In this document: positions 1 to 64,000 of the stretch, in pieces
How positions within the stretch are numbered: the stretch's first letter is position 1
How the letters are laid out: every line of letters starts with the position of its first letter
From: Diadema antillarum
Taxonomy: Eukaryota
NCBI RefSeq assembly: GCF_040938485.1
Contig: NW_027271580.1
Location: forward strand, 868,001 to 932,000
Reading direction: 5' to 3'
DNA: 64,000 nt
Program-made: the position numbers and the translations under genes
Notes under the pieces: model-generated
Told to the model about the DNA's origin: nothing
What the model saw: the letters and a program-made list of their open reading frames with translations, nothing else
Database searches by the model: none

Positions 1-3000
1 AGTATAAATGTTTTAATGTCGTTACAACTTCCACGAGGTAAGTCGAATGAGAGTGTAATTTGGTAGAAATTCAGTGTTTTTTATGGACGATTTTTTTCTA
101 AGTTTAGTTTCGTTTAGTTTCGTTTTGTTCTTTTTGGGAGGTAAGGGGGGAAATACCTAAGCTGTTGTATTGCTTCATCCAAACAAGCACGGAACACGCG
201 GAGGAATCTCGAGCCGTTGGGTGAGACATCATGTCTCAGACATGTCAAACAACGTTTATCGCATCAATGTCAAAGGGGTCACACCCATGAAGCATGCAGG
301 AACGTTGAAACCAAAACGTGTGATAGGAGAGTAGGGTATGTTTAGGAGAAGAATTCTACTGCAGGGGAGGAAAAGGAGGAGACGGAACAAAAACGAAAGC
401 TCTGTCATGGAGTGAAGGCACAGAAATATTTAGAAAAAGGAAGAGACGAAACTGGGGGCAATTATTGTGTGCGAAAGATGATGTCCCATATCTGTAGGCC
501 TATAATCAGGAGCCTGAATACTGATAATAGTGTGGTTGAAAGAAAAGGAGGGTGTGTGTGTGTGTGTATTGGGAGGAGGGGTGTTGTTTGCGTGCCGTCA
601 TGTTTAGCTGTGATATTTTGTAGCCGTGCCCCAATTACGAACGTACAGAAATCGAGAACGGTTTAGGTGTGGTTCTTCATTACATGTAGGAGAAAATGTT
701 CATGACGCTATAAATGACGTAGAATTTCAACAAAATAAAGACACTACAACAAACACAGGCCTACATATTGACCAAAAAATAAATCACAATACAAAGTGAA
801 ACCAAGCTGAAGCTGAATCTGAGACGTACAAGATCTCATCTCTGGCTACGGATGATTGTCTATAAATTCGCTTTACGGCAGCATGAAAAATTGCACGAAA
901 TACAAGTACAATTGTACAAACAAATAGACAAACAAAGCAACAATTCGTCAAACATCCCCGACAAACAACAAGATTAAATGCCAAGTAATGAGTCTGTATA
1001 TTCCCCAGTAATAGTCGTTTCCAAAATGTCAGTTGCTCAAACAATAAAAATACAGGAAAATTTTATTTGGGACGAAGGAGCCAAGTTACGAGTATCGGGT
1101 ATATTTCATCATAAATATTTCTTTACAATGATCTCGTGTGCAGGATCGTTGTCCGTCGCAAGTCACGTGACTGATATAGGGATCGAATTCCATATGTAGC
1201 TATGCGGAGGTCAAGCTTGTTATGAAGAATGTTGCAAGGATAGGAGCACTGACTAATTTCAGTTGTCAACATGCGTCGGGAAGTGATATGAACTAATGAA
1301 CTGATAAGTTCGAAAGCCGAGCTCTATCTTGGTTGAAGGCAGAGGGTTGTATCAATACAATGTAATCCCGTGTAAATGCATTTATGATATACGCCCCCTC
1401 CATCGGCCTCGTTATATTGTTGTGTGCATAGTAATCCTATGAGTGTCTGTGACATTATGAACTTCGAAGTCATGACCGGTCGTGATCATGAGCGTTTTTT
1501 GGCGCTTCCCTATAGCTGTAATGATATTAGCCCGTTTTCCATACAGCCAAGGTATTAATTGTCCCCGCGACAGTTGAACAGTACAGGAGGGCTCTAATTT
1601 TACAGCATGTAAAGTGGTATCCACCACATGTTCAAGTTGATTGTAACAAAGTAAAACTAAGCAAACAGAAAGAATTTAAGAAGTATCACTTGAATCATAG
1701 CAAAATATAGGATGATCGGTACATCGTATAGATATCAGTTTATGTTCACCTTGTTTAATTTACTGACGGCGGTATCAGTCACAGCCGTGTTTGCAAAGGT
1801 GATGGTGCCATGCCTCACATGTGTCTCATACATCTTCGCTGAATTTCTCTCAAAATAAGGGGAAAGAAAGTCGAATAATCATGTATATGGATTGAAAAAT
1901 GCGGAAATATCGATGGTACGCACCAGTGAAGTTTGAATAAAACCGGACATAACCCGTCCAAACGTTATAACGTTTAAAATTTCTGAACAGCCGTAGTAAA
2001 TGACCGGAAGACTGCAACAATTCGTGGTGTTACGTATAGGGCCTGCATGTAGAACTCTTTGGCGGTGTCACACCGTCATGGATAAAGATATAATTGTAAA
2101 TAAGATTTTATATACAGAGAGAATTCAGCATATTTTCAAAAATAATGAAAAAGTATACTTAGCGTACCTTTTTCAGGAGGCATAGAAAAATGATATTACC
2201 CTGAACATAATATGCCAGTAACAAGTGGAACGTATGTGAACATCTCGGATGATATCATGAAATTCTGTTGAATTTTCTTCATAATATATTCTTTTATATC
2301 GTTGTCAATGATCCTATGTGACATGATTACAACGACATATAAGTGATGCCACGCTGACATCACGAATTGTGGTAGTCTTCTTATCCAGCGATTGCGGTAC
2401 AGAAACTTAAAAACAAACAAACAAACAAAACACACACAAAAACAACATGTACACTTTATAACGGATTGTCCGACTTTTCTTCGAAATAATGTCACTGATA
2501 TTGTACTAATATTGCTGTATTCACTTAAAATCCACATGATATGAAGTGCATGCATATTGTTTTTATTCCCCTCTAACATAAATGCAGAAAGTATACAGTA
2601 ACCACGGTCAGCACGTCAAATTGTTCCGGAGTTATAACGATAATAGCAATTATGATAACTGGATGTGAAGTGAAAGTGGTGGTCCATATGCTGAACCACT
2701 GACAAAACAATGATTACGATTATTATTTTGAATATGTATAAACCAACGAGAAAGTTGTGAAATGAGACGGGACCATTACTGCCCGTCTAATTTGAATTTT
2801 ATAAAATGATTTTTACTGATTCACACTGAGCCATGCTTCCGGCAAAATCCGAATACATGGTTCAATCCTTGTATAGCGTTGTAGAGGTATATTGGACGCC
2901 AGATGGGGGAAAAGGTTGAATTTCATGAATTTATAGGTCCATTTTATAAAACGAATGATGCACAGGCCTATATCGTGGATCGGTGAGAATTGGATGCTCT

Positions 3001-4996
3001 CGTTTAACTTCAGAAACAGTCTAAACACTGTTGCTGCTCTCGTGGGTTTATATACATGTAGTTCCAGTTTTCACCGATCCACTCTGTTCTGTGCATCATT
3101 GATTTTGTATAATGACTACTGAAATTGTGAAACCTGTTGCATGTGAAAGTTAGGTAACTTTCACAGATCGCTCTGTCTGATTCTGATGATGAAGCTTCAA
3201 CGGAGATGAGACGAAACACCTCCCTGGTAAAGTGAAAGCTCCTCTGAATTCTCTTCCATGCGATAAAATGTATGCTCATGAATACGCGTATAATTAGATG
3301 TATTTCTTTATATAGTACTCTTTACAGATACTCCTATTTATGCTTTAATGTCAACGTTTTGGATTTGTCACGATAATTCCGTTTGTAAAATTGAAGAAAG
3401 GAAGAGAAACTGAATAAAACAAATAAATTGAATGTCGAGGTCAAAACATCAACGTCACAACTTCCGTGCTATGTCTATGCCCTAATTCTCATATTTTTTG
3501 TGTGGGCTCGCGCTGTAATCGGTTATAATACAAGCCATGGTTCAAGAGCGTACCAAAACACTTCGAACAAAGACACAAACAGGGTAGTCCAGTTGGAAGC
3601 ATCACCGTGACATAATTCAATGAGTGTGCTCATGAAGGCGGGGAAAAAAAGTGGGTGGGTGAGCATTGTCAGAGGACTGGCCTGGCGTCGTTGTGTATCA
3701 AGCTGACGGCGGACTCCAGGGGCCTCAAAAAGGTGATTCTAGCGTATGTGTTTACTGGCATAACAGCAAGCATGCACTTGGAGCTACGTGTATAGCTTTA
3801 TGATGTATCTGAAGGTGACAGACGTGACAAGTGGATTATCAATGCAGTGTTGTATGGCTCGCAAGGAATAGACATTTGCAGTATTCCAAGCGAGTTGGTC
3901 AGGCATGTGAACAACACGTGCAGGTGAAATGCATTGTGGTATAGGCCATACCGTCATGCTCGTCAGTATACAGATGGAAGGATAAGGACACCAACACAAA
4001 TTTTATTACAGCATGGCTCACGATAGTTTCGCAATGCGCTCATCTGCAGTCCTTAGGCCTACGACAAGAGTTAATTTCCCGTTTATGCCTTTCTTGCGCA
4101 TATTCATATCTTCCTATTATTTACCATACGAAAACAAATGCGAACGTTTGCCGTCAGTAGGGCCTATATAATGGATGTTTCTTTGTACATGTATAAGTGT
4201 AGGTCCTATATGCGTCGTTATGGTAAAATGTTTTTAAATACAAAATAAAATTGGTAATTCATTCTTGCAGCCTAATAAGGAAAAAGTGCGTCTCAAAGCA
4301 TCGCACAACAGATGGCTGGTAACTAGATGCATAACGTAATATCTCCATCCGAAAATGCAAGCTCACGGCATGTATAGCTTCGCGCCTCAACAAATAACTT
4401 CACATAAAAAAAAACGTGCGTGATGGCGACTGCATGCATTGCTTTACATAATGAACAGCTGCATACACTTTGTATCGAACATACATGTATTGTATATCAA
4501 TATAAGTGGTAATGATATATGCAGCTTATATTGCGCCAAATCCACTCTGTGTGCGTGGGTATGAACCACGAATTAGAATTATGATGTTCTACTATAGCTA
4601 AGCCCTACTGTATTTCTCTCTGTGTGTAATTCTGCATCCGCACACCGCGACATAACGCCGGAGAGAATGACATCAAAACTTACTCGTTCGAGGTGGCTGA
4701 CTTTCGTTCTAAACATTCATATACGCAGAAAACTTTCGATATACACTGTACACAAGAACAACCTGCTACAAGCACTTTATTTTTCCCATGAACAACAAGC
4801 AGTGCAAACGGGCCCAGCACCCCGCAGTTCAGCTTAGTTCGAAGGGGGGTTTTTCGTTCTTCATTCTCAGCCCTCGGCGCAGACGACGAAAAGTCCCCGT
4901 CGAGTGATAAAAAGTAGAATATTTCAAATGATAAGGCTTTGTGATGAAACGACGACAGATTACATGTAGAGTTGCACTGCATCATTTTGTTCTACA

Positions 4997-5189
4997 CTAC
5001 AATGAAAGAAGCCTCTGCACCGCTGTATGCTCAGCACTCTGCAGTGTGCTCTTCCGCCTCAAATAGTCCCGGTAATCCTCGAAGTTCACCTCGTCGTATC
5101 GGCGCAGGAATACTCGTTCGCCGTTGATATAGAGGCCCTCTCGTATCAAGCGGTATCTCGCCTCGTTATCTTTCACTGTGATTAGCCAT
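4997..5189 (-). CDS. Last coding exon of the RRM-like gene (WLITVKDNEARYRLIREGLYING...LLSL*)
   Basis: Good pyrimidine tract and AG acceptor at 5191-5190, in phase with the upstream donor; TAG stop at 4999-4997. Confidence 0.7.
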
Positions 5190-6713
5190 CTGTCAGAGGA
5201 ATAAATTCGGATACAACATGAACTCAGAATCACAGTATAATGATGAAGGAGAAATGATAATAATGATTATGATAATGATAGCAATAATAATGATAATGAT
5301 AATAACAATAACAATAATAATAGGTCCTATAGTGAAAATAATATCGAACGCCATTGGATCCATCGGTATTGGCATGAAATTCAGGAAAAGCAGAGATGCG
5401 TTCTAAATGACTATCGATGTGATATATCACAGGCAGTTTTGATTTCGGGGTAAGTTTTGTCAGTCTGAAGACAAGAGAAAAGTTGGCTAAATACAATTCT
5501 GGGGAGCATTTCATGAAGCTTTTTGTCAGACATTTCGTCCGACAAACTGTTAAAAGCTACTGAAATCCTTGCATCTGATTGGCTGAGAGCAATTTTGTCC
5601 GACAAAGTTGTTGGACAAAATGCTTCATGAAATGCCCCCCTGGTCCTTGTGTTGTTGGTTGTTTTTTTTTTTTCCTGGGGGGGGGGGAGGGGGGAGGATG
5701 AGAAATTTGCCAGATGGACCGAGTTTGTTGTAGGTTACGTACATACATCAGAACAAAAATCAACTTTGAAAACAAGTGTTTTCATCATGTGTGTATATTC
5801 TACAATGTGTAAACTAGAAATGAACGGGAAATCGGTTCGAGTGCTGAACAAAAAGGGGAATGGACGCATGCGACATCGTTGTACTCCCCACCACACAATC
5901 CATCACGTTTTTGTGCGCTTCCTTCCATCAACATCTCAAGTTTGCGTTCACTGACCAATGCTGAAAATTCAGTTTTCCCTGCATGCTGTTTCATTATTTT
6001 GATCAAGCTGACTTTTCTTCCTTTTTTTTCGTACAAGTTGTATAGGACCGTGGAAATGACGACGAGGAGGGTTGATAGTGAGCCTTACCTGTTCATGACA
6101 CCGGCGGCTCCCAGCACCACGTTCATATCGACAAACTGGATGTGCTGAACCTTGTCGATGGGTATCGGTTGCCGTCTCTTGATGCTCGTTAAGATGTCTT
6201 TGTGCGTGAGGTCATAGCCAGGATACGAAAAACAGAGTGTGAGTGGAGCAGGCTGTGGTGGCGCTCTGAAGAAGCGAATTTTCTTCAGAGCAAACTTGTC
6301 GGACGTAGAATGAGATCGCTGGCTATCTGCCGCGTGCATTCCGTGGTGGGACTTGGGCTTCGTTGAATGGCGACCTCTGCGTCCGTGCTTCGATACTACG
6401 GCAGAGAGCTTCGCCTGCAGCGGTTGCCTGTGTTTGCGTTTTGATCGATATTTCAAAAATTGGCAGGAGCATTTTTGTTTTCGGGTGCCTTTACTCATGC
6501 CACAGATTTTAGGGTTTCATTATTTTTGTTTTTCCCTATTTTGGGGACTGTTTTGGACAAGAATGTATATTATGCGCAATCATGTCTTTTGATTTGTATT
6601 CGCAATCAAAACATTTGATATTGCCGTACCTTAATGTCCGCTGATATGTGAAAATCAACTTGCGCAGTCTGTCAGTTACCTCAACTTGGAATATTTGACA
6701 TGAAAATGTATAC

Positions 6714-6763
<50 letters not shown>

Positions 6764-7202
6764 TCTCAGAAACTTGAAATACTATAGTCGTCTGCTGCAA
6801 ACGCGGGATAATGTTGCTTGTCAATTCATTTACTTTAGGACAATACAATTCACTTCTACTGATTACTTTAATCATCGGAGTTGCGAGGACTGCAATTCAG
6901 AAGGCTGTTAAAATAGTAGCTTAATGATAATGAGATTGTACGAGAGTACGCCCTCCAGTTTCTCACCTAAATGGGGTTTGACTTCTTTGTATCACGGGAA
7001 GCTTCACTTCAATTTCTTTTCTGGCCGTTGATTGGTTGCCTGTAAAATACTGGGACTTCGATGTGCCATTTTCGCGCGTAGAGGTCCGCTCTTCAGAGAT
7101 CATCGTCGAATACGATGCTCCTTTGTTGCCGAATGATGTCGTGCTCGACGACGTTCCGACGAACGGACTCGTGAGTCGACAACGGGAACTCGAGATCGGC
7201 AT
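4997..7202 (-). CDS. Spliced gene, ~255 aa, join(7202-6967, 6427-6089, 5189-4997); Ser/Thr/basic N-terminus plus RRM-like domain resembling non-LTR retrotransposon ORF1p
   Basis: Kozak-like CCACCATG at 7202. Donors AG|GTGAGA (6966) and AG|GTAAGG (6088); acceptor ttcctctgacAG (5190); all junctions phase 2. Product LTLCFSY..THKDILTSIK..VQHIQFV..NRWLITVKDNEARYRLIREGLYINGERVFLRRYD. AATAAA on the minus strand at 4776-4781. The acceptor at 6428 is weak, so the exon1/2 junction is less certain. Confidence 0.65.
5254..5322. repeat. Imperfect (ATA/ATG/ACA)n trinucleotide microsatellite
   Basis: Directly visible; it produces the spurious poly-Ile ORFs. Confidence 0.85.
6089..6427 (-). CDS. Middle exon of the RRM-like gene (QPLQAKL...VVLGAAGVMNR)
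   Basis: Lies within ORF 6085-6498; strong donor GTAAGG at its 3' end; the 5' boundary is uncertain. Confidence 0.65.
6717..6760. repeat. (AT)n microsatellite
   Basis: Directly visible. Confidence 0.95.
6967..7202 (-). CDS. Probable first coding exon of the RRM-like gene (MPISSSRCRL...QTPFR)
   Basis: CCACCATG start; donor AG|GTGAGA just before the ORF's TGA; candidate 5'UTR acceptors at ~7258 and ~7289. Confidence 0.5.
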
Positions 7203-7865
7203 GGTGGATCAGTAATGTCAGTTTTCTGACCGAATTTGGGGAGACAAAGTTGCTGCTCTGAAAGAAACGGCTCGTCCTCTATACGCTGCTGATAAAGAGG
7301 ATGATATGCAAAAGATCAGATTGGATTAAGATTTATTTATTGTCCATTTAGGATATTCTTTTTGTTGGCAAATACGAGCGTACACATATATCTAACATAT
7401 TCATGTTGGGTTGGGGGTACCACCTATCGTCACCCTAAGGATCTGTAGCTTGTTAATTCTAAAGATATAACACAAATTCGCCTAATTCTTACCTCAATAA
7501 TATGCCATAAATACTGCAGTTTTGAATGTCGTGACCGTCTCGTTGATTATGAATCTCCGTTTTAAAACAGCGCAATTTTAATGCGTGCGTTCCGTTTTCT
7601 TCGCGCAGCTAAAAAGGGTACCTTGCGATCGGCACCCCCTCCCCTCCATAGGTAATACACGTGAATTTCACAGCCATGCGTCGTTACTGAGCGGATGTGT
7701 AATTTTTAGCTTGGTTTGTTAGTTTGTTTTTGAGTTTGATTTTCGTTTCTTCGTTTTTATTGTCTTTATAGCTAATGACACTTAATCCCGCGAGTACCTT
7801 TTCGTTCTATACGCAAACAGCCATGATACGCAGGGTGCCGATGGGAAGGTACCCTGCCGATAGGT

Positions 7866-8724
7866 GGTATGGTTGGGTGTTCATAATACCGGCCACCTAA
7901 CGTTTTTCTATCAATAGAAACGTGAAAAATCTCACAATTTGTTTGAAATTTTACTCACGTGTGGAGAAAATACTCCGGATTCACAAGCGCGCACTGAAAA
8001 TGCGATCTGAGGTACGCGCTCTAGATGGCGGCTTCGAACGCGTGGGGTGTCATTTTTTCCGCACTCAGTTGCCCTGTTCATTTCAACCGACCACCCTGAC
8101 AATACGTATAAAGGGCACTTAAATGTGTTTTTTCGACAGGCCGCTGTTTTTTTTCTAGCCGTCATTTTTCCCCCAATAATATTTGAATATATTTTGAATC
8201 CTTCGATATTACTTTTGAAGGACTGTTTGATGAATTTGAATTGATTTTCATTAGGAAACTTTTCATCGTAATTGAAATAAATTAGATGAGTCGGTTTGTT
8301 TTTTCACATTCATTTCTCGTTTCTGCTTCAACTCGTACGGTCGTAGCGGGCGACAAAATAATTATGTCATGTGTATGTGTAACGTGTGTGCACGATCGTA
8401 CAAGCGGCGGTGACAATTTTGGGGTCAAAATCGTCAAATTTATTACGGAAGGATACTCTACATCTAACAACGAGTCAGCAAAGGTAGGCCTAGTTATATG
8501 TAGTGACACGATAAATCTTATTCGATTTTGCTAAATTTCGTTAATTTAGAGGGAATACTTATTTGTTTTCGCCTCATTTTACTCGGTAGCGTAGCCCAGT
8601 GAAGAATCGAACACCGTTGCGCGTAGTCCCATGCGTACATTTTCTTTCTGTACGCGCAATGCCATTATAGTGCGCGGTCGGTTGATATGGACCCGGTCGG
8701 TGTGTTGAACACCTATACCATACC
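7866..8724. mobile_element. ~860-bp putative non-autonomous DNA transposon with degenerate TIRs
   Basis: Left GGTATGGTTGGGTGTTCA (7866) versus reverse complement of the right end GGTATGGTATAGGTGTTCA (8706-8724); no TSD resolved. Confidence 0.4.
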
Positions 8725-10556
8725 CCTACCATACATAATTATACACAAAAATACGATTTTCAATATACCTTCATACACAATTATACAAGCATAATTGTAA
8801 TTATGCTGTGAATTATACAGTGAACGTATTTACAGTAATTGTGTAATGATACACAATATACAGTAAACACATACACCATTACAAAATTATAATACATTAT
8901 ATTTACCGATCAACAACAAAACATAAGAAAACGTGGAGTCCGTCCTTTCCGAGGATCAAAGTCAAATTTGGGCAGATCATCAGGTTGAACATGATTCTAT
9001 ATCACTGTATCTAGGGCAGTGGTTTTAACAGGGCACGCTGCACGTTCACGCATTAAAAAAAAAAAATAATAATAATGATTCGGGTTCCGTTAACCATCAA
9101 CATGTTGAATATTGTTGAATTACAAAATATTTGGTAGAATACAATGACAATGGCAATAGAACGGCAATAATAGATCTCGAGCTATTACAATGTATAGCTG
9201 TAAAGATTTTGTTCTAGTGTCTACATACACAGATGGCTAGTTTCTTGACATTCTACAAATTTTGCAAGACTACAGTGATCACAAAGGGTTAACGAGATAA
9301 ATGCTGACATGGCAAACACAACTTCGTTGGTCAAAATGTGAAAATTAATGAAATTTACCAACTTACCATTATGCTGCACAGCCAGTCTCTATACAGTGAT
9401 ACGAATATAACCATTATTTTAAACCATATGCGTGTAAGAGTGTATTACATGCGCATATTATTCCTGGAAATAGCCGTTTGCGCGCATCTGATGCGCAGCT
9501 ATAGGGTAATCCCAGGAATTTCCTTACGTCACAATGAACTCTCATTCTTCACCTCTCTTACGGTATCTCGCTCGTCGATTCTCTACAAAACAAAACAAAA
9601 AAATGTTGGGTCTGTAAACAGTTGCCCAGTTATATCGGACTCATGTAGTAATCAGCGCACATAATATTCTTCACGCGCCATCAGCGTCAGAGGTAGACAT
9701 AGTGGATGACTGTATTTAGTTTCTTCCTTTTTTTTTCTTAAAAAATTAGATAATTGACCAGTGTATCGTCGTCGCACTTTTTTGAGTGAAGCTTCCCAAA
9801 TATTCCACCCAAAATGTACCAGTGTATGCCCGCTAAAGGGCTTATAATGAGTAGATAGTGAGAAAAATCTCGTTGAGGCCCGCAGTTTCCGTAGTTCCCG
9901 TGCTGAGGTTTGTAGGCAGGGCTAGGATCTTGTTGCAACGCAGAGCAGTGGCTACGAAGTGGTTCTCTCAAACTATAGCCGCGTTCACACTACACGAAAA
10001 TACAGTACGCGTAGTTTCGCGAGAAGTGATAAATTTCGCAAGTGCATGCAGGCAGTTTCGCTAGTAAGTTCCCGAAAAGTATGCGGTCACGCTGCCCAAA
10101 CTATATAGGCAAAGCAAAATACCGGCAACTACGAGTAGTTTCGCGTAATGATGTGACTGCGACTACTATCATTCAGTGCAAAACTTCCAATTTATATTCG
10201 GATGATCTGATAATGTTCAGCAGCGTACCAAGGTTTTGAAGCCATAGGACGCACATCTTTCCTTTTCTTTCCGTGAATTGGGAATCGGGGGAAAAATAGC
10301 TTACCCAAACAAAGCGATTGCCACAAGATATTGCTTGGCACACAGACATTTTGACGATGCTTGTTCTAGGTCTACTGTCCAGTATATCTCTATGGCCTAT
10401 ACACACGATTCCATCGTCTGCTGCTCGCAGGTGAACGCATGTACACGTAGGCTTATACTAAGTACAGTTGTATATCGTATGCGAGCACATTTTGATCAGG
10501 AATACAGTAAAGCTACCATATTATAACGTCATGCAACATTTTGGCTTGTCGGCTCA

Positions 10557-10570
10557 ATGAGCATATCACG
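10557..10570 (+). CDS. Transglutaminase coding exon 1 (MSISR, 14 nt)
   Basis: ATG at 10557 followed by CG|GTAAGT; phase 2 matches the exon at 10730; inferred from phase only. Confidence 0.6.
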
Positions 10571-11692
10571 GTAAGTCGCATTAAAAAGGCGCTCTTTTTA
10601 AACTTTTTTGTTTTGTTTCTGTGCACAGCTTGGTCTATTATTAGGGAAGAGAACCACAAGTAATACCAGTACAGTTTTGTTACCCATATCCTGTCAAGTA
10701 TTTAACACCTCTATTATCCTCCCGTCCAGTTCCTCCGCTGACGCAGACTTCGCCGCCCCTGGCTCTCCTGGTCGCTCGATAGACGTCGAGGCAGCGGAAC
10801 GGGAATACCTCGGTGAACCAGGCACGGATGCCCCTCCTAGGGCGGACCAACTCGTCGTGACGGAAGTCAACTACGAGGTACAAAATTTGCAATCGTATAG
10901 AACCTTTTTTTTTTTCGCTATGCCCAAATTTTTGAAGGTATATACTCTCTGTGAAAATGTGTAATTAATAATGTCTGAGACTTATCAATCCAAATTATTT
11001 TGGGCGCTAATGTAGGCCTACTTTCCCATCTAATTCCGGAATTAGGTGCACCAAAAATGACAGGATATTCACTCACTTGAATTTGAACCAAAGCGGTCAT
11101 TGGGAAGCGTTGATGTCGACGTTGACTTTGATGTCGTCGCTCAAAACAATTCGCTTTTCGCGAGCGATTGCGGCGCAGGCTGCCTGCAGTGGCTGCACAA
11201 TCTGAAACTGATGAATAACATTATGCGACGAATCTTTCAGGTGAAGTGAGTATCTCATTGGGTGGGATATTAGTTGGCACCCTGGTCGCAACTCGAGTCT
11301 CCGTGGTCGTGGAGACATCTCCTTACGTCTCCGCGACGTCTCCTGGAATATAGCCGAGTCTCCGGGTAGTCGCGAGAGAATCAAACATGTTTTTTTTTTT
11401 CTTCGGGGATTCTTTCCATTCTCCAGCTGGTCGCGGAAATGTCTCCGCGACGTCTCCTAGTCGCGGCCAAGTTGCGGAAGATAATTGTATTCGCGAGATC
11501 TCCGAGTCGTTTCCGTGACTTTGCGGAGACGTATTGATGACATACGGGAGACATCGCGAAGACATCTCAGCGACCGAGATGTCTATGAGACCTCGCATCG
11601 ACGTCTCCGCGACTTCTGGACGAATAAATTATTACCTAATTTGGAGACGTCTCCGAAAACGTCGTGGAGTTGCCTTTTTGTTGACAACGCAA

Positions 11693-11728
<36 letters not shown>

Positions 11729-11936
11729 TCTTTCGAGCCGCACGAGTCGCGGTGACGGATCAGTTGCGGCAGTCGCGGCGAAGTCTCCTCCAGTGAGATA
11801 CGGCCGTAACCGGGAGCAAAAACATCAACGTTCATAAATAATAATATGGCAAATTGAATGAAACTGGGTGGGAAATGAATTATTCCTAGAACGCACTCGA
11901 CCATCTTGTAGACTGACAGACACAGACAACAGACAG

Positions 11937-11978
<42 letters not shown>

Positions 11979-14900
11979 ACACACACACATAGGCTTCACT
12001 TTTCATTCGTCGCCGTCGTCGACTATTTGGTTAAACAGAAAAATCCGTCTGTTCGGAGGAGTTGTATACCATTATTTTACTTTGGCGGTTCTCTGAGACA
12101 GAGAAGCCGGACGTAGTCTCCGCGGAACACATTCCCCGAAGATAACCAGACTGATTTTTCGGTGTACAATTTGGTGTATTCTCTCTAACTTTCCACAACT
12201 TTGAGCTATGACATCACATAAAGTGCCGGTCAAGTTTGAGTATTGGTCAAGTCGGACCAGATCAAAGGTCAAAAGGTCAATGAACTTACATTGAAGAACA
12301 CTATAATCACATATTGCGATATGCATGCGAGACATTGCTTGGCGTTTGCCTTTTTTAAGATTATTGCATGTTTTTCAAAAGTGACATTTGATTCTTAAAT
12401 TCTGATTCAAAACCAGTTAATTGCTGTGATGTCGCCATGAAAAATTTGCAGTTTACAACACAAAGATATATTATCCTTAAACAAAATATTTACACGGTTT
12501 ACAGTTTGCAGAATTAGGTGCGATAATTAGATGTTTTTATGCCCCCGCCACGGAATGTCGCTGAGGCATTATGTTTTCAGGTTGTCCGTCCATCCGTACG
12601 TCTTTCCATCCATCTGTCCTTCCGTCTGTAATCGATTTTGTGGACAGCGTAGCTTAAGAACCATTTGAGGTATCCACATGAAACTTGGCATATGTATGCG
12701 TGAGTGGACGGAGTTGTGCCTGTCAATTTTTTAATGCTTACGCTCAAGGTAAAAGGTCAAGGTCAAATTCTTAAAAATTTCCCTGTTCACTATATCTCTG
12801 CAATATCTGAAGGTATTCTCATGAAACTTAGCGTGTACATGTATGACCAGGTAAAGATTCTCTAGAGAAAGTTTTGGGCCGTGGGGTTAAGGTTCAAAGG
12901 TCAAGTGGAAATGCTAAAATTTCACTTGTTTTCTCCATATCTTGGAAATGGGTCACAATCACTCCATAAAATTTATTATATATGCATATATTGCCCGACT
13001 ATGATTCTCTTGAGAATTTTAGGGTCATGAGTCAAAGGTCAAGGGTCAAAGGTTAGATGAAGATTGAAAAAGCTGCTATATGATGATGAAATTACACTTT
13101 CCCCATTCCCTGAAAATTACCCAGTGCACACTCTTAATTAAATTAGGTAGGACGTATGTATATGTACTCACTGCACAATGATTATGTAATTGAAAATTTG
13201 GGCAATGGAGTCAAAGGTCAATTGAAGAATTATAAATGTCACTTTTTCCCCATATTAAAAACAAACTCAATTGTCATGAAAATTGGATATTCCGGGCCAT
13301 AATTAAATGAAGAAAAATATTGGCCAAGGGTCAAAAGTCAAGTGAAAATGCTCAAATTCCCGAATACTTGCTCAAACAAAATCTGGTTCAAGATAGAAAT
13401 CATATCAGATAGAAATGATATTAGAGTAAGGAATGGATATTGTGAAATTTATCACATCCTGTGGCAATAGGTTGTTGTTGTTTTCTTTTTTATAGTTAAG
13501 TATAGATAGACTTGGATGAAATTCTGAAAACCAACATTGTTCCTTGGTTTAAAGTGCCAGTTTATTCAAAGAGCATAATTATTAATTGACACACTTCTGT
13601 GTTGATTTTTTTTATACCTCCCTCCTAATTCTTACCACCTATCAGCTTGAACGAAACAGGCGCAACCATCACACCACTGAGTATGAATCTGAGGAGTTGT
13701 TTGTTCGTCGAGGACAAGACTTTGACATTGACGTGACATTCAACAAAGCCCCCAAGACAGAGGAGCTGGCACTGGAGCTCAGCATTCGAGGTGAGACCAG
13801 ACACCATCCATTATTATTCTCCCGGACCCTTCATCTGCTTGAAATAGCTAACTCCACAGAACATCTTTCATGCAATGCTGCCATGAGGTGTAATGGCACT
13901 AACAATGGCCTTCTCAAGACAGTATGCAATGCCAGGCTCTGTCCATTTTTGCTCAAACAAAATTGCACGGCTGACAGCCACAGCGTGCGATGGAACTTTT
14001 AACTACATGTCACGTGATGGGCAATCGACCAATCGGATAGATACATTCTTTTTAGGTGTTGTATAAAAGTTCTTTAACCTCTGATCTTTCCTTGTTTCAT
14101 TCATTTTGGAGAAATTCAGATGGAAGTGGTTAAGTAGGATTGTTTTCTGATGTATTTCATACAATTTCTGGAAACTTTGGTGATGTCCAGGTGGATGCTT
14201 TGATTATGATAAATATTTTGAAAGTCATTGATTTCTCAAGTAAATGTTGAAATTTGAACATAAATAAGCAAAATATCATGTGTACAGAGTGAATCTTCCT
14301 TTTAGAACCCAGTAAATTAACAGTAGCAATATGTAATTTTGTGGACATATGATTATGTTACATGCAGGGCTCAACATTAGGGATTGCCCGATGGCCTTGG
14401 GTTACTAAAAATTGATGTTGAGCCATCATATTTCCAAAAAGGCTAGCTCTCGGTGGTCCAATTGGGCAGCTAAAATTCAAAATGAATTTTTATAATTCCT
14501 TTTATTTGGGAATACCAACATTTCAAATTCAAAGATTTTAGAGGCCCAAATGGGCCACCAGGAAAAAAACAGTTAGTGCTGAGCCCTGTAGATGTATTAT
14601 CCATCACGTACCCTTAATATCATATCTTTGCCTTTCTCTCGTGAAGGGGCAAAAGTTTCGTCAATCAACCGTGGAACTATTGTGCGCATACCGTTCAACC
14701 GATCACACCATGTTCCCGGCGATTGGAGCATCCGGGTTGGCTCTGTGGAGGGAGCCAAGTATTCCCTGGTGGTTTCTTGTCCGGCTGACGCCATGGTTGG
14801 GAGATATGAGGTGGCCATCATCATTGTAGACAAGCTTGATGCTGGTGAGAGTGTAGATCCTTCCTCACAGAGACTTTGCTGGAGGGAGAAAAGGTCCTAT

Positions 14901-17900
14901 TTGGTGCCATCTCAGAGATAATGGCCCAAATTTTACAAAGACATTTCACAATCAAATACATGTGAGAAGTAGCCATACCTTGTAAATGGTCTGTGAAAAG
15001 AGTTGCTGGACATAATTGCGTCGGGGCAGCAAATTTCAAACTGCATTTCCCAACAAAATTGAGATATAAAATGCCAAAAGCGTGCTATCCTGTTGCTGTG
15101 GTAGCAGTAGTGCACATTGATACAGTTGTGCAATTTTGTTGAATTCAATTTGCTAGTTACGAGACAAGGGTTAAAGAATATAATGTATTAGAGTCATTGT
15201 ATTAATTTAATGCAAAAGTAATTAAGATATTCAAACCTTTTTTAAACAAAACTACTAAAACTGTAAATGAAAAACTGAGGTTTTACTGTGCATATTGATC
15301 ATACCCAAGGTAATTGGTAGCATGGATCAGTGCCTTTGTGCAGATCATCCTTGAACATTCCTTTAGGCATTGGGGCTCTTTATGAGAGCAGGCATACCAC
15401 TATGAAACAAATTAGATGCACAGGATGTGATGAGATGCTCAACGTTGCGAAAACGATGATTTGATTGTGATTAAAACTGGCAGCAGCTGCATGCAGTACT
15501 GAAACAATGTTGGACCTCCTTATCTTCCCCAGAGCCAAGATTTTTCAAGCAATCGCCGCTCATCTACGTTGTGTTCAATCCATGGTGTGCCGAAGACACC
15601 GTGTTCATGAATGGGGAGGATGAGAAGAAGGAGTATGTGCTGAATGAGAGCGGGTTTGTGTTTACTGGGACGGCCAGGCAGGGCCAGCAGTGGGCTCGTC
15701 CATGGATCTTTGGTCAGTTTGAGGAATCGGTCATCAAAGTCATCTTTGACCTCCTCGAGAAGTAGGTGTTTACTGTAAACACGTTGTGGTTGTTGTTTAG
15801 GGAGGGTCAATGTGTAACACCTTGTGAATTCTGTAGCTCCTGTATTCCAAGTAGGCATATAAACACAAACAAATGTATGTTTTTGTGAATTTAAGATCAA
15901 TTTATCACAAGTTCTTGCAGTGAGAGGTAGAAATGTTTCATGAAAAAACACTTCTTTACTTAATTATGACAAGATTATTAGATGTGTCTCCAATTGTCTA
16001 TAAAATATTTTTCCTTTTCTTGTAGCTGTGAGAGAGTATTTGCCATTCACTTGATGAGTCATCATTAGGTTATCTGGTATCTTGAATTAAGTTGTGTGAT
16101 ATGTGTACAATTTCTCAACTTAATCCTGGCTCTGCATTTTCAGACCCATTATAAAAATGTGCACTAAAACCACAAATTTCATCAATTCTTTAACCCTAAC
16201 TAGGCCGGGCTATTTAGGTAGTTGATAGAGCCCGGGGGGGGAGGGGGGGGGGGGGGCCTCCCAGGCCCCCCCCCTCCAGATCTCGGCCGTCGACCGCGCG
16301 ATCGCGACGAAAATTGGCACACACATTGCCTATGATGTAATCTAAAATACCATGGAGCCATTTTTTTCAAAAAATCATCATTTATGCTAAATTATGCTAA
16401 TTTATGCATGATGATGCATAAAATTGGACTATTTGGTATAAATCACAAAATAAAGCTCAAAACAGGCACATTTTTTGTGTAAATATTCTTTTTAGTGTCC
16501 TTAGCAAATGTTATAAAAAAATTGTGATATCAGAAAAAATTCTTAAGTATTTTATTGTTTTTTGGAATTTCTTATGTATTTCTTTGTTTTTTCGACTTTA
16601 TGTTTTTCATTGTTTTTTCGATGAAATTTGTCCGCGACATCGCTCCGAACAAGAAAATATGTTATTCATTGATTTTAATCAATAAAACACCAAAATAATC
16701 ATGCTTTTATGAAATTTGCCTGTAAGCACAGTTTGCATTGAAATTGTACACGAATTAACGTTTTTGAGTAATTTTTGGTCTGACATGCATGTACATATTT
16801 ATGCGTAACTTCGGAACCACGCGCCTGGGCATCACAAATTTGGTGTCAAAAGATGCAGGAGACTCGAAAGAAAGAAGTCATGAAACGTCGCGGCGATAGC
16901 TTTTTGCGATTGCGATACATCGCGCGGAACGTCGAGGGGGGGGCCTCTGAGGCCCCCCCCCGGCCTAGTAAGGGTTAAGGGTTTCTTGTACTCAAGGATA
17001 CCAGTGTTGTTATTTTCATTGTGCAAAGTCTCCTGGATTTACCCAGAAGTTAGTCAGGTTGCAGAGTTGTTGAATGATTGGCAGGCTTTGGTTACTATTA
17101 CCCTTGTCGTTTCCTTTAAGTCTGGGAAATTAGTGGATTTGATGTAAGGAGTCGCAGCTCTTCTACAGAATTCTTTATTTGTTTTTCACCCACTACATCT
17201 GCTATACTAGATATGAAATTGTGAAATTCTTCTGAGAAATTACAGGAAAGAATGTATGGGTTCTATTTTGTATTTCTAAGTTGCTTCGATTCCGACAGAG
17301 TATGATATTATTAAATTGTCATTGCCCTTGTGTATTTGCTGTTTTTGTGCCTAAGGCACACTCGCGATGGAGCCAGAAGGGACCCAGTGGTTGTGTCCAG
17401 GAAGTTCACCGGTCTCATAAACTACATGCCGGTGTGGGGCCGGGAGGAGACCAAGACTGGAATCCTTGTGGGAAACTGGAGCGGAGAATATGACGATGGT
17501 GAGAGCAGGGATGTGTTACATAGATCGAGTGGCAACTCTTCATCATTCATGCAAACACATGCTTGGGTTCAAAGCGTTGACAATAGGATGTCTAACATTC
17601 CACTACACTACACATTACTACAGTAATGCTTTGCACTGCGTTAGTTGCAAGACGAAGTTTGGAGACAACGAGTGCATTTCACTTTTCATCGAATTACGAG
17701 CTATATTTCACCGTAAAATCTGAAGTGAAATGCTCGAATTTATTGAGAAGAGTTTTAGGAAAGAATTCGATATTATAAACATATATTTCTATGTCGCCAA
17801 TCGATATGAAATGAAAATTAGGTCCTCTTAAAAACCTAAAATTTTTCTATGATGTGCACATTTGCTCATGTTATTTTTTAATCTTTCAATCTGGGATATT

Positions 17901-20900
17901 TTGATCTTTCAAATAAAGTCCTCTGCTATAGCGTGTTCCAGCATGCTTTTAAACTTTTTACTCTTAAAATTGTCGGTTTCACACTGCATTTTGATTCGCT
18001 GCTCCAGCTCAAGGTACACAAATTAATTGTTGTCATCGCATTCAGAGAGAGAGTGAACTGCAGTAAGGGGAAGTCTTTCCTGGTGTGAGAGCCGTAGTAC
18101 GGAGCCCCGATTATTGCATGCTCTCTTTTGTCAAAGCACCTGGTTCCCACCTGTAGTTAAGCGCATAACTTCTCGGTGGTGCCACGCCTGACTTCAAAGG
18201 AGAGCGGGAGTTGTATCTCCTTCTCTCACACCTCCCTGGTGAGAGGAAAATGCTGCCACACATTTTTTTTCGGAGAGGTTATTTTCAAGGGAAACATAGT
18301 TCTCACCTGTGCAAGAATCCCAGACCCTTCCCCTGACCCTAACCCTAATCCTAATCCTGAACTTAATTCTAACTTTAACCCGCACTCTTACCCTAAACCT
18401 TACCCTAGCTGAAATCTTTACTCTAACCTTATCACTAACCAGTATTTAGCCAGGGGGTAATTGCCCTAGGGGTGGGGGTGGGGGTGGGGAATTGCCTTGA
18501 TGTATTCAGTGTGAAAGAATGCCAAAATAGCTCAACTTCAGTTGTGTAAAGATGAAAATGTGGAATATTAACCAAAGATGTCTGCTGGAAGTACTACAGT
18601 CTCAGGGTATGCCAGATCATGGTTGCTATGCAAATCAATTTCCTCATATGAATGAATTTCATTTCATGTCCAAACCAGGTACGAGTCCAAGCAAATGGAC
18701 AGGCAGCACGAAGATCTATGAACAGTATGCAGCAACCAGGGAAGCAGTCAAGTATGGGCAGTGCTGGGTCTTCAGCGGCGTCCTGAATACCGCCATGCGC
18801 TGCCTCGGAATCCCATCTCGCAGCGTCACCAACTTTTCCTCCGCTCATGACACCGACAACAGCATGACCATCGACACAGTCTACGATGCAGACACCTTTG
18901 AAGAGGTGGAGTACCTGAGCAACGACTCGGTCTGGAACTTCCACGTCTGGAACGAGGTGTGGATGGCACGCCCAGACTTGATCAAGGGTATGGGAGGCTG
19001 GCAGGTTGTCGATGCCACGCCCCAGGAAACCAGCGAAGGTAAAGAGAAGTCATCCTAGCTGTGCAATCCATCCATTCATTACTCACCTTAAAGGGGAATT
19101 CCAGACGATTTACATGATAATCACATCCTGCAGTACATAAATGGATAGCGCCAGGCATAGATTTGTGGAATTTGATGCGGTCCTTGAGCAGATAAACCAA
19201 TACCGTATACTATGAAAAACCCAAAATTTGATACATTGAAGAAGGATGATGACATCGGAGTCTCACATATTCCAGTAACGTAGCAATGTCATTCTATTAC
19301 AATAACCCTCGCTAAACAACTTTACCTGTGTAGACTTTATGCATATTTTTTTTTCTTTTGTTCTGCTTTGTTGAGCACCCAGTCATGCATTCTTATGTCA
19401 AGCTGCTATGTCATCATCCTTGTTCGTTGTGATTTGTTATGAATTTTGACAACATATTTGTCCCTCATCCCACTCTGTGTAAATTCTTGAAATCTGTACC
19501 AAGTTTAACCAATTTATAGATGTTCAAATGCAAAAGTCGGAAAATTATCCAGAAATCTCCTTTTGTACCAAACAATAAGGATTTTGTTTGAAGTGCAACT
19601 TCCTCGAGTAGGCTCAGTGACATATAGCACGTATGACAGTCATTATGTAAAAGAGGAAAAATGAGGTTCATGTATTACAAAGACTCAACAATTTGATATC
19701 TCAAGTACTGCCTGTCTGAATTTCAGAGTCTATAAAGAATGTTAGGAAATTAAAAACAATTTAATTGTCCCTGAGGCATGGTGCTGTATATTTCTTTAAT
19801 CGACATAATATTTGAATGCATGCTCTCCTGCGCATTTGACTGGAGTTTGGTGTCAGGATCCATTTTTTTTTTTCAAAAATGCATTTTATATGGAGCCCAA
19901 AGCCCTATGAACTCTAACATTGTATTATTATTTGTTGTTATTGTTGTTGCTCCATTTTTTTTCTCTGAAACATCATGCTCATCTTCCTTAACCCTTCAGG
20001 AATCTTCCAGACTGGTCCAGCCCCCAAGATGGCCATCAAACAGGGACTCACCTATCTCAACTATGACACCAAGTATGTGACATTCACTAAGTAGCACAGC
20101 CCCGAGCTCCCCTTGTCCTGTAGGCTTAGCGACAAACAAAACTCATGGGAAATGATCTGGAGCCCATTATGTTACTTTGCAGATATTTTCATCTGATTAG
20201 TTGTCTCCTTTGCTACTGCCATAGTAACTGCTTATCATAGAGACCTTCACTGATTGCAAATCTCCATTAAGGAACCCCCCCCCCCCCAGCCTAATATTAT
20301 TTTCTTGATGTTTACATGGATATTATCACTGGAAAGTGTGTTCAGTACCTGTTGAAAAAATAGAAACTTTATAGATGATATCAGATCAAGAGATGTTACC
20401 TTGTTTTAGTTTGTGATGATGATCTCTTCTTTGCAATAAATGATGACTTAAAGGGGGACAGTTGCAGTTGCCTCTTATGATTTATCCAAAGAATTTTCTT
20501 ATATTTCTGTGTACAAGCCAATGGGAGAGATGAGATATGATGTCATTTCCAAGTATAATTTTTATCTTTTAGCAACCAATATCACTATCAAACGAAAAAT
20601 GTGTACAACTTATGAAAATTCTACATATCCAATTTTCATAGACCCTCATCATCTTCACAAAGCATCTAAAAACTCACTTGTTTCATTAATGATCCCATTG
20701 TACAGCACATTTAAACTTGTATGTATATGGAAAATGCGTTACATAAATGTATTGTTGTTTTTGATGTTTTTGTTGTTTTTGTTGTTGTTGTCATGTAGCT
20801 GTCAAATCTTCATAATTGTGTTGTTTGCTCCCTGAAACTTTAAATAATTTTCTTGAGTCGTGTTCAAAGAATATGCTACAAAAACTACCCCAATATAGGA

Positions 20901-23900
20901 ATTGCTGTTGTTCATTTAGATGCATGTAGCACAGAAGTACTTCCCTGAAAGCTCTTGGGAATCTTTCTAATTTGTTGTGTAAATGCTAGCAGCACTGCGT
21001 GGTACCATTTTGTACTACTGTATACTATTGTCTGATTTTGCTCAAACTAGACAAAAGTAAGCTTGAACATGGTTTTGAATTGCACTCAAAGGCTTATAGG
21101 CCCATATCTTGTTTTTTGTCGCCTAGGAGATCGAGTTGGATTTCAGAGTCGGCGATTCCCCTGGTTAGCACATCCCGCATAATTGTGTCAGTGTAATTAA
21201 CATCTGCACCACAGGAGGGGCAGGCTATGATGAATTTGCAAATGTCTGCCTGACCTCGTAGGCGAGCTCCGAAGCTGCGAACTGTCTCGTCTCTATCTTG
21301 ACGCATGTTGTGGAGCGTTACACGGGCAACCATGGTGTTCTCCTCACGAACCGCAAGCTTCTTGATGGCTGCCAGCACCTCGTCCTCAGTTTTGTTGGTG
21401 AGGCTGCCACCAGCGGCTCTTGTGAGGTCCTTCCGGAGGGGTTCATCGCAACATTCAAGGAGCTGTACGACCCTGTCTTTCCCTGTGATCTTGGTGGCAT
21501 CCACATAGTCGGACCACCTTGACGTGAAGTAGTTCCATTCCTCGCTGGTACCAGCAGCAGCAACCGTTGGCCTCTTAACCTTCTCTACCTTGGCAACTTG
21601 TCCAGAGGTGTGAATGGCAGTGTGGGCGGTGAGGAGGGCAGCTACGATGGCGGCGTCAAGGTCTGGTGTGGTGTAGTCACAGTTGGGTATGGGGCAGCTA
21701 ACCGCAGGCATGTTGGCGAGTTGATCGAATTAAGTTCACAATACCGTGTTCATAAATAAGAACTCTGTCTCTTTGTTTCAGAGCTGCGTACCTTCAGGTG
21801 CTATAGCCAACAATGAACACGGTATCTGCAGGTTGAAAGAGAAGGGCAGATGCACTGATGAGTAATGTAATCCTCTAATGTATGGAATCAAAGTCATAAT
21901 GTCACCGAATCATTCTGATTACAATAGATTCTGCTTCGCTGAAGTGAACGCCGACCGAATCACGTGGATCGCGAAAAAGACTGGAAGGGGCAAGCCTGAT
22001 ATGAAGGTGTTCCAGATAAACAAGAATGCTGTGGGGAAATATATCAGCACCACCCGTGTCTCCAGCGTCACAGTGTCTCGCTGGAATGCCAGGGAAGATA
22101 TCACTCACGAGTACAAGTTTAAAGAAGGTATGTGCTGCACTCAGTCAGGCCTTGGAGGGGTTCTGAAGTTATATATACTATACAACTAGAAATGTTTGCC
22201 ACGTGAATCTTTTGCGAAGTGGAACCAATAGCCTTTTTTACGGCATGAAACTTTTGCGAATTGCCGACCATGAAAAAAAATTATGAGTGTTGTGCATGTA
22301 CTTGTGGCACTGGAATTGTTGAAGCTCTCAGCACTCTGACTTTTCTAGCAGAGAAATTAAGTGATGCCATATTGCTGTTTTGTTTTGTTTTGTTTTCTGA
22401 TTGACAGCACGTATGTTATGATATATATCATAACATATATGATATGTTAGAATATACGACAGAGTTTTTCTTTTAATGCCTCACATGTTTTTCTAACTTT
22501 CTCTTATTTCTTTGCCTTGTGATATGTTTTTCCACCTAAATAAAAATCTGTAAAAAAAGAAATCTTCATTTGCTTAGAATGAGAATATGGGCATCCCCCT
22601 GGTCTTCACTACATCACTGGTAGTTTCAAAAATACAATGTAGATGTATAACTGTGCTGATAGACTTTGAAGGACTTGCTCGTTCAAAAGGCCAGTAATGA
22701 TGTAATTATGATTTGCCTGGCATATGTCCAGATGAGGAGCAGAGGTGTTTTGGAGGTTACTGAATCCTTTCATATTGTTTGCTCTTTTGGCAGATGGGGA
22801 CGAGGAACGCATGGCCGTAGAGCGAGCAGTGTCCTTCGGCACCAGGCCCAACACGTACGGGGTCGACGAACAGGCTGACAAAGTAGAAATGGAGATCATT
22901 CTGGCTGAGCGCATTCCTGTCGGCGAGGACTTCGATGTGGCGATCAAATTCAACAACAAAAGTTCGGTTGAGAGACACATGAAACTTGTGTTCAACGCCC
23001 ACATCTGTTACTACACAGGTATGGCAAGGTTGTTACCTGAAGCAGATTTGGAAGGCTGGGAAAAAATGGAGCAAAGTAGTACAGAGTCGGGAGACAAGTT
23101 TTTCTCCAAAAAGTGTGTATTTTGCAGTGCATGACTATGTTTTTTTTAGAATTTGCAGTAGTTGGCAGCCCTCATGATGGCTATATCCTTGCAGATTATC
23201 ATGACTACATAAAGCTGCGTTTACACCATGTTCCTGGTGGCCATGGCTGCCCCATTTGCCCGAAACTTAGTGTGCCGTGAGTAGATGAGACATTCTCCTG
23301 TTTTTCCCACCTTCGCATTCTAGTCTTCTTCGATACAGTCCTCACCCCGATGAACATATTGCTATCAGATGCTTTTCTCGCAGCATGTGGTCAGGCTAGA
23401 CTATCTATATTTTCAGTCGCGTCCTGCTACGGACAACCTCCAAGTTTTGTTACAGCCTATTACGTGCCACCCCGTTTTGTTACGTTCACCACGTTTTATC
23501 GTTGCATACAAGATTCCTCATTAGCACTGAGACTGCTGTGGCAAATTTTTTGATAGTCTAAAAATCTGACATGGCATCCACAGCAATCACGGCCTGTCAC
23601 ATTTGCCTATTCTTTCTTAAGGTGTTGTTTCAAGTCCATCCTGTTTTGTCCATGCTGCCCTGAAATGGGGCTGCCATGGTCGCTGGGAACATGTTGTAAA
23701 AGCAGCTTTAAGGGTACAGATTTATGTATGAGTAGACATAAGCCATTGCTTATGGGAAACCAGTGTGTCTGCTCACAAATTCGTGAAGGGTTTCAAAGAC
23801 TCGGTAGTGTAGGGATACCATGGGGTGCGAAGACTGGCCTGGCTCAAATAATCGGACAATTCCAGTGACAAAGTGTGTGCAGCTTTGTCACTGATCTCTG

Positions 23901-35325: not shown

Positions 35326-38300
35326 GTAAGTGGAGTTCACTGTTCGATGAGTTTACGCGACATGCTCGCGGTTGACGACAGGAAAACAACATGGTAGTGC
35401 CGAGTGGACCCCTACACTATCACATTACCTGTTAATGTTGTGTTAGGTATATGTTTTGTTGTTGTTGTTTTTTGTCAGTATAGCTCTAAAATGCTGGTTA
35501 TCATATCTATCGCCGTTATCTATGAAGAATTTGAGCATGCGCATGCCATGATGTTTTCCAAGACCATCTTTAAAGCCATTGATAAAGAGGTGACAACGAA
35601 TTGAAGGAAAGAGGTAGACATGCAATATACGGTAAATCCTCAACTTAACAGGACCAAAGCAGACGCAAAGTCTAGTACTTCTTTTGATCATCACTAAACA
35701 ATTAACCAAGAATGATATGGTTTTTAATACCAATAATTATAGAGACTTTTTAAAATTGGCACATTGATGATCTTCTGAAGATAGAATAATAGTGAAGCTC
35801 CTACAGTAGATTGTTGACTAAACATAATTTAGATATTTTCAGAAGGTTTGCAGCCAGTAGAGGAGTTGTATCTAAAGCAGTGGCATAGTCATAATTATTA
35901 TCTCATTTACATATTGTGACTAATATCACCTTCATTGTGCAGACAGGAGGAACTAAAATTTCACTTTTAAAAAAAATTATGTGTTTAGAAATAAGGTTCC
36001 AATTCACATCTCTCCTTGTAATTACAGACAAAGTCAATCATGGGGTAGAATTTCTCCTCCAGTTGAGGAAAAATCTGCTTTATTCTTCTTTGATGAGCAT
36101 GTATATAGGCCTATATTTTCTTTAAATCCTCACAAGTCTAGAGCTGAACTGTAGTTTTGTTCTCTTGTTATCAGTTCCTGTGATAGGCCTGTATGATTGA
36201 TCTGCAGCAATGTCACCGCTTTTATGCAAGCAGGTCTTTTTTTAAAGATCTGATTTTAAGTTTAATCTTCTTTTTTAATCAGTATGTTGGTACTTCCTCA
36301 AACAGATCATGACAGCATGAAGTATATATCCATATAAAACAAACATCTAAACGTTGGTGGAGTACAGTTAATTCTGAGTATACAGACGGAACCTGAACAG
36401 AAACAGAAACAGTAGTTTTACAATGTATGAGGGGAAAGAGATATCTACACTGTCATGAGAAGGGCTGCCCAATCACTTCACAAATGAACAATGATCAATA
36501 TCTGTGCAAATATTTGAGATGAATAATAATGAGGTAAAGATTCCAAGTCACATTCGAAATTGATATTGGAGTTGAAAATCAGTGAAGTATAGGAAGGTGT
36601 ATGTAGGCCCCTAATGTAATTTTGATGGACTCTAAAAGAGATCTACACATACTGCTATACAGTATCATAGTAACAGCATTGCTGTTGTTGTTTTTTTTTC
36701 TGACATCTATTCAAAGCTGTACTTTCGTTTTAGGGGTGTGCGTCCTTGCTGCAATGACATAGAGTTAAATGATAAGTGGTTATAACAAGTACCAGACCAG
36801 CTAAATAACATGCAAGCCTCGCAGGTAAACTACTGTATGCAAGTTTTTCATGAAAGTAGGATATACTGGACAAGACAGAATTGGTTTACCTACATTCACA
36901 CTGATGTCTGTGCTGTAGAAAAAGATGATTTTTTTTTAAGACAGAAAAGTTTTGCAGATGATGTATTCTCAATGGGGAGAATTATATCATTGTACTCTGT
37001 TAAAAGGAGCAAAGTTAATACTTCATGTATATTCAGTGTTTTAGGAAGCAGAGGAAAGTTAACTCAACATAAAGTCCATGAAGTTGATGACCAGTGTGTG
37101 ATATATATATTTTACGGTAGAATTTCCTTTCCCTTGGTAGTGAGGCTGGCATTACAAACAAGCACACATCACAACAAGCTCAGTTTGCAAACTTAGTTAT
37201 GCAGAGTCACAAATTCCACTGAGCTATGCCCTCTGGCTGACATGACAGGTCAAATTGTACCCTTCAAGTCAACCTAAACCTCCCAGAACATTCCTCGTTC
37301 TCAGCCAACCTATGAATTTTATACTAGGAAAAAAAAAAATTCTTCACCTCACCCATCACCCATCATACATATATTCAAACTGGGGTAATCTCAGATTCTA
37401 CATGTACGAGGTAGGTGATTAAAATTTTGGTATGAAAACAAGAAGGATGCTCATATCTTCCTACGTTAACCCTCTCTGTCTCACTAGAAACTGTGATGGA
37501 ATTGTAGACTCACAGTGAACAGGAGTTCACTCATTATGAATGGAAAAATTCATGAACATTAAAATCTTTGGTATTAAAGGCACAATCTGAATGTGCTATT
37601 CAATAAAAAAAAGACCATTTTCAGTTCAATTGTCAATCTGATCAATGACATTTCAGAAAACAGTCATGGAATATTTTTGTATTGCTTTTTAATGTAAACT
37701 TTATGCTGGCTGAAACTAAAACTGATCTTGTGCTGCATATGTCTCATATGTCAGTGGTAATTTATGTCTATTAATTTTGTTGCATTACATCAGCCATAGG
37801 CAGATACTGAAGCCTGTTGGGATGTAGGCCTACATACTTGGTATTGATTTACTAACTTTCAAATCCCCAACTCTTTTATTCAATGCCTGATTTTGATGAA
37901 CCTTCTTCAATCAAATTCGAGACAACATGAATAGTTATTTTGGAGTGTGAGTTTTGCTTCATAGATGAAAGCAATTCTTCAGACTCCAAAGCTTTGAAGA
38001 GTTCAACTGGAAAGCCGAATGTTTGACTCTATGCTTCTTTTTTTAACCTTCCTTAGATGATTTCTTCATTTACCCCGACAAGAGTTGACAGAGTAGCCTA
38101 TTGCAAACATTATCAGACATTACTTTCTCAAATTGTGCATATATTTATCTTTATTTCATTGCGCCTAAAATTATCCCTCGAGTAATCCAGCCATTGTGAC
38201 AAACCAGACCCTAGCCAGTAGGGGCCTGAGGGATGAGTGATGATGGTACACTTATTGAACCGCCCTTAATGTGTCCACCATTATACCTTTTATCAGAAGG

Positions 38301-40084
38301 CAGAAAACTGGAGAGACATAGTAATCCTGGGGAGTTAAGCAAACATCGTGATCTCGGGGCTCCTAAAAGACTCTATCTGCCAATCTTGTAATGGACCATT
38401 GTTTATACTGCGGCTTGGATAATGGAGGGCGAAACCGCCTCCCGATTCCTGAGGAAGGATGGGCAGAAGACGACAGTCACTGACTTCTTTCTGCCTCACT
38501 GATTCACATGCGCTTTTAAAACTCACCTGGATTTGACCGATATGAACTGGGTGGGTGTCTGAATGCAAGGCACTTTTATCGGGGAAGGTACAGAGGAATT
38601 TGAGTAAAAAAAGTAAGGATTTTATAAGAGCAATCAGATCACTTCTCTGCTTGACATTAGGTCATGAATGCAGTCACCCCTGTTTTTCGAGCCTTCTCAA
38701 ATCTCCGCAAATTGGCACCTGCCTGGCCTTTGGTATCAAAATAGCAGGCTATGTGTCAAGCTTTGCATCAATCCAACCCCTCAAATTGGCTGTCAGAATG
38801 ATTTTTTTTTTTTAAACAAACTACTAGTTTGTGAAGAATATTGTGATATAAGACAATGTTAAGACATGTTAAGCATTCAAAGAAGAGGAAAGAAAATTCA
38901 CCAGCCATTGTCATAACTTCCGTCCATTTGAGAGTAAGGCAGTTTGTTCAGCAGAATGGCAGCATGCTTTATGGGTGCTCTTTTTGTGAACTTAAATATT
39001 CAGAGTCTTTTAAAGGATTATTTGTATGCAAATGCCGAGATATAGTGTCAATAAAAAAAAAGGTATTTAGTAGGAAAAAAATTGATTCATAAGCCTTTGA
39101 ATAGGCTCTCAGGGGAAAATTTATCCATCAATCATATCCACCCTAGAAAGACTAGTAAGACCCTAGTAAGACCTAGTCTTGTTGGTGAAGATTGTTGTAA
39201 ACATATGCATAATTAGGGGTATATATGCACTGCTGTATCACTTTCAGTGCATTGTATATGATAGCATGTGTGTATGTGAGAATGGCAAGGAAAAAGGTAT
39301 GCAGAATAGATAAGGACGATAAAATAAAAAAAACTAGAAAAGCACTTGGAGAGCACAGACCTCCGGGAAGCAGCTCATTTTCATCCATGGGTATATACAC
39401 GCATGCTGAAAATTGCCAAATTTCCCAAATTAGTGATAAACCAAAAAGCCCTGTGTTTACCTTATCAGCTTCCTGCTGCATGTGGTGCCTCGAGCAGAGT
39501 GCGCACTTTAGTGCGCGTAGGTAATTCTTAAATACATGCAGCCTGAACTCCCACGTTCATTGACCCTATTTGCCAAAAGATACAAAATCCACTACTTTCA
39601 CACATGTTAGCTGATGTGTTGATTACTCTATGAAATGATCAGAAAACACAATACTTTGATATTCATTCTCTTTTTTTCTGATGATTTACTGTACTGTATA
39701 TCCATCAGGACTTTTATTATGTTTGTTTGGTTTTTGTGTATTTGTGTGTTATTGTGTTGACCCTCTTTCATGTCTGACTGGGAAAGTGCATTCATTTTGC
39801 ACATGCTGCAATTAGGCTAGACATGCAGGGCCTGTAATGATAAAATGCCACTAAGTGTACACCCTTCTATCATTTTGACCTTACTTCTATTGATTACACA
39901 TGACATCTTAAAACTGGGATGAAGTCTTGCATCTAAACAAAGGGTAATTCTTCCTCCCCGCCTCAAGTTTCCGTGAACCATGGATTTGAAATGATCTGTG
40001 ACGTGAACACATTTTTCACTTCGGTCTGGCAGTCACAAAGGGTAGATTGAAGCACTTGATATGTAAACATAATCCCGACACTGC

Positions 40085-40087
<3 letters not shown>

Positions 40088-40157
<70 letters not shown>

Positions 40158-40281
40158 TATATAACCGATGTAGTAGAAAAGTACAAATATATATATATTC
40201 ATATATAACCGATGTAGTAGAAAAGTACAAATATATATATATTCATATATAACCGATGTAGTAGAAAAGTACAAATATATA
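40088..40281. repeat. (TA)n followed by three copies of a 44-bp unit
   Basis: TTCATATATAACCGATGTAGTAGAAAAGTACAAATATATATATA starts at 40154, 40198 and 40242; the third copy is slightly truncated. Confidence 0.9.
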
Positions 40282-43200
40282 CTGTCATCCAAGTGTGGAG
40301 GCGGATATTGACATGTTACAGCAGTTTCCTGCTGTACCATTGGCTTTTCCTGTGGTTATGATTTCCTTGCATCTGGAGTAGGTCTTTATGATCTATATTT
40401 AGCTTGTATTTTTTTATATCCATTACACTTTCAGCATGTATTGTAATATTGGAAAGTGAAACATGATTCACTGATTTAAATTTTTACCTGGTGTAGGAGT
40501 TTTGTAAACACAATTCTATCATAGGGCCTATGCAAGATGGTGTAACATGAAGTGAAATAAATTGCCCACTGTAATATCATTGTAACCTGAAAAACTACAG
40601 AAATGGGATTTAGCCATAAGCTCTTAATATTGACTTTGAACAATTTGAAAATCTACTTTCAATAGATATCAAAATCTCCTTATCCCCATTTTAAAATCCT
40701 CAGAATAGTTTGAAATTCAAAACATTGGGATTCTATGAGACACATTACTTTGCTTTTAACTCCACCACTGTGTTACCATCAACATCCCTGTAATCTGTTG
40801 TGTAGAAAATAATCTAAAAGTAAAGTGCAACTTATGAGTCAATGTGTGATGCCATATATTTCTTTGAAGTCAACTGAGATGAAATTCTGCAAACTTTTTA
40901 ATCAGTACTAAGTATATCTAGAGCATGATCTAACTAGTGGTTTATCTTTAATTCTGCTCTCTCATAGTGTGTAAAGTGCCACTATGCTAGTAAAGTTTAA
41001 AGCCTAAATGAGATTCTCATTACACATTCTCATACAGCCCTTTCAGACTGACTTTTCTGTTTGGTCACCCATAAATTGTCACTGATGCATGGGGGGTTCT
41101 AGTTGTTCTAATGGAGATCATGTACATTTCTCCATTTTCCATTAATACTGAAAACTTTTGAATGTCTGATTAAAATTACAAGTGTATAAACATGACTCCC
41201 TCATCTCAACAAGCTTTGCACGGGTGTCCCTTCAATAGCACTGATTGTGTGATGAAGTACATGCCTTGCCACCACAAACTGTGGTAAAATTTGTGAATTT
41301 TATAGATTTCATGATAGGTTTACCAGTCTGCTGTTGAATTGTCATTTAACAATCAGGAGTTACCCAAAGGATCGGGAGGGTAAGAGCTACCATTTGAAGT
41401 GTTCAAGTTGCTATTTAGAATGGTGTTTCAAAGAGGGATATTTTCAGTGAGACTTGTCACACTGAAGCAATTTGGTTTGAAATGCCCAGTTTGAGAGGAG
41501 CAATAGTCTGGGCATGTCAGTGTAAGATGTCATGAAAAGGTACATTTTAGTGTTCTTTAAGCGATAATATATTTGAGTTCTCAGTTGCAACAATATTACC
41601 TGTGTCTCTGATAATACATTCTGAAAAAACTAAAAGACAAAAAACCCCAAAAGATCGATTTTAGGAATTAGAACAGATACCACTAGAACTCCAGCCTTTC
41701 AATACTGTGTGCCTGCTCTATGTATGCAATTGGGTTCTAATTCAGCACACCTGTAAACCTGGATCAACTGATGCAGGTCAGCAGGAAGAATTGGCAGGAA
41801 ATCGATACTTCCTATCCACGTTGCAGACTGTTTTCAAAATGGACAAACACTGTCTGTTATCAAGTTGACGGTTTCTTTTTCTCTTTGGTCTTGTGATAAG
41901 CGGAGCTTGGGGTGGATAACCTGAGTAGTACATTAGCATGCAATATCTTCAAGCAATTCCGGTACTAGCCGATGATGAATATTCATCATCCAACAATCTT
42001 CCCTGTGTTGTGCTTAGGAAGATGGAGTTGCATCATAGCATTTTTAGACAAAGTATTCAGATTATTCTACAGTTCTTATCTTGTTTTCAAGCATGAAAAA
42101 GGAAAGAAATCATTTCTAATATAGACATCCTGAATTTTAAGCAGTATACCACCTTTGGCTACTCGCATACAAAACATGTTACTTAGTGTTATAGTGTTGA
42201 GATCTTCTGTCCCCGAGCATGAACTTGATCATCAAATATTGTAATAAGGCAAAACAAAGCACTGCTGGCCTTATGGTTATTTATGACTTGGACTTTTCCA
42301 GAATATCGAAGAATGACTTTGTGAACTGGAGACTGAGGTCAAGGCAATACCTGTGGATGTATGGATAATGAAATACTATGTTCAACTAGATATTTTAGAG
42401 AATTATGGAAGAACTGCGTCATTGTTCTCCTTGGATGTATAATGATCATTGACAATCTGACCGATGGATTATTTTCTAGGTTTCCATTTAGTGTTTCAGA
42501 AATTTGTGATAGCTTTTTTTTTTCATGATGTGCTCTGTTTATATCACTATGTGCAAGGTGTACATTGTAAGAGACTGCTCAGTAAAGTTAGGGAAAAATG
42601 CAAATCTCGAAACTCTAGTGCAATTGTGTATAATCAGGGAATCATGAAACCAGGAAAAAAAATACACATAAAACCCCTAGAATTGAAAACTGTCAGAATA
42701 CTTTTTTTTAAACAGTGCCAATTGTTTTACACTACAGGTACAAGTAGTCAGTGCTTTTCTGTTAATGCTTTCAGATGATCAGATAGTAGTGTGTGGCAAT
42801 GATTGCTGTTGGAGAAAGAGTCGCGGACTACAGTGTATGAACCGCAGAGCCACCCGGGAAGTGGTAAGATCTGCCGCTTGGCCTTGTCTTGTTATTCCCC
42901 ACATCCACGTCCTCCAGGAAGAAGGCATCTATGGATTAGAAGATTTTGCAATCGATGGGAAGCTGCCTCCGAGGGGTTGTGCTCCGGTGGGCGGAACCAG
43001 AGAAAGATAAAAGAAGGCATCCAGGTAGGATTCCACAAACCCCGATCCCCGCATCCCTTGCCTTGGGACCTCAAACAGGAGCTCAGTCAGCTAATGGATC
43101 CGTCTTCATCCATCATCTAATGGAGGTCTTTTCATCAATCAATTACCAGCCCCACCCCCTCTCCCCCTCCCCTCTCTCCAAAAGAGTCTTAGTGAATCGA

Positions 43201-43944
43201 AACGAAGACGACCGTCAGAGTGACTCGCTCGACGAGGGGACTTAACCCATCTCAGCAGAGAGCAAGACACTCAACTTCTCATCAATAACTTCACTTTAAT
43301 CAGCTCGCATTGCATTTCATCCAATCACATTTCCTGGTCCCAGAATGTTGGGCCATGCGGGGATGTATGTATACAATGTATGTCGTGATTCTTGCAGGAG
43401 TGCAGAATCTGTCTCCACATTCTCAACAGGGATAAAGACAAAGTGATTCACCAAACTACCTGTACACCACAAAAACATGTAATGTTGAACTTTGTCAAAG
43501 TTTCCTGTACCTCCTGTGTATGAAAATATGAATACATGCTCTGTCTTTCATACTATGTATGCGACATAGCTTTGAATCAGCATTTAGGTAGATTGAATGA
43601 TACAGTACAGTAGTTTGCTTGTGCAGTGGCATTACACAATTTGGTGACATAGTATGTCAAGACACAGCTGCACCTGATACAGACAGAAACCCATCATATA
43701 TAGTAATACAGAGCAGTCCATTCATTACTTATGGAGACATTTCATTTTTTAATGGTTCCATAATAACAAATGTTTACTCTCTTTCTTTTTATTCATGTGG
43801 TATGTATGTTCTTTTAAACATATTGAAGATTGAGAAAAAATTAATTGAATTTGAAATTGAACTTGAATAAAAATGCTTTTCACTTTTTGATAGAGATTGG
43901 TACCGGTATGTGAACTGTAGATGTGTCTGCACAGTGTATTCTGT

Positions 43945-44155
43945 AAAACCAGAAACGTTCAAAGCGTGAAACTTCCACAAATTCAAGCTGATGGCCTTTT
44001 TTTGTAACATGAAATTTTTGTGAATTGCCACAGGCATTCAAAGCATTGTGTAAAAAAAAAACACTTTCATGTACAATTCACTTGTAAATCACAAATCCTG
44101 GCTCACAAAATTTGCAAAATTTCATGTTCATAAAAATTTCTGATTTGTAAAACCG
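43945..44155. mobile_element. Degenerate Tc1/mariner-type MITE; related fragment at ~22190-22285
   Basis: CTGTAAAACCAGAAA start; shares GCCTTTTTT..CATGAAA.TTTTG.GAATTGCC with the 22190 fragment. Confidence 0.4.
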
Positions 44156-44571
44156 TACATCATCCAAAGCTTTGATACTAGGTGAGATTGTGTAATGATT
44201 GTTCATGGTAGCACATCTACTGTATATTCAGCAGAGATGCCCCTTTTGAAGGATTCGAATGCAGTAATTTGATGAGGAGCCTGCAAACAATTTGTCGTAT
44301 TGAGTTCACAGAAGTAGGGATCTAGTCCCCAGTGAGATTAGAAGCAGAGAGATATTATTTTGCAGAAATAGCCAACCCTAAATCCTGCCCACAAGCTATT
44401 TTCTTCCTATGAACAGACTGGGGAAGTAGGGGAATACGAGACTCATTCCATATCTTGGAGAGATTACGAGTTAGATTTGAAACACATGTACACATAATGC
44501 TTATATCTAGATATCATATTCGTAGAAGTTATTTGTTGTCTGTATGCTTCATATGCTTCCTTACCATTTAA

Positions 44572-45032
44572 AGGGTGTGTACAGTTCTGATCGAGGTGAA
44601 GATTTAGCTTTTAAACCCGTTCTATACAGGAACCTGGTAGCCTTTGTATTAAGTCTGTGGGGATTTCAGAATTCAGTACAGAATGGGTGAATGTTTTGCA
44701 AGATATTCAGAAACCACTCTATGAGATGTCCAAGAGCATGCAATTCTAAGGGGAATAAAAAATTTAGTTGATAAAAATTGGTTTTGAAATGGCTGAGATA
44801 TCCAAAAACTAGATGAAACAAAGAGATCCTAATAAAAGGCGTGGCCTGTCGCCCTTTATTATTTTCACTTTTTTGGATATCTCAGCCATTTGAAAACCAA
44901 TTTTCATCAAATAAATGTTGAATCCTTCTTAGAATTACATGCTCTTTCATATTTCATAAGACATTTCTCATTATCTCACTTAGGAATGTTCAGAACATGA
45001 ATCCCCACCTCAACCATCACTGCGCAGTCCCT
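44572..45032 (-). mobile_element. Foldback TTAA MITE, copy 3, carrying a nested insertion
   Basis: TTAA|AGGGTGTGTACAG ... CAGTCCCT|TTAA; extra sequence at 44616-44687 is absent from the other copies. Confidence 0.85.
44616..44687. mobile_element. 72-bp piggyBac-like mini-element nested in MITE copy 3
   Basis: CCCGTTCTATAC / rc CCCATTCTGTAC (10/12); flanks TAAA / TGAA at the host's TTAA site. Confidence 0.6.
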
Positions 45033-47140
45033 TTAAGAAGTCTTAAATCATAATGTATCATGCTTGCAAAATAGATAGTGAATACAGTTTGGTATGATGT
45101 TGACCACCCCTCTGACTATCACTGTTCTTTATCTCTGTTATGTTAAATGTTTTACACTCTGTATTTGAAGATCTTGTGCTGTGAGTTTTTGATGTCCGTC
45201 ATTGTCTGACTTTCCTGTTTTGGGATGCCTTCTTGTTTTTTCCATTTCGTCCGTAGTGAACTTTTGTTCATTCGTAGACTCTTGACACGTGAGACTTTGT
45301 GATGAGATTGATGACCAAGACAATCAACTGCGCTTGCAATGCCTGACGATTTTGAACAGATTACATTGCACCTTCACATTACAACGAATAGCGATCAATT
45401 TTCTTGAATATCTCCTCCAGTAGTGCCTAATTTCGTGCTCCTCCGTACTGGGCCTTATAAAAAATGATTTGACCTTGAGGACATATGTCGTTGTAGTAAC
45501 AGATATCTGTCCAATGTCATGCCAATTGAATAAAACGCTCAACGAGGCTAGTTCAACCACATGAATGTCAGTCTGTATGTCATTTGGCGTAGCATGCGGG
45601 AAACATCTCGAAATAAATCCCTAAGTGGATGACGTTACGTTGATGTCATAGGTGGGTAAGATTTGGCTGTAATTGTTTTCTTACGTCAGATCTGTACCGT
45701 TTGCCATTCCCAGACGCATCTTTTTCCCAGTCGTTTCTGACTCACACCATCCGATCTCATTCTCCGTACGCTCTCCCCTTCTTCTCTCCGTTTCCAGGAC
45801 CTTCTCACAGTCCATATCTCTCACAACCCTTCCCAATGGAATCGCCAGACGTATCTGAGGCTGTATTTACCCTGCGTACACCCACAATAAAGCATTTACG
45901 AGCCTATCCCAATTTATGGCGGGTCCAATACTCTCATGGTGTAAATCTAATCAGCACTCTATCTCACTTGCCATCCGAATATCGGACATCTTGGCTCTGA
46001 ACATACCCACGTCCACTATTTACTCTTGGTAGTCTTGAGCTCTGAACCTCTATATTCCTGCTGCCATACCTTTTGTGAGGAGTGATCAGTCAGAAACAAG
46101 AGAGTTGGAACATGATGTGGAAAAAATAAGATTTTTGGTGGAAAAAAAAAAGATTTTTGATGATGAAGAAATGTCCTTTTTTTTAAAGCAGTTTAATGGA
46201 TAATCTCAGGAGCACTAGAATAGTTATCTCTTCCATAGAGTCTACGCTTTTTACAGACTTCTTTGAGTGCCAACAATTATTCAGGTTTCATTTCATAGGC
46301 AGGCTGTGTTTGATAACAATTTGTTTGCTTGTTTGTTTTATTTTTTTTTACAAATTTTATCAATCTAATGTATGTCTCCTCTAGGTGAAAACATTTTCTC
46401 AACTCAAACTCAGATGACACATTACAATATGAGTTATCTTTAACAATTACAGCACTTTTTGTTGTTTCGTGAGTGTGGATGTTGTATTAAGTAGATTTAT
46501 CGGGATATTTCATCGGGAATAATGAGCCACATCCATACATCATGTGACATTGCATCCAGTACTAGATGCTTATCGTGCACAAGATATAAAACACCATTAA
46601 ATCTTTGATACACAAATTGCTTTGGTGTCTGCAACATTCAATCATGTACCCTGATCCAGGCATACTTTAAAACCTTTCAAGTCATTCTCCAGTCTTTCTA
46701 AAATAAAATCCTTTTAAACAGACTGAAGATTTACATTTTTCCTTGTTTTTTTTCCATAAAGCATCTGTTTTACACTTTGCCATATGAAAAGATTTCTTTT
46801 TTTCCATGTGCTTTTATTCTTTTGGGGAAATGAAAAAAAGAAGTAAGTAATGTTTGCCTAAATTTATTCAACGTACAGATTGTGCTGCTGCAAAAAAGTG
46901 TCTTCCTATAAACATGCAAATGACACCTTCTGCATACGAGAACAATTCGTGACCACAATCGTCCGCCATTATTCATGAAGGCAGCCATGTTCATGAATGC
47001 GAAATGGGCCATAACACTCTGTCTGCCTAAATTGGCTAATATCGAGCATTTGTCATTCTTGCCACTGCGTTGGTGCTGACAAAGCTGAAACAACATGATA
47101 ATGTGCAGTAACCCGATTACCCAATCTTGGAGCCAATTTA

Positions 47141-48466
47141 CCGTAAAGTTCCGTGTATAAGACGCACCCGTGTATAAGACGCACCCCTACTTTTGGACCT
47201 AAAATTAAAAAAAAAAAAAACCACACGAAAATTTCCACGCAAATATTGCGTGTGTCATACATATTATTTCAGCTCAAAATTTCCCTAGAATGCAGCATGT
47301 ATTTGCTCTATTTTTCGTTTCCTTTTATGCTTTCTTTTAACGGTATTCATCGGACATCGGCAAAATATGGAAGACGCAAAATGCGAGACTTGTCTCGGTA
47401 CTCACTTGCTATTGTTTTGCCTTTCAATCTTGGTACATGTATCATATCGTACTCATGAGTGTACAGTACGATCTTTGCTATCATACAAACTGTACATAGC
47501 AGAGGGTGTCTCGCATATTGACCCATGTCAGACTGAAAGGTTCGTTACGAAAAATAAGAAAAACATCAACAAGTGTAGCAGAGGGATCGTACGGCGAGAC
47601 GTACGGTGCGTACGGTAATTATTCTCACTGTTGTTTCGCCCGGAGGGATTTCCAGTAACATGTGTGTCTCTTGTACCATGATTGTATGCACAGTGCTAGC
47701 CTTTTGCAAAAGGCAGCTCCCTATAATTTCAGCTCACGCACACAGAGAGCAATGGACTTGCACACACAGCGCGCAACGGGCAAGCGCGCTCCGATCCGAT
47801 CGCTGTGTGCACGACGCGAGTTCATTGCAAGAGCCTCTCTGCAGCTGCTGCCTTTGCACAAGGCTTGCTAGCTAGCTAGCTAGCTACAGTGTAGCTATGC
47901 TATCCTACCTGGCCTCGTGAAGAGCATGCAAACGAACGCCATGGGTATGCATGCATGCTTCACACATCGTTTATATTACGGTGACAATAGTGTCGATTCT
48001 ACTCCGTATTTTACAACTTTTGTCTATGGCCATATTGATACTAGTACATTGATAAGTTTTACGGTATCGGTAATTTAGTAATGATACCTGTACATCGTGT
48101 ATTTCAGCTACTAGGTTGGCTGTTGGTAGCTTGGTAGACTGATACATCGGTAGCAGTGCTGTTACAGCTGTTGTCTATGGCCAGATTGATACATCGTTAC
48201 TGCACAAGGCCGATGTAAGTTTATCCCGTATTTGCAGCTTTTGTGTGTGTCCAGATTGAAAGATCGCTCATTTATCTGTAAGATTTAGTGATTGCTTACC
48301 TTCCAAACGTCGATGGGCATACATGGCCCCAAGGTGACCTTATAAAATTGGGTGTACATGACAGATTTTTTTCCGTGATTCGACTGTACCCGTGTATACG
48401 ACGCACCCCCGATTTTCAATGTTTTCCGACGAAAAAATAGTGCGTCTTATACACGGAACTTTACGG
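47141..48466. mobile_element. 1326-bp non-autonomous Tc1/mariner (pogo/Tc2-like) element
   Basis: Perfect 27-bp TIR CCGTAAAGTTCCGTGTATAAGACGCAC; TA TSD; no transposase ORF. Confidence 0.9.
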
Positions 48467-62122: not shown

Positions 62123-63203
62123 CATGTGTGGCTTGCAGTAGAATTGAGACAACAACAGTCTTTATGAAAAAAACAAATTGAATTGAAATTCAGATTTCAA
62201 GAATGAATGATCCTACCCATGCCATTTTGCAGGTGGACAGTCATATTCAGATGGAAAGGTAAAAATATTTGATTTATGTTTGAAGGAATCTAGATTCTCC
62301 CTTCATTCTGACCAGTAAACTTACCATAGACTTCAAACGCATCATCATTGGATTAAACTCCAGATATCTCTAAAGTATATGTCTCACATTTCCATCCATA
62401 CACTCTCTTTTTCTTGTGCTAATATTCTTCTATAGCCCACCCAAAACTACTAACTGATGTAACTATGCTTTGTAACTGTTACTATTTCGCTTGAGATCAT
62501 GTATAGACATTGCACATGGTCACTTCAGCACTGAAGAATTATACATGCTTCACGCAACACTTCACATCAAGATTCTTCAGAAAACAGATCCTCACGTCCT
62601 CCATGCCTGTGAGCCATATGAAAGATTGAGTAGAGGAGGGGCTGAGGAAGACCTAACCCTGTCCGCGCCCACCCTCGTCATCAAAACTCATAGATCATTG
62701 TAAGGAGGGCGGCACAAGAGAGATGGAAGACGAAGGGGTTAAAGAGATGCGATGCACTCCCCACCTCATGTAACCGCTATAAACAGACCGCTATTGGTTG
62801 CCGGGGCATCTCTCATCGCAGGGGTCCCCCTCTCATCAACAAAATAGCTCCCGGGGTCTTCCGCGTCGATGCGGTGCTGGTGGTGGTGGATGAGTGGCCG
62901 AGTGATGGATGTGGCGGGTCCATTCAACATTCATCTCTCCTACCAGACTCAACATTGGTTGTGGAGGCCCAAGATGTGCCAAGAAGACCTCTTGATCTGC
63001 TGTAGAACCTGCTAATTGTTTCTGACATGCAGAGCGTTGCAGCATGAGATCTCTGCCAGCAGCAGTGGCTGGTGGAGAAGTGACTTTCTGGAGTAGATTT
63101 GTCTGTTCTCTCTCCTTCAAGGAGAAATTATCTTCTTCAACCAGAATTAATTGTTATAGAGACAATGTTTCAATCTGTTTCCAGATATAAGAGACATACT
63201 TAA

Positions 63204-63587
63204 CGGATGTGTACAGTTCTGGTTGAGGTGAGGATTTAGCTTGCAACATTTTGCGAGATATTCAGAAACCACTCTATGAGATGTCAAAGAGCATGCAATT
63301 CTAAGGGGTATCAAAAGTTTATTTGATAAAAATCGGTTTTGAAATGGCTGAGATATCCAAAATCAAGGTGAAACGAAGAGATCCTAATAAAAGGCGTGGC
63401 CTGTTGCCTTTTATTATTATCACTTTTTTGGATATCTCAGCCATTTGAAAACCAATTTTCATCAAATAAACATTGAATCCTTCTTAAAATGACATACTCT
63501 TTCATATTTCATGAGAGGTTTCTCATTATCTCACTTAGGAATGTTCAAAACATAAATCCCCACCTCAAGCAGTACTGTACAGTCCCA
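63204..63587 (-). mobile_element. Foldback TTAA MITE, copy 5, 384 bp
   Basis: TTAA|CGGATGTGTACAG ... TACTGTACAGTCCCA|TTAA; terminal bases mutated. Confidence 0.85.
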
Positions 63588-64000
63588 TTAAACTCTGATC
63601 GATGAAAGTAATGGAATGTTAAATTGCAGACAGAATAAATCCATTCTTAATATTTCATATTGTGAAATAAAGATCAGACTGTCAGGTGCATTTTGAGGGT
63701 AATATGTTGGATTTATCTCACTTAGTGGAGAATCACCGACTATTTCCCAGATCTAACACAGGTGGAAGCAAGTTCTTTTTAGCTGTCTGCTAACCTCACA
63801 CTGTACTTTGCGAAACTACTTTAAAGTTCTCTGTGCTTGTGTAGCCTTGATATTCTGCAAATAGGATTTGCTGACTTGCAAATGAAAAAAAAACACAACT
63901 GTTGAAATTAGCCATGGGCATTTATTTTTGTGAAAAGAAGTTATTTCACATTATCCAGCACCCTAGTAGAGTAGTTGGCCACCTCATAAACCATCACAAC

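Follow-up and report, generated by a model that had tools for sequence, protein, structure and literature searches.

A probable C19orf81/DUF4732 orthologue with a predicted RRM-like domain in the sea urchin Diadema antillarum

The locus and its gene model

The window, meaning the whole stretch of 64,000 nucleotides of Diadema antillarum DNA that was analysed, carries on its minus strand a gene of three exons. Their coding parts of 236, 339 and 193 nt are joined to 768 nt, which corresponds to 255 codons and a stop. The start codon ATG is located at 7202-7200 in the context CCACCATGC, with an A at position -3. Exon 1 ends at the donor TTAG/GTGAGA (6967/6966) and is joined to the acceptor ACAG/G (6428/6427), and exon 2 ends at the donor ACAG/GTAAGG (6089/6088) and is joined to the acceptor GACAG/A (5190/5189). 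A preliminary description made from the letters of this DNA had proposed these exons, a Kozak start and a downstream AATAAA, and all of them were recovered at the same coordinates. The features of the gene and its neighbour are as follows.

13586-13999 and 14592-14918, plus strand: transglutaminase exons (Transglut_N, E 5e-14 and 3e-7)
6967..7202, minus strand: coding exon 1, residues 1-78 and two bases of codon 79
6428..6966, minus strand: intron 1, 539 nt, GT..AG, phase 2
6089..6427, minus strand: coding exon 2, last base of codon 79, residues 80-191 and two bases of codon 192
5190..6088, minus strand: intron 2, 899 nt, GT..AG, phase 2, splitting the Arg codon of the invariant N-R-W
5501..5640, no strand assigned: MITE-like insertion of 140 nt in intron 2, with 32-nt terminal inverted repeats that are 88% complementary
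4997..5189, minus strand: coding exon 3, last base of codon 192, residues 193-255 and the stop codon TAG at 4999-4997
4776..4781, minus strand: AATAAA hexamer, candidate poly(A) signal, 216 nt past the stop codon

Exon 1 encodes a disordered, Ser/Thr-rich basic arm with a conserved MPISSSRxRLT N-terminus and a (K/R)(V/L)KLPxI motif, and the N-terminal motif is common to the proteins of Lytechinus, Asterias, Anneissia and Apostichopus. Exon 2 contains the end of the basic arm, a Pro-rich lead-in (KIRFFxxPPxPxPL), and beta1-alpha1-beta2 with the conserved loop of the Pfam domain DUF4732, the domain part being about 6089-6288. The remainder of the domain, beta3-alpha2-beta4-beta5 and two C-terminal helices, is encoded by exon 3. 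Intron 1 holds an (AT)n microsatellite at about 6717-6762 and intron 2 an ATT/ATC-rich low-complexity tract at about 5235-5320. The site of the MITE-like element is empty in a second copy of the gene on contig C682 and in Diadema setosum, and the insertion plays no part in the function of the gene. A relative of this element with 88% identity is located elsewhere in D. setosum sequence (L010:6936-7080).

The transglutaminase gene is positioned head-to-head (divergently) with the DUF4732 gene, the arrangement in D. setosum is identical, and the flanks of the two species run collinearly for 14 kb or more. The D. setosum annotation makes the transglutaminase CDS begin in a CATG palindrome in which the start codon of the DUF4732 gene also lies, apparently an oddity of the modelling. 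D. setosum has about 1.27 kb extra (L010:10076-11345) right after the stop codon in comparison with window position 4993/4994, and thus the 3' UTRs of the two Diadema species differ by an insertion or deletion. Downstream of the DUF4732 gene, the window at 1174-4035 shows blocks 82-89% identical to D. setosum, an identity above that of intron 1 and the immediate gene flanks and about level with intron 2. Two ORFs tested in this interval gave no Pfam match, and the blocks are possibly a repeat present in both species or else non-coding DNA that has been conserved.

Family assignment, age and constraint of the gene

The 255-amino-acid product is 100% identical to the D. antillarum RefSeq protein XP_071503462.1/XP_071503654.1 (P0003), which is named "uncharacterized protein". 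This entry was found by an exhaustive HMMER search with exon 2, which maps to its residues 80-191, and tblastn of the entry against the window gives back all three exons, an agreement well outside what chance would produce. Two other matches of the search (P0014 and P0022) were discarded as spurious, one being a low-complexity protein without Pfam family, whose match was confined to a low-complexity stretch of the query, and the other a plant NB-ARC protein. Exon 2 matches Pfam DUF4732 (PF15876) at profile positions 43-110 (E 4.5e-6, 27.3 bits), and exon 3 continues collinearly at positions 113-157 (E 1.2e-5, 25.9 bits). The whole domain, residues 118-255 of the RefSeq protein, reaches 71.7 bits against a cut-off of 27 (E 1e-19) and covers profile positions 43-157 of 159. 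These matches came from protein-level searches; whole-genome Pfam searches for DUF4732 and RBD_ZCCHC3_2nd returned nothing at genome-scale E-values.

A protein of D. setosum, also 255 amino acids long, is 95% identical to the D. antillarum product. The name "putative uncharacterized protein C19orf81 homolog" is borne by relatives from Strongylocentrotus purpuratus, Anneissia japonica, Ptychodera flava and a frog, a sturgeon relative is called "putative uncharacterized protein C19orf81", and proteins of sea stars, a sea cucumber, Ciona, Capitella and Helobdella contain DUF4732 without bearing the C19orf81 name. The mouse orthologue of C19orf81 is known as 1700008O03Rik (PMC7822523), and human C19orf81 enters the present comparison through papers alone and not by sequence. 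In alignments of 28-31 family members, the invariant residues N181, R192, W193, L206 and D224 and the nearly invariant F132, P136, P140, H154, Q176, F177, N191 and Y231 are all present in the D. antillarum protein. One locus with a probable haplotig, a shared intron within N-R-W, and relatives named C19orf81 homolog were found together, and on sequence grounds the gene is best regarded as the D. antillarum orthologue of the animal family C19orf81/DUF4732. Public databases already list both the gene and the family to which it is assigned, and the gene is an ordinary conserved, uncharacterised one. The preliminary description had suggested an uncharacterised protein, and this is borne out, as no DUF4732 member has a known function.

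The structure of the gene appears to be old. Intron 2 lies in the Arg codon of N-R-W at the same position in Diadema, Lytechinus, Asterias and Ptychodera, and the exon boundaries of the frog and Ciona genes coincide with it, so that this phase-2 intron spans three echinoderm classes, a hemichordate, Ciona and a frog; in Capitella it is missing. Intron 1, located just ahead of the basic tract, is also present in Lytechinus, Asterias and Ptychodera. That deuterostomes share an intron placed midway through the fold implies that their common ancestor already possessed this as an ordinary host gene.

Within the 1.75-Gb assembly the exons occur at two places only, the window itself (contig C692) and contig C682, where a second whole-gene copy was located.

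G000:C682:93966-96073 (L002, L004): second whole-gene copy, to which RefSeq assigns the same protein as the copy in the window

The two copies differ by nine substitutions in 768 coding bases, all nine of them synonymous and none non-synonymous, while their introns show 1.5-5% mismatches together with indels, intron 2 of the C682 copy being about 100 nt shorter. The second copy is probably a haplotig left uncollapsed, the urchin being highly heterozygous, and the gene is effectively single-copy, with no TE-like copy number. Selection was estimated by the Nei-Gojobori method against the D. setosum orthologue (L010) with exon-by-exon counts summed. The resulting dN/dS is 0.17 for the whole coding sequence, 0.04 for the domain (residues 118-255) and 0.27 for the N-terminal arm. 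Exons are 93-96% identical to those of D. setosum and introns 76-88% (intron 1, 75.6%), and exon 3 has seven differences in total, of which 1.5 are counted as non-synonymous. A Logan contig of 1027 nt from another urchin (L006, run SRR31798691) contains an orthologous frame of 259 codons with UTR-like flanks and is continuous across both junctions. Since the genomic gene of Lytechinus is interrupted at the same junctions by introns of 12.3 and 1.2 kb, this contig looks like a spliced mRNA. These comparisons point to a host gene that is genuine, spliced and kept under purifying selection, and the host-gene status first proposed for it is upheld by its introns, its lack of TE-like copy number, its constraint, and orthologues with the same exon structure. 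The orthologue search and dN/dS estimate that had been recommended as checks gave an intron conserved across deuterostomes and the value of 0.17.

Predicted fold of the DUF4732 domain

Residues 118-255 were modelled by AlphaFold2 with 28 homologues, giving a mean pLDDT of 84.7 and a pTM of 0.76. The elements of the model in domain numbering are E25-30, H37-47, E55-61, E74-80, H83-92, E94-96, E99-101, H106-125 and H127-137, and the core in full-length numbering is E142-146, H154-164, E172-178, E192-197, H200-209, E211-213 and E216-218. The predicted architecture is therefore beta-alpha-beta-beta-alpha-beta-beta followed by a C-terminal two-helix hairpin. The Pro-rich lead-in is conserved and modelled with high confidence, without regular structure. 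In the full-length model, residues 1-124 are disordered and contain no helix, and pLDDT is below 50 for most of them. The pI of the whole protein is 10.4 and that of the Ser/Thr-rich arm 11.2, while the charge of the domain varies across the family (pI 5.8-9.9). The most conserved parts are IQFxDxN...G, which forms beta2 and the next loop, N-R-W, and YDDV..E.Y at the start of helix 3.

A Foldseek search of the PDB returned RRMs almost exclusively, with E-values from 3e-3. By sequence, a profile search of the family alignment against all PDB sequences gave zero matches at E<=10, and a feature search of the ESM Atlas excluding DUF4732 gave sub-threshold hypothetical clusters alone, with scores up to 0.88. 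The beta-alpha-beta-beta-alpha-beta pattern that had been read from the letters in the preliminary description agrees strand by strand with the AlphaFold2 secondary structure, and RRMs fill the fold-search lists. The models thus support an RRM-like, ferredoxin-like fold for the C-terminal ~110 amino acids, the compact domain being about residues 125-255.

Canonical RRMs are recognized by two consensus motifs, RNP1 on beta3 ([RK]-G-[FY]-[GA]-[FY]-[ILV]-x-[FY]) and RNP2 on beta1 ([ILV]-[FY]-[ILV]-x-N-L). Neither consensus is present in the D. antillarum domain, where beta1 reads TLCFSY and beta3 NRWLITVK, and none of the 28 family members gave an HMM match to RRM_1 (PF00076) at E<=10. The DUF4732 domain resembles the RRM in fold at most and is not a member of the RRM sequence family. 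We also considered the xRRM, exemplified by LARP7 and p65, as the F-x-D on beta2, the Arg on beta3 and a helix alpha3 over the sheet might recall it; this reading was dropped, as matches to p65 and La were not preferred.

Competing explanations, proposed function and known systems

The preliminary description had taken the gene for a host gene derived from or related to retrotransposon ORF1p. For a direct comparison, ZCCHC3-type ORFs were located in the same genome and in echinoderm relatives and aligned into a profile. The following belong to D. antillarum.

G000:C208:960581-968253 and G000:C948:1669376-1712613: ZCCHC3-type ORFs in pairs on two contigs (L011-L014; also L017)

These controls are intact ORFs of 216-440 amino acids with RBD_ZCCHC3_1st/2nd and CCHC knuckles, one of them with 92% identity to a D. 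antillarum protein in RefSeq, and they are the genuine ORF1p-like genes of the genome. The genuine ZCCHC3-type genes (VTVLHVPFE..., LSLGGRECWVRYEGQPRTCLKC) look quite unlike the DUF4732 gene. The hhalign comparison of the two family alignments gave a probability of 3.7% and an out-of-register match of 34 columns, and no match to Transposase_22, RBD_ZCCHC3 or zf-CCHC was found at E<=10 among 28 family members. The L1 ORF1p RRM and ZCCHC3-type domains are among the fold-search matches without preference over other RRMs; the structural similarity to the ORF1p RRM is no better than that to dozens of ordinary RRMs, and even to ACT domains. A zinc knuckle is absent, as had been noted from the letters, there being only two Cys in all 255 residues, and a coiled coil is absent too, the N-terminal region being disordered in the AlphaFold2 model. 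In the exhaustive exon-2 search, which covered 1.84 billion proteins, no TE-linked relative came up, the two odd matches being a plant NLR and a low-complexity protein. Of the original proposal, the host gene and the RRM-like fold hold, and the relation to ORF1p does not in view of the Pfam and hhalign results; the orthology found is to a non-TE family, though not to a functionally characterised one. ORF1p ancestry is unsupported and DUF4732 has no detectable kinship to ORF1p or ZCCHC3. A kinship may exist at the trivial level at which every RRM-like fold is perhaps a distant relative of every other.

As a whole, the locus is in our judgement quite probably a C19orf81/DUF4732 host gene consisting of a basic arm and a non-canonical RRM-type domain, for which a role as an RNA- or RNP-binding adaptor is proposed. 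Against this stands the idea of a domesticated L1/Tx1-type ORF1p that, like ZCCHC3, acts on retroelement RNA, having lost its zinc knuckles and gained introns. We consider it very unlikely, given the missing profile matches and the hhalign result, a fold no closer to ORF1p than to ordinary RRMs and ACT domains, a disordered N-terminus in place of a coiled coil, a single locus with its probable haplotig, and the lack of TE-linked relatives. The in-domain intron conserved across deuterostomes further means that any domestication would be older than deuterostomes and would have left no trace. An anti-retroelement role is pure speculation. The bare RefSeq name "uncharacterized protein" could hint at an annotation artefact or a decaying pseudogene instead of an expressed protein-coding gene; this is hardly credible in the face of open frames, splice sites that are canonical and conserved, a dN/dS of 0.04 in the domain, the exclusively synonymous differences between the two copies, orthologues with the same exon structure across phyla, and the spliced transcript-like contig of a related urchin.

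The more balanced question is what the domain of the C19orf81/DUF4732 protein binds. The protein would be a small RNA- or RNP-binding adaptor, in which specificity comes from the non-canonical RRM fold through the QF-x-D-x-N...G loop between beta2 and beta3 and the N-R-W at the start of beta3, and the basic arm may add non-specific nucleic-acid affinity or localisation. We favour this reading because most structural neighbours bind RNA, the best ones non-canonically, and because the echinoderm proteins are very basic; direct binding of RNA or RNP by the domain nevertheless has, by analogy, a little less than an even chance. In the other reading the same C19orf81/DUF4732 gene encodes a pseudo-RRM for protein-protein contacts, a scaffold or adaptor without direct RNA binding, and this we hold to be a serious though lesser possibility, in line with the missing RNP motifs, a beta-sheet that is possibly occluded, and a domain charge that is not conserved. 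Models for such a pseudo-RRM are the UHM domains, the CFIm68 RRM with CFIm25, and p14 with SF3b155.

Returning to the RNA- or RNP-binding adaptor, its action would probably be in early germ-line cells, judging from the expression of the human orthologue. Human C19ORF81 is among the scRNA-seq markers of undifferentiated spermatogonia, beside PIWIL4, NANOS2/3 and C19ORF84 (PMC13003925), and has been used in immunostaining of testis (PMC6274646). By analogy with this human orthologue, a germ-line action is suggested for the urchin protein. We found no literature on DUF4732 and none that addresses the function of C19orf81. A bolder version would make DUF4732/C19orf81 an ancient non-canonical RRM-fold RNA-binding protein of germ-line stem or precursor cells, acting in a PIWI/NANOS-type post-transcriptional or transposon-control programme; we regard this as improbable. 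It would date the family at least to the protostome-deuterostome ancestor, and if true, RNA targets could be sought in a tractable system, the sea-urchin orthologue and its long basic arm.

What was a possible domesticated retrotransposon protein becomes an ordinary catalogued orthologue of an uncharacterised conserved gene. The gains are modest. DUF4732 is given a structural description, a non-canonical RRM-type fold that includes a conserved loop and a helical hairpin, which points to binding assays, and its family is seen to possess a deuterostome-conserved intron within the fold; neither would surprise specialists. The spermatogonial expression of the human member makes DUF4732 a reasonable candidate for the study of germ-line RNA biology.

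Compared with known systems, the protein differs from the L1 ORF1p RRM (PDB 2w7a, 2ldy) in having neither coiled coil nor C-terminal domain, and from the ZCCHC3/Tx1-type ORF1p (PF23057, PF23058) in lacking a CCHC knuckle and profile similarity (the 3.7% of hhalign). Unlike L1/Tx1 ORF1p elements, the gene has no adjacent ORF2 and no multicopy distribution. From canonical and atypical RRMs, such as the RNA-binding domain of DbpA/YxiN, the CFIm68 RRM and Mip6 RRM3, it is set apart by the lack of RRM_1 signal and of RNP1/RNP2, and by its own long conserved beta2-beta3 loop, conserved Pro-rich lead-in and two-helix C-terminal hairpin. With the C19orf81/DUF4732 family it has in common the invariant motifs PLTxCF, LTH, IQFxDxN, NRW and YDDV..E.Y, and with the frog and Ciona members the intron inside N-R-W, after the first two bases of the Arg codon. 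Its predicted shape recurs in the chordate DUF4732 cluster of the ESM Atlas (TM 0.80). Within this family, the echinoderm and hemichordate members are distinguished from those of vertebrates and annelids by a longer, very basic N-terminal arm with its own motifs, MPISSSRxRLT and KLPxI.
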